DNA from: an uncultured Chthonomonadaceae bacterium | GTDB lineage: Bacteria; Armatimonadota; Chthonomonadetes; Chthonomonadales; Chthonomonadaceae | Assembly (NCBI GenBank): GCA_963817895.1 | Contig: CAWFQB010000014.1 | Span: 96,001-160,000, forward strand | Length of the DNA: 64,000 nt | Direction: 5' to 3' | In this document: positions 1-64,000 of the stretch, one piece after another | How the letters are laid out: the number at the start of each line of letters is the position of its first letter | Numbering within the stretch: the stretch's first letter is position 1 | Program-made: the position numbers and the translations under genes | Notes under the pieces: generated by a model | Databases searched by the model: none | What the model was told of the DNA's origin: nothing | The model's input: only the letters and a program-made list of their open reading frames with translations

Positions 1-647
1 CGCGATGGGCGACGCGCGAAACGAGAGCCGACGCTCCATAGACTTTTACACGCAGGCTGTGCGCAGCAACATGTTTACCGCTCCTGTACCGCCAACTCCG
101 CCTGCCCCGAAAGCGGTAGTCGTGGTCACTACAACCCCTAAAGCTATTCCGGTTCCGGTTCGTGCCGCCAGTGGAAATCAATCCCTTTGCCGAATGGTCG
201 TATACGGGCGTAATTAAATCGGACGATCAGATCACCGCGCTGGTTGAAAACACGCGCACCAAAGAGGGGCAGTTCCTGAAGGCCGGGGATATGTTCATGG
301 GTTCGCAGATCGCGACGATTACGGATCAGGAGATCGTGCTGAAATCCGGCAAGACATCGCGCACACTGGCGAAATCGGACAATATCACCGTGACGCCGCT
401 GGACCGTAGCGCGATTCCCACAAACGGTCAGGGACAGGCGCAGCCCGGACAACAGCAGCCCAACGCGGCGCAGCTTATCCAGCAGGCCATGCAGATGCAG
501 ATGCAGAGCATGCAGGGCGGCGGGCGGAATCGCGGCGGGAATGGTGGCGGCGGTGGCCCGACGTTTACGCTTCCCAATGGCCGCCAGTTGAATCAGCAGC
601 AGTACCAGCGCCGATCACAGGGCCTGAACCAGAACTTCAACCAGTAG
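1..647 (+). CDS. Partial hypothetical protein, probably a type II secretion/T4P accessory (GspC/PilP-like); 5'-truncated and frameshifted near 165-200
   Basis: ORFs 5..217 and 162..647 overlap in different frames; Pro-rich linker followed by WSYTGVI..TALVEN..GQFLKAGD beta-rich segment; lies directly upstream of a secretin. Confidence 0.45.
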
Positions 648-663
648 TGACTGGTGGCTAGTG

Positions 664-708
664 TAGCGCAATGCGCGGTTGGTTTACATTTAGCGCAATG
701 CGCGGTTG
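664..708. repeat. 18-bp direct repeat TAGCGCAATGCGCGGTTG x2 (664-681, 691-708)
   Basis: Exact duplication in the intergenic region upstream of the secretin. Confidence 0.8.
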
Positions 709-933
709 ATACGCCCCTTTTAACCCCGTATGCCGGTCTCCTTCAATAATTTTGAAGGAGACTGCGCAACCCAACGAATGTTTTTCAGCGCGAAAATTCC
801 GGCAGCGTCCGGGTGAATTCGATAGCGGAGGATAATGCTTTGACACAAGAATCCACAGGACTCGCCGCCAGTTACCGGGGGCAGAGCCTGGTGCGCGCGC
901 ATCGGCGGCGCGACCCTTGCAACGGGGCTGGTC

Positions 934-3900
934 GTGGTCCTGGCGTCGGCGCAGGCGCAGGACGCGGCAACCACGACAGCGCCAACCGCCAAACCAGGCG
1001 CCACTGCCGCCAAACCGGCAACAGCGAAGAAGCCTGCCGCGAAGAAGCCTGCCGCTAAAAAGAGCAGCAAGCAAACCTCGAAGCCGACTACAGGTAAAAG
1101 CAGCGCGGCGCAGAATACCCGTAACACCGCAGCTCCGGCAACCGGCGCGCCCGGACTGAGCATTGTGCCAATGCAGGGCAGGGGAACCGGCGGAACCAAT
1201 GTACCCGGACGCGGCGTTCCTGGTGTTCCCGGCGTACCCGGCGCGTTTCCGGGCGGCCAATTTCCGGGACGGCAGTTTCCCGGCGGTGGCGGCAGCGGTT
1301 TTAGTGGCGGGGGCAGCGGATTTGGTCAGGGCGGACGTGGAAGCGTGTTTTCGTTTGAGTTTCGCGGCACGGACATTGACAACGTTCTGAAGTTTTTTTC
1401 CAACAATTCCGGTCTGACGATTACCAAGGACCCGGCGCTGACCGGCCCGGTAACAATTCTCAGTCCTTCGCCCGTTAGTCTCGATCAGGCCTTTCGCATT
1501 TTGCAGTCCGTGCTGTATGTGCGCGGATTTACGGCAGTGCAGAGCAACGGCGTTCTGCAAATTTTGCCATTTCAAGGCGCGATAAAGAGTACGGGACTGC
1601 TCAATCCAGGCATCAATGAGGATGGAACCACGCGGGTTGATCCACGCAACCAGTTTATGACGCAGGTAATACCGATTGAGAACGCGGATGCGGACCAGTT
1701 GGCAAAGGAACTGAAAGACCTTGCCAGCCCTGGGGCCAGCCTTATTGGCAGTGTGGGAACCAACTCGCTGATTATCACGGATACAGCCAGCAATGTGGCG
1801 CGTTTCATCACGCTTGTCGAAGCGCTGGACAAGACCTCCAACAAGACAGAGCTTAAAATTTACGCGCTGACCCGCGCTGACGCTTCAACTATTGCCTCGA
1901 TTATCAACGATTTGTACAGCAAAACCACGACGCGGGGACGCAGCACAGGGGGACAGCCGGGGCCGGGACAGCCGGGTTTCAATCCGGGTAATCCGCAGGG
2001 GCAGGGGCAGCAGCAGAGCGGCAGCCGTCCCGCAGTCGTTGCGGTTGCCGAACAGGGTACGAATTCCGTTCTCGTGGTAGCGTCGCCCGATAATCAGGAG
2101 AGAATCGCTCGCGACATCATCACGCGGCTGGATGGCGACGATTCCAACCGACTGGATACCGTGACCCGCAAAATCAATTTCGCGGACGCGCAGACGATCT
2201 CGGATGAGGTGAACAGCGTTCTGTCGAATTCCCGCCCCGGCCAGGGTTCTTCGGTCAGCCCCTCGTTCCAGCAGCGCACATTCGGCGGCGGTGGCGGCGG
2301 TTTTGCCGCATTCTTCGGTGGCGGTGGCGGAGGCAGTTCCAGTACGGGCAGCACCGATCCGTTCGGCAAAGTGGTACCTGATCCGCGCACCAATACGGTT
2401 CTGATTACCGCAACCAAAGATCGCATGGCGCGTATCAACGACCTGATTGACAAATTGGATCAGGAAGTGCCGGTAGAATCAACCACGTTTGTGTTCCCGC
2501 TCAAGAATGCGAATTCTTCGGATGTTGCGCAGGCATTGAGTCAGGCTTTCGGAACCACCAGCACGAACAATCAGTTCGGAAACAACCAGAATCGGAATGG
2601 AGTTGGCACCTCCACTAACGCCAGCAACCCGTTTGGGCGGCAGGGAACCGGCAGCGGTTCGCAGCGGCAGCTTGGTTCTGTTGCGGGCGGGACGGGGTAT
2701 TGGCAGGGGCGCAGGCCGCTCCAACGTTCCTCCCGGCCCGCCGGATGCGCCTGATAACAGTGGCAATGCCGCGGGCGACGGCAGCATACAGACAGGTGGC
2801 GGCTCTGCTCTGCCGCAGGGAATTCCGGGCGTCCTGACCGATCAGGGCTTCGTTCCCACGGAACAATCCGGCAACGGCAACAATGGCGAAATATCGCGCC
2901 AGATTTTCGGCGGTTTCGGCGGCGGCGGTTTTGGTGGTGGGCAGGAGGGCAGCAGCGATTGGGACAAACCCAAACGCCGCAGTACGGGCCGGGCAGAACC
3001 GGCGGCTACTCGAACCTGCTGCAATTGCAGGGCAACGTGTTTGTCACGCCCTCGCCCGAAGGCGACAACCTGATTATCACGACCCTGCCGCAGAACTATG
3101 AGGCGGTGCGGCAGATCATTGACGCGCTGGACATCGTTCCCCGGCAGGTGATGATTGAAGTAATCATAGCCGAAGTGACGCTGGACAGCGATCAGAAATT
3201 AGGCTTCACGCTGGGCGGCAACTTCCTCAAGTTGTTCAATAGCGCCAATACCGCGCAGGGGCAGATCAATGTGCCAGCGTCAGGGATTGGCAACCGCCTT
3301 CGATCCGGCGGCGGCGGGAGCGCAATTCGTAATCAGCGGCGGAAATTACAATACGCTGATTCAGGCGCTGACGACGGACAACAAAGTCCACGTTCTTGCC
3401 ACGCCGCGCGTTTTCGCCTCCAACAACCAGGCGGCGGATATTACCATCGCGACGCAGATCCCGTTCTTGCAGGGTACGACATCAAGCGCGTTCTCGTCTG
3501 TTGTCAGCCAGACGGTGCAGACGGCGAACGTGGGTTATGACCTGACGGTAACGCCGCGCATCACGCGGCAGGGATTGGTGACAATCGCCCTGACGCAGGA
3601 AGCGAATTCGCTGGTGCGCTTCCAGACTTTGGGATCGGGCGTGAATGCGAGCGTGTACCCGGTCATCAATACGCGCAATACGGATACGACGGTCACGGTG
3701 CAGGACGGAGAAACCATCGTTATCGGCGGCTTGATTCAGGACAACCGCGCCGTGAACGTTACCAAGGTTCCCGTTCTGGGCGATATTCCCCTCATCGGGC
3801 AGTTCTTCCGGTCACGAGAACTGACCCGCAGCAAAACGGAACTGATGATTTTCATGACGCCGCATGTGGTCAACACAGTTGAAGAAGCGCGTCGTCTGAC

Positions 3901-4215
3901 CATCACCGAGGGAGCGCCCTTAACACGGCAAATTCCCGATCTGTCGCGTCAGCAGCCGAACCTGACGTTGCCGACCGTTCCCAAAGGCTACAAGCCCGAC
4001 CCGAACGCGCCTGTGATTCGCGACCCCTCCGGCAAAGTGATTCCGAACTTTGACGAGAAGAAGAACAAGAGGCACGAACGACCCGAACAAACTCAGGCCC
4101 GAAAACCATTCCCGGCACAAACGGCGGCAACGGCACAGGCACGGGCAGCGGGTACAAACAATGGAACGGAACCGGCACGGGGTCAGGAACCTCCAATCCG
4201 ACTGGAACGCCGTAA
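934..4215 (+). CDS. gspD: Type II secretion system secretin (GspD/PulD-like), split by several frameshifts; true start probably near 840
   Basis: N0 domain (FEFRGTDIDNVLKFF), repeated N domains (TNSLII, PRTNTVLI), secretin core (RQVMIEVIIAEV, LATPRV, VQDGETIVIGGLI, KVPVLGDIPLIGQFFRS, ELMIFMTPHVV) over ORFs 934..2754, 2959..3540, 3269..4384; Gly/Thr tail ends at TAA 4213-4215. Confidence 0.85.
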
Positions 4216-4222
4216 GGATTTT

Positions 4223-4275
4223 ACCTCAGCGCCCGAACCCCTCTCCTTGCCGCGCAACGCGCCAGGAGAGGGGCT
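4223..4275. repeat. REP-like palindrome family A (CCCCTCTCCT-TGCCGCGCAACGCGCC-AGGAGAGGGG)
   Basis: Hairpin; near-identical copies at about 7703-7751, 28426-28474, 45110-45159; sits between convergent gspD and pyrE. Confidence 0.85.
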
Positions 4276-4292
4276 TTTTAGTGTAAAAACCA

Positions 4293-4877
4293 TTAAAGGA
4301 CGCTGGTTCCGGGGGTGTGAATGGGAACGCCCTGCGCGCAAAGGGGACACTCTTCAGGGGCGAATGTCTGCGCCTGCACGGTGAGCAGGGCCTCTTGACG
4401 CGGGCCGAGAACGACCGTTCCACCGCTGCGATCTACCAGAACGGCAGTTCCGACTACAACCGCTTGATGCTTGTCAGCGAATTCCAGACATTCGCGGGTC
4501 GCGCCGCCCGTCGTCATAATGTCGTCCACAATCAGAACGCGCGTGCCGGGCGGCAACTTCAGGCCGCGCCGTAACATCCGTTCGCCATTCTCTTTTTCCG
4601 CATACAAGGCCGGTAAGCCCATTTGCCGCGCTACTTCAAAAGCCAGCAGAATACCGCCTGTTGTGGGGCCGAGAACCACTTCAACCGCATCGGCCGCGAA
4701 CCGCCGCGCAATCTCCGCGCACAGGGTTTGCACATGCTGTGGATGTTGCAACACCCAAAACTTTTCCCAATATTCATTGCTGTGCCGCCCCGAAGACAGC
4801 CGGAAATGTCCTGTCATCAGCGCGTGACTGTCTAAAAATATCTGCCGAACCTGTACTTCCTCTAATGTATCCGTCAT
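4293..4877 (-). CDS. pyrE: Orotate phosphoribosyltransferase
   Basis: GHFRLSSGRHS, PRPP-binding VLIVDDIMTTGG, VLVDRS, C-terminal CPLC. Confidence 0.93.
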   Translation of the reverse strand: MTDTLEEVQVRQIFLDSHALMTGHFRLSSGRHSNEYWEKFWVLQHPQHVQTLCAEIARRFAADAVEVVLGPTTGGILLAFEVARQMGLPALYAEKENGERMLRRGLKLPPGTRVLIVDDIMTTGGATRECLEFADKHQAVVVGTAVLVDRSGGTVVLGPRQEALLTVQAQTFAPEECPLCAQGVPIHTPGTSVL

Positions 4878-4937
4878 GCCTGTGTTCTCCCTGTGTGGTA
4901 CTCGGTTTGCACAGTATAGAATGAAGCCTTTATTTTG

Positions 4938-6164
4938 TCAAGATGGGGTTGATATAGAATTTTCAGTCGCGTAAGTCGCGGCGACGTTGCGCCTCGCAAC
5001 TTCCAGAACGTTGTTCTTGAACAGGTAGCCGAATCCGGCGTGTTCCAGCCGCGACACAAGTTCATGGTAGGTTGTGCCGAGAGCATCCGCAGCTGCAATC
5101 AGGTCCCAGTCTTTCGCGGCAAGCTGACTCAGCAGAAAAGCGCGGCGAGTTTGCGCGGCGGACAGGCGATACGTTTTGAGGTACTCGATTTCGCCGGTGT
5201 CGCGGACGATGGCCTCACCAAAATGATTTTCCTCCATGGGGTTCAGGCTTGTAATGAACCGCTGAAGCGTGAACGGCCCAGGCTGATACACGGCGCTGCT
5301 GTCCACGCCGCGCTCCAGCAGATTACCCGCCATGACGCCGTGATAATCGGCCCACTCAGAACGTACCTGCGTGATTGTCGAACGGAGGTCATTCAAATTG
5401 GAGATATGGTTGGCGTCAAGAGTGACTTTGACCGGGTACGTGGTATCGTATAGCAGGGCATACTGATATAGCAGTTCGCCATAGAAATCTTCCAGCAGGC
5501 CACTGTGCAGCGCGCGATAATCTTCAGGACAGGGAACAACATAAGCCGAGGCAAGGGCTTCGGCCACGAATACCAACATGCCGACCTGCCCTTCGTGTAT
5601 CTCAAACACGCGCAGGGCTTCGGCAAGTCCGGCAATGGACTGCCCACCGTAAGCGACTTCACTACGGCAGGAAAGCCCGTTTGCCAGAGTGTCACGGGAG
5701 TATTCGCTCCACGCGATTGACGGCCCGCCGAAGAACAGCGACAGAAATCCCTCCATTGCCAGATGAAGCGGCAAAAATCGCAGTTGATTGCTGCCCTGCT
5801 CCCGCTTTGCCATTCGGTGAACAAGGCGCATACTGAACGGACCAAAATCTGTCCGTTTGCCGTGCAGGGTGGAGGGCGCGAGACGGGTTCCGTATACGGA
5901 GGTTGGCTGGCCTTCGGGCGTCCATGACAGCACCATGCCATGCGGCACATAGGAGTAGTAGGCGGTATTGCGTGGTTGTCCCCCGCCGCTGTTCAACGCA
6001 ACGGCAGTCAGGTCTTCGCCATAACGATGCTGCGACAAACGCAAATCGGAACGCGAGTTATGCCGAAGCAGTGGGACAAGCCGGATCGCGCCGCAGACCT
6101 GCGAAGGCGCAAGTTCCAGACCGCTCAGGGATATATTTTGTAATAGCGTTGTGTTGCGAGTCAT
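4938..6164 (-). CDS. Conserved hypothetical protein (ARPP-2-like N-terminal region) with C-terminal Fis-like HTH
   Basis: Intact 408-aa ORF; C-terminus LLSQLAAKDWDLIAAADALGTTYHELVSRLEHAG resembles a Fis-type HTH; immediately downstream of the vWA gene; family name from recall only. Confidence 0.55.
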   Translation of the reverse strand: MTRNTTLLQNISLSGLELAPSQVCGAIRLVPLLRHNSRSDLRLSQHRYGEDLTAVALNSGGGQPRNTAYYSYVPHGMVLSWTPEGQPTSVYGTRLAPSTLHGKRTDFGPFSMRLVHRMAKREQGSNQLRFLPLHLAMEGFLSLFFGGPSIAWSEYSRDTLANGLSCRSEVAYGGQSIAGLAEALRVFEIHEGQVGMLVFVAEALASAYVVPCPEDYRALHSGLLEDFYGELLYQYALLYDTTYPVKVTLDANHISNLNDLRSTITQVRSEWADYHGVMAGNLLERGVDSSAVYQPGPFTLQRFITSLNPMEENHFGEAIVRDTGEIEYLKTYRLSAAQTRRAFLLSQLAAKDWDLIAAADALGTTYHELVSRLEHAGFGYLFKNNVLEVARRNVAATYATENSISTPS

Positions 6165-6173
6165 GGCTTGTTG

Positions 6174-6220
6174 CCCTCAACCCCCGGCCCCTTCTCCCAA
6201 AAAAGCCTGGGAGAAGGGGA
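6174..6220. repeat. REP-like palindrome family B (CCCCTTCTCCCA-AAAAAGCC-TGGGAGAAGGGG)
   Basis: Identical copy at about 38894-38940; overlaps the 3' end of the vWA gene. Confidence 0.85.
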
Positions 6221-7696
6221 GTTGTTCATCATGTGATTCTTTCTGCTGTACTGATCTAACGGGCGTTCGGAGAAAGTTGTCCACTCTTGCGGCGAGATAG
6301 GTTTCCAGTTCTGCGAGTGTGGCGGAACCATCGGAAAAACGCGCGAAGCCAAGGGAAGTTGGCAGGTCGTCAGCGTCGCGCAATCCCACAGTGGGAATGT
6401 AAGGACTGACGGCGTGGGGCGCGTAATCATCGCCTGTGAAGACCGGGTTGCAATGGACGATGGAAACCGAATGGGTCTTATCCAGACAGGTACGGAAAAT
6501 ACGCAGGGCTTCCTGAGCGCCACATGGCGGATCGTTCTCGTAGCCATCGGAAACAATTACAATAAGTTCCGGTTCCCATTGAAGCGCGTCCAGAAGGGGC
6601 ATCACGATGTTTGTCTGCCCGCGCGGTTCGACAAGGAGGGGCGATTCTGGCTGGCGTGTCCAGAAGGCGCGATACTCCCGCGACTGCCTGTTCCAGCAGA
6701 ACATGCGCGGCAAGAGCAACCCCAAGCGGACGCCTCCGTTTTTCCGATGAACCAGAACTGGAGTAGCTGCAATCCAGAATCGCAGCCACTTTGCCTGCCC
6801 GCAGCGGAGATCGGCGCAGGACCGTTTGGCTGGCTTGCCGCAAAGCATGGGCGAGTTCTTCCTGTCGCTCCCGTCGGACTTCGAGGGGCAGGGACAGAAT
6901 ATACAGAGCAAGTTTCGTCAGCGGAAGGCGTGTCCAATCCAGTTCCAATTCCACGCGCTTCATGTCCCGCGTTGCTTTTTGCAGGCGCAGTTTCTCTCCT
7001 TCTGTCATTTGCGATGCGATCCGCGCCATAAATTTTTCACGCGGTATACGATGTCTGTGCGCCAGTCCTTCAGCAATGGTATAAGGCAGGCTATAAACGG
7101 CTTCCGCGCTGTAGTGCGCCTGTCGAAACGTTTCAAACAGGGGCGTGGCGAATACCGACTGCTTGCGGAACCGGAACAGAAAAGAACTCAACTCGCGCTT
7201 CCAACTTCAGATGCGCGTGAAGGGCAATGGAGCGTACTTTACTCCGATACTTGACGGCTTCAAAGGTCAAATCGCGCTTTTGCGCCAGATAATCGCGGGC
7301 AAGGGCGCGTGTTCGGCGGTTATTGATGCCGCGCTTCCGCGCCTGTTCCCACAGTTTCCACCCCCGCTGCGGCGGCAATCCGCGAAGCGCGGCGTTGATG
7401 AGCGCGTTTTCTTCGGCGCGGTGTTCCGGGCGGGTACGGCGTCCTGTCGCCAGCAGGTTGAGAATAATCTGCGCCTGATTGAAATGGTTGATTCCTGCGG
7501 CAAGCGTCCGCGCGTACAGCAGGCGATAGTTTCCGAGAATGTACTCATGCAGAAACGCGATGCTGACGCGGGGCGAATACTTGCTGCCATAAAACTCGCG
7601 TTGCCCCGTACAGGCAAAACAGGCGTTGATAAACATGGTCAGGTCTTCCCGCGCCACCTGCGCCACACGGTCAAAATTTACTTCTTTGCTGGACAC
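6177..7696 (-). CDS. Ro60/TROVE-like protein: helical N-terminal region plus C-terminal vWA domain (two frameshifts, near 7195 and 6685)
   Basis: ORFs 7133..7696, 6478..7191 and 6177..6911 join to about 500 aa; MIDAS elements VAAILDCSYS (DxSxS), GQTN, IVIVSDG; basic helical N-terminal half. Confidence 0.6.
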
Positions 7697-7702
7697 TTGA
7701 GA

Positions 7703-7751
7703 ACCTCACTCAACCCCTCTCCTTGTCGCGCAACGCGCTAGGAGAGGGGCT
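7703..7751. repeat. REP-like palindrome family A
   Basis: CCCCTCTCCTTGTCGCGCAACGCGCTAGGAGAGGGG. Confidence 0.85.
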
Positions 7752-7768
7752 ATATTCAAATTTTGAGA

Positions 7769-7890
7769 GGGAGTACAGGTGAGCCATTCGGGGAAAGGCG
7801 GCGCGACTGGCTAGGACAGCTTCACAGGCTGGAGTCGGAAGTCGCGTCAAAGTCCCGCGAATGGCTTGAACAGTGTAGCATACTGCTCCT
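7769..7890 (+). ncRNA. Candidate structured ncRNA (Y-RNA-like rod) next to the Ro60-like gene
   Basis: Nested helices GGAG-ta-CAG/CTGCTCC, GAGCCATTCG/CGAATGGCTT, GGGA/TCCC, GGCGCGACT/AGTCGCGTC, CAGCTT/AGGCTG; the non-Watson-Crick positions are G-U on the + strand. Confidence 0.5.
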
Positions 7891-8030
7891 TGTCCCTGAC
7901 AGATGCAGGAAAGGGAAAGTTGCGCAAGTCAGGCGGAAGTAAAATCGGCAGGAAAATAGCCACACGTTGCGCAACAAAGATGTCGTAGGCTGAAGTATTG
8001 GATTTAGTGAAGAGGGGCGGACGCGACATA

Positions 8031-10659
8031 ATGCACAACGGGGATGAGGTTACATGGCAGGCGCAATGGATATGGGGTTGCGAGTCGTTGATGGATGAGA
8101 CTATTTCTGCGAATATAGAAGCAATCCAAAGTACGCCGCGCTATTTCTATTTTCGTAAAACGTTCGCTCTTGCAGAGGACGTGGACACCGCAGTTCTTCG
8201 CGCCTGTGCCGACTCGCGCTATCGTCTGTGGGTGAATGGACGGCTTGTGGGGCATGGCCCTGCCCGGAGCGATCCGGCACACCAATATTATGACATTTAT
8301 GATTTGGAACCGCTACCTGCGACCGGGCGAGAACACCGTTGCCGTCCTTGTCACGCATTATGGCATTGGAACCTGCTTTTCACGCCGGGGAAGACCAGGA
8401 CTGCTCCTGCAATTGGAAGTAGCGAAGGCGAACACCCCTCCTCTTATCAGTCGGCACGGGAACGGATTGGAAATGCGCGCCCGCGCCGTACCTGACCGGC
8501 TTTCCCCGCATGAGCATACAGCTTGCTTACCCGGAGGTATTGGATGCGCGACTGGAACCCGTCAGTTGGAACCTGCCCGGCTTTAATGATCGCGAATGGC
8601 AAAACGCAACTCTCATTGGCCCTGTCGGTACGCCCCCGTGGACAACTCTTCATCCCCGTGACATTCCCCTGCCATACTTCCGTACCGTCGCGGATATGAA
8701 GACGATACAGGTGAATGTGGTTGAAAAAGAAGAGGAGATACAAGAGACGAGATACGAGATACGAGAAGGAGAAGATTCATCCTTCATCCCTCATCCTTCA
8801 TCCTTTGCCTTCACGCCTGCGCAAGATATGGAGGCGGCGACGCGATTACAGCCTGCTTTGCCGGGAAGCGTTACGTACAAGCATCCCGCGCTGTTTACGG
8901 TTGCGCCGCAATCCGGAACGAAGGGTATTTCGGTCGTGCTGGATTTCGGGAAGGAGGTTAGCGGGTTTCCGCTGGTGGTGGTACGCAAAAGTGGCGGGGG
9001 ACGGGTGGACATCGGGTACAGCGAACGGCTGGAAACGGATGGAACAGTGAATCCCAATCGTTGGGGCGGGTGCGATGTGCATTACGCGGACAGGCTGCTG
9101 CTGCGGAGTGGGCATCAGACGTGGGAAGCGCTGGACCATCGGGCATTTCGCTATATGCGGCTGGACTTTTACGACAATCCTGAGCCGGTGGAAATGCTGG
9201 TGGAGATGCGTTTGAGCGGCTACCCTGTGGAAAAGCGCGGCGATTTCCAGTGTTCGGACGCGATCTTTGCAGCGCATCTGGGAGGTGGGCTGCTATACAA
9301 CCGAATTGTGCATGGACGATGGCTTTATGGATTGTCCCTGGCGCGAACGGGGGCAATGGCTGGGAGATGCGCGAGTGGAGGCATTGGTAGCCGCGTATGC
9401 GTTCGGGGATACCGACACTCGCCCGCAAAGCCCTGCTGCAATACCCGCAGTCGCAGGAGGAAACAGGCTGGTTTCGGGGCGTGTTTCCCGCCGACCCGCC
9501 CTTCGATACCATGCTGCCGACGTTCTGCATGATCTGGCCGGTCGCGCTGTGGGATTATTTCCTGCTGACGAATGACCGGAGTTTGCTGGAAGCCGTATGG
9601 CCCAATATGGAACGATTGATTGTCGGCTATTGAGCGGCATATGGACGAGGACGGACTGGTTGCCGATTTGCCGGGGTGGGTATTTGTGGATTGGGCGAAG
9701 GTGAATACGAAGGGAATGTCAACAGCCGTAAACGCAATGGCGGTTGACGCCCTGCAACATGCCGCCAAAATCGCCCGCGCGCTCGGTTATCCCGACAGGG
9801 GCGGCAAATGGCAGATTGCCGCCCATGACATTCGCGAAGCGGTCAACGATCTGCTGTGGGAAAGGGAACAGGGCGTTTACATTGACGGCATTGTTGAGGG
9901 AGAACTCTGCACGACGCCGTCAGCGAACAGGCGAATATTTTATGCGCCCTGGTCGGGATCGCGGATACGCAGCAGACAGAGCGCTTGCTGGGGATTATGG
10001 CAATGCACGCGTGACGCCACGTCATAAAGACGGATGTTCGTATTGCCACGCCCTACTTTGCTTTTTATCAGTTGATGCTGCTGTACAGAATGGAACGCAG
10101 GAGCAGGCAGGATGGTGGTATCTACGCGTCGCGATTGGGCGCGATGTTAGGCGCGGGCGCGACGACGTTCTGGGAGCAGTGGGGGCCACACTGGAGCCTG
10201 TGCCACGCCTGGAGCGCCGCGCCATCCTACTTCCTCATGGCGTATATGGCAGGTATCCGTCCGACGCAACCCGGCTTTGAAGAGTTCGATGTGCATCTGG
10301 AACCGCTGACATCTGACGTGGCTGCGCTGCACGGTTCCCACGCCGCACGGGGACATCGCACTGCATCGTATCACAATCGTCAGCCGCGCCCGCGTACAAG
10401 ACCCGATGGGAAATGCCATTCCCTCCGGCCCCAATTCGCCTGCCATCACCGTCAATCTCACCGTTCCCACCGGAACCGCGCGCCCATGTGCGCCTGCCGC
10501 TTGGTGACATTGCCGCGCCGACCATCACTGCTCAACGGCAAAACCATCTGGGACAAAGGCAATCCCATTGCCCCAGGCGGCGATAAATTCATCCGGGAAG
10601 AGGATTACGTCGTGTTCGCCATCATCGGCGGACGCTACCATGTGGAGATAGGTAAGTAG
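8031..10659 (+). CDS. Alpha-L-rhamnosidase family (GH78-like) glycoside hydrolase, multiple frameshifts
   Basis: AQWIW, YFRKTF, CADSRYRLWVNG..GPARS, LDFGKEVSG, AFRYMRL, DCPWRERGQWLGDA, GATTFWE, SLCHAWS. Confidence 0.85.
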
Positions 10660-10743
10660 GTTGATAGGTTGTTAGGTATGAGGATGGCAAAGGTGATACA
10701 TTTGACGACTAACAATCCTATACAACTAACAACCTAACAACTT

Positions 10744-11134
10744 CTACTTCTTTCCCCCGGAACCGCCAATGGCGACGACCATGACGCCCCCAATGATAAT
10801 CAGTGTTCCGATCCAGCGGGCGGGTTTTATATCTTCGTGCAGGTAGAATTTGGACAACAATGCGCCAAGCAGGTAGGAGGAGGCGGAGAGAGGGAGCGCG
10901 AAACTCAAATCGGTCAGGCCAAGCGTATACATATACAAGCGCGACATAGCCCACCATCAGCAGCCCGCCCGCGATCACATGCCAGTCTACCAAGCGCGGC
11001 TTTGATCTGCATCGAGAACGCTTGCCTGTTCCTGATGCGTTTGTTTCATGCCTTTCGACGGCTAAGGCCTCGCCAATAGCGGCAAAAACCACTGCCGCCA
11101 TCATAACAAAAAATACCTGCCATTTTTCCGACAT
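10744..11134 (-). CDS. Small EamA/DMT-family membrane protein (frameshifted)
   Basis: MSEKWQVFFVMMAAVVFAAIGE N-terminus; DLSFALPLSASSYLLGALLSKFYLHE..RWIGTLIIIGGV C-terminus. Confidence 0.7.
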
Positions 11135-11496
11135 TCCGGCTCCTTTGCGTAGACGTACTCTCCTGTACGCAATTGAGGAGGAGAACGTTAGGAACCGAAA
11201 AGCCGATAAAGATAACAGTTTACCCTTTCCAAACCCGAAACTATCCGTTATACTATATGTTGTGAGGGTGAAAGCAGAGGCGAATGTTTCACAGATAATG
11301 AGCGCGAACATGCGCGTGGCAAATCTGCGTATCAAATACAGATAGTTCCGTGTTGAAGTGGGGCCATATTGGCTTTGCGTTTGCTTGTGGTTGATGTGGC
11401 AGAAAAGTGTGTTCTGTCGAAGCAAGGAATTTGCTGATGATAACGGCATGTGGGTTCGGTCACAAAAATTTAAGCGCATCGAACGGTAAACAGGAG

Positions 11497-12847
11497 ATGT
11501 CGCCCATTCGGGCGTTACGGCTGTGCCTGGCGTTGTGCGCGGTACTGTTGTCCTGCGCGAGTTTCGGGCAGGAGCCGCCGGTGAACACGCCTTCCACTCT
11601 GCCTGTTGCTTCGTCTGTGTCCCTGCCTGCCGATCCCACACTTCTTGCCACCACGAAAATTGAGCCGGGATTTCTGCTGCGCGTGGAGGTGGCGGATGAG
11701 GCGCAGTTGACCGGCGAGTACGATGTGGACGCGCAGGGCGCGATCCATTTCACGCTGGCGGATGAGCAGGGCAAGCACAAAGAAGAGTGGAGCGTGAAGG
11801 TCGGGCAGAAGACAGCGGAGGAAGCGGCGATGCTGGTAGCCGAAAGCCTGAAAGCCTATATACGGCAGCCCAACGTGCATGTGATACTGCTGAAACGCCC
11901 CCGCTTGCATGTGGAAATGGCGGGAACCGGATGCAAACCGGGACTGCTGGAACTGCCGTTGGATGCGCGGCTTTCCGATGTGATGTTCGTTTGCAAGCAG
12001 AACGCTGATTACGCGCATCTGCTGCTTGTTCGAAAACGGCAAGCGGCGACAAAGCAACAACTGCGCCTGCCTCTGCCGTTAAAACCGTTGTTGATAATGG
12101 TGTCGCCAACGAGGGAGAAAACACGCCCGCCACCCGCGCCCTGACCATCAATTTCGAGGATTACCAGCAGGGGCAGAGCGGCGACGATCCCAAACTGGAA
12201 GATGGCGACAAGATTTATATTCAGATGAAGCCGCCGGGAACGCCGGAACACGTGCTGCGCACGGTGCGCGTCGTGGGCGAAGTGGGGCGCGAAGTGGATA
12301 TTCCGCTTGTCGGCAGGCATGACGGTGAAGGACGCGCTGACGCGGGCGGGCGGGCTGAAAGACACGGCGGATCCCAACAACATACGCCTGCATCGGGGCG
12401 AAAGCGGCAAGGATTACGAATTAAGGCGGCGGGCATACAGGGCGAAGACGCGAAAATCAACATGGTGCTGGAGCCGGGAGATTACCTCATCGCGTACAAG
12501 CGCGATTTGAGTATGCGCTGGGGCATTGACGGCGAAGTGATGGCCGCAAACGTCTTCCCCTACGTGCCGGGTTTCAAAATGACGATTACGAAGGCGGTCA
12601 GCATGGCGGGTGGCCTGACCAAAAAAGCGGAACATCACAAGGGTGTCCTGCGCAAAGGCTATCTCATCAATCCCACCAAAACCCGCGACATCATATTTCG
12701 ATTACGACGCCATCAAGAACAAGAAACAGCAGGATTTTGAAGTGGAAGCCGGGTGACGTGGTGGTGATTTTGCAGCGTCAGCACCGCCCGACCATCTGGC
12801 AAAAACTGCTGCCTCTCGCGCTGAAGTTCATTCCATTGCCGATATAA
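11497..12847 (+). CDS. Polysaccharide export protein (Wza-like, Poly_export plus SLBB repeats), frameshifted
   Basis: Signal peptide; IEPGFLLRVEV..LTGEYDVDAQGAI..YIRQPNVHV; SLBB repeats VRVVGEV, MTVKDALTRAGGL, MTITKAVSMAGGL. Confidence 0.7.
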
Positions 12848-13094
12848 TTTCACCACCCGCTGCGCTAGAGACACAGAGACACAGAGAGGAGTAAAGAGAA
12901 GATAGGAGATAGGAGATACGAGATACGAGAGGAGAATAGACAGGATTTTCAGGATTGAACAGGATTATGTTGGAGCGGGAAGGCTTGTGGTTATTCCCTC
13001 TCGTATCTCGTATCTCCTATCTTCTCTTTACTCCTCTCGCATTGGCTTTTCCTCTGTGTCTTTGTGTCTCTAGCGCAGCGGGTGGTGAAATTAT
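12844..13094. repeat. Nested palindromic element (MITE/REP-like), about 250 bp
   Basis: Outer arms ATAATTTCACCACCCGCTGCGCTAGAGACAC / GTGTCTCTAGCGCAGCGGGTGGTGAAATTAT; inner arms built of GAGATAC/GAGATAG heptamers; central ACAGGATT repeat. Confidence 0.85.
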
Positions 13095-13157
13095 TTAGTA
13101 TTTTGAGTTGTCAGTGAGTTATAGATTGGGTTGAAAGTGAAGATTGGAAGAAGAGTG

Positions 13158-15147
13158 ATGAGTGAGACTTATGATGTGTTGGTGATTGGGGCGGGACATG
13201 CGGGCTGCGAGGCGGCATTGGCGGCGGCGCGCATGGGCTGCCGGACGGCAATTTGCCACGCTGAATTTCGAGCGTATCGGGCATTTGCCGTGCAATTGTT
13301 CCATTGGCGGGCCGGCAAAGGGGCATCTGGCGCGGGAAGTGGACGCACTGGGCGGCGAAATGGGCCGGAACACGGACAAGACGCTGACGCACATTCGGTA
13401 TGTCGGCACGGGCAAAGGCCCTGCCGTGCAAACTCTCCGCGCCCATGCCGACAAGGAATTGTACCCGCAGGAGATGCGCCGCGTCCTGGAAACCACGCCG
13501 AACCTGACGATGCTGCAAGTGGCCGTGGAAGACCTTCTGACAAAGGATGAAGGCGGAAGGATGAAGGATGAAGACAATATAAATACATCCCTCATCCCTC
13601 ATCCTTCCGCCTTTGTCGCCGGTGTTCGTCTTGCGGATGGAACGGAGATTACGGCGAAAACTGTAGTGGTGACGACGGGGACGTTTTTGAACGGGCTGAT
13701 GCACTGCGGGGAAACGCAGACGGCGGGGGGGCGGCGTGGGGGAAGCGCACAGCGTCGGATTGTCGGGGGCGTTGCAGCGGTTGGGGTTCCGGTTGGGGCG
13801 GTTCAAGACGGGAACGACGCCGCGCATCAATCGGCGCACGGTTGATTTTGCGCGGACAGATGCGAGCAGAACGTCGGAAGATTGCCCGCCGTTTTCGTTT
13901 TTGAATGAAACGCTGAATCCCGCCGCGTCCGCTTCTGTCCGTGCTGGCAGACGCAGACGAACTACGCATACGCATGACATTATTCGCGCCAATCTGGAAC
14001 GGTCGGCGATGTATGGCGGGCGGATTGTGGGATCTGGGCCGCGCTATTGTCCAAGTATTGAGGATAAGGTAGTACGGTTTGCGGATAAGGACTCGCATCC
14101 CGTGTTTCTGGAGCAGGAGACGTGGGACGGCGACTCGATGTATGTGCAGGGCATGAGTACCAGTATGCCCGCCGACGTGCAGATCGCATTTTTGCGGACG
14201 TGCCCGGATTGGAGCAGGTAGAGATGCTGCGGCCTGGCTATGCGGTCGAGTACGACATGGTGTATCCTGACCAACTGCATCCCACGCTGGAAACCAAAAC
14301 GGTGCGCGGGCTGTTTCTGGCCGGGCAGATCAACGGCACGAGCGGCTACGAGGAGGCGGCGGCGCAGGGCATCGTGGCGGGCATCAACGCGGGTCTGCAG
14401 GCGCAGGAACGCCCGCCGCTGATTTTGGAACGGCAGGGCAGTTACATCGGCGTGTTGATAGATGATCTGGTGACAAAGGGCGTGATGGACCCGTACCGGA
14501 TGCTGACCTCGCGGGCAGAGTACCGTCTGCTGCTGCGGCACGACAACGCGGATATGCGCCTGACGCCGATTGGACGCGAGGCGGGCGTAGTGACGGACGA
14601 GCGTTGGGAGCGGTTTGAAGATAAGCGGGAAGCCATCGAGGGGGAGCGGAAGCGGTTCGCGTCTACATTCGTGTGGCCCCGGCACAGCGCGCGGCTGGAA
14701 GCGATTGGCACAAGCGGCATCGGCGAAAACAAGATAGCTCTGCTGACACTGCTGAAGCGGCCTGAACTGACGTATTCGACCCTGTCGCAACTGGCGCGGG
14801 AACTCGACCCGGACAATATACCCGGCGAGAATGTGACCAGAGCGGTTGGCGAACAGGTGGAATTACAGGTCAAATACGAGGGTTACATTCATCGGCAGGG
14901 GATGCAGGCGGAGCAGGCGATCAAAAATGGAGTCGGTAGAGATTCCCGAAGATATGGACTACGCGGTTTTGCAACTCCACTTTCTCATGAGGGACGGGAA
15001 AAATTGGGCAAAATCCGTCCGCGTTCACTGGGGCAGGCGGGGCGTATTCCCGGCCTGCGTCCCGGCGACATTCAGGTGCTCTACATCCATCTGGAACAGC
15101 GACGGCGCGGCAGCAAAACGCCGGGAGTAGTTGCCGCCGCGTCCTGA
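13158..15147 (+). CDS. mnmG: tRNA uridine 5-carboxymethylaminomethyl modification enzyme MnmG (GidA), frameshifted
   Basis: [88 protein letters not shown]. Confidence 0.95.
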
Positions 15148-15309
15148 CAACGCCGATAGAACGACGAAAAGCCATACAGGAAAACCGCCATGCGTTACCG
15201 AACAGGAGCGCATGGCGGATTTGTTTCCGGTTTATGGGATGCGCGATGAGTTGTCGGAATAGCAGGGGGCTAAAGATTGAAAAAACCGGTTGTGACAAAG
15301 GAGAAAACA

Positions 15310-15687
15310 GTGTCTGATTCCACAGAAGTAGAAACGTTCGAGTGTCGGCACATGGCGAAAGCCAAATTTCATGATGTCAATCTGGGCGGCGCGTCCTTCG
15401 ACAATGTGACGCTGGCAGGCGCGATTTTCCACGACATCAACTTCAGCGATGTGTCGTTTTCCGCCGCGCAAATGGGCGGCACAACATTCCGACACATAGG
15501 CCTGCCGCGTGGCGAGGACGGCGTTCAGCGCGGAGTGGCCTTTGAAAGCGCGGAACTGATCGGCTCGGCGTTTGTGGATTGCAATCTGCGCGACGTGAAG
15601 ATTGAAAACTGCGAGATTGCCGGCATGACCATTGACGGCATTGTGGTGGCCGATCTGCTTGCCGCCTACAAAAACCGCGAGTTGTAA
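15310..15687 (+). CDS. Pentapeptide repeat protein
   Basis: AKFHD VNLGG ASFDN VTLAG AIFHD periodicity; GMTIDGI C-terminal motif; AAGGAG before GTG. Confidence 0.85.
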   Translation: MSDSTEVETFECRHMAKAKFHDVNLGGASFDNVTLAGAIFHDINFSDVSFSAAQMGGTTFRHIGLPRGEDGVQRGVAFESAELIGSAFVDCNLRDVKIENCEIAGMTIDGIVVADLLAAYKNREL

Positions 15688-15789
15688 TATAGCAGCCACA
15701 CTGTTCGGAGAGGATTGCAGGGGCGTGATTCATCACGCCCGCCATTTAGCATATCATGACAGATATTTGCCTGTACTATCCTCGCGTCG

Positions 15790-16635
15790 CTATATCTGAA
15801 ACAGTTCCGCATCGCGCTGAAGATGGCCGCGTAGCCGCAGCATGGCCTGCGTGTGTAACTGATAAACGCGCGACGTGGAAATGGTTAAAATGTTTCCTAT
15901 CTCATGAAACGTCAAGCCCTCGTAATAGTACAGGGCTATAATTTGCCGCTCACGATCCGGCAGGCGATCAATCGCTTCGGCCAGCAATCGCTGTCGTTCG
16001 CGCAACTCGGCTGCTAACGTGGGAGTGATGCCGTCGTCGTAAATTACTTCGGATCGCTGCCGGTTTTCGTCGCTCTCCCCGCCCGTCAGCACATCTTCCA
16101 GCGACACGAAGTAGGTTCGCCCCGCATCAAATAGCAGCTTTTGAAACTCTTCCGGGCTGATATTCATTGCCGCCGCTATCTCGTCATCACTCGCCGGACG
16201 ACCCAGTTCCATTTCCAGTTGCCTGTACGTCCATTGAAGCTGTCCAATACGTCCGCGCCTACTGCGGGGAACCCAATCCTCTTCGCGCAACATTTCCAAT
16301 ATAGCGCCGCGAATTAGACCAATGGCGTAGGTCTCAAATTTTACCTGACGGGATGAGTCGTACCGATCTACGGCTTTGATCAGGCCCGAGATGCCTGCGC
16401 TCACAAGGTCGTCGTGTTCCAGAGAGGGAGGCAAAGCGCCAATCACGCGCCCTGCCGTTATTTTCACGAGATAAGCGTAACGCTCGATGAACTTGTCGCG
16501 CGTCTTCCTGTCGACGCTAGGAAAATAAGAGGGCGGGTTATCCACCGTATAGGTCGGTATTAACTCCAATGGTTCAATTCCCGGGTGGCGCGCTTCCTCA
16601 GTCCACTCCGGCAACTCTGTCAAAGATTTATCCAT
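15790..16635 (-). CDS. FliA/WhiG family (sigma-28) RNA polymerase sigma factor
   Basis: DDLVSAGISGLIKAVDRYD..KFETYA..IRGAILEMLREEDWVPRS; region 4 LYYYEGLTFHEIG..SRVYQLH. Confidence 0.9.
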   Translation of the reverse strand: MDKSLTELPEWTEEARHPGIEPLELIPTYTVDNPPSYFPSVDRKTRDKFIERYAYLVKITAGRVIGALPPSLEHDDLVSAGISGLIKAVDRYDSSRQVKFETYAIGLIRGAILEMLREEDWVPRSRRGRIGQLQWTYRQLEMELGRPASDDEIAAAMNISPEEFQKLLFDAGRTYFVSLEDVLTGGESDENRQRSEVIYDDGITPTLAAELRERQRLLAEAIDRLPDRERQIIALYYYEGLTFHEIGNILTISTSRVYQLHTQAMLRLRGHLQRDAELFQI

Positions 16636-17006
16636 TCCGGTTCTCCTCGTCAGTGGTCTTCATAAGATATAGAACAATTCGCCTACTTCTAACTACCTCA
16701 TATTAGTTATACCGGTATAATTGCTTGAACTGTACGTCACCATTGGATCTTTTTGAAAGTATTTTCAGATATTTTTGAATAATGTCCTAAAACAAGAAAG
16801 AGGAGCGATATGGAGGTAATGACAAATGTTTGTCAAATTCGTTCACTTTAGCCGCAGTAATTTCTGTCTTTATCGCTTGCGCTTTGTTGTTCGATAGAAT
16901 AGGGGCAACACGTTCCTGGTTGAAACTTTGTCCGCGCTGCCACTGTCAGCGAATATGGAAATTCAGTATTAGAAGCCGTGTGCAATATAGAGTTGGAAGC
17001 AAGGCA

Positions 17007-18704
17007 ATGGGCAAGCGAAGCAGCAAACAAAAACTATACGTGACTTCAACAACCGGACTGTCGCAGTCCCTGTACAAACGTCATCTGGCGGCATTGGGTC
17101 TGACGGATACGGCGGCCTACCGAACATGGTGTCTGGAACACGGCTTCGGGCAGGGACGCAATAAGAGTTGGAAACGGCGGCAGGAGGAACGACGTTGCGC
17201 GCAAAAAGCCGAGCAACGGGAGGGTCTGCTTTGCATCCTAAATCGCCACATTCGCCATCTTGGCATGGAAACGATTGGGGAGTATGAGGATTGGTGTAAA
17301 TCGCATGGGGTCAGCGTAACCGGCAATAAAACCGCATCGCGTCGCAGGCAAGAGGCGGCTATCGCGCAGCATGAGCGGGCGGATGCAACCCTGCAAGTTC
17401 TGCGGCCTGAACAGCGCGGTTTCGATTACTGGCTGACGGCGATCTTTGAAGATACCGTAGAGCAGAATCTGCTGCCCACGCTGATTTTGCAGCTGATATA
17501 CAGCGTGGTTCGGGCGGAGAATAACCTGCAAACACGCAAAATACTGCGTCGCTTTCTCAGCGCAATTGGCGCAAAGAGCCGTCTGCTGCAAACGGAAGGC
17601 GGCTTGCCATCGCTGCCGGAGGATTGGCACAATACCTATGTGTACGCTCTCTCCGCGCTTGCTCGCTGCCATTCCCAATGGCTTCGCTGCGTGGAGGATT
17701 GGCAGGTGAAGGGACATACCTGTCGGGCGCAGTTCCACAGCCTTGCGCGGCATCTGCTGGCGGAATACGACGTTCCCGCGTTCATGGACCGGGCATGGTT
17801 CGAGGCCGAGCGGGAATTGGCGGAAGGGCATCAACAATGGTTCATAGCCATCGGCAAGGGGCGAAGCGTTCGCGCGCTGAACTTGCCCATTGAACTGACG
17901 CGACTGGCCTCACACTATTTTCTGAAAGCGCCCGCCGATTATAGTTTTGAAGCCGCGATGCGCTGGGGACAGGCGCGCTGGGCAGGCGGGAACGAGCGAC
18001 TGGCGCGGGCAGTGGCGAGTTCGCTGCTGCGCGATATTCAGGCGGACGAGCCATTCTGGAATGAGGTTGTTCTCTGGTTTGTCAACCACACGGAATTGCC
18101 AACCCATCAGGTTGGCCCGATTGCCGATTATATCTTCAACGTGAAATTCATGCCGCGTACAGAGTGGCTGCCGAACGGTGATCTGGAAGAATTGCTGCCA
18201 CTCGAACCGGATTTTACAATGAAAGGTCGAACGCCCGCCGCATTGTTGCGCAAAATGGAGGAGTGGCATCTCGCATTGGCGCGGGAAAACAAGCGTCCGG
18301 CAAAAGTGTGGAACCCGCTGGAAGTCATGCCGTTTGCCGCTGAACAGGCGTCGCCGGAACAGGACGCCATCTGGCAGTGGACGATTCGCGAACTGGTCAG
18401 CGATCAGGAACTTACGGCGGAAGGCCGCGCCATGAGCAACTGTGTCGCCAGTTATGTGGATTCGTGCGTAACGGGCAAAAGCAGCATCTGGTCGCTGCGT
18501 CTGGAAACCCCGGAATGGCCGGAAGCGCGGCGCATTATGACTATAGAAGTGGACCCGGAAACGAAAACGATTGTGCAGGCGCGGGGCAAGTGCAACGTCG
18601 TACCCGGTTCCAAATCCTGCCCGAAGCGTCTGAAACTCGCGCCCAATCTGCTCCGGCAGTGGGCCGCGCGCTCCGGCCTGCGCCTTGACCCGGATGCGTG
18701 GTAA
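17007..18704 (+). CDS. PcfJ-like domain protein
   Basis: C-terminal ELTAEGRAMSNCVASY..SIWSLR..MTIEV..IVQARGKCN; duplicated N-terminal Y..WC..HG motif. Confidence 0.7.
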   Translation: MGKRSSKQKLYVTSTTGLSQSLYKRHLAALGLTDTAAYRTWCLEHGFGQGRNKSWKRRQEERRCAQKAEQREGLLCILNRHIRHLGMETIGEYEDWCKSHGVSVTGNKTASRRRQEAAIAQHERADATLQVLRPEQRGFDYWLTAIFEDTVEQNLLPTLILQLIYSVVRAENNLQTRKILRRFLSAIGAKSRLLQTEGGLPSLPEDWHNTYVYALSALARCHSQWLRCVEDWQVKGHTCRAQFHSLARHLLAEYDVPAFMDRAWFEAERELAEGHQQWFIAIGKGRSVRALNLPIELTRLASHYFLKAPADYSFEAAMRWGQARWAGGNERLARAVASSLLRDIQADEPFWNEVVLWFVNHTELPTHQVGPIADYIFNVKFMPRTEWLPNGDLEELLPLEPDFTMKGRTPAALLRKMEEWHLALARENKRPAKVWNPLEVMPFAAEQASPEQDAIWQWTIRELVSDQELTAEGRAMSNCVASYVDSCVTGKSSIWSLRLETPEWPEARRIMTIEVDPETKTIVQARGKCNVVPGSKSCPKRLKLAPNLLRQWAARSGLRLDPDAW

Positions 18705-18710
18705 ATGCTT

Positions 18711-18877
18711 TAGACAGGATTAACAGGATTTTCAGGATTGACAGGATTACTTTGCAGGTATCCAGAACACGGCTGATAATCTTATGTTGATATGCTATTT
18801 AGCGGACAACACCGAATTGTAGTTTGGTTTCTCTGGCAGAAATCCTGTTAATCCTGAAAATCCTGTTAATCCTGTCT
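18711..18877. repeat. Palindromic ACAGGATT/AATCCTGT repeat element between convergent genes
   Basis: AGACAGGATTAACAGGATTTTCAGGATT..ACAGGATT inverted at AATCCTGTTAATCCTGAAAATCCTGTTAATCCTGTCT. Confidence 0.8.
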
Positions 18878-19348
18878 ATTTTCCTCTTGTGTGGGTGAGA
18901 AGAGGGCATAAAGGTTGTCCGGCAGGGCGCGGGGGCGTTTGTCGGGGCCGATAACGATCTGGTAGGTTTCCCCGGTGGCGAGAGTGGCCTCGCCCCGCGT
19001 AACCGTGTACCCCATGCGTAGGGTACGGCGTTTAGCGGCGATCACGTAGGTCGTTACCGTGATTTCCTCATCATAACGGGCAGGGGCAATGTACCGGCAA
19101 TGCGCTTCCACAATCGGCAGGAAATAGCCCTGCTGTTCCATTTGCGTGTAGTCCACGCCGCGCACCCGGCAAAACTCGCTTCGCGCCGCTTCAAACCAGA
19201 CAAGATAGTGCGCGTGATGCGCCACCTGCATCTGGTCCGTCTCGAAATAACGAACGCGGATAGTAATGGATGCGGAGTTGGAAATTTCTGGCATAATCTG
19301 CTCTCTTGAAGGCAAGTCGCAGCCTGCTTCTGCCTCTTTGTAATTCAT
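18866..19348 (-). CDS. Acyl-CoA thioesterase (YbgC/4HBT family); alternative start 19294
   Basis: IRVRYFETDQMQVAHHAHYLVWFEAAR, LPIVEAHCRYIAPARYDE. Confidence 0.88.
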   Translation of the reverse strand: MNYKEAEAGCDLPSREQIMPEISNSASITIRVRYFETDQMQVAHHAHYLVWFEAARSEFCRVRGVDYTQMEQQGYFLPIVEAHCRYIAPARYDEEITVTTYVIAAKRRTLRMGYTVTRGEATLATGETYQIVIGPDKRPRALPDNLYALFSPTQEENRQD

Positions 19349-19361
19349 TCAAAGTTGTTAC

Positions 19362-20291
19362 TCAATCCGTATGAAACCGGTTCCGGGCTTTCAATAGCAT
19401 GTTGCGCCATGTGTCGGCAGCTCTGCTGATGAAAGAGAATCTTTGTAAACGCGCTTCCCCGTTGGATGTGGAACCGCGCAGGAGTGTATCGCCATTGTCC
19501 TGTTGTGTGTTTTCGGAGGCCATGCGCAGCAGTTGGGCGCTTGCGGCGGGATCGGAAAACTGGCTGGCGCGTCCGAGGGACAGGTATTCTAAGACGCGCT
19601 TTGCGCCCTGACACACCTCCGGCGCTTCGGCGGGCGTGGATACGGCCAATTCGCACAGGCGGCGGGCGGTGGGGTAGCGGCGGGACGCGAAAAACCCCAT
19701 TGGGCGTTCGGCTTCCAGCATTTCCAGAACGTTCCAGACCTGCGCGGGAGATAGCAGGTTGTCGGAAAGCAGATAGCGGGCCACATCCAGATTTTGCTGA
19801 TAGTGCAGGCTTTTCAGCGTCAGCATCGCGCACTGCTGCGTTTTTGCGCTGCGATGGGAACTGAATTCCAGACATAACGGGCTTGCGGCAGACAATTGCA
19901 TGGCAATCAGCGCGGCTACGTAACGGTTAAGTTCGCGCGGCTTGTCCCGATGTGCCGCCTCCACGATTAGTTCAACAGCGCGTGTTGTTGTTTCCGCATG
20001 ATGTTTGCCTATTTGTCCGATAGCCCACGCCGCTTCGCCGCGCAGTCCCTCGCGTTTCTCTTTCAAGGTTTCCTGCAAGGGCTGAAGCGCGTCAGGGTGG
20101 TGTAGGTTCCCCAACGCGAACACGGCGGCCTTGCGAACGTAAATATCCTCATCGCGCAGGGCAAGGCACAGTGGCTGCACGGCGCGTACATCCCCCTTTT
20201 CACCCAGTTTACGCGCCGCCCGCCGCCGAACCTCCACATCCGCGCGCGCTAACTCCCCGATGCGTTTGGAGATAGTGTTATACTTTGCCAT
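19362..20291 (-). CDS. HEAT repeat protein
   Basis: VRRRAARKLGEKGD, VRKAAVFALGNL, LRGEAAWAIGQI repeats; C-terminal LLR motifs. Confidence 0.8.
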   Translation of the reverse strand: MAKYNTISKRIGELARADVEVRRRAARKLGEKGDVRAVQPLCLALRDEDIYVRKAAVFALGNLHHPDALQPLQETLKEKREGLRGEAAWAIGQIGKHHAETTTRAVELIVEAAHRDKPRELNRYVAALIAMQLSAASPLCLEFSSHRSAKTQQCAMLTLKSLHYQQNLDVARYLLSDNLLSPAQVWNVLEMLEAERPMGFFASRRYPTARRLCELAVSTPAEAPEVCQGAKRVLEYLSLGRASQFSDPAASAQLLRMASENTQQDNGDTLLRGSTSNGEARLQRFSFISRAADTWRNMLLKARNRFHTD

Positions 20292-21735
20292 GTGGTTTCC
20301 ATATGTGCCAGAGTTCGCGGATACCGTAAGCGGTCAAAATCAGCAAAATGGGATACAAAGGCATGGAGTAGCGGGCAAAGGAGAGGAATACCGCGTATAT
20401 AATGTTGAAATAAAGGATGGTACACACGATGACGAACACGCCCGGATGCGCGGCGCGGGCGCGTAGCCAGCCGAACAGAGCGAAACTCAGCGTCACCAAT
20501 GCGATTGCGCCCACAAGCAGCGATTTTGTCCGGGTTTCCACGATGTACCAGAAGGTCGCCAGTTGGATGATGAATTTGCGGACGAAGCGGCCCGGTTGTT
20601 GAGTCAGGCCGCGCTTCATCTCCGCGCTCTCGATGGCCTCCTTACGCAATTCGTAATCTACATACGTCAGAGCGGGAATAGCGGGATCGGGGGTTCCGCT
20701 CCGCTCCATAGCCGCGTAATCCAGCCCATGCGGTTTTATCAGGTCGGCCTCGTAACCGCTGGCTTCCTGTTCCCATGACAGGCGCGTCGGATCGGACCCG
20801 CCAAAATCCTGCCGCAATAGATAAAACTTCGGCTGTACATTGTAATACCCGCGCAGGAACTCGGCTGGCCCGTTGCTGTTGATGTTAATAAACCGTCCTG
20901 ACGATACGCGGTAGTTACGAACGGCCCAGGGCAGCAGGCACAGGGCATAAACCACCATCACCAGCAAAGTGGATGTTCGGAATGATAACTGTTGAGGAGG
21001 ACTTAACCCCTTTTCTGAGGAATTCTGAACTTGTGCCTTCCTGGAACTCTCACGAGTGACCATATAGGCCATCACCGCAAGGAATACCAGTGGATACAGC
21101 AGCGTGACGGATTTTGTCAGGGTTGCCAGAGCGCAGGTCAGGGCAAACAGGATGCAGTTGCGTGGGGTTGGACGCTGATAGAGGTTGTATCCGGTGAGCG
21201 CCATCAGGGTTATCAGCAGCGACATCAGTGTTTCCACTTCTACCGAGCCGACGTAGCGCATCACCATTGGGCTGACAACACACAACGCGCCCGCAAGCAG
21301 ACCGACGCGCGGGCTGAAAAGTTTGCGCCCCAGTGTCCAGACGGCAAGGCAGTTACAGCCGACAAGCAGGCATTGCGCCACCAGTACAGGGCGGTAGAAG
21401 AGGCGTTCCGGTAAATTCGGGTCCGGGTTGTGCTGAAACAAGCGCAGCAACAGGGCAACAAAGTAGGGGTAGAGGGGCGCGCGGCGCAGGGTGGGGCCAC
21501 TGCCCTGCGAAAAGCCTTCGCCCCGGAAAATGTACCGGGCTAATCCCCCGTAGCCGTTGACATCCAGATTGGCCTCGATCATGCCCTGCCGGGGATAAAT
21601 GACGAACGCGAACAGCGCGGCAACGGCGCACCCGGCCAGAAACACGCCCAACCCAACCCATTGAAACGATTTTGGATTGGCGGAATCATCGGGAGAAGCA
21701 TTCGGGTGAGACAGCAATGTTGAGTTTGTAGTCAC
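20278..21735 (-). CDS. ArnT/PMT-like (GT39/GT83) membrane glycosyltransferase
   Basis: Multiple TM helices; RAPLYPYF, ETL, ALATLTKS, PWAVRNY, ARYSMPLYP. Confidence 0.75.
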   Translation of the reverse strand: MTTNSTLLSHPNASPDDSANPKSFQWVGLGVFLAGCAVAALFAFVIYPRQGMIEANLDVNGYGGLARYIFRGEGFSQGSGPTLRRAPLYPYFVALLLRLFQHNPDPNLPERLFYRPVLVAQCLLVGCNCLAVWTLGRKLFSPRVGLLAGALCVVSPMVMRYVGSVEVETLMSLLITLMALTGYNLYQRPTPRNCILFALTCALATLTKSVTLLYPLVFLAVMAYMVTRESSRKAQVQNSSEKGLSPPQQLSFRTSTLLVMVVYALCLLPWAVRNYRVSSGRFININSNGPAEFLRGYYNVQPKFYLLRQDFGGSDPTRLSWEQEASGYEADLIKPHGLDYAAMERSGTPDPAIPALTYVDYELRKEAIESAEMKRGLTQQPGRFVRKFIIQLATFWYIVETRTKSLLVGAIALVTLSFALFGWLRARAAHPGVFVIVCTILYFNIIYAVFLSFARYSMPLYPILLILTAYGIRELWHIWKPHGKV

Positions 21736-22015
21736 AGGCTTTTCCTGAACAGCGCGTAAGTTTACCGATAATACAAGGCAATCCTCATCAACCGTATCTT
21801 ACCCTATGCGCGTGAAGAGTACAAGCCGTTATTGTTCCTGTGCTGGCGCAAAGCAGGGACTGCTCTAAAGAATAGGCAGCCTGTGGACAGGCGTATTGTC
21901 ATTCAAGAAACTTCTCTCAGAAGCAGCGCGTAGAAAACGTTAATTCTACGCTGTGATAGCATGTATTGACAACCGAACTTATCAAGGGATGTTCCCTTTT
22001 TGCAAGGAGATGTGA

Positions 22016-23833
22016 ATGCGACGAGACCGTGACCGTGATCGCCGCCCGGGCGATGATTTTGGGGGCGAAAACATCAACTCTGATAAGAACCGTTTTGAGG
22101 GCGGGGAGGAGCCGGACGACGCGCCGGAAATGCAACTACGCGCTTTATGGCTTCTGGATGAAGTGATCCGTATGACGCCGCGCAGCGATGTTCGGCTGGG
22201 CTATTTGACCACCCTGCGCGAACAGATTGAAACTGACGAAGCGATGATGGACGAGGCCAAAAAGGTCATCGCGGAGTTTGAAGAGGCGTATACCAAACTG
22301 ACCGCGCCCGCCAACCGCATTGGCGTGTATCTTGGCGAGGTCGCGCCAGAAGACAAGCCGCGCCCACGCCGCCGTTTCGGACGGCAGGAAGCGGAGCCGG
22401 AAGCCAACAACGAAAAGCATGTGCGTATCGCGCTTGGCGATCAGGAATATATCGCCAACGTGGACCCCAAACTGGAAAACCCCTGCTTCAAAGTCGGCAC
22501 ACAGGTAAAAGTGAACGAAGCGTTCGCGGTTATCGGCGATCTTGGCTATGCGCAGGGTGGGCCAATTGTAAAAATCAGCGAAGCATTGGAAGACGGACGT
22601 TTGCGCGTTTCCATGGACTCGCAGGGGATGCAGTCGCGTATCGTGTATCGGGGCGAGGGGCTGCTGAACGAGAACCTGAAAGCTGGCGCGGAAGTCCGCA
22701 TGGAACCGAATTTCAAAGTGGCTCTGGAGCATTTTGCGGCCAAAGAAGCGCAGGACTATTTTCTGGAAGAGGTACCGGTTCTGCCCTGGAGCAAAATCGG
22801 CGGGCAGGAAGACGCGATCAGCGTTATCAAGGACGCCATTGAATTGCCCCTGCTGCACCCGGAACTGTTTGCCCGTTTCGGCAAGCGCCCGCTGAAAGGT
22901 ATACTGCTGTTCGGCCCTCCCGGCTGCGGCAAAACCCTTATCGGCAAGGCGACGGCTTACAATCTGACGCAGGAGTACCGCGAACGCACGGGGCAGGATG
23001 TCAAAGAATACTTTATGTATATCAATGGCCCGAAAATCCTGAACATGTGGCTTGGCGAATCCGAGCGGCAGGTGCGCGAGATTTTCGCGCAGGCGCGCGA
23101 AAAGTCCAAGGAGGGGCATCTGGTCTTTATCTTCATTGACGAGGCCGAGTCCCTGCTGCGAACCCGCTCGTCGGGGCGTTTTATGAACATTTCCAACACC
23201 ATTGTGCCGCAATTTTGCGCCGAAATGGACGGTCTTGTCAGCCTTGAAAATGTGGTCGTGATGCTCACGTCCAACCGCCCGGACTACATTGATCCGGCCA
23301 TTCTGCGCCCGGAGCGTATTGACCGCAAAGTGAAAATCGTGCGCCCGGATCGCCGCTCGTCCCGCGACATCTACAAAATCTATCTGTCGGACGTGCCGCT
23401 CGACCCGGATTTGCTACGCGAACACAAGGGCGATTGTACGGGCGCATTGGATGAACTGCTTGATCTGGTGACGGAATACACGTTCCGCCGCGACCCGGAA
23501 ACCGAGTTTCTGGAAGTGTTCATGCGCAACGCCAGCAGCGAAATTCTGTACTGGCGCGATCTGGTAAGCGGCGCGCTGCTCAAGTCGGTTGTGGAGCGGG
23601 CCAAAGACTTCGCCATCAAACGAAGCATTGAGAAGCGTTCCGAGGTTGAGGGCGTCAGCCTGCACGATCTACAGCAGGCGGTGCGCGTCGAATTCAAGGA
23701 GAACGAAATCTTCCCGAAAGGCGACAGCATCGAAGACTGGCTGAAACTGCTTGACTATGATCCGGAAAACGTCGCGACCATCAAGCCCATCCGCGCCAAA
23801 AAGCAGTTGAGCGGACGCACAAGCATCATTTAG
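22016..23833 (+). CDS. arc: Proteasome-associated AAA+ ATPase (ARC/Mpa-like)
   Basis: N-terminal coiled coil and OB-like region; IELPLLHPELF, GPPGCGKT, GPKILNMWLGESER, FIFIDEAES, SNRPDYIDPAILRPERID; heads the proteasome locus. Confidence 0.9.
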   Translation: MRRDRDRDRRPGDDFGGENINSDKNRFEGGEEPDDAPEMQLRALWLLDEVIRMTPRSDVRLGYLTTLREQIETDEAMMDEAKKVIAEFEEAYTKLTAPANRIGVYLGEVAPEDKPRPRRRFGRQEAEPEANNEKHVRIALGDQEYIANVDPKLENPCFKVGTQVKVNEAFAVIGDLGYAQGGPIVKISEALEDGRLRVSMDSQGMQSRIVYRGEGLLNENLKAGAEVRMEPNFKVALEHFAAKEAQDYFLEEVPVLPWSKIGGQEDAISVIKDAIELPLLHPELFARFGKRPLKGILLFGPPGCGKTLIGKATAYNLTQEYRERTGQDVKEYFMYINGPKILNMWLGESERQVREIFAQAREKSKEGHLVFIFIDEAESLLRTRSSGRFMNISNTIVPQFCAEMDGLVSLENVVVMLTSNRPDYIDPAILRPERIDRKVKIVRPDRRSSRDIYKIYLSDVPLDPDLLREHKGDCTGALDELLDLVTEYTFRRDPETEFLEVFMRNASSEILYWRDLVSGALLKSVVERAKDFAIKRSIEKRSEVEGVSLHDLQQAVRVEFKENEIFPKGDSIEDWLKLLDYDPENVATIKPIRAKKQLSGRTSII

Positions 23834-23962
23834 GGGAATACAGGAATAAAGGAATAAAGGAAGAACCTGCTTCCTTTATTCCTCTACCAATGCAGAATAC
23901 TTTGGTGGCTGCTCATACTTCCATATTCCTATATTCCCCTCTTCCTCTTTCTGGATACTCTC

Positions 23963-24766
23963 ATGGAAATGCTTGCGGACAAGGCGGCGATTGTTACCGG
24001 GTCGGGTGATGGAATTGGGCGGCGGATTGCGCTGGCGTTTGCGCAGGCCGGAGCGTCCGTTGTCGTTGTGGATATTAAGGAAGAGGGAATTGCGGAAACG
24101 TTGCGGCAGATTGAAGCTGGGGTTGGGCCGAATAAAGCCATTGGGCTGAATCGCGATATTGCTGATGTGGATAATATTGCCGGGATTGTCAGCGAGTGCG
24201 TGGAACGTTTTGGGCGGCTGGATTGTATCGTCAACAACGCGGCGGATCAGGCGCACAGGCCGCTTGCGGAGATGACGCCGGAGATTTTCGATCACGTTCA
24301 GGCGGTGAATGTCCGCGCCCCACTGTTGTTTGCGAAAGAGGGATTGCCGCATCTGCTGGCGCAGGCTGGAAGCAGTATCGTGAACATTGCCAGTGTGCGG
24401 GGGCAGGTTTCCATGCCGGGTGGACTGGCGTATGATACATCCAAAGCCGCCCTGCTTGGCCTGAACCGGACTCTGGCAGTGGAATTGGGATTGCAGGGTA
24501 TCCGCGTCAACGCCATCTGTCCGGGCCACATCATGAGTTTTGGCGAGGAAGTCTGGAAACAGCAGACGCCTCCCAATGTGCAGAAAGTAATGCCATTCCC
24601 CTATGCGCTCGGCAGAGTTGGCAAGCCGGAAGAGGTGGCGAACGTGGCCGTCTTTCTGGCTTCAGATGCCGCATCGTTCATCACCGGGCAGGCCATAAAT
24701 GTTGATGGTGGCCTGACCATCATGAACGCTGAAACCGCTATGTTCCGGGCTGAGAACATTCTGTGA
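23963..24766 (+). CDS. SDR family oxidoreductase
   Basis: TGSGDGIG, NNAA, YxxxK (YDTSK), IRVNAICPG. Confidence 0.9.
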   Translation: MEMLADKAAIVTGSGDGIGRRIALAFAQAGASVVVVDIKEEGIAETLRQIEAGVGPNKAIGLNRDIADVDNIAGIVSECVERFGRLDCIVNNAADQAHRPLAEMTPEIFDHVQAVNVRAPLLFAKEGLPHLLAQAGSSIVNIASVRGQVSMPGGLAYDTSKAALLGLNRTLAVELGLQGIRVNAICPGHIMSFGEEVWKQQTPPNVQKVMPFPYALGRVGKPEEVANVAVFLASDAASFITGQAINVDGGLTIMNAETAMFRAENIL

Positions 24767-24794
24767 GCAATCTTGTCATTGTTAAAGAGCGATT

Positions 24795-25273
24795 ATGGCG
24801 GAGTACGATGATATTATCCATTTTCGAAAGGCAGGCTTGCAGCGACTCCGAGATGCTGAAGAACTTCTTCAACCCCCAAGCATCACGCCAAACGTTAGTG
24901 AAGCGAGTACGCGACATTTGCGTGGCGCGATGTATTTGGCTGGATACGGTATCGAATGTGTGTTGAAGGAGTACATCATTTCCCCTACGCCTCCCGCTCG
25001 TTCTCTTGGTAAAGCGTTGGAGATACGCGAGGCAAGTGGTAAAAGCGCCTTCGATCTGTATAGTTCTGCCGGGCATAATTTGACTGGCTTGCTGGCTTTG
25101 AAGATTTGGAACCGGCTGTGATCACGGATCAGAAATATAAGCGCCATTGGAGCGTTTGTCTGCGCTGGAAATCTACATGGCGGTATGACTCAGATATTCC
25201 AACGCGTGAACAAGCGCAAGAACTTGTTACTTCCGCCCGTGTTATGTATGAGTGGATCAAACAACGAGTGTAA
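24795..25273 (+). CDS. HEPN-like protein (frameshift near 25100)
   Basis: RLRDAEELL..GAMYLAGYGIECVLK..GHNLTGL; second frame continues WSVCLRWKSTWRY..YEWIKQRV* (TAA 25271-25273). Confidence 0.6.
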
Positions 25274-25292
25274 CTGGCAAGAGGAGTCGGAA

Positions 25293-25556
25293 ATGACAAC
25301 AACCAGCGTTGTTGATTTTGACAGTTTCGCGCCCCGTGTTGAGAAAGCCTTGCGTAAACTCGTGGGTAGCAATGCCGCGATAGATTTGAAGCCGGGATTT
25401 GAAGGACGAGTGCGGGTTAAAGTCATTTCACCTCTTTTTAATGGCATGACGGAGGCAGAAAAGGGTGGTACAGTTTGGGATGTGCTGAAGCGGGAGTTGA
25501 AAGAAGAAGAAGAATTCATTTCGTATGTTATTCCGTACAGCACGGACGAGCTTTGA
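25293..25556 (+). CDS. Small acidic partner protein, BolA-like fold suspected
   Basis: GAGGAG SD; RVRVKVISPLFNGMTEAEK..VWDVLKREL resembles the BolA core. Confidence 0.5.
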   Translation: MTTTSVVDFDSFAPRVEKALRKLVGSNAAIDLKPGFEGRVRVKVISPLFNGMTEAEKGGTVWDVLKRELKEEEEFISYVIPYSTDEL

Positions 25557-25587
25557 AACAAACGCAGGCGAAGAGAGTTGATATAGT

Positions 25588-27103
25588 ATGAGCAGGCTAG
25601 TTGGCATTGAAACGGAATATGGGATAGTGGTTGAAGGGCTGGGGGCGAACGACTGGATTGCGGAGAGCATCGCGGTCGTGCGCAGCCATCCGGGCGCGGC
25701 GGTTGGCGGCTGGAACTACCGGGGGGAAGACCCGCGCCGCGATATGCGCGGCTTTACGGTGCAGCATCTGTCCACGAACCCGGATGACGCGCAGTTCGAC
25801 GCGCCCAATGCCCGTCCGATGAGTCGGGAAGAGGAGCGCAGTGACCGCGTACTGGCGAACGGCGCGCGATTTTATAATGATCACGGGCATCCTGAGTATG
25901 CCACGCCCGAGTGTCGCGGTTTGCGAGATCTGGTGGCGCATGATAAAGCGGGGGAGCGTATCGCGTGGGCGGCGGCGCAAAAGCGGGCGTATGAGAGCAA
26001 ACGCGCGGTCACGATTTACAAGAACAACACGGATTTTCATGGCGCGAGTTATGGAACGCACGAGGCGTATCTGATGCGCCGGGACGTGCCGACGGAAACG
26101 CTGATACAATCCCTGTTGCCTTTTTTCGCCACGCGGCAGATTTACGCGGGCGCGGGCAAGTCGGGCGTGGAAAACGACAGCGCGTATGACGGCGAGATTT
26201 TTCAGCTTTCGCAGCGGGCGGATTATTTTTCGGTTGAGGCCAGCGTGGATACGCTGCACAATCGTCCTCTGGTAAATACGCGGGATGAACCCCACGCCAC
26301 GCCGCGATTGTATCGCCGACTGCATGTGATTTGCGGCGACGCGAACATGAGCGAGTACGCCACCGCGCTGAAAGTGGGAACAACAAGTCTTGTGCTGAAG
26401 CTGCTGGAAGAGGGATTAACGGCCCCGGTCAAACTGGTAGACCCCATCAAAGCGGTGAAGCAGATTTCCCGTGACGTAACGCTGAAGCAGACGGTTGAAC
26501 AGGTAGGAGCGCCGCCGCTTACCGCGATAGAAATACAGCGCATTTATTTGCAGGCAGCGCAGCGATTTGCCGGACTGGATGAAGATACGGATTGGACGCT
26601 GGCGGAGTGGGCGGCGATACTGGACGCGCTGGAAACCGATCCGCTAAGTTGCGCCGACCGACTGGATTGGGCGGCGAAATACAAATTGCTGGATGCTTTT
26701 CGGCAGGAGGAGGGGCTTGGCGTGGAACGACCCGTATATCCAGAGCCTCGATCTCGCCTACCATGACGTTGACCCGGAAGCCGGATTGTATTACGGATTG
26801 GAGCAGGCGGGCGAAATGCGGCGACTGGTAACGGATGCGCGGATTGACGCGGCCATGTCCTGTGCGCCGGGGGATACGCGAGCCTTTATTCGCGGTTTGT
26901 TCGCGGAACGGTTCGCGCAGAGTGTGCGCAGCATCGGCTGGAACGGCGTCGCTTTCAAGTATGGGGGCGAGGATATGCTGTTCGATATGAATCCGCTTGT
27001 GGAGGCGAATGTTCAGGCGCTGAATGACGAGTTTGCCAATGCGCAGACGCTGGAGGAGGCGGTTGAAGTGATTCGCCGCAATCCGAAAGCCGAATGGGTG
27101 TAA
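25588..27103 (+). CDS. dop: Dop-like deamidase/depupylase (PafA2 family), frameshift near 26720
   Basis: GIETEYG, Dop loop WNYRGEDPRRDMRGF, NGARFYNDHGHPEY, KNNTDFHGASYGTHE, NTRDEPHA, RRLHVICGDAN, QSLDLAYH. Confidence 0.88.
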
Positions 27104-27246
27104 AAATGCCTGCCCATAGGGACAGGTTGACGTAACGAGGAAAACCGACTACACTTGTTGAAAGATGTTTGTGCCTTTCTCGCCGCTCTGATCCATTGCA
27201 ATCTTCATATGGACAGATGCCAGTCAACATATAAGGAGCTACGACC

Positions 27247-27435
27247 ATGATATTTACCGGAGAAGAGCGCCGCCAGATGCCGACCGCCCCCGCCAACCCC
27301 CTGCAAAAAGAGGGCGGCGATGGCGGACCGGGCAAACCCGATGTGAAGCGGCCCGACACGAGCGACCTGCTCAAGCGCATGAAGCGCGTGGACCCGGACG
27401 CCGCCCGCCGCTACCGCCAGCGCAGCGGAGAATAA
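27247..27435 (+). CDS. ubact: Prokaryotic ubiquitin-like protein UBact (Pup analogue)
   Basis: 62 aa, low-complexity N-terminus, LLKRMKRVDPDAARRYRQRSGE C-terminus (R[ST]G[EQ]); between dop and prcB; AAGGAG SD. Confidence 0.9.
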   Translation: MIFTGEERRQMPTAPANPLQKEGGDGGPGKPDVKRPDTSDLLKRMKRVDPDAARRYRQRSGE

Positions 27436-27568
27436 TGCAGGAGAAAGGAGAAAGGAAAAAGGAGAAAGTACCTGTCTGCTTGATTGTGCTTTATGTGTTG
27501 CAGAGGGTGTAAAGTGGTAGGCTTTCTTCTCTTTCCTTTCTCCTTTCTCCTCCCAACGGAGTGAGACA

Positions 27569-28420
27569 ATGCAATTGACAGGAGATTTGTGGCGCGTTCT
27601 TGAGCAGAGCGGCCATCCGATTACGCGCCCGATGCAGGGGCAGGTTCCCGCAGGAACGACCTTTCCGGCGCGGCCTTATGACAGTCCCGCAGGGCAGGGT
27701 ATTGGGCATGGTACGGGCGTTGTGGATACGCACGGCACAACGGTTATTGCCGTGAAGTTCGATAAGGGCGTGATAAACGTGGGCGACCGGCGGGCCACCG
27801 CTAACTTCGCCATCATGTACGATCAGGCCGAAAAAGTGCTGCCGATTGACGATTATACCCTGCTGGCGATTTCGGGTTCGTTCGCGCGGGCAATGGAAGT
27901 CGTGCGGTATCTGCGCACGAGTTTCAAGCTGTTCGAGCGCACGTACTTGCAGCAGATGAGTCTGGACGGCAAACTGGCGGAACTGGCGAAAGTGGTGCGG
28001 GCGGGAATACCGGATGCTTTGCAGGGTATCGGCGGCTTTATCCCGATTTTGACTACGTTCGATCAGGAGAGCAGTCAGGGACGTATTTTCTTCTATGACG
28101 GCATGGGCGCGCGGTTTGAAAGCACGGAGTTCGGCGCGGCGGGCAGCGGTTCCACGCAGATTCGCGGCGTGTTCGACTACATCGTGAAGACGAAAAAGCC
28201 GTTCCATGATATGAACCGCGAGGAAGCCCTGAAAGAGGCTTTGTACCTGCTCGACATTGCCGCCGATCTCGACGCGGCAACGGGTGGTTGGTCGAAAGTG
28301 CTGCCGCTTGCCAAAACCATTACGGCGGATGGCATTGAGGACGTGAGCGAGGCTGAATTGCGGGCTGTCGTTGCCGATATAGATCGCGCGGGCGGCGAAC
28401 GGATTGCGCCAAGACCGTGA
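27569..28420 (+). CDS. prcB: 20S proteasome beta subunit
   Basis: Propeptide then HG/TTVIAV, GDRRAT, K at AEKV, GSGS, AADLDAATGG. Confidence 0.88.
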   Translation: MQLTGDLWRVLEQSGHPITRPMQGQVPAGTTFPARPYDSPAGQGIGHGTGVVDTHGTTVIAVKFDKGVINVGDRRATANFAIMYDQAEKVLPIDDYTLLAISGSFARAMEVVRYLRTSFKLFERTYLQQMSLDGKLAELAKVVRAGIPDALQGIGGFIPILTTFDQESSQGRIFFYDGMGARFESTEFGAAGSGSTQIRGVFDYIVKTKKPFHDMNREEALKEALYLLDIAADLDAATGGWSKVLPLAKTITADGIEDVSEAELRAVVADIDRAGGERIAPRP

Positions 28421-28425
28421 GTTTA

Positions 28426-28474
28426 ACCTCACCCCCGGCCCCTCTCCTTGCCGCGCAACGCGCTAGGAGAGGGG
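28426..28474. repeat. REP-like palindrome family A
   Basis: CCCCTCTCCTTGCCGCGCAACGCGCTAGGAGAGGGG directly after the prcB stop. Confidence 0.85.
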
Positions 28475-28595
28475 AGGCTTAATGATAGAGGCCAGTCAAT
28501 AGCGAAAAATAAAGCAGCATCAGGGTGAACTTTCTTGTTTGCGGGAGTAACTAACAGATAACCAACGCGCTTGTGACGAACACAGGCGGCTACTA

Positions 28596-29544
28596 ACCCA
28601 AGTTGCTACCTAACTTTTTAGCCAGTGATGGCAAAGGCCAGCACGGTGAGGAACACCTTCAACTCAAAGCCGCGTGGTGTCACGGCATGAATGCACTTGG
28701 CAAACCGCAAGTTGATCTGACTAAAGGTGGTTTCCACTCGTTTGCGCGTGTATTGGCTGAGGTACGTGACCCAACCCGGCACTTGACGGGTGCTGTTCTT
28801 TTTGCGCGCCGCAATCAACTCGATCTTGGCGTGTTGGCCTAAGAAGTCCTCGACCGTATAATCGGTGTAAGCGGCATCGGCATGTACTTCGGCATCTGGG
28901 GGCAAGTCCAGCGGCAAGCTCCGAAACGCATTGATGTCGGCGACGCTGCCGGGTTCTATCAGGATTTCGACGGGCTGACCATTGGCCGCAATCAGCAAAT
29001 GCACCTTCACGCCGTAGAAATAGCGCTTTTTGCTGGCGATAACGCCGCGAAACGCCGCGTCCGGGTACAATTTGCACCGCCAGATGCGAATGTTGTCACA
29101 CACCGGTACCGGGCAACTGTCCACGACATACTCGCCCGACGGGTTGGTGTGGATCGCACACAGCGCCAGAACGTGCCAGAGCGCTTGCCAGAGCGTGTCG
29201 GGCAAAGCGTGCAGGCGACGATTGAGCCGGCTTTTGGAGAGCATTGTGGGAATGTAGCCGTGTTCTTTGAGGAAAATGCGGCTTAGTTCCTGATTGCCGA
29301 CGAAGAACGTGGCGGCCACCAGCACGGTGGTCATCACTTCGGCATCGGTCATGCGGGCTTGCGGGTCTTCTTTATGCCCATAAGCTAAAAGAAAGTCGGC
29401 ACAAACACAGTAAATTGTGATAATCTTTTCTTGCATAACGGAACTCCTGTCTAGTGTGGGTTGGCACTTTCACTATACCAGAGACCGTTATGCGCTTCAC
29501 AAAATGCTCGGCTGCTTGCTACACGCTTAGGTAGCAACTTGGGT
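28596..29544 (-). mobile_element. IS982-family insertion sequence
   Basis: Perfect 18-bp terminal IR ACCCAAGTTGCTACCTAA (28596-28613 / 29527-29544); 5-bp direct repeat TACTA on both flanks. Confidence 0.92.
28618..29436 (-). CDS. IS982-family DDE transposase
   Basis: MTDAEVMT, SRLNRR, VVDSCPVPVC, YFYGVKVH, ADAAY, RKRVETTFS. Confidence 0.9.
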   Translation of the reverse strand: MQEKIITIYCVCADFLLAYGHKEDPQARMTDAEVMTTVLVAATFFVGNQELSRIFLKEHGYIPTMLSKSRLNRRLHALPDTLWQALWHVLALCAIHTNPSGEYVVDSCPVPVCDNIRIWRCKLYPDAAFRGVIASKKRYFYGVKVHLLIAANGQPVEILIEPGSVADINAFRSLPLDLPPDAEVHADAAYTDYTVEDFLGQHAKIELIAARKKNSTRQVPGWVTYLSQYTRKRVETTFSQINLRFAKCIHAVTPRGFELKVFLTVLAFAITG

Positions 29545-29583
29545 TACTACTGAAAAGACTTTTCCGCGATCAGGAGAGAACCG

Positions 29584-30279
29584 ATGCAAACAACCATTCC
29601 GCTGCTGCAAAATGTCCGTGTCGCCAGTCCGTGCGAAGCCTCGTGGGAGGGTATGGAGGCCGTTGATGGCGAGCGCGTGAAGTTCTGCCTGCACTGCGCC
29701 AAAAACGTGTACAATCTGTCTGAAATGTCGCAGGGGGAAGCCGAAGGGCTGCTGCGCAAGCACGAGGGCAAATTATGCGCGCGATACTATCAGCGGCGGG
29801 ATGGAACCGTTCTGACGCGAGATTGCCGGATTGGGGCGCAGGTGGTTCGCGTCGCGCTGATACGACGCAGCGCGGTTGCCGCAAGTCTGTTCGCCATGAT
29901 GTTCGGCGCAATGGCAGCTATGGTGTCAAGCGAAGAGACTCATACGACTGGCGATAAGAAATTTGCGTCCACGCCGAAGCCAACGGCAGTAGCGCCCCTA
30001 GTGATGCCGACGGCTGTTGCGGGCGGCATTTCCATTACTCCCATTGCGCCTCCGGTCGCGTCGGAACCGCCAACACAGATGATGGGGGAGGTTGCGCCAA
30101 CGCCGAGAATGGGGAAAATGGCTTTATTGCCCCCGCCGCGCCGCCCGTTCATGGGGCATATGGCAAGACCCGAACAGGACGCAGGGACTGTTTCTTCCAT
30201 ACCAGATAAACCATACGATTACAACTACAAGGCCAATCCAGATAGTACCGATGAGGCTATCCTGAAGCCACACCAATAA
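29584..30279 (+). CDS. Hypothetical membrane-anchored protein with N-terminal Cys-rich domain
   Basis: ASPCEASWEGM..FCLHCAKNVYNLSEM..LCARYYQRRDGTVLTRDC, one TM helix, Pro-rich tail. Confidence 0.7.
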   Translation: MQTTIPLLQNVRVASPCEASWEGMEAVDGERVKFCLHCAKNVYNLSEMSQGEAEGLLRKHEGKLCARYYQRRDGTVLTRDCRIGAQVVRVALIRRSAVAASLFAMMFGAMAAMVSSEETHTTGDKKFASTPKPTAVAPLVMPTAVAGGISITPIAPPVASEPPTQMMGEVAPTPRMGKMALLPPPRRPFMGHMARPEQDAGTVSSIPDKPYDYNYKANPDSTDEAILKPHQ

Positions 30280-30393
30280 AAATGAGCGTTGAGCGTAAGC
30301 ATTGCGCCTTGTGTCTGAAATCAGGGAGCGTTAAGCGCGAGAATAGTTTCTCATGCTTAACGCTCCACGCTCAACGCTTCTGGAAAGTTATTT

Positions 30394-31191
30394 ATGTATA
30401 CACCTTTTGACATCAATGAGGCCATCGGGCATCGCAAAGATTATGTGGAGGAGCGGCTGCGGGCGGGTAGTCCCATTGTTGGCATGAGGTATGACAATGG
30501 ACTGCTGCTGCTCACCGTGCGGCGAACACAGCGCAAAGTGTTCGAGATTTATGACCGCCAGATGTTTTCTGCCATCGGCAAGCAGTCGGACATCGAGAAT
30601 GTGCGACTGGCTGCCATCCAGAACACGCATCAGGAGGGTTTTGAGCGCAGCCCGGACGATGTTTCCGTACAGCGACTGGTAGGCTTTGCCCTCAGTCCGA
30701 CGCTGAAAAAGGCGTTTGGCGATCCCATGTACGAGCCGGTTGTGATTCGCGCGCTATTTGCGGAGATTGGACGAACGCCGGAAAAGGACACGTTTTTCGC
30801 GCTGAATTATGACGGCGAATTCCAGTCGTATCACGAATCAGCAGTAGTGGCGGGAACGCAAACGGCGGAAGACGCGATGCTGGAACGCCTGGGTGAGGAT
30901 ACAGGCAGTTTGTCGCGTGACGAAGCCCTTTCCCGCGCTTTATCCGCATGGGCAATTGGAGCCAGAGAGAGCCTGCGCCGCCAGATTGGGAGCGGCAAGG
31001 AAGACGAGGAAGACAGTTATAATCCTCTGCGCGAACTGGACGCGGCGGAGGTAGACAGCGTGTTCCTGCGGGATGAACTGAAAAACGGAACCGTCGAGGT
31101 GGGCTTGCTGGAACGGCGGACGAACCGGGAGGGTCGTTTCCGCCTGTTATCGGCGGCAGATATTGAAGCGCTGACGCGGGAGTATAAGTAG
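30394..31191 (+). CDS. prcA: 20S proteasome alpha subunit
   Basis: RKDYVEERLRAGSPIVG, RKVFEIYDRQMFSAIGKQSDIENVR, DVSVQRLV, LNYDG, VEVGLLER. Confidence 0.88.
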   Translation: MYTPFDINEAIGHRKDYVEERLRAGSPIVGMRYDNGLLLLTVRRTQRKVFEIYDRQMFSAIGKQSDIENVRLAAIQNTHQEGFERSPDDVSVQRLVGFALSPTLKKAFGDPMYEPVVIRALFAEIGRTPEKDTFFALNYDGEFQSYHESAVVAGTQTAEDAMLERLGEDTGSLSRDEALSRALSAWAIGARESLRRQIGSGKEDEEDSYNPLRELDAAEVDSVFLRDELKNGTVEVGLLERRTNREGRFRLLSAADIEALTREYK

Positions 31192-31195
31192 ATTG

Positions 31196-31235
31196 AAGGG
31201 ATAAGAAACTACTCGAATGTAGTTTCTTATCCCTT
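31196..31235. terminator. Hairpin between convergent prcA and PEP-CTERM genes (probable bidirectional terminator)
   Basis: AAGGGATAAGAAACTAC-TCGAAT-GTAGTTTCTTATCCCTT, perfect 17-bp stem. Confidence 0.65.
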
Positions 31236-31247
31236 ATCCTTTACAAC

Positions 31248-32399
31248 TTATTTCTTTCTTTTGCGGCCTGCGACCCATCCGGCTCCTGCGAGCAGGGTAA
31301 GGGCGAAGGTGATGGAACCGGGTTCAGGCACCAGACTGGGGCCGAGCGGCGTGATAACAGGAGAACCAGGGCTTCCGGGTGAGCCACCTGGGGTTCCGGG
31401 CGTTGATCCGACAGGCAACTCAGGTGTTTGCCCCGGCAGCGAACCGACCGGCAGTTCAGGTGTTGAGACAGGCAACGGGGTTTCCGGTAGCACAGGCGAC
31501 TCGCTTGTGGTGCCAGTTGTCGGAATGATTGTAGATACACCCGTAATTGGAACAGCCGGCAACCCTGCGCTGTGACCGGAATGGCCGCCCAATGCAAGAA
31601 GGGGCAGCAACGCCAGAGGACCCGCAAGTCCAACAAGTCCCGGCCCGCCGTTGACCCAGTGATATACGGGTGGCAGGGAGGCAGCCCTCAACTGAGGCGG
31701 CGTCAGGGTGGGCGCGGCAATGGGTAATTCCGCTGGCCCAAGCACGTTTTCCGCCAGGACGACGGGAATAACCGGCAGCATAGTCGTGGGCGGCACAACC
31801 ACGCGGCCCGGAGGCCCTCCCATAGCAACAGAACTGCTTGCCGTTGGAGGAATCAGAGCCTCGCCGGGAGTAAAGTCGGGTACGGGAGTGGCGGTGTACA
31901 GTTCCGGTGACACCCGCGAACGAATCGGGTTTCCACAAACGCGAATCAACAGGGGAGTGCCATCGGGCAGGCAGTAAACCGGCGTTCCCTTTTTCACCCG
32001 GCGCGGCTTGTAAACAAGTTTATCGCCATGCGAGTTGTCGGCAGCCACGTAATGCACCTGCAAGATGTGGTCTGCGGTAAGATTTTTTACATGAAGTTGT
32101 TCCAGAGCCGCAGGAACCATCTTCACAGGAAGGTGAAACAGGCGCGCGTAGCGAACTGCTACTTTCGGGTCCGACTTTACCTGCCGAACCAGAGCGGCTA
32201 CGTTAGGCGAGGGTTGACGCAGAAATGCGCCCTGCGGCATGTGGGCAGATTCCTGCGCCTGATGAACGGATTGCGCGTTCGCCGCGTAACCACATAGACT
32301 GATGCCCGCCAGCAGAAGTCCAATTCGACAGCCGAACGGAACCAGGCGTGAGCGGTAGGTGAATTCGCCTTTCAATAGAGTACGTCCTTTGGTCTTCAA
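31248..32399 (-). CDS. Exported PEP-CTERM sorting-domain protein
   Basis: Signal peptide; GTPVYCLPDGTPLLIRVCGNP domain; Pro/Gly/Thr linker with TPELPV repeats; VPEPGS, TM helix, RKRKK. Confidence 0.85.
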   Translation of the reverse strand: MKTKGRTLLKGEFTYRSRLVPFGCRIGLLLAGISLCGYAANAQSVHQAQESAHMPQGAFLRQPSPNVAALVRQVKSDPKVAVRYARLFHLPVKMVPAALEQLHVKNLTADHILQVHYVAADNSHGDKLVYKPRRVKKGTPVYCLPDGTPLLIRVCGNPIRSRVSPELYTATPVPDFTPGEALIPPTASSSVAMGGPPGRVVVPPTTMLPVIPVVLAENVLGPAELPIAAPTLTPPQLRAASLPPVYHWVNGGPGLVGLAGPLALLPLLALGGHSGHSAGLPAVPITGVSTIIPTTGTTSESPVLPETPLPVSTPELPVGSLPGQTPELPVGSTPGTPGGSPGSPGSPVITPLGPSLVPEPGSITFALTLLAGAGWVAGRKRKK

Positions 32400-32676
32400 A
32401 TTACTGCTAAAGTGACACAGCAGCCTGACTGCATCCAGACAAGCGCGAAGGCAGAATAAGTATCGGGAGATAAGAAACGGGACACACAGGAAGGAATACG
32501 TGACTTTCCTCTGTTAGTATAGATTATACACTAAATTGTTCCCAAATCGTATCAAATTATCATTGGGAGAAAAAAAGCCGATATTGTTCGTAGAAACAGG
32601 GAGAGACTTGTAAAGAGTTGGACTCGTCATAAAGGTATGTGGAACAACGCGCAGGGAAATAAAGGCGGAAGCAAGC

Positions 32677-34149
32677 ATGGAACGTCGCATTTACGGGATT
32701 GAAACTGAGTTCGGATGTATGGTGCGCGATCCCTCCGTGGGAACGGCGGAAGAGGTCGTAGAGCAGGTGAAGGATCATGCGTTTTATGAGCGCAAGCTGG
32801 GCGTGATTGATCTTCATGCGCGCGATTATGCGTTTGAGCCTGCCCGCGCCGGAGGGTTTCTGAAAAACGGCGGACGCCTGTACATAGACGCGGTTGGCAG
32901 CCACGAGGAATACGCGACGGCGGAGTGCTGCGACCTGCTCGATCTGGTGCGCCATGACCGCGCGGGGCGCGCGCTGCTGGCGCAGTTGGTGGCCGAATTG
33001 AATCTGGAAGACGCGGTTAGTTTTCACAACAACAGCATTGACCATTTTGGCGGGCATACATTCGGCTGTCACGAGAATTATCTGGTGCAGATCGAAGACC
33101 GGTTTTTCACGGACGCGCTCTCCTATCTATTGCCGTTTCTGGTGACGCGCCAGATTTTCGCGGGTATCGGGCGCGTGGGGGGACATCGCCTGACGCGGCC
33201 TTCAAGCAAAAACAACATCATGACTCTGGGCGAGCATGAGGTGGATTATGTGTGGGTGTCGAACTTCTACGGCGTGGAGATTGATCCAAGCGTGGATTTT
33301 CAACTGAGCCAGCGCGCCGACCATATCGTAAAGACCATCAGTTCGCGTGTGCGCTTTAATCGCGCTATTATCAATCCCAAGTGGGACAGCTATTATTCGT
33401 ACAGCAACCTGCACCGTCTGCATATTCTGTTTGGCGAAAGCAATATGAGCGAGTACGCTTGCATGTTGAAGGTTGGCACGACGAGTTTGGTGCTGGATTT
33501 GATTGAAGAGGGCGCGGTTCCGCCGGATGTGGAGGTTGCCGACCCGCTGGAAACGTTGCGCTCCGTATCGCGCGACCCGACGATGAAATGGCCGGTAAAG
33601 ATGCGCAACGGCAAGGTGATTTCCGCCATAGATTTACAGCGGCGGTATCTGGACGCGGCGAAAAGGTATCTGCACCGTAAAGACCCGCAAACCGATATGG
33701 TACTGGGGGAGTGGGAAACTATTCTCAACGATCTGGAACAGGACCCGCTTTCCACATCGGATCGGCTGGACTGGTCCGCCAAGAAAACGCTGTATCAGCA
33801 ATATATTGATGAAACCGGCGGCAAATGGCAGGACGACATCATGCAATCGCTGGATTTGGAGTACCATAATATCAGTCCGAGCGCAGGGTTGTTTTACGGA
33901 CTGGAACAATCGGGGGCCATGCGCCGCCTGATTACGGATGAGCAGGTGGAACACGCGATTACCAGTCCGCCGGAAAACACTCGCGCATTGGGAAGGGGCC
34001 AGATCGTGGCGCAACTGATTAACAAGCCGGGTACGCGCTACGTCATAGATTGGGATGCCGTTTACATCGAGCGCAACCGCCAACTGGATTTGAAAAACCC
34101 CTTCCATACGTATGAAAAAGAGGCTGTCCGCTTTCTGCGGGGAGTTTGA
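32677..34149 (+). CDS. pafA: Pup/UBact-protein ligase PafA
   Basis: RRIYGIETEFG, FLKNGGRLYIDAVGSHEEYAT, FGCHENYL, SQRADHI, RLHILFGESNMSE, SLDLEYH. Confidence 0.9.
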   Translation: MERRIYGIETEFGCMVRDPSVGTAEEVVEQVKDHAFYERKLGVIDLHARDYAFEPARAGGFLKNGGRLYIDAVGSHEEYATAECCDLLDLVRHDRAGRALLAQLVAELNLEDAVSFHNNSIDHFGGHTFGCHENYLVQIEDRFFTDALSYLLPFLVTRQIFAGIGRVGGHRLTRPSSKNNIMTLGEHEVDYVWVSNFYGVEIDPSVDFQLSQRADHIVKTISSRVRFNRAIINPKWDSYYSYSNLHRLHILFGESNMSEYACMLKVGTTSLVLDLIEEGAVPPDVEVADPLETLRSVSRDPTMKWPVKMRNGKVISAIDLQRRYLDAAKRYLHRKDPQTDMVLGEWETILNDLEQDPLSTSDRLDWSAKKTLYQQYIDETGGKWQDDIMQSLDLEYHNISPSAGLFYGLEQSGAMRRLITDEQVEHAITSPPENTRALGRGQIVAQLINKPGTRYVIDWDAVYIERNRQLDLKNPFHTYEKEAVRFLRGV

Positions 34150-34165
34150 AGCAAAGGTGTAGCGT

Positions 34166-34579
34166 ATGAATAGAAACGATTTCAAGGCGATTGCCCGATT
34201 GCGACAACGCGAGGCAAAGGCATTGCTGTCAAGCAGAAACCATTCCGGCGCGTACTATCTGGCCGGGTATGTTGTCGAATGCGGTTTGAAAGCCTGTATC
34301 GCAAAGAAGACTCGGCGATTTGACTTCCCGGATAAGAAACTGGTTAATGACAGTTACACGCATGATCTAGCACTCTTAATCAAACATGCAGGTCTAAAGC
34401 CCATGTTTGATGCTGCAAAAGCAGCGGACAGTTATTTGGAAGTGAACTGGCGAGTTGTTCAGGATTGGTCGGAACAAAGTCGGTATGAGAGGCAAAATCG
34501 CAGTGAAGCGGAGGATTTGTATAACGCGATTAGTGACCCTACGCATGGAGTATTACAATGGCTGGAACGTTACTGGTGA
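34166..34579 (+). CDS. HEPN-like protein
   Basis: REAKALL..SGAYYLAGYVVECGLKACI..THDLALL..DWSEQSRY. Confidence 0.65.
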   Translation: MNRNDFKAIARLRQREAKALLSSRNHSGAYYLAGYVVECGLKACIAKKTRRFDFPDKKLVNDSYTHDLALLIKHAGLKPMFDAAKAADSYLEVNWRVVQDWSEQSRYERQNRSEAEDLYNAISDPTHGVLQWLERYW

Positions 34580-34941
34580 GGTTTCCTCTGGAGGCTGGCA
34601 GTCGTTTGATTGCAGAGTTAGATGCATTGAATTTTTCAATCAAAGCCGCATTATGGCTCTACAAACCTGAAATGGACTCTTGGGAACTTATAATTGCCAC
34701 ACCGTTGGTTGGTAAGTTAGGCCCGCTGAAAACATACGAAAAATTACGCTCGGTACTGAAAGGTTTTGGACCTCAATTTGACATCACTTTGGATGATGTG
34801 ACTGTGGTAAAGCCTAGCAGTAATTTGATTCGTTCTCTGCGTGATACGGTTCGAGTTGCTGTAGGTGATCAGGGCGTTCGATTGCGCAGAAACGCATTGC
34901 CGGACGCGCCAGAAGATACATACATCTATCGAATGCTGTAA
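34558..34941 (+). CDS. Hypothetical partner of the HEPN-like protein
   Basis: Overlaps the HEPN stop; AALWLY..SWELIIATP..YIYRM; lower GC like its partner. Confidence 0.6.
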   Translation: MAGTLLVRFPLEAGSRLIAELDALNFSIKAALWLYKPEMDSWELIIATPLVGKLGPLKTYEKLRSVLKGFGPQFDITLDDVTVVKPSSNLIRSLRDTVRVAVGDQGVRLRRNALPDAPEDTYIYRML

Positions 34942-35072
34942 ATTATGATACTCGTCCTAAATATTTCTCGCGTCGAGCTTTTTTGCTGCATGGTCCACAT
35001 CTGAGTACGAAGCGCGAAACCCATAAGTAGCGCGTGACGTATCGAAATGAAAGGTGAGCAAGTGGGGCAGGA

Positions 35073-35606
35073 ATGAATGTCACCATACACCGCGCTTTTC
35101 TTGGGATGGGTTCTAGTTTGGGCAATCGAAAGGCGCGTTTGCAGATGGCTTTAGATGGTTTGACGAGCGCGACGGGGAGTACGCGCGTTCTGGCGGTGTC
35201 GCCGTTGTACGAATCGCCGCATTTGGGATTGCAGCCGGAAGATGAGCAGAGGTATCCGGCGCATCTGAATTGTGTCGCGATTGTGGAAACAACACTAACG
35301 CCTATGGAATTGTTGCATCTGGTTCAGGAGATTGAAACGCAGGGGCAACGGCAGCGAACGGAACGCTGGGGGCCACGCACGATTGACATTGATTTGCTGC
35401 TTTATGACGCTGAGACAATGCAATCTGAAGTTCTGACACTCCCGCATCCTGAAATGAAGAGGCGGGCGTTTGTGCTGAAGCCTCTTTTTGATCTGGTTCC
35501 TGACCTTATTTTCCCGGACGAGCAGCCGCTGCGGGAACTGCTTCACTCCGACATCATACGCGCGCAACCGATTGAGCGGGTACAAGACGATGAACTATTT
35601 ATATGA
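35073..35606 (+). CDS. folK: 2-amino-4-hydroxy-6-hydroxymethyldihydropteridine diphosphokinase
   Basis: FLGMGSSLGNR, SPLYES, ERWGPRTIDIDLLLY, LTLPHPEM..RAFVL.PL. Confidence 0.93.
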   Translation: MNVTIHRAFLGMGSSLGNRKARLQMALDGLTSATGSTRVLAVSPLYESPHLGLQPEDEQRYPAHLNCVAIVETTLTPMELLHLVQEIETQGQRQRTERWGPRTIDIDLLLYDAETMQSEVLTLPHPEMKRRAFVLKPLFDLVPDLIFPDEQPLRELLHSDIIRAQPIERVQDDELFI

Positions 35607-37174
35607 GGCCGTAGATGAGCAGGGCTTGCCCGTCTTCGGTAAAATCGAAGCGAAAACAGAAGCGGAAGCGCAGCGCGAATTACAGCAGCGCGGCCTGCGC
35701 CCACAGTCGCTTGCGCCGTCAGGAGGAAACAGAGAACAGGGGACAGGTAACAGGGAGGAATACGTAAGCCCGCTTCTCAATCCACAATCCACAATCCACA
35801 ATCGGCAATCGGCAATCGGCAATCAAACCACCCAATACCCATCCGTTCAGGATAGAATGAATGTCAATCCGGCGATGCAGGAGGTGACGAGTATCGGCAC
35901 GGTGGCGGCTGCGCCGCGTCCAGTTCGCATGACGGTGGCGACGGCAAGCGCGCCGGTTGCGGAACAAAAGGCGAAGGTCGGCAATATTACGCTGGCGGGC
36001 AATGCGGCGAAGAGTGCAGGCGCGGGCGACGCAAACGAAAGCCGCTTCCACAGACACGTCCGGGCGTAACGACGCAGGCGGAGCAGGCTTCCGATCTGGG
36101 CGGCGTGAAAACGCGCGATTTGCAGTTTTTTTTCCGGCAGTTTTCCAGTTTCAGCCACAGCGGTATCACGATATTCAGCGCGTTGGAAAATCTGGGGTCG
36201 CGCACTCCCAATCCCAATCTGGCGCTCACGGCGCGGGAAATGAGCGAGGTGGCGCGAAGCGGCGGCATGATTTCCGACGTGATGAAGAAGTACCCGCGCA
36301 TCTACCCGGAGCATGTGACCGGCATGGTGCTGGCGGGCGAAACCGGCGGCTTTATAGACATCGCGCTTGCCGAAATCGCGGATGGGTACGACGCCAATAT
36401 CAAACTATATCGGGGGGCATGGCTGCCCAAAACAATGGCGATACAGGCGTTTTTGATGCTGCCCATTTGTAATTCCGCTATTTCCCATTCTGTTCCGGAG
36501 TTTTGATTTTCACGCCAATCTCGTCGCCTATTTCAAAGTGTTGATGTTTATCAGCCTGCCGATCAGTCTTGCGCTGATGGCGATTGGTAATTTTTGCCGG
36601 ACGGACGCTGCAATTGCCGCAGTATCGGTATTTACGCGATAGCTGGTCGCTGAAGATTCCCGCGTTCGGGAATTTGCAGCGCGAAGTGGCGGTTCGGAAT
36701 TTTCTGCGGATGCTGCGGCGTTTGTATCATGCCGGGGTCGCGCCGATTCATGCGTGGGAAGGCGCGATGAACACGGCAAGCAACGTCGTGGTTCGCGATC
36801 AGCTTGCGCGTTCGTATGAGCTGATGCAGTCGGGCGCGAGTTTGCCGGAAGCGTTTCAGGCGACGGGATTGTTTGCCAATCAGGTGGAACAGATGGTGTT
36901 TACGGGGCAACAGTCGGGGCAGGTTATGGAGATGCTGGATCAGGCGCAGGCGTATTATGAAGAAAAGGTGGAGATCGCCACCGGCAAAGCGCGTTTTATG
37001 ATGTTTCGGATTGGACTGCTTGCGATGTTGATTTTCGGCGGCGGGGCTTTGATATGGATGATGCATAGTTATTACGCTGCCGTATTTCATGTCGTGGAGA
37101 CGGAAGTAGGCGGAATAGCGATGGACTGCGGGAGCGGGGACGGAGACAAGCATCATGCCGCAGTTTACCTATAG
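35590..37174 (+). CDS. Type II secretion F / PilC family protein, paralogue 1 (frameshifted)
   Basis: MNYLYEAVDEQG..GKIEAKT, FFRQFSSFSHSGI, AGETGG, TGQQSGQVMEML. Confidence 0.8.
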
Positions 37175-38892
37175 CGCGACGGACACGACGGGAAATGTCA
37201 TCGAGGGGATGGTTTCTGCCAATGATATGATGGTGGCCGCCGATCAGGTGCGCCGCATGGGCTATACGCCCGTCCGCGTGGAGGTCACGGAGGGCGCGTT
37301 TCCCTCAACACGCCCGCTCACACCGACAGTAAATAGTGGTCAGGGGCCAGTGGTCAGTGGTCAGGGTATGCAAACTGCGCTGCTCAACCCCGAAGTCGAG
37401 TACCAACCCCCAACCCCGCAACGCTCCCGCCGTTCTTGATTTGAGCCAGATGTACGCGACGCCGGAGGCTACGGCGAACACGCTGAATACGCTGCTGGCT
37501 CCGACGCTTACGGCCCCGGCAGAACTGACGACTGCGCCGGGGCGGATGATGGAACCCTGGGAACGCAGCGTGGCGGCGAGTGGGGCGACAGGTCAGGAAT
37601 TGACCGCGCCGGAAACCGTTGGCGAGAACATGCAGAGTGTGGGCGCGGCGAATGTGGCGAGTACCAGTCTGACGAACGCGCCGGTGACAAGTTCTGCCAC
37701 ATTGAACGCGTCAGGGCAACTGGTAACGGGCGCGAGGGTTCAGGGGCGCGAGGGTATCCGTATCCCCTACGGCGCGGGTATCACGCGGGATTCCGGCACA
37801 TGGCAGCGGTTTGTGGAGATGTTCGTTTATCCGATCCGTTCCGGGGTCGTGCTGAAAGAACTCGCGCCGTATCTGCGCCAGTTCGCCACGCTGATTAATG
37901 CCGGACTGCCGCTGTATCAATCGCTGGTCGCGCTGGAAAGCAATACGCCCAATCCAAGACTGAAGGAGATCACGCGAGAAGCGCAGCGGCAGGTACAGGC
38001 GGGCGGCAAATTCTCCGATGTTATGGCGGCTTACCCCTGGATTTTTCAGCCGATGCAGGTGGCGATGGTGCGGGCGGCGGAACAGGGCGGTATGCTGGAT
38101 GTGACGCTGAAGCAGATCGCGGATTATGTAGACCACGATCTGGAAATCCGGCGTTTAATCAGCCGCGAAACTTTGTACCCGAAAATAACCATGTTTATCG
38201 CGGTGATGATCTTAGGCAGCCATGGGTTTGTGGGAGGCATGCCGGCCATTGCAAAGTTAATCGTGGGCGGCATGGGTGGAGCAACTTATACCGTGGGGAA
38301 CTACCTTTCCGAAACGGTAGGCTTCGCGTTGATGTTTGCCATTCCGGTTGTTGTAGCTTCCATCGTGTGCAGGCTGTTTTTGTTCAATGTTGCGGGTGTG
38401 CGCGAGGGTTACGACTCGTTCAAGATGGCGATACCGGTGATAGGCAATATTTCGCGCATGTTCGCGACCGCCAAGTTTGCCCGCACATATGCCGCCCTTT
38501 ATCATGGCGGATTCGCCGCAAGTACGGCTCTGGAAATTGCCGGGGATGCCAGCGGCAATGCCGTAATGCGTCGGGCGGCCATAAACGCCATACCTGAAGT
38601 GGAAAAGGGCGGGCTGGTATCAGTTGGATTGGCGCGATCCTCGGCGTTTCCACCCATGGCGTTGGATATGCTGCGCACGGGCGAAACAACCGGCGCGCTG
38701 GATCAGATGCTCGACAGCGTGGCGGATTATTACGAGGCGGAAGGCAAGCAAAAAGCCCATCAGGGCGCAATGATTTTCGGCGTGGTTGTGTTCCTGATCG
38801 TGGCGGTGATTGTTGGCAACGCGATCATTCATCTGTATATGGGCATGGCGCAGCAGAGTACAACCGTACCCGATGATGGACATGGGGATTAG
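37155..38892 (+). CDS. pilC: Type II secretion F / PilC family protein, paralogue 2 (frameshift near 37420)
   Basis: MPQFTYSATDTTG, RQFATLINAGLPL, AAEQGGML, LYP, TGETTGALDQMLDSVADYYE. Confidence 0.85.
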
Positions 38893-38893
38893 T

Positions 38894-38940
38894 CCTCAAC
38901 CCCCCGGCCCCCTTCTCCCAAAAAAGCCTGGGAGAAGGGG
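38894..38940. repeat. REP-like palindrome family B
   Basis: Same sequence as 6174-6220. Confidence 0.85.
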
Positions 38941-38997
38941 GAGCATTTCAATCAAAGTTTTGCGCGTTCAGGCTTTATTCAGCGTCGAAAGCGGTAG

Positions 38998-40419
38998 ATG
39001 AGCAGTTCCAGCAAAGACTATTATGCCATAATGGGGTTGAACGCGCAGGCGGGCGGGGACGAGATCAAGAAGCGTTACCGGGAACTGGCGCGGCGTTATC
39101 ATCCCGATGTAAACCCCAAACCGGAAGCCGCGCAGAAGATCAAGGAGATCAACGAGGCGTATTCCGTGCTTGGGGATGCGGAACGCCGCGCTTCTTATGA
39201 TGGCGACCGAGTTTTTGAGGCGCGAATGGCGGCTTCGTCTGCTGCCACTCCCACTTCTGCGCCACGCGCCGCAACGCCTTCACAGCCGCCGCGCCCTGCC
39301 GCCAATACAAATCGGGCAGGAGGAGCGCGGCCTGTTCGCCCGACTCCGCCACCCAATCGCGCCGGAAGTTCGTATAACAGAAATCCATCAAATGTCGCGG
39401 ACACGGATTGGGACTCGCTGCTGTATGGACGGCGGCAGGGGGATACGAACTCGCGTCCCCGCGCCGCAACAGGCCCGACTCGCCCGGAACCCGCGCCGAC
39501 ATTTGAACAGGCGGAGGCTGCCGCCAACCGGGACCGGGCTGCCGCGCAGCGCAAAGCCAATGAGCGGGCGGGGGACATAAAGCGGCTGGTGGGGGAAGCG
39601 CAACTTGCTTTTATCAATCGCAGGTATGCTGAAGCGGAAGATTTCAGTCGGCAGGTGATTCGTCTGGATAATCGCAACGCGATGGCGTATGAACTACTGG
39701 GCGATGTGGCTCGCAAGCAGGGCAATACGGACGCGGCGATACAGGCATATACGCTGGCCGTGCAGTTGAACCCGCGCAATCAGAGCGTACAGGCAAATTT
39801 AGACCGATTGATGGGCGTTGGCGGCAAAATGGCGTCTCATGGCCCAACTCTTGCCCGAACGCCGCATGTGCCACTGGCGCAGCGCGTGAGCAGCGACGCC
39901 CTTGTGAACGGCGTGGGCGCGGCGTCGCTGGTGGGATTGGGCGGCTGTCTTGGCGCGTTCACTATGTTTCCGGGTACGGGACTTATTTTAGGGCTATCGC
40001 TGAATCTGCTGTTTGCGCTGGTGGTTTGCGGCGCGCTTGGCGGCGTGTTGCTTGCGCTGTATGGCGGTATGAGGCCGCAGGCGCAGGAACTGGCGGGGCG
40101 GCGGGATGGGCGCAGTCCCGTGCCGCTGAACAGCGTCCTTGCTTTGCTGTCGCTGGTGTGGTTTTTTGTATCCTTGCTGGCGTACGTTGTGGTAAGCATT
40201 ACCCAAAATCGCGTATCGGCGTCCGTGCTGCGGGCGTATGGGCTGGCATTGCTGCTGAATGTTGTTTTTATCCTGCTGTATCATCCTGTGGAGGGTTTGT
40301 CGGATGGCGGGGTCAGCGTTCCCACGGCGATGTTTGCCGGAAACTTGCTGTTCCCCTCTATTTTGTTTGGCTGGAAGATTGGGGATACGCTGCGGCTGGG
40401 ACGCTACGGGAGAGATTAA
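38998..40419 (+). CDS. J-domain (DnaJ-like) protein with TPRs and C-terminal membrane region
   Basis: DYYAIMGL..YRELARRYHPDVN (HPD); TPR AYELLGDV..AIQAYTLAVQLNP; about five TM helices. Confidence 0.85.
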   Translation: MSSSSKDYYAIMGLNAQAGGDEIKKRYRELARRYHPDVNPKPEAAQKIKEINEAYSVLGDAERRASYDGDRVFEARMAASSAATPTSAPRAATPSQPPRPAANTNRAGGARPVRPTPPPNRAGSSYNRNPSNVADTDWDSLLYGRRQGDTNSRPRAATGPTRPEPAPTFEQAEAAANRDRAAAQRKANERAGDIKRLVGEAQLAFINRRYAEAEDFSRQVIRLDNRNAMAYELLGDVARKQGNTDAAIQAYTLAVQLNPRNQSVQANLDRLMGVGGKMASHGPTLARTPHVPLAQRVSSDALVNGVGAASLVGLGGCLGAFTMFPGTGLILGLSLNLLFALVVCGALGGVLLALYGGMRPQAQELAGRRDGRSPVPLNSVLALLSLVWFFVSLLAYVVVSITQNRVSASVLRAYGLALLLNVVFILLYHPVEGLSDGGVSVPTAMFAGNLLFPSILFGWKIGDTLRLGRYGRD

Positions 40420-41457
40420 ATGGCGAACAATATGGGAAAGGCCATTGACACCGTGCCGTTGTTCGACCCAAACGACGGCATGATTGTCCGCGCGCCGTTG
40501 GGAGAGGGCGCGGGATGGTGGGCGGGCGCGCCGGGCGCGAGTTTCGATGCCGCAACGAACACTTTTTATCTTGTCTACCGCCTGCGGCAACCCCGCGAGT
40601 TGGGCCGGGGCGTGGAATGCCGAATTGCGGCAAGCGACAATGGCGTGACATTCAAGGATATATGGGCGCTGCCGAAAACTTCGCTTGCCGCGCTGTCGCT
40701 GGAGCGTTCCAGTCTGCTGCGCGGGCTGGATGGCAGGTGGCGGCTGTATCTGAGTTATGTCAGCGAAGAGGATCAGAAGTGGCGCATCAGCCTGCTGGAA
40801 GCGGACGAGCCGGACGGTTTTGATCTGCACAATCTGCAAGTCGTAATGACGCCGGACGCGATAGGGGCGGAGGGCGTGAAAGACCCCAACGTCATACTGA
40901 TTGGCAGGATGTACTACATGCTGGTCAGTTACGCGACCCGGGTAAGCGATCTGCCGGTGGCAGCGCAGCAGAATAGACATGCGACGGGCGATATTTACAA
41001 TACCGGGCTGACCTTATCGCGAACGGGCGCGGCTGTGAGCGGCGATGGACGGCATTTTCAGTGGCTTGGAGATGTTTCGCCCGTGTCAAATCCGCTGCTC
41101 ACTGGCGGCTACAGCATCGAAACTCCCGGTGTGGCTGTCGCGCCCGCATGGGATGGATACTGTCGCCGTATTGGAGCCGTATTGCCGCTGGATACAGGCG
41201 GGTATCTGGCCTTTTATGATGGCAGCGCGTCCGTATCGGAAAACTATGAGGAGCGTACCGGGCTGGCGCACTCGTTCGATTTACGAACGTTTTACTCGCT
41301 TTCCCCTGTCGGTCCCGCGCTGGTTTCGCCCCATGCAAGCGGCAGCCTGCGCTATGTGGACGCGCTTCCGGTGGGACACGAGTTATTCTATTATTATGAA
41401 GTCGCTACGCCGGATGGTTCGCATGAACTGCGCGTCAGCGTCGTGGAGCAGGATTGA
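40420..41457 (+). CDS. Five-bladed beta-propeller glycoside hydrolase-like protein
   Basis: WAGAPG, FYLVYRLR, SDNGVTF, VKDPNV, SGDGRHF, SLRYVD. Confidence 0.6.
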   Translation: MANNMGKAIDTVPLFDPNDGMIVRAPLGEGAGWWAGAPGASFDAATNTFYLVYRLRQPRELGRGVECRIAASDNGVTFKDIWALPKTSLAALSLERSSLLRGLDGRWRLYLSYVSEEDQKWRISLLEADEPDGFDLHNLQVVMTPDAIGAEGVKDPNVILIGRMYYMLVSYATRVSDLPVAAQQNRHATGDIYNTGLTLSRTGAAVSGDGRHFQWLGDVSPVSNPLLTGGYSIETPGVAVAPAWDGYCRRIGAVLPLDTGGYLAFYDGSASVSENYEERTGLAHSFDLRTFYSLSPVGPALVSPHASGSLRYVDALPVGHELFYYYEVATPDGSHELRVSVVEQD

Positions 41458-41498
41458 AGGTTTTCAATAGGAGTGTATTAACAGTGTTCTCTTTACAC

Positions 41499-42377
41499 AT
41501 GTCGCGCCAAGGTGTTAATCTTTGTATGTTGTCGGCGGTATTTGCCTGTGGCGGTTCTGCTGTCGCTCACGCGGATGCGCAGGCGCAGGATATACTCAAG
41601 AAGATGGCGGCGGTGTATGACGTAAGATCGTTTCAGGGAACGGTGACGCGGAATGAAACGGGTACGACGGACGAGAACAAGCCTTATACCTTGAGCAGTG
41701 TCGAGGAGATCACGTTCAGGCAGCCCAATCTGTATACTATCAAGAACTCCGGGCCGGGAGTGGGCGGAACGCAAATTGTGATGTGCAACGGCAAAGAGAC
41801 GATCAGTTACGCTTCCGCGCGGAATCAGTACGTTAAACAGCCGGTTCTTCCGGGCGCAGCCGTTAACCAGAATACGTCGCTGCTGTCGTTACTCGGTATA
41901 CGGTTCGACGCGCAAAGCGGCAGGTTAGTGGGTTCCACAACGATGGGCGGCAAAGCGGCGTATGTGGTGCAGGTTGTGCCGCCCTCTGCCGCTCTGCCGC
42001 TCAATGCGCCCGCAAAGGAAAAGGCGCAGTTGGAACAGTTGAAAAAGTTGCTGGTTCCCTCCGAACTGGTGATTGACAAAAAAGATTACCATCTGCTGAA
42101 AGTGACGCAAACGACGCCCGCCATGAAAATGATGAAAACGCTGGTAATCACGCAGCAAACGCTGAATCCCAATGTAGCGGACAGCGTGTTCGTGTTTACG
42201 CCGCCGTCGGGAGCGAAGCAGGGGACGCGGACAGCACAGGACGCGCGGGCATTAATGGCGGGCGGCGTCAATGGAAAACCCGGCGGTGCGGGGGCGCGCG
42301 TCAGCAGTGGGGGTGGCAGTCCGGTTCCCCCTCCCCACGCCAGCCCCGGCGGGAACGGAACCGCGCGCAAGCCATAA
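41499..42377 (+). CDS. Exported LolA-like (DUF2092-like) protein
   Basis: Signal peptide; ILKKMAAVY, FRQPN, CNGK, NQY, IDKKDYHL, FVFTPPSGAK. Confidence 0.65.
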   Translation: MSRQGVNLCMLSAVFACGGSAVAHADAQAQDILKKMAAVYDVRSFQGTVTRNETGTTDENKPYTLSSVEEITFRQPNLYTIKNSGPGVGGTQIVMCNGKETISYASARNQYVKQPVLPGAAVNQNTSLLSLLGIRFDAQSGRLVGSTTMGGKAAYVVQVVPPSAALPLNAPAKEKAQLEQLKKLLVPSELVIDKKDYHLLKVTQTTPAMKMMKTLVITQQTLNPNVADSVFVFTPPSGAKQGTRTAQDARALMAGGVNGKPGGAGARVSSGGGSPVPPPHASPGGNGTARKP

Positions 42378-42441
42378 ATATGTATTTGGTGTTCGGTGTT
42401 CGGTATTCGGCATAAAGACGATACCTGAGATTGCGAGGAGT

Positions 42442-43095
42442 ATGGCTGCTGGTTCGAATGTGTTACGAATTTATATTGTTCGGCATGGCGTTACGGCGTG
42501 GAATCGCGAGATGCGGATGCAGGGTCATACCGATGTCGCGCTGCATGAGGATGGCAGGGCGCAGGCCGAGCAACTGGCAAAGCGGCTTACCACGTCCGCT
42601 TATCCCCCGGATACGATCTATTCCAGCGATTTGAGTCGGGCGCGGGACACAGCGGAAACGATTGCGCGTCCGATGAGTCTGACTGTGCAGACGAGCGAAG
42701 CGCTGCGGGAAACGTGTCTTGGCGAGTGGGAAGGGCTAACCCGCGAAGAGATTGAAGCGCGTGGCGATGCGGAATTGCTGGCGAACTACCTGCATGACTC
42801 ACACCGCTACCGCCCTCCCAACTCGGAAACACTGGAAGCCGTGTGGGAACGGATGAACGGCGTTCTGGACGCTATCCGCCGCGACCACAAAAGCGGGACT
42901 GTTGCCATTGTCGGGCATGGCGGCAGTTTACGCGCCCTGCTATGCGCCGCGCTGGATGCGCCTCTCAGTTCCATGCGTCATTTATGGCTGGACAACGCCT
43001 CTTTAAGTATCATCGAGGAGTCCGGCCCGCTCGAACAGCGTCACCGCCGCGTAATACTGGTGAATGACGTGAGTCACTTAGGGATTGGGGATTAG
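42442..43095 (+). CDS. Histidine phosphatase (phosphoglycerate mutase family)
   Basis: IVRHGVTAWN, YSSDLSRARDTA, LRETCLGEWEG, VGHGG, NDVSHL. Confidence 0.92.
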   Translation: MAAGSNVLRIYIVRHGVTAWNREMRMQGHTDVALHEDGRAQAEQLAKRLTTSAYPPDTIYSSDLSRARDTAETIARPMSLTVQTSEALRETCLGEWEGLTREEIEARGDAELLANYLHDSHRYRPPNSETLEAVWERMNGVLDAIRRDHKSGTVAIVGHGGSLRALLCAALDAPLSSMRHLWLDNASLSIIEESGPLEQRHRRVILVNDVSHLGIGD

Positions 43096-43159
43096 GAAAA
43101 TACGTGTCTACTCTACTGTACATAGAGTGGAAATTTGGTTTCTAAAACTCTAAAACCAT

Positions 43160-43289
43160 TACCGTTCAAATAAGGCGTTTTTCACCTCGAAAGAAACCAT
43201 GTAGGGACACAACTTGTTGTGCCCTCCTCCGTCATGGCGCAATGCGGACACAACAAGTTGTGTCCCTACAAACGCTTATTTGAACGGTA
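43160..43289. repeat. Nested palindromic element with GTAG-type REP-like core
   Basis: Outer TACCGTTCAAATAAG/CTTATTTGAACGGTA; inner TGTAGGGACACAACTTGTTGTG/CACAACAAGTTGTGTCCCTACA. Confidence 0.8.
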
Positions 43290-43313
43290 TTGACCCTAAA
43301 ACCCTAAATCCCT

Positions 43314-44453
43314 ATGATCTCCGCACTTTCCCCATTAACCTACTTCCGCCGTAACTTAGGCAAGACGATGCCGATGGCGTTTGTGATTGTGCTGTCGGTT
43401 GCGATGGTGGCAAGCGTTGTCACGATTATTCGCAGCATTGATCTGACCGTTTTCACTCTGTACGGCTATAATCGTTTTCTGACCGGGTTGACGCCCCGCA
43501 ACGCGCTGGTGATTGACGAGAAGCAGGTCGCTAAAGTCCGTAAACTGCCGGAGATGGGAGTAATGACGCCAACGCACTCGTATACGGTGATGGTGAAAAC
43601 CATTTTCGGCAAAATGCCGTTTCCGCTGTTCGGGCTGGAAGCATCGGGACGCAATCTGCTGCTGGAACGGTGCAATGTTCATATCGCGAAGGGACGGATG
43701 CCAAAAGATGGAGAGCCGGAAGCGGTAGTTTCGGATGATGTGGCGCGTAATCTTGGGCTGAAACTTGGGGATGTGATTTCCAAACCGGAATCCGAAGATG
43801 CGTATGCCCCGCAGCCGATAAAACTGGTCGGGCTGTTGCACGGGCCGGTGTGGATTGGATTGACGAACAAAGCCTTTGTGGACGCCAATTCGCCGTTTAC
43901 GTTTGTCGGCTACATGGCGTTCGCGCCGAGCGCGGATGAACAGGCGCAACGCCGGTTAGACAGCGCGATGGAAAAGGTTGTGGACAAGAAGCTGGCGCGA
44001 GTCTGGCGGTTTGCGGGACTTGTGCGCGAAACCCGCAGCGCGTTGTCCAATCTGTATCTGATTCTGAACATCGTCACTACATTGATCGTGTGCGCGGTTG
44101 CCTTTGTGTGCGCCCTGTTGTCCAACATCTATTTTACGCAACGCCTGCCGGAAATCGCAACCCTGTCGGCTATCGGGTATGGACGCGGGCAACTGTTGCG
44201 CCGCGCGTTTGGGGAAACAGTTCTGCTGTGCGCGTTCGGCTGGATGGTGGGCGGCATTGTGACGGTCGGGTTGCTGTACACGATTTTTCTGGTAGCACTG
44301 GAACCGAAGGGGCTGCTGCTGAACCCGGTAGACGCCATCGCGTTTTTGTTCACGCTGCCAATGCCGTTTGCGATTACGACGTTTGCGATTGTGACGATCT
44401 GGCGTCGCCTGTCCATGCTTGATCCGGTTTCGATTATCGAGCGGCGGGGGTAG
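43314..44453 (+). CDS. ABC transporter permease (FtsX/MacB-like)
   Basis: N-terminal TM, periplasmic GRMP..EAVVS, QRLPEIATLSAIGY, three C-terminal TMs, LDPVSII. Confidence 0.85.
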   Translation: MISALSPLTYFRRNLGKTMPMAFVIVLSVAMVASVVTIIRSIDLTVFTLYGYNRFLTGLTPRNALVIDEKQVAKVRKLPEMGVMTPTHSYTVMVKTIFGKMPFPLFGLEASGRNLLLERCNVHIAKGRMPKDGEPEAVVSDDVARNLGLKLGDVISKPESEDAYAPQPIKLVGLLHGPVWIGLTNKAFVDANSPFTFVGYMAFAPSADEQAQRRLDSAMEKVVDKKLARVWRFAGLVRETRSALSNLYLILNIVTTLIVCAVAFVCALLSNIYFTQRLPEIATLSAIGYGRGQLLRRAFGETVLLCAFGWMVGGIVTVGLLYTIFLVALEPKGLLLNPVDAIAFLFTLPMPFAITTFAIVTIWRRLSMLDPVSIIERRG

Positions 44454-44495
44454 AAAATTTTCGATTTTCGATTTGCGAATGGTGGAGGCGCGAGA

Positions 44496-45095
44496 ATGGT
44501 AGCACATGCCAAAACGCCGTTTGTAACGCTGGAAGAGTATTTCACGCGAGAAGATGCGGCGGAAACGAAAAGCGAATACTATGATGGGGAGATTGTGGCG
44601 ATGACGGGCGCGACGCCTGCGCATGTCCGAATCACTTCCACGCTGACACGCGCGCTTGGTAATCAATTAGAGGGGCAGCCCTGTGAAGCCTTTGACAGCG
44701 ATATGCGCGTGTATGTGGAAGAGTGTAACGTGTCGTTTTATCCTGATCAAACAGTGGTTTGTGATACGCCGAGGTTTTGGGACACGCCATTAGCGACGCT
44801 GCTCAATCCGATTTTGATTATCGAAGTGTTGTCTGCGTCTACGGAGCGGACGGATCGTGGCTATAAGTTCGACTGCTACCGTACCATACCTTCGCTGGCC
44901 GCTTATGTGATGATTTCGCAATGGGAGCCGCGCATTGAGGTATTTACCCGGCAGGAGGATGGTTCGTGGCGGTTCGATGTGGCAAGTGGGTTGGACGCTT
45001 CTATGCCGTTGCCTACCATTAACTGTGTGCTGCAACTGGCGGAAGTGTATGCGCGCGTGGTCTTTTCGCCGATTATCGCGAGTTCTGAGGCATAG
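44496..45095 (+). CDS. Uma2 family (DUF820) putative endonuclease
   Basis: KSEYYDGEIVAMTGAT..H, YPD..VVC, IIEVLS.STE..DRG.KF..Y..IPSL..YV. Confidence 0.9.
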   Translation: MVAHAKTPFVTLEEYFTREDAAETKSEYYDGEIVAMTGATPAHVRITSTLTRALGNQLEGQPCEAFDSDMRVYVEECNVSFYPDQTVVCDTPRFWDTPLATLLNPILIIEVLSASTERTDRGYKFDCYRTIPSLAAYVMISQWEPRIEVFTRQEDGSWRFDVASGLDASMPLPTINCVLQLAEVYARVVFSPIIASSEA

Positions 45096-45109
45096 GAAAA
45101 GGGAGTAGT

Positions 45110-45159
45110 ACCTCACCCCAACCCCTCTCCTTGCCGCGCAACGCGCCAGGAGAGGGGCT
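45110..45159. repeat. REP-like palindrome family A
   Basis: CCCCTCTCCTTGCCGCGCAACGCGCCAGGAGAGGGG. Confidence 0.85.
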
Positions 45160-45393
45160 AATTTGTATCTGAGGTGTAGCAGACAAAATAGTCATTTTCA
45201 GGTGTTGGCCTGCTTGATGCTACTATGAAAAGGTTCATCGCAGCGAAAAATTGGGATTTGTTGCTGCGTTTTTATCTGCTTAGGGACTCTCAAGGATTAA
45301 ATTGTTCCACTTGGAGTCCGCGCAATAAATTGCGCGGCTGTGGTAACAAAGTCCGCCTGCGCGGACTGGAACGGTTATTTTGTTGAGAGTCCC

Positions 45394-47418
45394 TTAAAGT
45401 TTCGCTTGCGTGGTTTTAGCTGGCCTATGCGCTTTTATGACCCATATCTTTGCCTCGCCTTTACCGTTTCGCTGCCCACCCGTTGCGGCAAAGGCGCCAT
45501 CCGGTGAGATTGTTGCGGCGGCAACAGGGCCTTCGTGGGCGTCCAGAGTAACCGCGCCATCGCGCATATTATTGAGTATGGCTTGTCCTTCAGACAGTCC
45601 ATACATCATCGTGAAGGTATCGTAGTCTACTGCATGGCTGACTGTGTTTTCCGTGCCGGGGAATGTGATAATACTCAGGATAACGGAACCGCCCGTCTTC
45701 ATGTCTTCGATACTCCATGCGGTCATGGCAAGAACCTTTGGCTTACCATCTTTGGCTGCCTCATGCCCCCATGTGTAGAGCGTGTTCTGTTTATCAAAAT
45801 GCGTGACCGTGATTCCGTCGCTTACAGAGGTTTTTCTTGAAAATAGGGAGTGTTGGGTTTGCGTGTCCCATACCTTCAGCGTGGCATCGAGATACCCGGC
45901 GGCTACGCTTTTGCCGTCCGGCGAGATAGCCGCAGAAAGAAGTTGGTTGTCATAAGCGAATGTCATCATGCCCTGTCCGGTGGAAGCGTTCCACACCTTT
46001 ACCTTGCCGCTATTGTAGCCGGTCAGCAGATTTACCCCATCCGCAGAAATGTCCAGAGCGCAGACACCGCCTCCTTCTGAACCGGGCATGGTACGCAGTT
46101 GCTTGCCGCTAGTGGCGTCCCATGTATGAACAGTGCCGTCGCTATCTCCGGTGATGACGCGCTTGCCGTCGGGAGTAAACAGAGCGGTAGTGACAGCCGC
46201 CGTATTGCCCTTCAGCGCGCGCAGATTTTGCCCGGTAGTGACGTCCCAGACAATCGCGGTTCCGTCCGCGCTGCCTGTCACCAGTCGCTTGCTGTCCGGA
46301 GAGAAGGCGACCACATTCACAGGTTTTAAATGTCCTGTGAGAGTGCGGTCTCCACTCGTTTCTGCCGGTTTTGCGCATACGCGCAGGGCGGCGAGTGAGA
46401 GCAGGGCAAGCGCGAGCAGGGCTGAGACGGCCAGCCACGTCGTTTGCGCGCGGCGCGGTTTTACGGTATCCAGGATGTGTGTCATGCGTTCCTCCATTCC
46501 CCGGCATTGAGCCATAGCGGGGGCGATCTCGTTTGTACAAACTGTTCGCAGAATTTGCAGAAGGTGAGCCGCATAGTCCGGCCCGGTAATCCCCGAAAGC
46601 AGCACCCGGTCATCGCAGGCGCGTTCGCTTTCCAATCGCAGCCGACGGCGCAGCCACCACGCTCCAGGCTGAAACCAGCAGCAGGCGCAGGCAATCTCCG
46701 CGAACAGGTTCCATATCCAATCCCAGCGGGCGATATGCGCCTGTTCATGGCGCAGGGCGGTATCGCAAATCGCGGAATTGCCGGAGAAGAGGGTGGAAGG
46801 CAGAAGAATGACGCTCCTCCGAATTCCCCACGTTAGCGGCGTATTCAGTTTTTCACTGATTCGTATGGGTACGTTACCTAACATCGCTTGCCTGCTGTTG
46901 GCTTCAAGTTTACGCAGACGCGACAAAGCAACCATCAGGCGAATGAGGAGAACGGAGGCTCCCATTGCCCATACCGCGAACAGGAGAGATGTTGCCCTTC
47001 GCGTGTGTTCCCGGTCAGGGGCGGGAGTGAGAACAGTGGTATTGCGCGAGGCAGGGACGCTTTCGGTTGAAATAAGAGTGGCAGGCATGTTTCCGGGCTT
47101 CGGTTCTTGAAGCCTGTCTTGTTGCGAAGGCAATTCTGGTTTCGATGGCAAACTGGAAGGGTGGGGCATTTCCGGTTGTGGAACCGTCGCTTGTTCAGGG
47201 ATTGTCGCGATTTGCGAAGGCAGCAGGGGAATGGGCGGCAAGAGTCGCTGCGCGAACGGCAACACGAACAGACCGAACAGAGCCAGAACGCACATTAGAT
47301 GCCGGTAGGCTGCCGCGCTTCGACGAAACAGGCCGAGAATGAGCGCCATGAGCAGGCACAGAACCGCGCCGCGAGCGAGAAGCTCGACAACGAAAATTTC
47401 GGCTACATAGTTTTCCAC
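45394..47418 (-). CDS. BlaR1/MecR1-type M56 metallopeptidase fused to a WD40 propeller
   Basis: HEQAH (HExxH), WFQPGAWW, ERACD; GHLKPVNVVAFSPD..WD repeats. Confidence 0.88.
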   Translation of the reverse strand: MENYVAEIFVVELLARGAVLCLLMALILGLFRRSAAAYRHLMCVLALFGLFVLPFAQRLLPPIPLLPSQIATIPEQATVPQPEMPHPSSLPSKPELPSQQDRLQEPKPGNMPATLISTESVPASRNTTVLTPAPDREHTRRATSLLFAVWAMGASVLLIRLMVALSRLRKLEANSRQAMLGNVPIRISEKLNTPLTWGIRRSVILLPSTLFSGNSAICDTALRHEQAHIARWDWIWNLFAEIACACCWFQPGAWWLRRRLRLESERACDDRVLLSGITGPDYAAHLLQILRTVCTNEIAPAMAQCRGMEERMTHILDTVKPRRAQTTWLAVSALLALALLSLAALRVCAKPAETSGDRTLTGHLKPVNVVAFSPDSKRLVTGSADGTAIVWDVTTGQNLRALKGNTAAVTTALFTPDGKRVITGDSDGTVHTWDATSGKQLRTMPGSEGGGVCALDISADGVNLLTGYNSGKVKVWNASTGQGMMTFAYDNQLLSAAISPDGKSVAAGYLDATLKVWDTQTQHSLFSRKTSVSDGITVTHFDKQNTLYTWGHEAAKDGKPKVLAMTAWSIEDMKTGGSVILSIITFPGTENTVSHAVDYDTFTMMYGLSEGQAILNNMRDGAVTLDAHEGPVAAATISPDGAFAATGGQRNGKGEAKIWVIKAHRPAKTTQAKL

Positions 47419-47804
47419 TACTCGCTTCCTTTCTGACGCGCTGCGGCAATCATTGCGGCGAGACGTTCCAAATCCTCTTCGCTTAATTTCCGCTCCTCAT
47501 CGTTAAGCAGGGTATTCACGATCTGTTCCGGGCGGCCTCCGAAAAAAGTCTCCATGAGTTTGTAAAGCGCTTCTCTCGCAACCGGGGTACGCGGCTTTGT
47601 CGGATGATATATGTACTTCGCGCCGTCCTGCGTATGGGTGACATGCCCCTTCTCCTCCAAAATCCGCAGGAATGTTCGGACAGCGGAGTAACCGGGCGGG
47701 TCGGACAGTTCGGCCAGAACCTCGTTGACGGAAGCGGGGCCAAGCCGGTATAGCGCTTCTAATATCTGCCGCTCACGACGGCCAAGTTTATCGGGGAAAT
47801 CCAT
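47418..47804 (-). CDS. BlaI/MecI/CopY family repressor
   Basis: LGRRERQILEALY, YSAVRTFLRILEEKG, YIYHP, TFFGG. Confidence 0.92.
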   Translation of the reverse strand: MDFPDKLGRRERQILEALYRLGPASVNEVLAELSDPPGYSAVRTFLRILEEKGHVTHTQDGAKYIYHPTKPRTPVAREALYKLMETFFGGRPEQIVNTLLNDEERKLSEEDLERLAAMIAAARQKGSE

Positions 47805-47809
47805 AAGAG

Positions 47810-47864
47810 TGCTAATCCTTTAACAGTATGCTAACATATTAGCACATTAAAACGAGGGTGTCAA
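47810..47864 (-). promoter_or_regulatory. Sigma70-type promoter overlapped by tandem BlaI-type operators
   Basis: Minus strand TTGACA (47864-47859), 17 bp, TAATAT (47841-47836); palindrome TGCTAA-N4-TTAGCA at 47829-47844 and imperfect TGCTAA-N4-TTAACA at 47810-47825. Confidence 0.7.
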
Positions 47865-47925
47865 GGCAAGAGGAAGATTCTGAGGAATATTTTGAGGAAT
47901 ATTGTTGTGTTTTCGTGAACGTTTC

Positions 47926-48681
47926 TTAGTGTTGCGCGGTCGGGGTTTGCGGCAAATGCCATATATAGCCATTCGGCGCGTGAACTGTACTGTCACTCAA
48001 ATACTTTGCGTGTCCGTCCAGCAATGCGTATATTCCTCCGTCGCTGTGGCGTCCCGGTTTCGGCAGGCTCTCCTGCCCGCCTGACATATTCCAAATAACT
48101 GCATCGCTTTCAAACAGGGTAATAACATTGTAGGGCTCATTGATACGCGAGAGCGATATACTGGAAAGATCGCGGTTCATGGCGTAACTGTAGGGTGATG
48201 TGGCTGTTGGGCAATGCCACACTTCATCTGCTGCAGGTTTCTTCACGTAAACAGCAGTTTGGGCAGCCCACTGCGGGGCGAGTGGCAGCGTCTCGTCATA
48301 ATCCTGCGAGTACATAATAACGCTCAGGGAAATTTGCTTGAGGTTGCTCATGCAGGAGGCCATAGGCGCTTTGCCCTGTGCCTGCGTAAAAACGCGCTCG
48401 AAAACAACGCCTGCCATTCCAATAAAGATGATGCCTGCGATGCCGGAGAAAAATGCGTTTATAGAGAGAGGGCGCAGATGGTATCTACGAAATGCGGCGA
48501 ATGTCAGCCACCACAACAGAAGATTTGGAGCAATAAGAAAAAACGAGACATCCCAAAACTCATAATTGTGTTTGAGGTTGAAGTAACTGTGCAAAATCAT
48601 CCATTGCAGGATGATTGTACCTGCCACACTGCTACTCATAATTAACAGGGTGATCGGAATCGAAAGTTTTGGGGGGCGCAT
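47926..48681 (-). CDS. DUF1559-like H-X9-DG protein with N-terminal TM helices
   Basis: SCMSNLKQISLSVIMYSQDYDETLP, WHCP, SYAMN, HSDGGIYALLDGH. Confidence 0.8.
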   Translation of the reverse strand: MRPPKLSIPITLLIMSSSVAGTIILQWMILHSYFNLKHNYEFWDVSFFLIAPNLLLWWLTFAAFRRYHLRPLSINAFFSGIAGIIFIGMAGVVFERVFTQAQGKAPMASCMSNLKQISLSVIMYSQDYDETLPLAPQWAAQTAVYVKKPAADEVWHCPTATSPYSYAMNRDLSSISLSRINEPYNVITLFESDAVIWNMSGGQESLPKPGRHSDGGIYALLDGHAKYLSDSTVHAPNGYIWHLPQTPTAQH

Positions 48682-48955
48682 TGTATTCTCCGCGTGTGTC
48701 TGCTGGCGTATATTCTGATTCGCTATAGGGTTGCATATTCCTGCAAACAGACTGCATTTTTGGCGTTGGTGAAATGCAGAGAGATTTGCGCGGTGGGGTA
48801 GATAGCGGCAGGAGAATCAAGGCGGTTTCCTGTCGGCGATGAAATAAGCGCAGGTTTGTGAACATACGGCATCGTTGGAACGTCATGCGCGTAGAAGTCA
48901 GCGGCGACCTGATTACAGGCGTCAAAGCTGAATACTCTCATGAAGGAGAAGTACG

Positions 48956-49618
48956 ATGATTAGCCATTGGAACCGGAAGATGATTACAAAGCAGATTGCC
49001 ACGCGAAGCCTGCGTATTGGGACGATACTGGGTTTGTGCGCGTGTTTGAGTGGCGGGGCGTGGGCGCAGGATAAGGACAAGGACAGTCCCGAAGTTGGTA
49101 AGAAAACAGCAAGCCCCTCCGTTGGCGGGACGGAAGTGAAAGCGGACCAGAAGTTCCTGATGATGGCCGCGCAGGGCAATATCGCCGAGATTCAGATGGC
49201 GAAACTGGCGATGCAAAAGACTCCAAACAACAATCAGGTTCAGAACTACGCGCAACGCATTATCGAAGATCATACGATAGCCAACAACAAAGTCATGCAG
49301 ATTGTTCAGAAGAAGGGGCTGACGATGCCCACAACGCCGCCTGCGGACGCGATGGCGATGATGAAAAAAATGAAGGGTATGTCGAGCGGCAAGTTCGCGA
49401 AAATGTACATACAGGATATGGTCAAGGATCATACCAAAGACATCATGGACTACTCCAATGAGGCCAAACACGGTTATGACGACGACATCAAGACGTATGC
49501 CGTAACCACTCTGCCGACCCTGCAAAGCCATCTGCAACTGGCGCAAACCCTGAATAATCCGACGGCTAAGACAAATATGAACGGCAACAAGTACAAGACC
49601 GTCAAGCCGAAGATGTAG
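48956..49618 (+). CDS. Exported DUF4142 domain protein
   Basis: Signal peptide; DQKFLMMAAQGNIAEI, IEDH, MVKDH, TLPTLQSHL. Confidence 0.85.
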   Translation: MISHWNRKMITKQIATRSLRIGTILGLCACLSGGAWAQDKDKDSPEVGKKTASPSVGGTEVKADQKFLMMAAQGNIAEIQMAKLAMQKTPNNNQVQNYAQRIIEDHTIANNKVMQIVQKKGLTMPTTPPADAMAMMKKMKGMSSGKFAKMYIQDMVKDHTKDIMDYSNEAKHGYDDDIKTYAVTTLPTLQSHLQLAQTLNNPTAKTNMNGNKYKTVKPKM

Positions 49619-49642
49619 TTGTGGCTGGTGAAGTCAACAAGC

Positions 49643-49677
49643 CCCTGTAATGCAGAACGCATTGCAGGGACTTTTTA
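49643..49677 (+). terminator. Intrinsic terminator
   Basis: CCCTGTAATGC-AGAAC-GCATTGCAGGG followed by ACTTTTTA, 25 nt after the stop. Confidence 0.7.
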
Positions 49678-49743
49678 TTGTGATAGTCGAAGCGTTGAAT
49701 TGGAAGGCTGGCACACCATCAAGATAGAATAGTTGGATACGTT

Positions 49744-49844
49744 GTAGGGGTTCTGCTTGCTGAACCCTCCTCATGCAAGACACAACGGTCCGCCATTTTG
49801 GGCGCAGCAGTCCGCTATTTTGGGCGCAGCAAGCAACGCCCCTA
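49744..49844. repeat. GTAG-type REP-like pair
   Basis: GTAGGGGTTCTGCTTGCTG ... CAGCAAGCAACGCCCCTAC, with an internal ATTTTGGGCGCAGCA duplication. Confidence 0.6.
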
Positions 49845-49870
49845 CCTGACTGTTCTACCTTGACAGTGTA

Positions 49871-51297
49871 CTAAATTTTAATGGAAGCGGGTTTGCGAAG
49901 CGTGGAAAGTTCCGGCGCGTCGCGACCTATGAGCGTGTCCAGAGTCCAGTCAAGCAGGATGCGGACGCGCTGGCCCATACCGGGCATTTTGGCGAGATAG
50001 ATGACGCGCCACATCGCCCATGCCGTGATACCGGAAAATCTCATGCCGTACACTTCGGCCACGCCGCTGCGCTTGCCCACAATCGCGAGTTCGCCGATGG
50101 GCGTGTATTCAAATGGCTGTGGCGCTTCGCCGCGCAGCACGGCGACGATGTTGCGGGCCGCCTGCGCTCCCTCGCGCTGCGCGTTCTGGGCGGTGGGCGC
50201 GTAGGTTTTGTCTTCGTCCGGCATCGGCACTTCCGCGCAATCGCCCACCGCCCACACGCCCGGATGATCGGGAACCGCGCAGCAGGCGTCTACAACAATC
50301 CCTTTGTGTTTGCCGACTTTCACGCCCAATGTTTCCACAACCGGATCGGGCGTAACGCCGCCTGCCCATATCAGCGTATGCGTTTCCACTCGTTCCCCGT
50401 TTTCAAACTTGATGTAGTCTTCCCCGGCTTCGGCAAGCGTGGTGTTCAGGCGCACTTCCACGCCGCGCTGTTCCAATTTTTCCTGCGCGTAGGCCGCAAG
50501 ATCGGCGGCGGACAATTCCATCATCAGGCGGTCGGCTGTCTCGAACAGCAGAATATGAACGTCTTCCTGAAGCAGGTTGGGGTAATCGGGCAGGTGGTCG
50601 CGCACAAGGTCATTGATAGCGGCAATGGTTTCCACGCCCGTATACCCGCCGCCGCCCACAACAATGGTGAGCAGGGCGTGTCGCAGTTTCTCATCTTGTT
50701 CTGTGTTTGCGCGTTCCAGAACGGCAAGGACGCGCTTACGAATGGCGGCGGCCTCTTCCAGCGTTTTGTTGGTCAGACTGTGTTCTTTCAAACCCGGAAT
50801 GTCGTAATAGTGGGGAACCGAACCGACGGCAATCACAAGCTGATCGAAGGGCAGTGAACGTGCTGATTTGAGGCAGGCCGTTTTCACTATCGCCAACCGT
50901 AAGAGTGACGCATTTCCCGGCAAGGTCAATATTCGCGATACGGCCCTGAATAAACTCGATACGCGGAGATAGATCGCGCAGAGGGCGAACAATGTGATGC
51001 GTGTCCACTTGCCCCCCCGTAACTTCGGTCAGCATGGGCGTGAACAGGGAGTAGTTGTTTTGGTCTACAAGCGTAATCGTGGCGTCTTCATCATTGGGCA
51101 GGAGAGTGGCAAGCTGATCCGCGACGTTCGTGCCGGCAAATCCTCCGCCCAAGAATCACGATATGCTGATTGCGCTGTAGTGTTTGGTTACGCTGCTGAA
51201 TGGAAGCGCGTTTGAGCAGCGTATAGGCCGCGTAAGCCCCGGCAATGCCAATGCCTGCAAGCGCTGCTGTTGCCAGTGAGGTCAAATACTTATCCAT
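49871..51297 (-). CDS. ndh: Type II NADH dehydrogenase-like FAD/NAD oxidoreductase (frameshifted)
   Basis: ILGGGFAG, FTPMLTEV, VGGGGYTGVE, IWAGGV, WAVGDCA, PTAQNAQREG, WRVIYL. Confidence 0.85.
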
Positions 51298-51356
51298 GTT
51301 TCGAGTGGCTCATTTTGATCTCCAATTTTGTGTCTGTAATGTTCCTTTTGACGGTG

Positions 51357-52607
51357 TTATGTCAGGACTTCTTCTTCGTCGCTGCCGTGAATGAGCCAGG
51401 GTTCGGTGGGGACGCTCAGGCTGAAGCTTCCCGTCGGCAGCAGGCCGCGCCAGTTTTGAATCAGTTCGCGATAGGCTTTACCGACCGGGCGTATTTTGCG
51501 ATCCAGATCGTAAAGGCCGAGCGGATTGACGTTGCCATCGTCATAGCGCAGGGCGCTGTCCCAATCCACCTGATCGGTCAGGCTGTACCAGGTAAAGCCG
51601 ATGATAGGAACGCCGTCCTGCCGCAGCCGGAACAGGTTGGCCCACTGCTTTTGCAGCCAATCGGGGGCGCGTTCCGAATCGCCGAGATTGGTTTCCGTGT
51701 GCATGACGGGCAGACGATAGCGGGAGAAATACTGGCAGGTAATCACGTAGTACCCGAAGATTTCGCCCGCAGCGGACCAGGTTCCGTCCTGATGCACCAT
51801 GTGTTCATTAGTGTAATAGTAGTCGTTGCCCATCACGCAACTTGCTTTGACGTGGTTACGCCCGAACCAGGCATACTCTTCCCGCGTCCAGCCGTGATCT
51901 AGCAGATACTCGTACATGGTGACATTCAGCGGATAGCCGTAGGTGAGGTCGAGCGAAAGGAACCGTTTTTCGTTCAGCACTTTGCACTGATAGAGGCAAT
52001 CGGGGTGTTCGGGATGGAAATACTCGGACGACTCGCTTTGTATGAAAATGGCGTCGCGCCGGACTTCCAAAATGGCGCGCATGGCAAGCACATTGGCCTT
52101 GCACAGGTGTTTGAGCGCGGTACAGAAATCCCGGTCACTGGAAAGACACTCGTTCCACCAGCCATATTGCGCGGAGAAACGTTGCCGCAATGAATATCTC
52201 ATTGACAGGCGTGTAGTACTTTACCCAGGGGAAACGCTTTGCAAATGCGCGGGCATAATCGGCGAACAATTCGGGCCAATCGGGGTTTTGGAAGTTGCCG
52301 ATCCAATCGGGGACACCGAAATGGCAAAGGTCTACGATGGGAGAGATACGCAGTCTGTTTCAGCGCGTTGAAAGTGTCGTCGGCAAAACTCCAGTCGTAT
52401 TTGTCCGCGCCGAGGTGCGTGGTGTGCAGGGGAGGGCCATAGCGCAGAGTGCTGGATGCCCATGTCTTTGACAAGCGCGAAATCTTCTTTCCAGCGTTGG
52501 TAATGGCCGCACTTTTCCATTTCATCCACGCGCTTTGTGGTTCCGTCGGGCAGTTGAATAGTGGGATAGCTGTTTTCGATTCCGGTGGCAAACATAAACT
52601 GCGACAT
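51357..52607 (-). CDS. Glycoside hydrolase family 1-like protein (frameshifted)
   Basis: FATGIENSYP, HYQRWKEDF, LRYGPP, MHTETN, GFTWYSLTDQVDWD, GLYDLDR. Confidence 0.8.
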
Positions 52608-52801
52608 AATGCGCTCCGAAAAAATATGAAAGAATGTGATAACAAATTTCATAAGAAAGCGGCGATGAAGTGTTTATGCAACATTCATCGCCGCTATAAA
52701 AGGGTGTCGTCCCGCGTATCCTACGATCATGGCAGGGGAACCTGGAATCAACGCCTGCGTGTGAAAAGACGGGGCGCAAATGGTTTGGGTTCCCGAAAGA
52801 T

Positions 52802-54582
52802 TTATGCCGCTCGTAGTTCTATGTCCGCGTACTCTACTCGACTTGGCTTCCGCAGCATATTGAGAAAGGCGGTCACAACATCGGGGGCAAAGTGCGTTCC
52901 GGCATGCTCCTGCAAGTAGGCGCGGACGCGGTGTTCCGGCCACCCCTGGCGGTAAGGACGGTCGGAGCGCAGAGCGTCCCATACATCCACGACCGCGAAC
53001 AATCGGGCAGCAAGTGGGATATTCTCTCCTTTTAAGCCCTGTGGATAGCCCGTGCCGTCCCATTTTTCATGGTGGCAGTGGGGAATGGCAAGCGCGGAGT
53101 GAAGAAAGGCGATGGGCGACAGCATCTCGTAGGCAAGCGAGGGATGGCGGCGCATGATTTCCCATTCTGACTCGTCCAGCGGCCCCGGCTTGCGCAGGAT
53201 GTTGTCGGGAATGCCCATTTTGCCGATGTCGTGCAGCAGCGCGCCCCAGCGGATATAGACGAACTGCATCTCATCCAGTCCCATGCGCCTCGCCAATTTC
53301 ATTGTCATTTCCGTTACTCGTTCGCTGTGTCCCTCCGTTTCTTTGTCGCGCAAATCCAAAATCTGTGACCAGCCCTGTATGGTGGCGTCGTACACTTTGC
53401 GCAGGGTTTCATCCAGCGTGGGAACGGTTGTTAGAGGGAGCCGAGATAGCGGGCATCTCTCCGGTCAGTTCAAAATCGTAATCATCGGCGTGGGTGAAAC
53501 AGTTTCGGCCAAGCGTTTTGGAACGATACAGAGCCTTGTCCGCCAGCGCGATCAGTTCCGAGCAGGAGGGGATAAGGTCATTGACCGTCGCCACGCCGAA
53601 ACTTGCGGTTACGGCGCGTTCCGGCCAGTAGGCGGTTTCAATGGCGATGCGGAACCGTTCGGCGGCTTCCCGCGCTCCCGTCGCGTCAGTTTCCGGCAGA
53701 ATGGCGACAAACTCTTCACCCCCGTAGCGGGCCAAAAAATCCGTATTGCGGGCAGTTCCAAGAAAAATAGCGGCCACACGTTTGAGGACAATATCTCCTG
53801 CGGGGTGACCAAAGGTGTCGTTGTACTGCTTGAATTTGTCCACATCCAATAGAACCAGTGATAGAGGCGTATGGTAGCGCTTGCTGCGTTCAAACTCCGT
53901 CACCAGTCGTTCCTGAAAAGCGCGGTGGTTTTTCAGGTCGGTAAGGCCGTCGGTTGTGGCCTGCGTTTGCAGCAGCATGTTGGCCTGATGCAGTTTTGAA
54001 TTGGCGATGGCGAGCTCCACGCGCTGGGCTTCTAATTCAACGTAAGCGTCATTGACGCTGCGTTATTGAAAGTTCGATTTGCTCCTGAAACCAGATACGT
54101 TCGGTGATGTCTGTATGGGAACCCGCAAGATGGCAGGGCTTGCCGTCGGCATCGCGCTGCACGGCCCCGCGCAATAAAATCCAGCGATAGGTTCCATTTT
54201 TGTGCCTCAGCCGGAACTCGACATCGAAGTTAAAAGCCTGACTTTGCAGATACTCTTTAATAGAATCAAATACGCCCGTCCGGTCTTCCTCATGGATATG
54301 TTCGGTCCAGGCTTCTACGTCATTGGGAAATTCGTGGTCTTCATACCCGATGATGCTTTTGCAGCGGGCGGAGAGATAACAGGTATTCGTTACAAGGTTC
54401 CAGTCCCATAGCCCGTCCTGCGAACCACGCATTGCCAGCGTATAGCGGGCTTCGGTTTCATGCAGGGCGCTTTCCGCCTGTTTGCGCCGCGCCAATTCTG
54501 CCTGCCACTTATGCGCGGAAGGGCATACTCGTGGCCGAAGGGTTTGGACAGGCTTCTGTTGCCGAGATGAAAAACCGCGCAA
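52802..54582 (-). CDS. PAS-GGDEF-HD-GYP c-di-GMP signalling protein (frameshifts near 54050 and 53420)
   Basis: PAS/PAC (GLWDWNL, FRLRHKNGTYRW); RNTD..RYGGEEF; LHDIGK, HHEKWDGTGYP. Confidence 0.85.
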
Positions 54583-55960
54583 ATTAATCCTCCTCCGAGA
54601 ATGCTAAACCAGTTTTGCTATATGCGCGGAGCAAGCGAAAATAGCCCTCAACCCAAAGCATTTTTCCGGGTATTGAAAATACCCGTCTGAGTGGCGTTCC
54701 GCCAAGCGTCCTTTGGACGCGATTCACTGCAAAACAAGCATTTGCGGGCGTAGGAGGACATAACATGTTATGTCGCTACGCCGCAGGCCATAGAGACAGG
54801 GGTTGAAAACCCCTGTCAAGAATGTGTTCGGTAGTGAAGTGAAAATCTAATATTGCATCGAATGTATGTATATTCGGACTGAGGAGGGGTGTTTTGGAGA
54901 GGAAGCGCCGATGTGCAACGATTTTTGTTGTTTTAGATGTTTGCAGACTGATGCGTTTGCAAATTCTTGTTCGCGTCGGCAACAAAATGGGCAGACCGAA
55001 ACCTGCGTTTCCCTCTGCCCATTTGATTCATCAAGCGCGAATTTTATTTTGTGGCTATACGTCGTGGGTGTCCCGCTCCGCGCTTTTGGAGAACAGGTAG
55101 GCATCGCCGATGTACTTCATGGCGACGCGGCCCACTTTGGGATCAACCCGCTCAATGATGGGCTTGACGACAACGCCCTCGCGTATGTGCGCGTCATCAA
55201 GGGTGGTTCCGCCCTCCGACAGCAGTTTGACGGTGTTCAGGTCGTACTCTCCCCGGAATAGAACCGGCACGGTTTCCACGCCATGACGGGCGCAGGCTTG
55301 CAGGAAATCATCCGGGTTCAGGTACTTGCCATCCACGAGCAGATCGAACGCGCGAAATCCCAGTTTGCCTTTGTGTCCATAATGCAAGTCCTGAATTTTG
55401 GAGCCGAATACTTCCCCGAAGAGAACCACCTGCCGATGTTCCGCGCCGAACTCTTCGAGCAGAGCGCGTACCGGCGTGAGAGACAGCGGAAACCAATAGG
55501 TGCTGCTTGCCCATTGCGCCTGTTCTTCGGGCGGCTTGCGGCGAACGCTCATGGAACCGGCCATCCATTCGCCTTCTATTAGGCTTACCCTACAGTTGCT
55601 TCCATGGATTTTCTCGGTAACAACGACTTCCTCGCCCGCCGTCAGCACATCGGGGAAGTTGCGCAGGTTTTCGACATCCGTGTATTCCACGAGCAGCGGA
55701 TGCGGCGGCAGAGCGTCGCCCGCAGTCGGCTTAAGCGGCGGAATGTACTTGGTAATCCCGTAGTAGGCTTTTACATCCTCGCCCTCCGTCCATTCGGGAT
55801 TTTCCACATCAATCAGAACGCCGAAAGAGGGTTCGCCGCGCAATCGGGCGCAGCGAACTCGTCCGGCAGGCGGTTCGGGCGCGTCGGGGCCGGTACGAAC
55901 GGAAAGATATTTGGTAATGTTCCATTTGTCGGCGTGTTCGAGCGGAATCAGGCTGTCAAT

Positions 55961-57024
55961 AGATACTCCGACAAATAGTATATAGGCTGTTTTGAGGCAG
56001 GCTAGCGCTCAGGTGGAGCAGACACACTCCACCCGTCGAAAACCCTTTTTCCGCGTTTACTTTTCCCGGCTTACGCGCCTTGCGGCTCGCGTGTCAGCGC
56101 GATCAATTGCACCAGACCCACCACACAGAAGCAAGTGCGACGGAACAATCCCGTCGCCAGACGATATTCATCACGCACCATCCGAAACGCTTTGACGCGC
56201 CGGATACTATGTTCGACACGCACACGCCCTGAGGAAAAGGCGCGGTTCTCTTCTTTCTGCACAGCGCTCAACGCGCCTCCGCGTGGCTTCTTGTGCGGCA
56301 CTTCGCTGTGGGGTAAGCCTTGATAGGCCAGATCGCCTTTGACCGTCGCATGGGGAAACTGCTTGGCAACCGTACTCTGCTCATGCACTTTCTTGTCCGA
56401 CTTCGGGCCGCGATAGCCCGCATCCACATCAAGAATGTCGCCATTGCGGTTGGTGATGACCTCGGTCTTGAGCGTGTGGTCTTTCTTCTTGCCCGAGTAG
56501 AAGGCGCGTTGCTTGGGTTCAATCGAGGGACGCGGAACCGGCGTCTCGAAACTATCCACAATCACCTGATCCACCTCCTCGGGCTTCCAGGAGGGTTCTT
56601 TCTTGGTCCAGCGTTTCTCCGCTTCCCAGCGGTTGGCCGGACACACGTCTTTGAGGACGCCGACAATCTCATGGAAGGTGTTCTCCGCCACATCGGCGCT
56701 GACGCCAAACAGCATGCCCACCACAGAGAAGGCGACGTTGTGGCGCAGGTACAGCAGCGTCAGCAACACTTCCTGGTAGGGCTTGAGCAGGCGTTTGCGG
56801 CCGCCTCCCACCTTGCGGCGGCGCGTGGGCTTGTTGGCCTGTTCTTGTTGGCGACGGCGCTCGATTTCGGGAAGCGCTGCCAGGAAGAGTTCAGCTAAGG
56901 CGGCGTGGGGTAGTCCGAAGAGCGAACGGACTTTGTTTTCGGGATAGCGGCCAAGTTCGTGAAGGTTCATACGTCTATTCTACCCGCGCCAAGAATAAAT
57001 CCAAACTTATTTGTCGGAGTATCT
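55961..57024 (-). mobile_element. IS5-like insertion sequence
   Basis: Perfect 17-bp IR AGATACTCCGACAAATA (55961-55977 / 57008-57024); 3-bp AAT target duplication (55958-55960, 57025-57027). Confidence 0.9.
56071..56970 (-). CDS. IS5/IS4-like DDE transposase (HTH_Tnp_4 and DDE_Tnp_4 type)
   Basis: LLTLLYLRHN..LFGVS, IVDSFE, YSGKKK.HTLK, GDLAYQG, RVRVEHSIRRVK. Confidence 0.88.
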   Translation of the reverse strand: MNLHELGRYPENKVRSLFGLPHAALAELFLAALPEIERRRQQEQANKPTRRRKVGGGRKRLLKPYQEVLLTLLYLRHNVAFSVVGMLFGVSADVAENTFHEIVGVLKDVCPANRWEAEKRWTKKEPSWKPEEVDQVIVDSFETPVPRPSIEPKQRAFYSGKKKDHTLKTEVITNRNGDILDVDAGYRGPKSDKKVHEQSTVAKQFPHATVKGDLAYQGLPHSEVPHKKPRGGALSAVQKEENRAFSSGRVRVEHSIRRVKAFRMVRDEYRLATGLFRRTCFCVVGLVQLIALTREPQGA

Positions 57025-57206
57025 AATGGGTATGTACGTGACCAGACTGCCCGCCTGATATTTGCCTTTGGGAATCACGCATTGCCAGCCCTTGATCTGG
57101 CACAATTCCAGCGCGTCGGCGTTGCCATGCGGCATCACGCGCTCAATCTTGCACACTTCTACAATGCACTCGGACATAGGTATACCCTCCAAAAATTACG
57201 TTGCTA

Positions 57207-57285
57207 TGAGAGTGGAGGGAATCGAACCCCCTTGCTTTCGCCGCAGGGTTACAGCCTGCTGCCCGACCATTTAGGCTTCACTCTC
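57207..57285 (-). tRNA. tRNA-Tyr(GTA), atypical (A8, short variable arm, no encoded CCA)
   Basis: Acceptor GAGAGTG/CACTCTC plus A73; D stem GCCT/GGGC; anticodon arm GCAGG-CTGTAAC-CCTGC; T loop TTCGATT. Confidence 0.85.
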
Positions 57286-57403
57286 AGGAATCAGTTTAGC
57301 CGCGAATGAACGCGAATGAACGCGAATATAGAATACAAATAGCAGAATAGCGACCGTGAACGGACTTGTCCCTGATACCTAACACCAAACACCTGATCTT
57401 TTA

Positions 57404-57478
57404 TGGAAGCGGTCGGAATCGAACCGACAACACGTACTGTGCGAAAGTACATCGCTGACCCTTAGGACATGCGCCCCC
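57404..57478 (-). tRNA. tRNA-Ala(CGC)-like, degenerate D arm, no encoded CCA
   Basis: Acceptor GGGGGCG/CGCTTCC with G3-U70 and A73; anticodon arm GTACT-TTCGCAC-AGTAC; T arm GTCGG-TTCGATT-CCGAC; C8 and poorly paired D stem. Confidence 0.75.
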
Positions 57479-57502
57479 ATGTTTTTGTTGAAAATTCTCC
57501 AC

Positions 57503-57547
57503 ATTAAAAACGAACTTCAGCCCGGTCTGAGGTTCCAGACCGGGCTG
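57503..57547 (-). terminator. Putative attenuator hairpin upstream of the tRNAs
   Basis: 12-bp stem CAGCCCGGTCTG-GAACCT-CAGACCGGGCTG followed by AAGTTCGTTTTTAAT on the minus strand. Confidence 0.6.
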
Positions 57548-57579
57548 CGCATTGTTGTCAGGGAATGAACAAATTTGCG

Positions 57580-57711
57580 TTAGTGTGGTTCTGGAAGGCG
57601 CGACGGAACAGTATACCCGGCGTAGGCATAGACTGCGGCCTGTGTATACGTGAGGCCGGTGCAGTCGGAATATGCGGTTGTTGCCGAATTGGTGTTCATG
57701 CGTTTAGTCAT
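57580..57711 (-). CDS. Putative leader peptide MTKRMNTNSATTAYSDCTGLTYTQAAVYAYAGYTVPSRLPEPH (43 aa; alternative start 57699)
   Basis: Translated by hand (below the ORF-track cutoff); stop lies 32 nt before the hairpin; its 3' end is complementary to the hairpin 5' arm. Confidence 0.55.
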   Translation of the reverse strand: MTKRMNTNSATTAYSDCTGLTYTQAAVYAYAGYTVPSRLPEPH

Positions 57712-57946
57712 TTGAAAAAAGATTGTTGACGGAGCGCTATCAGGGTAATGTTAGCGATTTGCGCGCTTTCAGGCGTTCCACACGCATTGACAGCGGCGTT
57801 GTGGCGAAAGTTGCGCCGCAGGAAAAAACATTTGGCGACTTTTCCTGCCTCTCCCGCTTCAGATAACCGATAATACTACGAGAACCTTGTCGCATACGTG
57901 TCCACAAAGAACGTTGAAGGCGTGGGGGCTGGTGAAGGGAAAGTCC

Positions 57947-59491
57947 ATGAACAGGAATGGTATTGCGACAATGGGCGCGTTGTTCCAGAGACAAAGTGAG
58001 ATGGGGGAGCGCGTACATGTTTTTGATTGGTCGCAGACGCCTTTGGGACCAAGAGAAGCATGGCCGCAGAGTCTGAGCATGGCTGTCGGTATATGCCTCA
58101 ACAGCAACTTTCCCATGTTCGTCTGGTGGGGGCCAAAACTGATAAACATCTATAACGATGCGTATGCTCCCATTCTCGGACTTCGACACCCGGCAGCGCT
58201 CGGCAGACCGGCGCGAGAAATCTGGACGGATATATGGCCGGTGATTGAAGCCGATGTAGACTCGGTAATACATGGTGGGCAGGCTGTGTCCCATGAACGA
58301 GTGCGCTTCATAATGGAGCGCAACGGCTACCCGGAGGAGACATACTTCACCTACTCGCATAGCCCCATTCCTGACGAATACGGCGGGGTCGGCGGATTAT
58401 TTCAGGTGTGTACGGACGAAACCGCGCAGGTATTTGCCGAACGTGAACGCGACAAAATGGCCGCGCAGCGGCAACTGGCGCTGGACGCGGCCAATATGGG
58501 GTGGTGGCACTACGACCCGGAAACCAAAATTGCGGCGTGGGACGAACGGTACAAGGAAATCTTCGGGGTTGCGGATTTTCAGCGCCCCAATGAGGAGATA
58601 CTCGCGCGTATCCACCCGGACGATCTGCCCGGTGTCTGGTCCGCAGTGGAGGCGGCGCTCAATCCGCATGACCCGCAGCCCTACGCGGTTCAGTACCGCA
58701 TTTTTCGCGAGGAGAAGATACGCTGGATTGAGGCGCGGGGAATCGCCACTTTCGACGGTTTGGATACAGACCGACGGGCGACGAGTTTGGTGGGGACGGT
58801 GGCCGACATCACGGAGCGCAAACGCGCCGAAGAGGCGATGCTGGCGCGGAATCAGGAGATTGCAAGTCTGAACGCGCGGCTTACGCGAGCGATGAAAGAG
58901 ACGCACCACCGCGTTAAAAACAACCTGCAAGTAATCGCGGCCATGATTGATATGCAGGTGATGGAACATGAAAGCGAGCAGACGGTTCCCATCGAGGAAT
59001 TGATTCGGCTGAAAGCGCATGTGCATACGCTGGCGATTGTACATGACCTGCTGACCAAAGGCGTGAAGGAAGAGGAGGACGCGCAACGCGTTTCGACCCG
59101 AGCCGTGCTGGAAAAGCTGTTACCCATGCTGCAATGTACTGCCTGGAAGCAGACAGTACGCTATGCGGTAGACGAGGTAGGGCTTACTTCCAAACAGTGC
59201 ATTGCGCTTTCGCTTATCCTCACCGAACTGGTTTCCAACGCCCTAAAGCATGGCAGAAGGGAGGCGGAAGTATTTTTCAGAGTGGAAGGCCGGTATGCAA
59301 CACTCTCGGTCTATGACGATGGGGTAGGTTTTCCTGACGACTTTGATCCCAAAAAGGCCGCGAATACCGGACTGGAACTCGTCGGCAGTCTGGTTTGCGC
59401 TGACCTGCAAGGAACCCTTGTATTTGGCAACCAACCTACGGGCGGCGGATATGTCCGAGTTGTATTTCCGTTGCCGCCAGACGGAGAATAA
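57947..59491 (+). CDS. PAS-domain sensor histidine kinase (HisKA_2 type)
   Basis: FDWSQTPLGP..WPQSL, two PAS/PAC domains, ETHHRVKNNLQ, ELVSNALKHG, DDGVG. Confidence 0.9.
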   Translation: MNRNGIATMGALFQRQSEMGERVHVFDWSQTPLGPREAWPQSLSMAVGICLNSNFPMFVWWGPKLINIYNDAYAPILGLRHPAALGRPAREIWTDIWPVIEADVDSVIHGGQAVSHERVRFIMERNGYPEETYFTYSHSPIPDEYGGVGGLFQVCTDETAQVFAERERDKMAAQRQLALDAANMGWWHYDPETKIAAWDERYKEIFGVADFQRPNEEILARIHPDDLPGVWSAVEAALNPHDPQPYAVQYRIFREEKIRWIEARGIATFDGLDTDRRATSLVGTVADITERKRAEEAMLARNQEIASLNARLTRAMKETHHRVKNNLQVIAAMIDMQVMEHESEQTVPIEELIRLKAHVHTLAIVHDLLTKGVKEEEDAQRVSTRAVLEKLLPMLQCTAWKQTVRYAVDEVGLTSKQCIALSLILTELVSNALKHGRREAEVFFRVEGRYATLSVYDDGVGFPDDFDPKKAANTGLELVGSLVCADLQGTLVFGNQPTGGGYVRVVFPLPPDGE

Positions 59492-59510
59492 GAATTTCAA
59501 TTGCGCCTCT

Positions 59511-59555
59511 GATTTGTTGCCCCGTTCGCCGTCCTTGCAGGTGATTTCGTACTCG
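59511..59555. repeat. 45-bp copy of an internal mqnE segment (60012-60056)
   Basis: 43 of 45 positions identical, direct orientation. Confidence 0.85.
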
Positions 59556-59798
59556 CTCATGTCAACAATACGGGACAACTCGCCTGTGCCTGACGTATAC
59601 TGTAGAGAAATTGGCGGAGTTGTGCGGTGTTGGAGAGAGCGTTGTGATTGCAATTTGCGCGAGAGAAACGGGGCGGGAGGCGATTGCTCTGATAGAACTG
59701 AGCCGCTATGCAAGTCTGGATTTGGGTTCTTGAGGAAAAATTTCACAATTGATTGTCTGGTTATTCAGACGCAAATCAAACCATCAGTATACAACAGC

Positions 59799-59838
59799 AA
59801 CTGCGCCCCATCTGAACTAGTTCAGATAGGGCGCAGTT
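59799..59838. terminator. Long hairpin downstream of mqnE
   Basis: AACTGCGCCC.ATCTGAAC / GTTCAGAT.GGGCGCAGTT. Confidence 0.55.
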
Positions 59839-59857
59839 TACGTTCTTGCACCGGAGT

Positions 59858-61064
59858 TTACGCCAAAACGGGCAGGGGAATGAGGGTGTGTTCTTTGTGC
59901 GCGGCTTCTTCGGGCTGTGGGGGAACTTCGCGGTAGAGGCTGTCGCGCTCAATGGGGATGCGTCCGGCCTCTTCGATCATGCGGATCATCTGCTTGCGCG
60001 TGAGTACCTGCGATTTGTTGCCCCGTTCGCCGTCCTTGTAGGTAATTTCGTACTCGTGGACGGTTCCGTCTACGTCGTCCGCGCCGTACCAGAGGGCGAG
60101 CTGCGTCACCTGCGGCGTGTTCATAATCCAGAACGATTTGACGTGCGCGAAGTTGTCCAGCATCAGGCGGGCGACAGCGATGTTGCGCAGGTCGTCCGTG
60201 CCGGTCGGGTGGGGGATGTTTTCCAGTTCCGTGCCTTCGGGGTGGAACGAGAGCGGCGTCATGGTAACGAAGTGTTTGGTTTCGTCCTGCAAGTTCGCGC
60301 ATTTTGACCAGATGTTCGGCGCGTTCTTCCAGCGTTTCGATATGGCCGTACAGCATCGTGGCGTACTGGGTCAGGCCAACGCGGGCGGCGGAACGGGCTA
60401 CGTCCATCCAGCCTGCGCCGTCCAATTTGCGGTCGAACAGGGCTTCGTGAACACGGTCGGAAAGGATTTCAATCCCGCCGCCGGGAAGGGAGTCCAGTCC
60501 CGCTTCCATAAGTTCGCGCAGCACGTCTTCTAAGGGCTTTTTGGCCTGCCGCTGTATTTCCACGAGTTCTACCATCGTGAACGCTTTGATGTGGACGTTC
60601 GGGCGCACTTCTTTGACGGTTCGCAGCAGATCGAGATAATATTGGTAGGGCAAGCGCGGGTCAATACCGCCGACCATGTGAACTTCGGTTATCGGCACAT
60701 CAATGTGGGCCAGCAGTTTCTGGCGCACCATCTCCATGTTCATCTCGTAGGGGGCGGGACCGCCTTTTTTGGCGTAAAACGAGCAGAACTTGCAGAACTT
60801 GTTGCAGATGTTGGTGTAGTTGATGTGCTGATTGCGGACATAGTACGCTTTGTCGCCGTGCAGCCGTTCGCGCACGATGTTGGCAAGGTAGCCCACTGCG
60901 CTCAGGCTCGGCGTATGGTACAGCCGAACGCCATCTTCATACGACAAGCGTTCCTGATTGGCAACCTTGACGTAAATGTCCATCAAGTCCGCGCCGATAT
61001 AGCGCTCCACGCGCCTGCGCAGTAAATCGGGTTGCGCCTGTTCTTGCATTGCCTGTATTGCCAT
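59858..61064 (-). CDS. mqnE: Aminofutalosine synthase MqnE (CofH-family radical SAM), frameshift near 60293
   Basis: HINYTNICNKFCKFCSF (CxxxCxxC), EVHMVGG, HIKAFT.VE, LPGGGIEI, ATMLYGHIET, HVKSFW, YGADDVDGT. Confidence 0.85.
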
Positions 61065-61461
61065 AATGACAGCCCCCGTTAAAGAGTTGGTAGTTGATAC
61101 AACTTCACCGTCAACCAGACTACGGATGCGCTTACTGTTTTAGATACGAACCGCGCTTCTGAAAAGATACAAATGTTCGTGAACCATTTCACAATGTCCT
61201 GTTTGTAGTATACCTTCGGCAGAAAAAATATGCAACGAAGCGCAGAAGAATCAGCGGGGCGTAGTAGATTTTAAGGGTGGGCTAAAAATAAATTTTACGG
61301 CTTTGGCACAAATATATAGACGCCGGAACGTAGAATAGATGATACAATAGAGGAAGAAGTTAAGCCTGCGGCGTGGTTGTGAAACTTTGAACGAACGTTC
61401 TGATTTTAGAAGGATGAATGTCGTGCCTGTTAAGGAAGCGAAAAAAGAGGCGAAGGAGAGT

Positions 61462-62166
61462 ATGCTGCGGGTTCCGGCGAGCTGTCGGCCCGCGACGTGT
61501 GACCGCGAACGGCAGGAAGAGAAAGAGACTGTCGAGGAGTACACGGAGGGCATTTACCGCCTACAGGAAGAGCTTGAGGTCGTGGGAACGGGCGATATTG
61601 CCAAATATATGAATGTCGCGCCCGCCTCCGTGACCACAATGCTGAAAAAACTGTCCGAACTGGCGCTGGTGGAGCATACGCCGTACAAAGGTGTGCGCCT
61701 GACGCCGAAAGGGGCTACGCTCTCCATTGCCCTGTTGCGCAAGCATCGGCTTGTTGAACGCATGTTGGTGGACTTCTTGGAACTGCCGTGGGAAGACGTT
61801 CACGAACTGGCCTGCAAGCTGGAACATTTTATTACCGAACCGGTTGCGGATCGTATCGCCCACGCGATGAACTATCCGACGACCTGCCCGCATGGGAACC
61901 CGATTGACGCCACGTTTCAGGATGGTTCGCGGCGGCTTGCGGAGTGCGAAGTTGGTAGCCAGTTGATTGTCGCTAAAATTTCGGATGAGCGGCTGGAATT
62001 TCTGAGTTATGTGATGGACATCGGCCTGATGCCAAAAACGCCTATTTCAATCAAAGCGCGCACTCCTTTTGGAGATGTAATGACGCTGGATGTGTTCGGG
62101 CAGGCTGCGCCGGTTGCGATTGGGCGCGATGTTGCGAATAGTATTTGGGTTTTTGAGCGGGAGTAG
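61462..62166 (+). CDS. DtxR/MntR family metal-dependent repressor with FeoA-like C-terminal domain
   Basis: EEYTEGIY, VAPASVTTMLKKL, RKHRLVE, VHELACKLEH, CPHGNPI; AAGGAG SD. Confidence 0.9.
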   Translation: MLRVPASCRPATCDRERQEEKETVEEYTEGIYRLQEELEVVGTGDIAKYMNVAPASVTTMLKKLSELALVEHTPYKGVRLTPKGATLSIALLRKHRLVERMLVDFLELPWEDVHELACKLEHFITEPVADRIAHAMNYPTTCPHGNPIDATFQDGSRRLAECEVGSQLIVAKISDERLEFLSYVMDIGLMPKTPISIKARTPFGDVMTLDVFGQAAPVAIGRDVANSIWVFERE

Positions 62167-62497
62167 CGCGTTGGTGGCTGATGGTTGGTGATTGGTTTTA
62201 CGGGTTTATACGGTTTTTGTGTTGACGGGGTTAGAATCATCGGGTGAGCATGAAACTTCCAACCGGAAATTACGTCAACAAATGCAGCAGTAGGCGACGC
62301 GCGACGAATGCGCGATTGAGGACACTGTTTGCTTATGCAATCTTCATCGAAAAAAACTCTTGGCTGCTGGTTTTCCACGTTGCTGGAACGCAAGCGGAAG
62401 CAGAACCTGACTATGGCCGGCCAGTTCGGTTCAAACGCGCAATCCGCTCTGGATGCGACCGAAACAACCGCCGCGGGGTTCCCTGACTCGCGCAGGA

Positions 62498-62818
62498 ATG
62501 ACGCTGGCGGATTTGCAGCCGGGCGAGTGCGGGTACATCAGCCGATTGGGTGGCAACACGCAGGGACGTTTACGGCTGCTGGAAATGGGCATGACGCCCG
62601 GAACGCATGTACAGGTGGTTCGCGCCGCCGCGTTCGGCGGGCCGCTGGATGTGGAAGTGCGCAATTACCAGTTGTCGCTGCGCCGCGAAGAAGCGGCAAG
62701 CGTGTGGCTTGGCGACGCGCCCGTTGCTGTGTCTGCTACTTCTGATGGTCAAGAAGCCGATGCCGACACAACGCTGGAAGCCGTTTTCGCCGCCAACATG
62801 GAACAGGACGTATTGTAA
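62498..62818 (+). CDS. feoA: Ferrous iron transport protein A
   Basis: TLADLQPGE..RLLEMGMTPG..GGPL..LSLRREEA. Confidence 0.88.
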   Translation: MTLADLQPGECGYISRLGGNTQGRLRLLEMGMTPGTHVQVVRAAAFGGPLDVEVRNYQLSLRREEAASVWLGDAPVAVSATSDGQEADADTTLEAVFAANMEQDVL

Positions 62819-64000
62819 TGATAGGCGCTGTGGATACGGAGGAGACTGCCACGCTCACGATAGCGCTGGTCGGTAATCCGAACTGCGGCAAAACCACGCT
62901 GTTCAACGCGCTGACCGGCCTGCGCCAAAAGGTCGGCAACTATCCGGGCGTGACGGTTGAAAAGAAAGAGGGCCGCGTCACCCTGCCGGACGGCTCAAAC
63001 GCGCGCCTGCTTGATCTCCCCGGTTTGTATTCTCTCACTCCCCATTCCCCTGATGAAGTAATTGCCCGCGAAGTGCTGATGGGCTTGCGCGACGATACGC
63101 CCCGCCCCGACGTGATTCTCAATGTCGTGGACGCCTCTAACCTCGAACGTAATCTGTATATCACCAGTCAACTTTTAGATATTGGTCTGCCGGTCGTTGT
63201 CGCGCTGACGATGATGGACACGCTGGACAAAGCGGGGACCGTCGTTCATGCCGAGCGATTGGCGCGTAATCTTGGCGTACCGGTTTGCGTTGTTGTGGCG
63301 TCGCGCAAGCAGGGATTAGAAGGCTTGCTGACGGCCGCGCGCAAATGCGCTGCATTGCCGCCCCCGCCGCCCGCGTGGGATGTGCCGGGTGATATTGTAA
63401 ACGAGATCGCGGCTTTGCAAAGCGCGTTGGAGCGGGAACACCACCAGACGCCGCGCGCCGCGTTTGCGGAAGCGGTCACGCTGCTGATGCAGGAGAGCGA
63501 ATTACAGCCGACCGAGCATCTGATGGCCTCAACCCGCGCGCTGGTACGCCGCACCCATGAACAGATGCTGGAGGATGGTATAGATTTCGCGGCGCAGGCG
63601 ATTGATGCGCGATATGCGTGGATAAGCCGCGTGTGTGAGGGCGTGACCGAAACAACGACAACCGCTTTGCGCCGACCCGCTTTCCACGAATCAGCGCGTG
63701 GATAAAGTGGTGATGCACCCGTTCTGGGGCTACGCGCTGTTCGTGATTGTGATGACGGTTGTGTTTCAGGCGATTTTTTCTATCGGGCAGGGGCCGGCCA
63801 AATGGGTCGGGGACGGTATTGGCAAATTGGGCGGGCTGCTGACGCATCGTATGCCGCCCGGAGATTTGCGCAGTCTGATTGAGGCGGGGATACTGGGCGG
63901 CGTGGGGACGACACTGGCTTTCTTGCCACAGATTCTGCTGCTGTTCTTCTTTATCAGCCTGCTGGAAGATACCGGGTATATGGCGCGGGCGGCGTTTCTG
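62818..64000 (+). CDS. feoB: Ferrous iron transport protein B (3'-truncated, frameshift near 63680)
   Basis: GNPNCGKTT, VGNYPGVTVE, DLPGLYSL, DASNLERNL; second frame contains LPQILLLF..LEDTGYMARAAF. Confidence 0.93.

What the first reader, a model, noticed from the sequence alone, without database searches (positions are those of the whole stretch)
55055..57711. Leader-peptide/attenuator-controlled tRNA replenishment and RNA ligase unit
Seen in sequence: one minus-strand unit of a 43-aa leader ORF, a 12-bp GC hairpin with a U-rich tail, tRNA-Ala(CGC)-like, tRNA-Tyr(GTA) and an Rnl5/DRB0094-type RNA ligase whose start is 30 nt after the tRNA. Established: Rnl5-type ligases seal broken RNA, and leader peptides control attenuation. 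Inference: this is a translation-stress-inducible module that supplies spare, possibly nuclease-resistant tRNAs together with a repair ligase, switched by ribosome progress on the leader. I know of no description of this exact architecture.
Basis: partly seen in the sequence, partly recalled or inferred. Interest (0 to 1): 0.85.

Follow-up and report, generated by a model that had tools for sequence, protein, structure and literature searches.

The report
Ribosome-sensing switch before spare tRNA genes
A soil bacterium keeps two spare tRNA genes and an RNA-repair gene behind a tiny translated reading frame that probably lets them be transcribed only when ribosomes slow down, a control I found in no paper for tRNA genes, although in this genome the repair gene has been broken by a jumping element.

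Summary
The leader ORF, hairpin, tRNA-Ala(CGC), tRNA-Tyr(GTA) and Rnl5 ligase are real and co-oriented. The unit is a detached, reduced head of the supplementary tRNA arrays of Armatimonadota. The leader behaves like a whiB7-type attenuator. Its last codons pair with the terminator's 5' arm, the helix covaries in 9 relatives, and in folding models only a ribosome at the stop codon frees the terminator. In 27 of 28 hand-picked array heads, and 6 of 6 found later, a short ORF stops 36-48 nt before the terminator loop (1.4 expected). This leader is the Tyr-richest of all (5/39; G002 6/40), and the orthologous leader of the Tyr-less second array has no Tyr. Codon matching is not general, and there are no expression data. 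The scan noted the same kind of switch before, on phage and Planctomycetota DNA. Verdict: real; a known attenuator type on a new target.

The parts
57786..57814 (-). Promoter-like motif, ECF-sigma type (GCAACTT, 16 nt, GTCAAT); role inferred
   Evidence: Same motif at the same place upstream of orthologous units in G001, G002, G013, G015, G024, G019, L080, G382 and before the second array on C4. 77% identical to G002 against about 50% in flanking DNA. Not enriched genome-wide: 61 hits against 54 in the reversed genome.
57580..57711 (-). Leader ORF (uORF), 43 codons; conserved start at 57699 gives 39 codons with 5 Tyr and 6 Ala; no Shine-Dalgarno sequence seen
   Evidence: 25 of 40 columns invariant with G002, all five Tyr kept. 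dN/dS about 0.34 on a one-gap codon alignment, Fisher p 0.009. 72% DNA identity against 50% in the 5' UTR.
57587..57596 (-). Antiterminator left arm, in the last codons (L-P-E-P) of the leader; pairs with 57533-57541 of the terminator
   Evidence: Folding of the nascent RNA. In 9 homologous leaders 84% of cells pair and 4 of 10 pairs show double changes; slid controls give 17-48%.
57555..57572 (-). Small hairpin between the leader stop and the terminator, nested inside the antiterminator
   Evidence: Predicted in both G000 and G002 with different letters; not tested further.
57504..57547 (-). Intrinsic-terminator-like hairpin (57518-57547) with a displaced U tail (T run at 57506-57510)
   Evidence: In 9 homologues 98% of cells pair, 4 of 12 pairs show double changes, 0 of 500 shuffles reach that level.
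57404..57478 (-). tRNA-Ala(CGC) of a non-canonical array type (C8 instead of U8, weak D stem; G3:U70, A73; CCA not encoded)
   Evidence: Aragorn; below the Rfam gathering score. 13 variants: 96% of cells paired, 9 of 21 pairs with double changes, G3:U70 in 13 of 13, anticodon always TGC or CGC.
57296..57330 (.). Short dispersed repeat (REP-like), not specific to this unit
   Evidence: 115 sites of at least 25 nt in the genome.
57207..57285 (-). tRNA-Tyr(GTA), supplementary copy (housekeeping copy on C10)
   Evidence: Aragorn and Rfam RF00005, 50.4 bits; genome inventory.
57025..57177 (-). Rnl5 RNA ligase, 5' piece (51 codons, start of the OB domain), preceded by GGAGGG at 57185-57190
   Evidence: PF21189 E 1e-8; TIGR02306 positions 6-48.
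55961..57024 (-). IS5-family insertion sequence, 1,064 bp; transposase at 56071-56970
   Evidence: DDE_Tnp_4, HTH_Tnp_4, NF033581 below cut-off. 13 copies at 99.7-100% identity. 3-bp target duplication at 10 of 12 full copies. A contig of run X1 spans one junction without differences.
55055..55960 (-). Rnl5 RNA ligase, 3' piece (301 codons: rest of the OB domain and the adenylyltransferase domain)
   Evidence: PF09414 E 3e-28; TIGR02306 positions 75-339; NgrRnl 5cot E 3e-10; 86% identical to the intact G002 protein.
54984..55024 (-). Terminator-like inverted repeat closing the unit
   Evidence: Arms located; a similar hairpin follows the G002 ligase.

Best explanation
A ribosome-coupled transcription attenuator of the whiB7/wblC type gates a small supplementary unit of tRNA-Ala, tRNA-Tyr and an Rnl5 ligase. 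RNA polymerase starts at the ECF-like promoter (inferred) and a ribosome translates the 39-codon leader (inferred from coding-type conservation). If the ribosome reaches the stop codon on time, it covers the last codons, the terminator hairpin forms and transcription ends before the tRNAs. If it is slowed anywhere earlier (antibiotic, starvation, cleaved tRNA), or does not load, the last codons pair with the terminator's 5' arm and transcription reads through (shown only in folding models and by covariation). The unit is a detached head of the long supplementary tRNA arrays of Armatimonadota; the rest of the spare set lies on contig C4 behind a second attenuator with the same promoter motif. 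In this genome a recent IS insertion has removed the ligase from the output; in G002 it is intact.
For: Same unit, intact, in G002. Leader dN/dS about 0.34, p 0.009. Terminator and antiterminator helices both covary in 9 homologues. Pairing of the 5' arm is 0.78 with no ribosome or an upstream one and 0.2 with a ribosome at the stop; in G002 0.89 against 0.3. An ATG ORF of at least 25 codons stops 36-48 nt before the terminator loop in 27 of 28 heads (1.4 expected from shuffles; 27 of 183 ordinary genes), and in 6 of 6 heads found after the window was set. Leader plus hairpin in 15 of 20 close ligase loci (my reading). tRNA-Tyr(GTA) within 1.5 kb upstream of 14 of 20 close ligases and 0 of 26 distant ones. 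The same attenuator family also precedes rtcB in G325. Precedent for the mechanism: whiB7 uORF (10.1101/2023.06.02.543512, passages).
Against: No transcript or ribosome data. This locus's antiterminator duplex alone is not above shuffles (p 0.17; G002 0.21), and only 11 of 28 heads reach p<0.05. Antiterminator covariation is weak (16 of 500 shuffles reach it). Pooled over 28 heads the footprint effect is modest (about 0.7 against 0.53), and it is not seen at the stop codon in the Capsulimonadaceae type, whose arm lies 8-16 codons upstream. The U tail here is displaced, no Shine-Dalgarno sequence precedes the leader, and the ligase is broken. Three close relatives (G001, G013, G024) have promoter and ligase without a visible leader. 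The 28 heads and their start codons were chosen by me, the 36-48 window was set after seeing them, and kin are not independent (about five or six unrelated leader types).
Confidence: 0.72

Rival explanations
1. The ORF is a small gene, or a small RNA, with its own terminator; the tRNAs and ligase are made by fixed leaky read-through or from an unrecognised promoter, without ribosome control.
For: Ordinary genes also end shortly before terminators (27 of 183 fall in the same window). The U tail is weak here. The antiterminator duplex is not significant at this locus alone.
Against: Unrelated leader peptides keep one narrow stop-to-loop distance. The peptide has no homologue beyond G002. Only 38 nt separate the hairpin from the tRNA, with no promoter match on that strand. 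The ORF end covaries with the terminator arm.
Confidence: 0.12
2. The whole unit is a decaying relic in this genome, and the switch no longer matters.
For: Ligase split by an IS. Displaced U tail. One mismatch in the D stem of tRNA-Ala. Housekeeping copies of both tRNAs exist.
Against: The IS copies are identical, so the insertion is recent. Promoter, ORF, hairpin and tRNAs are more conserved than their flanks against G002. The D-stem mismatch is shared with G002 and G019.
Confidence: 0.08
3. The leader is a ligand- or protein-sensing RNA switch (riboswitch, T-box-like, or ligase autoregulation) and the ORF is incidental.
For: Two alternative structures are predicted and the region is highly structured.
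Against: No Rfam family other than tRNA in the window. Upstream of the last codons the leaders share no sequence across relatives but keep an open frame. Differences from G002 favour third codon positions, 8/9/15.
Confidence: 0.08

Closest known systems
whiB7/wblC uORF attenuator of Actinobacteria (10.1101/2023.06.02.543512, passages; PMC10287673, passages)
   Same: A long, mixed-codon uORF whose timely translation allows a Rho-independent terminator to form. Stalling by antibiotics, amino-acid shortage or tRNA cleavage gives read-through. One amino acid is enriched (Ala there, Tyr here).
   Different: whiB7 encodes a transcription factor, and tRNA genes are reached only indirectly (six in the WblC regulon, PMC7157823). 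Here the switch sits directly on tRNA genes and an RNA ligase. I saw no shared sequence but ran no alignment to the whiB7 leader.
L-arrays and the Anabaena PCC 7120 trn operon (PMC8421152, sections 18 and 27 and passages; PMC10272220, passages)
   Same: Supernumerary, patchily distributed, divergent tRNA genes; link to an RNA ligase gene (rtcB is co-regulated); proposed role under translation stress.
   Different: The trn operon is controlled by the repressor TrcR at direct repeats; neither main text contains the word 'leader'. This unit has only two tRNAs (the other 16-17 lie on C4), and the ligase is Rnl5, inside the transcript.
Rnl5 ligases DraRnl (DR_B0094) and NgrRnl (PMC1807946, PMC5397189, passages; PDB 5cot)
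   Same: N-terminal OB module, no C-terminal domain, motifs I, III, IIIa, IV and V.
   Different: Motif Ia reads Ser-Met, not Ser-Lys; the gene is split by an IS here. DraRnl is tied to radiation survival and has no shown tRNA substrate, whereas this subgroup sits among tRNA genes.
Amino-acid operon attenuators trpL, hisL, pheL, thrL (recalled; named in PMC2965389 and passages)
   Same: Leader peptide, antiterminator and terminator; leader enriched in one amino acid.
   Different: No tandem control codons in a fixed window and no protector hairpin that makes termination the default; they control biosynthetic enzymes, not tRNA genes.

Membership tests
whiB7-type uORF transcription attenuator | Translated uORF upstream of an intrinsic terminator that precedes the regulated genes | tested here: met
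   ORF conserved with dN/dS about 0.34; hairpin covaries. Translation itself is not shown.
whiB7-type uORF transcription attenuator | Antiterminator formed by uORF sequence with the terminator's 5' arm, blocked by a ribosome at the end of the uORF | tested here: met
   computational only, and not significant at this locus alone.
whiB7-type uORF transcription attenuator | Read-through rises on ribosome stalling in vivo | not testable with these tools
   No RNA holder listed.
trp/his-type amino-acid attenuator | Read-through only when the ribosome stalls in a narrow window of control codons; termination by default without translation | tested here: not met
   The antiterminator is predicted with no ribosome and with a ribosome at any codon except the last few.
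T-box or riboswitch | Match to an Rfam cis-regulatory family | tested here: not met
   Only RF00005 reaches a gathering score in the window.
L-array (long tRNA gene array) | Many co-oriented tRNA genes in one unit | tested here: not met
   Two genes here; the sister unit on C4 has 16 plus Ser(GCT) beyond an integrase island. Related heads lead into long arrays in G019, G038, L076 and L080.
L-array (long tRNA gene array) | Supernumerary isodecoders beside a housekeeping set; patchy distribution | tested here: met
   Housekeeping Tyr(GTA) and Ala(CGC) exist. The leader-plus-Ala DNA matches in 4 of 68 genomes of the order; the ligase family in 47 of 401 of the phylum.
L-array (long tRNA gene array) | Silent normally, induced by translation stress | not testable with these tools
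   No expression data.
L-array (long tRNA gene array) | TrcR-type 9-nt direct repeats over the -10 box (cyanobacterial arrays) | not tested
   looked only for repeats of 12 nt or more.
Rnl5 RNA ligase | N-terminal OB module and no C-terminal domain | tested here: met
   PF21189 on the 5' piece, PF09414 to residue 284 of 301; the intact G002 orthologue passes the TIGR02306 cut-off with 191.6 bits.
Rnl5 RNA ligase | Motifs I (TEKxHG), III (Glu), IIIa (aromatic-Asp), IV (EGVVV), V (Lys) | tested here: met
   Read against the DraRnl motifs and the NgrRnl alignment.
Rnl5 RNA ligase | Motif Ia Ser-Lys/Arg | tested here: inconclusive
   Ser-Met at the aligned place, two Arg a few residues on.
Rnl5 RNA ligase | Intact reading frame | tested here: not met
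   IS after codon 51. The OB module is needed for nick sealing in DraRnl.
tRNA-Ala | Cloverleaf, NGC anticodon, G3:U70, A73 | tested here: met
tRNA-Ala | Canonical U8 and D arm; Rfam gathering score | tested here: not met
   C8 in 13 of 13 variants; no Rfam hit.

The most novel reading that the evidence does not exclude
The leader is tuned to the tRNA that it resupplies. Five or six conserved Tyr codons make it a sensor of usable tRNA-Tyr, so loss of that tRNA (by cleavage or starvation) switches on a spare tRNA-Tyr together with a ligase that mends it. The cell divides its spare tRNAs between two such switches with complementary codons: a Tyr-rich leader before Ala, Tyr and the ligase, and a Tyr- and His-free leader before the array that lacks Tyr and His. 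That would be a direct feedback loop on tRNA supply and would give an Rnl5 subgroup tRNA-Tyr as its substrate.
Probability: 0.3. Interest if true: 0.82.

Novelty: new variant of a known kind. Interest (0 to 1): 0.6.

Why it matters
How bacteria switch on supplementary tRNA genes is known, in what I could read, from one case only: the TrcR repressor of Anabaena. If this reading holds, a second and more direct solution exists, spread over several unrelated leader types: the ribosome itself meters the transcription of spare tRNAs and of RNA-repair ligases (Rnl5 here, RtcB in G325). It also offers a testable context for Rnl5 ligases, whose physiological role the literature calls uncharted (PMC5397189), since one subgroup nearly always follows a tRNA-Tyr gene. 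The two-tRNA unit is the simplest test object: a 270-nt leader and one enriched codon type.

Tried and rejected
1) A four-segment trp-type attenuator with Ala/Tyr control codons (my first idea): rejected, because the footprint scan puts the switch at the stop codon.
2) General codon matching between leaders and their tRNAs: not supported. Most leaders before Tyr-containing arrays have 1-3 Tyr, L132 has 3 Tyr with no tRNA-Tyr in view, Ala is not enriched here (p 0.35), and this leader has no GCG codon although the tRNA is Ala(CGC).
3) An ECF-sigma regulon from a genome scan: 61 hits against 54 in the reversed genome, so no regulon is claimed.
4) Leaders at the other odd tRNA clusters of this genome (C3, C1 603 kb): none seen.
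5) More orthologues of the leader peptide: only G002 among 68 genomes, plus one weak hit with a stop codon; none in the protein collection.
6) Expression: no RNA holder listed. Laying three DNA runs showed no IS-free joint; coverage was partial and X1 may be the source sample.
7) RtcB: not found in this 81%-complete genome.
8) Odd tRNA-Ala in plasmids: no match. Close ligase relatives in viruses: one locus at 33% in IMG/VR and 48 phage records below 60%, so no sign of a recent phage origin.
9) Paper searches for leader-peptide control of tRNA genes: nothing relevant beyond the works cited. Most subscription papers are not in the library and no supplements were read. From recall only, unconfirmed: T-box control of some tRNA-Ala genes in clostridia has been proposed.
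Rows dropped before the count of 28: L055 (no hairpin found); ligase loci without a visible leader (G001, G013, G015, G024, L014, L017 and the distant ligase group except G290); metagenome loci without the array head in view (L073, L074, L077, L078, L087); one chance match (L081); duplicates.
Full report
Setting. The window is G000:C14:96001-160000 of a 7.5-Mb, 81%-complete genome. The closest ligase relatives lie in records titled Chthonomonadaceae, Chthonomonadales and Capsulimonadaceae, so I place it in Armatimonadota (inference).

Observation. On the minus strand lie, in order: a 43-codon ORF (57711-57580); a perfect 12-bp hairpin (57547-57518); tRNA-Ala(CGC) and tRNA-Tyr(GTA); and an ATG 30 nt after the tRNA. 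Rfam confirms only the Tyr gene. It has 17-bp inverted ends, a 299-aa DDE transposase and 13 copies at 99.7-100% identity, and 10 of 12 full copies have a 3-bp target duplication. The two ligase pieces match positions 6-48 and 75-339 of TIGR02306. DraRnl needs its N-terminal OB module for nick sealing (PMC1807946, PMC5397189, passages), so the gene is probably dead here (inference). A contig of run X1 spans one IS junction with no differences, but X1 may be the source sample.

The ligase. Motifs I (TEKIHG), III, IIIa, IV (EGVVV) and V are present; motif Ia is atypical. The family occurs in 47 of 401 Armatimonadota genomes and falls into two groups. Of 20 loci at least 50% identical to the G002 protein with 400 nt or more of upstream DNA, 14 have tRNA-Tyr(GTA) within 1.5 kb upstream (Aragorn or motif), against 0 of 26 more distant ones; two loci with less upstream DNA were left out. 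Many of the close group sit inside long tRNA arrays. A tRNA substrate is inference: Rnl5 seals 3'-OH/5'-PO4 nicks, so nuclease-cut tRNA would first need end-healing. A Pnkp-like gene is present on C2, with its frame ending at the start of the ligase domain. RtcB was not found.

The tRNAs. Both are extra copies; housekeeping Tyr(GTA) and Ala(CGC) genes exist. The Ala gene is an odd but selected type. A pattern scan of metagenomes gave 16 loci, 15 of them tRNA genes in arrays. Thirteen distinct variants pair in 96% of cloverleaf cells, with double changes in 9 of 21 pairs, G3:U70 in all and C at position 8. In G019, G038, L076 and L080 the same Ala type follows a homologous terminator at the head of long arrays. 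The present unit is therefore a reduced array head. A second array of 16 tRNAs on C4 lacks Ala, Tyr, His, Met and Gln, and it has the same promoter-like motif and its own leader and hairpin. G002 has the same split. In G001 the large array includes Ala, and the small unit is His, Tyr and ligase without a leader. In 3 of 3 genomes of the genus the small unit holds only tRNAs missing from the large one.

The leader. G002 has the same unit in the same gene context, with an intact ligase and Ala(TGC). Its 40-codon leader aligns from the second ATG, with 25 invariant columns that include all five Tyr. Changes favour third positions (8/9/15), dN/dS is about 0.34 and Fisher's p is 0.009 on a one-gap alignment. 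Identity to G002 is 72% in the ORF, 90% in the hairpin and 77% in the promoter motif, against 47-51% in the flanks. No Shine-Dalgarno sequence precedes the leader, and the U tail is displaced by seven bases here though canonical in G002.

Mechanism tests. In 9 homologous leader ends the terminator pairs in 98% of cells with 4 double-change pairs (0 of 500 shuffles). An alternative helix between the last codons and the terminator's 5' arm pairs in 84% with 4 double-change pairs; slid controls give 17-48%, but 16 of 500 shuffles reach it. Folding the nascent RNA with a 30-nt ribosome footprint gives sequestration of the 5' arm of 0.78 without a ribosome or with one at any earlier codon, and 0.2 at the stop; G002 gives 0.89 and 0.3. 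This is the logic described for whiB7, where timely translation gives termination and stalling gives read-through (10.1101/2023.06.02.543512, passages). It is not the trp logic. Against it: the duplex at this locus alone is not above shuffles (p 0.17), only 11 of 28 heads pass p<0.05, and the pooled footprint effect is modest.

Generality. Of 29 array or ligase heads examined, 28 gave a hairpin. In 27 of these an ATG ORF of at least 25 codons stops 36-48 nt before the loop, against 1.4 expected from shuffles and 27 of 183 ordinary genes with a hairpin. I chose these heads by eye and set the window afterwards. Six heads found later all fit (41-48 nt), one of them before rtcB. A less selected figure is 15 of 20 close ligase loci with leader and hairpin (my reading). 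The leaders belong to about five or six unrelated types, including low-GC contigs of unknown origin.

Codon content. This leader and G002's are the Tyr-richest of 28 (13% and 15%; next 6%; p 0.002 and 0.0003 against the other leaders pooled, uncorrected, and the two are kin). The C4 leader and its G002 orthologue have no Tyr or His. Ala is enriched only in G002, there is no GCG codon here, and across all heads no matching rule appears. Tyr tuning is therefore possible, not shown.

Comparison with what is known. Stress-induced supplementary tRNA arrays co-regulated with an RNA ligase gene are described for Anabaena, under the repressor TrcR (PMC8421152: abstract, sections 18 and 27, passages; PMC10272220: passages). 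uORF attenuators that sense stalling, including after tRNA cleavage, are described for whiB7, whose regulon includes six tRNA genes indirectly (PMC7157823, passages). Two surveys of tRNA arrays gave nothing on this: PMC4758250 has no occurrence of 'leader', 'attenuat' or 'terminator', and PMC5966550 none of 'ligase' or 'promoter'. A survey of attenuators shows no tRNA-gene case in the passages seen (PMC2965389). Eight searches found no paper on leader-peptide control of tRNA genes. The library lacks most subscription journals, and supplements were not read. Earlier AI notes of this scan report the same kind of switch before phage arrays and before arrays in Pirellulaceae and Gemmata. I read them after forming this view and did not check their loci; they are not independent support.

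Verdict. The feature is real. It works like a whiB7-type attenuator placed on spare tRNA genes and an RNA ligase (confidence about 0.7). It fails membership of the L-arrays on length but derives from one. The ligase of this genome is broken. Interest 0.6; 0.82 if the Tyr-feedback reading (probability about 0.3) is true.

Noticed in passing
G000:C4:223181-230500 (L088, L114): Second supplementary array of 16 tRNA genes behind its own 59-codon leader and hairpin, with a 10-bp antiterminator. An integrase island sits in tRNA-Phe, with a duplicated 3' end, before tRNA-Ser(GCT). Orthologous arrays exist in G001 and G002.
   Followed up: yes
G001:C2:587556-589529 (L006, L008): The orthologous ligase carries an in-frame insertion right after motif I that looks like an intein with a homing endonuclease (Cys at the start, His-Asn at the end; read by eye).
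   Followed up: no
L125 (G325:C10): The same attenuator family, with a 55-codon leader, stands directly before an rtcB gene with no tRNA in view.
   Followed up: partly
L072, L082, L085 (low-GC metagenome contigs): Short leaders (28-38 codons) and hairpins with the same spacing precede tRNA clusters that include Ala(AGC); host or virus unknown.
   Followed up: partly
G000:C11:90528-90599: A tRNA gene with anticodon CTA (Aragorn calls it Pyl), downstream of a small ORF.
   Followed up: no
G000:C3:373423-373740 and C1:603042-603212: Small clusters of odd tRNA-like genes (Met, Cys, Glu with a shared unusual D arm; Val and an ACA-anticodon gene between two ORFs), with no leader.
   Followed up: partly
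G000:C2:301831-303636 (L115): Pnkp-like kinase-phosphatase gene whose frame ends at the start of the ligase domain; frameshift or assembly error.
   Followed up: no
window 53409-54582, 49871-51152, 51357-52645, 59858-61064: Several genes appear split into two frames. The PAS and GGDEF pieces appear to run in one frame in G002 (read by eye), which suggests indel errors in this assembly or recent decay.
   Followed up: no
L004 (G013), L008 (G001), L070 (G019), L060 (G306): A divergent tRNA-Tyr(GTA) type with an altered D arm, missed by Aragorn at default settings in G001 and G013, precedes the ligase or lies in the array.
   Followed up: partly
L017, L049, L059: A second gene that looks like a T4 Rnl1-type RNA ligase (read by eye) lies directly upstream of the Rnl5 gene in L017 and G231; in G336 a gap of similar size separates tRNA-Tyr from the Rnl5 gene.
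   Followed up: no

Follow-up and report, generated by a model that had tools for sequence, protein, structure and literature searches.

Spare tRNAs are probably produced only once a shortage of them stalls ribosomes, as suggested by leader sequences upstream of tRNA genes in Armatimonadota

The window analyzed here is a 64,000 nt stretch of DNA from an uncultured Chthonomonadaceae bacterium, whose genome is designated G000 (C-numbers denote contigs). A short leader ORF on its minus strand is followed by a hairpin, two tRNA genes and an RNA ligase gene (Table 1). The best explanation of this locus, with a probability of roughly 0.7, is a ribosome-mediated transcription attenuator in which the leader serves as a test message for the downstream tRNAs. 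RNA polymerase would transcribe the leader with a ribosome trailing. A ribosome that arrives at the final 8–10 codons would cover the antiterminator strand, whereupon the terminator would form and transcription would stop before the tRNA genes. If the ribosome instead stalls or falls behind before that point, mainly at the five Tyr codons under a shortage of usable tRNA-Tyr (through cleavage, loss or lack of charging), the leader end would capture the loop-proximal half of the terminator 5' arm, and polymerase would read through into the two tRNA genes and the ligase gene. The switch should respond to general translation stress, too. In this scheme we infer leader translation, termination, the signal and the working state of this particular copy.

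Table 1. Features of the leader, tRNA and RNA ligase locus (window coordinates)
Feature	Position	Strand	Evidence or remark
Candidate promoter GCAACT-N15-18-GTC	57787..57814	-	motif ahead of 6 of 15 family-A leaders
Leader ORF	57580..57711	-	43 aa from 57711; 39 aa from ATG 57699; 5 Tyr codons
Nested RNA hairpin within leader	57617..57687	-	GCAUA/UAUGC stem made of Ala and Tyr codons
Antiterminator strand (final leader codons)	57587..57596	-	pairs with 57541-57533; covariation in 12 loci
Spacer hairpin, places antiterminator beside 5' arm	57548..57579	-	RNA folding
Putative terminator: hairpin 57547-57518 and offset U5 tract 57510-57506	57506..57547	-	
Atypical supernumerary tRNA-Ala(CGC)	57403..57479	-	ARAGORN; G3-U70 present
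Short repeat between tRNAs	57293..57329	-	genome-wide; outside the switch
Atypical supernumerary tRNA-Tyr(GTA)	57206..57286	-	ARAGORN; Rfam tRNA 50.4 bits
RNA ligase (DRB0094/Rnl5 type), 5' part	57026..57177	-	PF21189; 90% identical to intact ligase of same-genus relative G002
IS, 1066 bp, terminal inverted repeats, DDE_Tnp_4	55960..57025	-	splits ligase; Pfam
RNA ligase, 3' part	55055..55959	-	PF09414

The leader translation has the composition given in the original prediction, which was made from the sequence without database searches: 5 Tyr, 6 Ala and 8 Thr, with the cluster AAVYAYAGY and the C-terminal end SRLPEPH. Tyr and Ala are the identities of the two downstream tRNAs, as had also been noted. 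The start that aligns with relatives is the ATG of the 39 aa form and not the start of the longer form. Five Tyr in 43 residues has a P of 0.005 relative to the composition of long ORFs in the genome, and only 18 of 9268 short ORFs in the genome have at least five. Thr is enriched as well (P = 0.003), though there is no downstream tRNA-Thr, and Ala is at background (P = 0.30). The Tyr codons are at positions 14, 22, 28, 30 and 33, and every Tyr and Ala codon lies within codons 10–33; Trp codons are absent from the leader. The Ala codons are three GCA and three GCC with no GCG, which bears out the earlier caveat that a CGC anticodon does not read them. No strong ribosome-binding site was found for the leader.

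The frame of the leader is maintained in G002, a relative of the same genus, with one 3-nt indel and with 18 identical, 8 synonymous and 14 non-synonymous codons. All five Tyr are retained between G000 and G002, two of them through TAT/TAC swaps. Part of the leader composition is structural, since two Tyr and two Ala codons make up the GCAUA/UAUGC stem; this stem shows two both-side changes between G000 and G002, a comparison of two sequences only. The other three Tyr codons (22, 30 and 33) lie outside the consensus stems and are also retained, two via synonymous change. The SRLPEPH end had been likened to Arg/Pro C-terminal arrest motifs, and this is rejected. The corresponding residues are LCLPAPS in the same-genus orthologue and P-D-R-x-x in others, such that the motif is not conserved among these leaders, and the Pro-Asp/Glu codons that they have in common make up the antiterminator strand.

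The putative terminator hairpin has 13 bp and a delta G of -26.4 kcal/mol (z = -4.5). Its U5 tract begins 7 nt past the stem, an offset already pointed out in the first reading of the sequence; the U-rich tail is nearer the stem in most relatives. The offset may weaken the switch of this copy, with an efficiency that is uncertain in both directions. A small alternative hairpin beside the U tract was considered and rejected, as it has only -3.3 kcal/mol and is absent in G002. The complementarity between the leader end and the hairpin arm consists, as proposed, of 9 bp with one bulge (A57590). It is weak taken alone: the duplex has a delta G of -12.5 kcal/mol, which is equaled in 5.75% of 2000 dinucleotide shuffles, and it is near the weak end of the candidates listed among 115 loose genome-wide leader/terminator candidates, where the locus is not singled out. 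The duplex is accepted as real because of its conservation and not its strength. The antiterminator strand overlaps the leader end and pairs with the terminator 5' arm, and the resulting mutually exclusive folds, which formed the core of the prediction, are conserved in 12 loci.

Constrained folding, in which the ribosome is modeled as an unpaired block, gives an antiterminator probability of 1.0 with the A site on codons 1–34 and of 0 from codon 35–37 to the stop with three footprint lengths. The antiterminator is thus intact with a ribosome on the Tyr and Ala codons and is abolished at the leader end. In the nascent transcript of this locus the antiterminator probability is about 1, and the terminator wins once 7 nt of the 3' arm are exposed (to 57523). 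In 9 of 9 loci the terminator is favored over the antiterminator at equilibrium, so that the switch must be under kinetic control. Searches of positions 56900–58100 gave no Rfam cis-regulatory match, i.e., no T-box or curated riboswitch, and only tRNA reaches the gathering score.

The ligase is present in 9 of 61 relatives and in 51 of 401 genomes of the phylum. Leaders related to the one described here (family A) were gathered upstream of ligase genes, then via patterns and an RNA model. Fifteen were counted and 12 aligned; 10 weak matches to the RNA model without a tRNA within 1.5 kb are excluded from the counts. Family-A leaders precede long tRNA arrays, Ala, Tyr and ligase genes (G000 and G002), or rtcB or ligase genes without tRNA, and leaders homologous to the present one precede arrays of up to 22 called tRNAs. 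In the 12 aligned loci the leader stop is 33–38 nt ahead of the 5' arm, and both frame and stop position are conserved. Nine loci were folded. In these, the antiterminator strand is 48–52 nt before the arm, each of the seven core pairs is present, and the antiterminator forms in the nascent transcript with a probability of 0.98–1.0.

In the 12-row alignment, 91.5% of antiterminator cells are paired (reached by 3 of 500 shuffles, with slid controls at or below 47%), although the alignment cannot display the bulge of G000 and G002. The value for the terminator is 98.3% (0 of 500 shuffles). Columns 84 and 87 of the arm co-vary with both of its partners, the 3' arm and the leader strand, which is the covariation expected of the predicted switch. 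G000 and G002 differ at a single antiterminator base, which is the bulged position. There is a core mismatch in the antiterminator of genome G389. Three of the 12 rows were found by a pattern that requires the antiterminator, and the rest via the ligase or terminator alone. A second set of 48 counted leaders, family B, differs in sequence but shares the layout and the types of downstream genes; its pattern matched 23 of 39 genomes. Conservation of the leader peptides is poor, and frameshifts are present in two family-B leaders. No tRNA follows 13 of the leaders, one of which has 3 Tyr; this suggests a general stress input as well. By sequence comparison, a putative attenuator family is well supported.

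The GCAACT...GTC motif, which we take to be an ECF-sigma-like promoter, precedes 6 of the 15 family-A leaders, and a TTGACA...TAnnnT motif precedes 6 others. The promoter-like GCAACT motif shows no genome-wide enrichment (13 matches vs 11 in the control), and a sigma-70 scan found no site at the locus. A GCAACT...GTCA motif is also present upstream of tRNA-Arg/His (G000:C9:104595) and tRNA-Gln (C11:11574, minus strand) genes. The short repeat between the two tRNA genes has a core pattern with 138 matches in the genome.

Some of the related loci have additional features. Two arrays (L216, L222) contain a second internal leader-terminator unit, in which the leader and its downstream tRNAs are both without Tyr. 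In three loci (L223, L204, L213) the same attenuator is ahead of an ORF, which presumably resembles tRNA-His guanylyltransferase. The orthologous ligase of L017 (G001:C2:587556-589679) is 708 aa and has an insertion of about 350 aa that is intein-like in appearance; tRNA-His and tRNA-Tyr are ahead of this ligase, and no leader was seen there.

The correspondence between leader codons and downstream tRNAs was determined for 63 leaders (15 of family A and 48 of family B), 50 of which have tRNAs. The tRNAs were called at a relaxed threshold and chained behind the terminator within 5.5 kb. The initial 69 leaders had included a false match on the minus strand (L038), two sequences with no downstream DNA (L122, L124), a tRNA remnant (L157), a short view (L176) and a frameshifted leader (L225), all of which were dropped, as were three further matches without an ORF call. 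The short ORF of L225 has neither Tyr nor Glu despite both tRNAs and would add 2 misses. The G002 row was set manually to the frame homologous to the present leader.

For leader and amino acid pairs with a cognate downstream tRNA, 329 of 331 are encoded in frame, compared with 84–89% in the five other frames. Tyr is present in 38 of 38 leaders with a downstream tRNA-Tyr and in 12 of 25 without. The corresponding values are 19/19 and 23/44 for Lys, 10/10 and 28/53 for Trp, and 15/15 and 35/48 for His. At the level of anticodons, with wobble rules applied, 387 of 406 have a readable leader codon vs 309 and 318 in two shifted frames. Rare codons follow the same trend with vs without the cognate: TTA 13/14 vs 10/49, AAA 19/19 vs 15/44 and ATA 11/12 vs 25/51. 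Expressed as frequency, the cognate effect is 0.68 SD vs 0.03 once array size, GC and family are corrected for (label permutations, 0 of 20000). The bias in leader amino acids thus tracks tRNA identity at other loci, a check proposed with the original prediction. Ala does not follow this trend, with a frequency of 0.129 in leaders with tRNA-Ala and 0.127 in those without, and the Ala(CGC) of the present copy is one of the 19 anticodon-level misses. The predicted ribosome-gated switch at Tyr and Ala codons is supported in part, for the switch and for Tyr; the Ala half, with a background frequency and no GCG codon, is not supported as something sensed by this copy.

The counted leaders are kin to one another. 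The match holds within each family, without G000 and G002, and after clustering at 60% identity. With 50% identity clustering (33 clusters), 0 of 3000 permutations reached the observed value in 30 of 30 draws, and with 40% identity clustering (15 clusters) the median p is 0.014 and the worst 0.12. Tree-based independent pairs are too few for a test (five in family B and two in family A), with 2.4 in the same direction and 0.3 in the opposite. Leader length and array size are correlated (r = 0.51), the choice of the most distant ATG as the start in part produces the Met match, and one control frame reached p = 0.024. The sequences support a family-wide match of leader codons to downstream tRNAs, which is strongest for Tyr.

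Leaders before short operons are concentrated in the codons of interest. Those before Ala and Tyr tRNAs have 5 and 6 Tyr (1.1 expected), and the family-B leader L200 (G423:C1:5038000-5044400, minus strand) has 6 internal Met and 10 Pro (0.8 and 5.3 expected) before tRNA-Pro and tRNA-Met. A held-out family-A leader with a GTG start, L238 (G032:C79:9000-16200, minus strand), encodes HPVHYCYHAA just ahead of the antiterminator, and its downstream tRNAs are exactly Ala, His and Tyr. The source genome also has a 17-tRNA array (G000:C4:230390-223181, minus strand) with its own 59-aa leader, unrelated in sequence to the one described here. This array leader, which has a strong antiterminator/terminator pair, ranked first (-29.6 kcal/mol) among the candidates listed in the genome-wide scan. 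The leader encodes 15 of the 15 amino acids of its array and is without Tyr and His, as is the array; it also contains Ala, Gln and Met, which the array lacks.

The locus could represent a generic translation-stress (antibiotic) attenuator whose Tyr richness derives from RNA structure, drift or inheritance. That the same switch is found before rtcB or ligase genes without tRNA agrees with this, as do the poorly conserved peptides, the two frameshifted family-B leaders, and the stem that accounts for two of the Tyr codons. The Anabaena tRNA array, moreover, is induced by chloramphenicol (PMC8421152). The in-frame, codon-level match and the retention of Tyr by synonymous change outside the stem are nevertheless left unexplained, and we consider this explanation unlikely as a replacement for the codon-matched attenuator, with which it is compatible as an additional input. 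The Thr enrichment, which equals that of Tyr here with no tRNA-Thr, speaks against the codon-matched attenuator. It is also conceivable, but improbable, that the family is real and this copy is a decaying remnant that is constitutively terminating or leaky. The IS in the ligase, the offset U tract, the CGC anticodon in place of TGC in the orthologue, and the duplex of only -12.5 kcal/mol are the signs of decay. Set against these, the frame, 9 of 9 antiterminator pairs, the 13-bp stem, the promoter motif and the folds of both tRNAs are intact. The insertion is recent, as shown by the identity of the IS copies, and frame breaks elsewhere in the assembly mean that single bases may be errors.

A very improbable explanation is a classical attenuator for amino acid starvation (Tyr or Ala supply), or a switch that operates by an arrest peptide via SRLPEPH. 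Uncharged tRNA-Tyr would stall the same codons, and the geometry is that of the trp and his leaders. The downstream genes are, however, tRNAs and RNA ligases and not biosynthesis genes, an extra tRNA would presumably give no relief from starvation, and the lack of conservation at the C-terminal end argues against an arrest peptide. Because RtcB, Rnl5 and other RNA-processing genes accompany the leaders, these neighbors suggest that tRNA damage, rather than amino acid hunger, may be the signal.

In the trpL, hisL, thrL and pheL leaders, control codons lie upstream and a ribosome at the stop masks the antiterminator. Such leaders control biosynthesis or synthetase genes and have runs of one to three amino acids. 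The leaders described here resemble them in the upstream control codons and the predicted masking of the antiterminator by the ribosome, but differ in that they can span up to about 20 kinds of amino acids, each represented by a codon or two. In a Clostridium, tRNA genes are reportedly under T-box control. No description of codon-matched leader attenuation of tRNA genes was found in the titles and abstract openings searched, in which subscription literature is thinly covered.

The whiB7/wblC attenuator of actinobacteria is similar in having a long, poorly conserved uORF and a ribosome-gated terminator and antiterminator. Two reports (10.1101/2023.06.02.543512; PMC11550727) describe that full translation of the uORF leads to a Rho-independent terminator and stalling to an antiterminator, and that the codon content of the uORF sets the shortage that is sensed, i.e., Trp-less and His-less variants lose the matching response. 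A further report describes that tRNA instability raises whiB7/wblC expression (10.1101/2025.10.10.681568). The likeness is one of proposed mechanism. The output there is a transcription factor, whereas here it is the tRNA genes themselves, and here the leader content follows the tRNA set of each operon. By analogy, the mechanism would be that known from whiB7 and trp attenuators, with tRNA genes as an apparently new output. The tRNA L-arrays, including the Anabaena trn operon, resemble the present loci in having supernumerary tRNAs beside RNA-repair genes and, by the model proposed here, in their induction on impaired translation (PMC8421152; PMC10272220). The trn operon differs in its control, in which the repressor TrcR and direct repeats at the promoter take part; the main text of PMC8421152 contains none of the words attenuat-, leader and terminator. 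The present locus also differs in having two tRNAs only, and not a long array.

The two tRNAs are supernumerary as in L-arrays, i.e., additional to other Tyr and Ala genes in the genome. The other tRNA-Tyr, on C10, is unlike that of the locus, and there are three other tRNA-Ala genes (CGC, TGC and GGC). The anticodon of the orthologous tRNA-Ala is TGC, which reads GCA codons, compared with CGC here. The downstream ligase belongs to the family of Deinococcus DraRnl/Rnl5 (DRB0094; TIGR02306), with the difference that the gene is split by an IS. The intact orthologous ligase scores 192 bits on TIGR02306, above the cut-off of 151, and the 3' piece of the two-piece gene scores 119 bits, below it. 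The IS, which the original prediction did not mention, has 13 copies in the genome, 12 of them at 100% identity. A search for RtcB in this genome (81% complete) found none. In duplexes, DraRnl closes nicks with 3'-OH/5'-phosphate ends (PMC5397189; PMC1807946). The ligase may have a role in tRNA repair, and by analogy the nick specificity of DraRnl would imply that nuclease-cut tRNA needs end healing.

A broader proposal, in which we place about equal belief and doubt, is that the bacteria of the phylum monitor the state of their tRNA pool. The leader of each spare-tRNA operon would spell the codons that its tRNAs read, and loss of a specific tRNA, e.g., through anticodon nucleases from phages, toxins or defence systems, would stall the leader ribosome and elicit replacement tRNAs and RNA ligases. 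Leaders would be re-tuned when arrays split or shrink, with the present locus as a Tyr-specialized end state. The switching-on of horizontally spread spare-tRNA arrays has so far been described for a cyanobacterium, where it involves a repressor. A codon-matched leader, if true, would give tRNA supply a direct feedback loop and would sense tRNA damage in cis. The leader would name the tRNA expected to trigger each operon, which provides a simple test of the purpose of an array, and anticodon-nuclease activity could be monitored with it as a reporter. Testing would be simplest at the two-tRNA locus, where the prediction comes down to five Tyr codons.

Other unusual tRNA genes are present in the source genome. 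Three atypical tRNA genes (Met, Cys and Glu) with near-identical arms are located at G000:C3:373423-373740 (minus strand), with no leader seen. Within the window, several genes appear split across frames at positions 51357-52652, 52802-54582 and 59858-61064, which suggests indel errors in the assembly. ARAGORN also calls tRNA-Pyl(CTA) and tRNA-SeC, at G000:C11:90528-90599 and C1:245013-245110, respectively.
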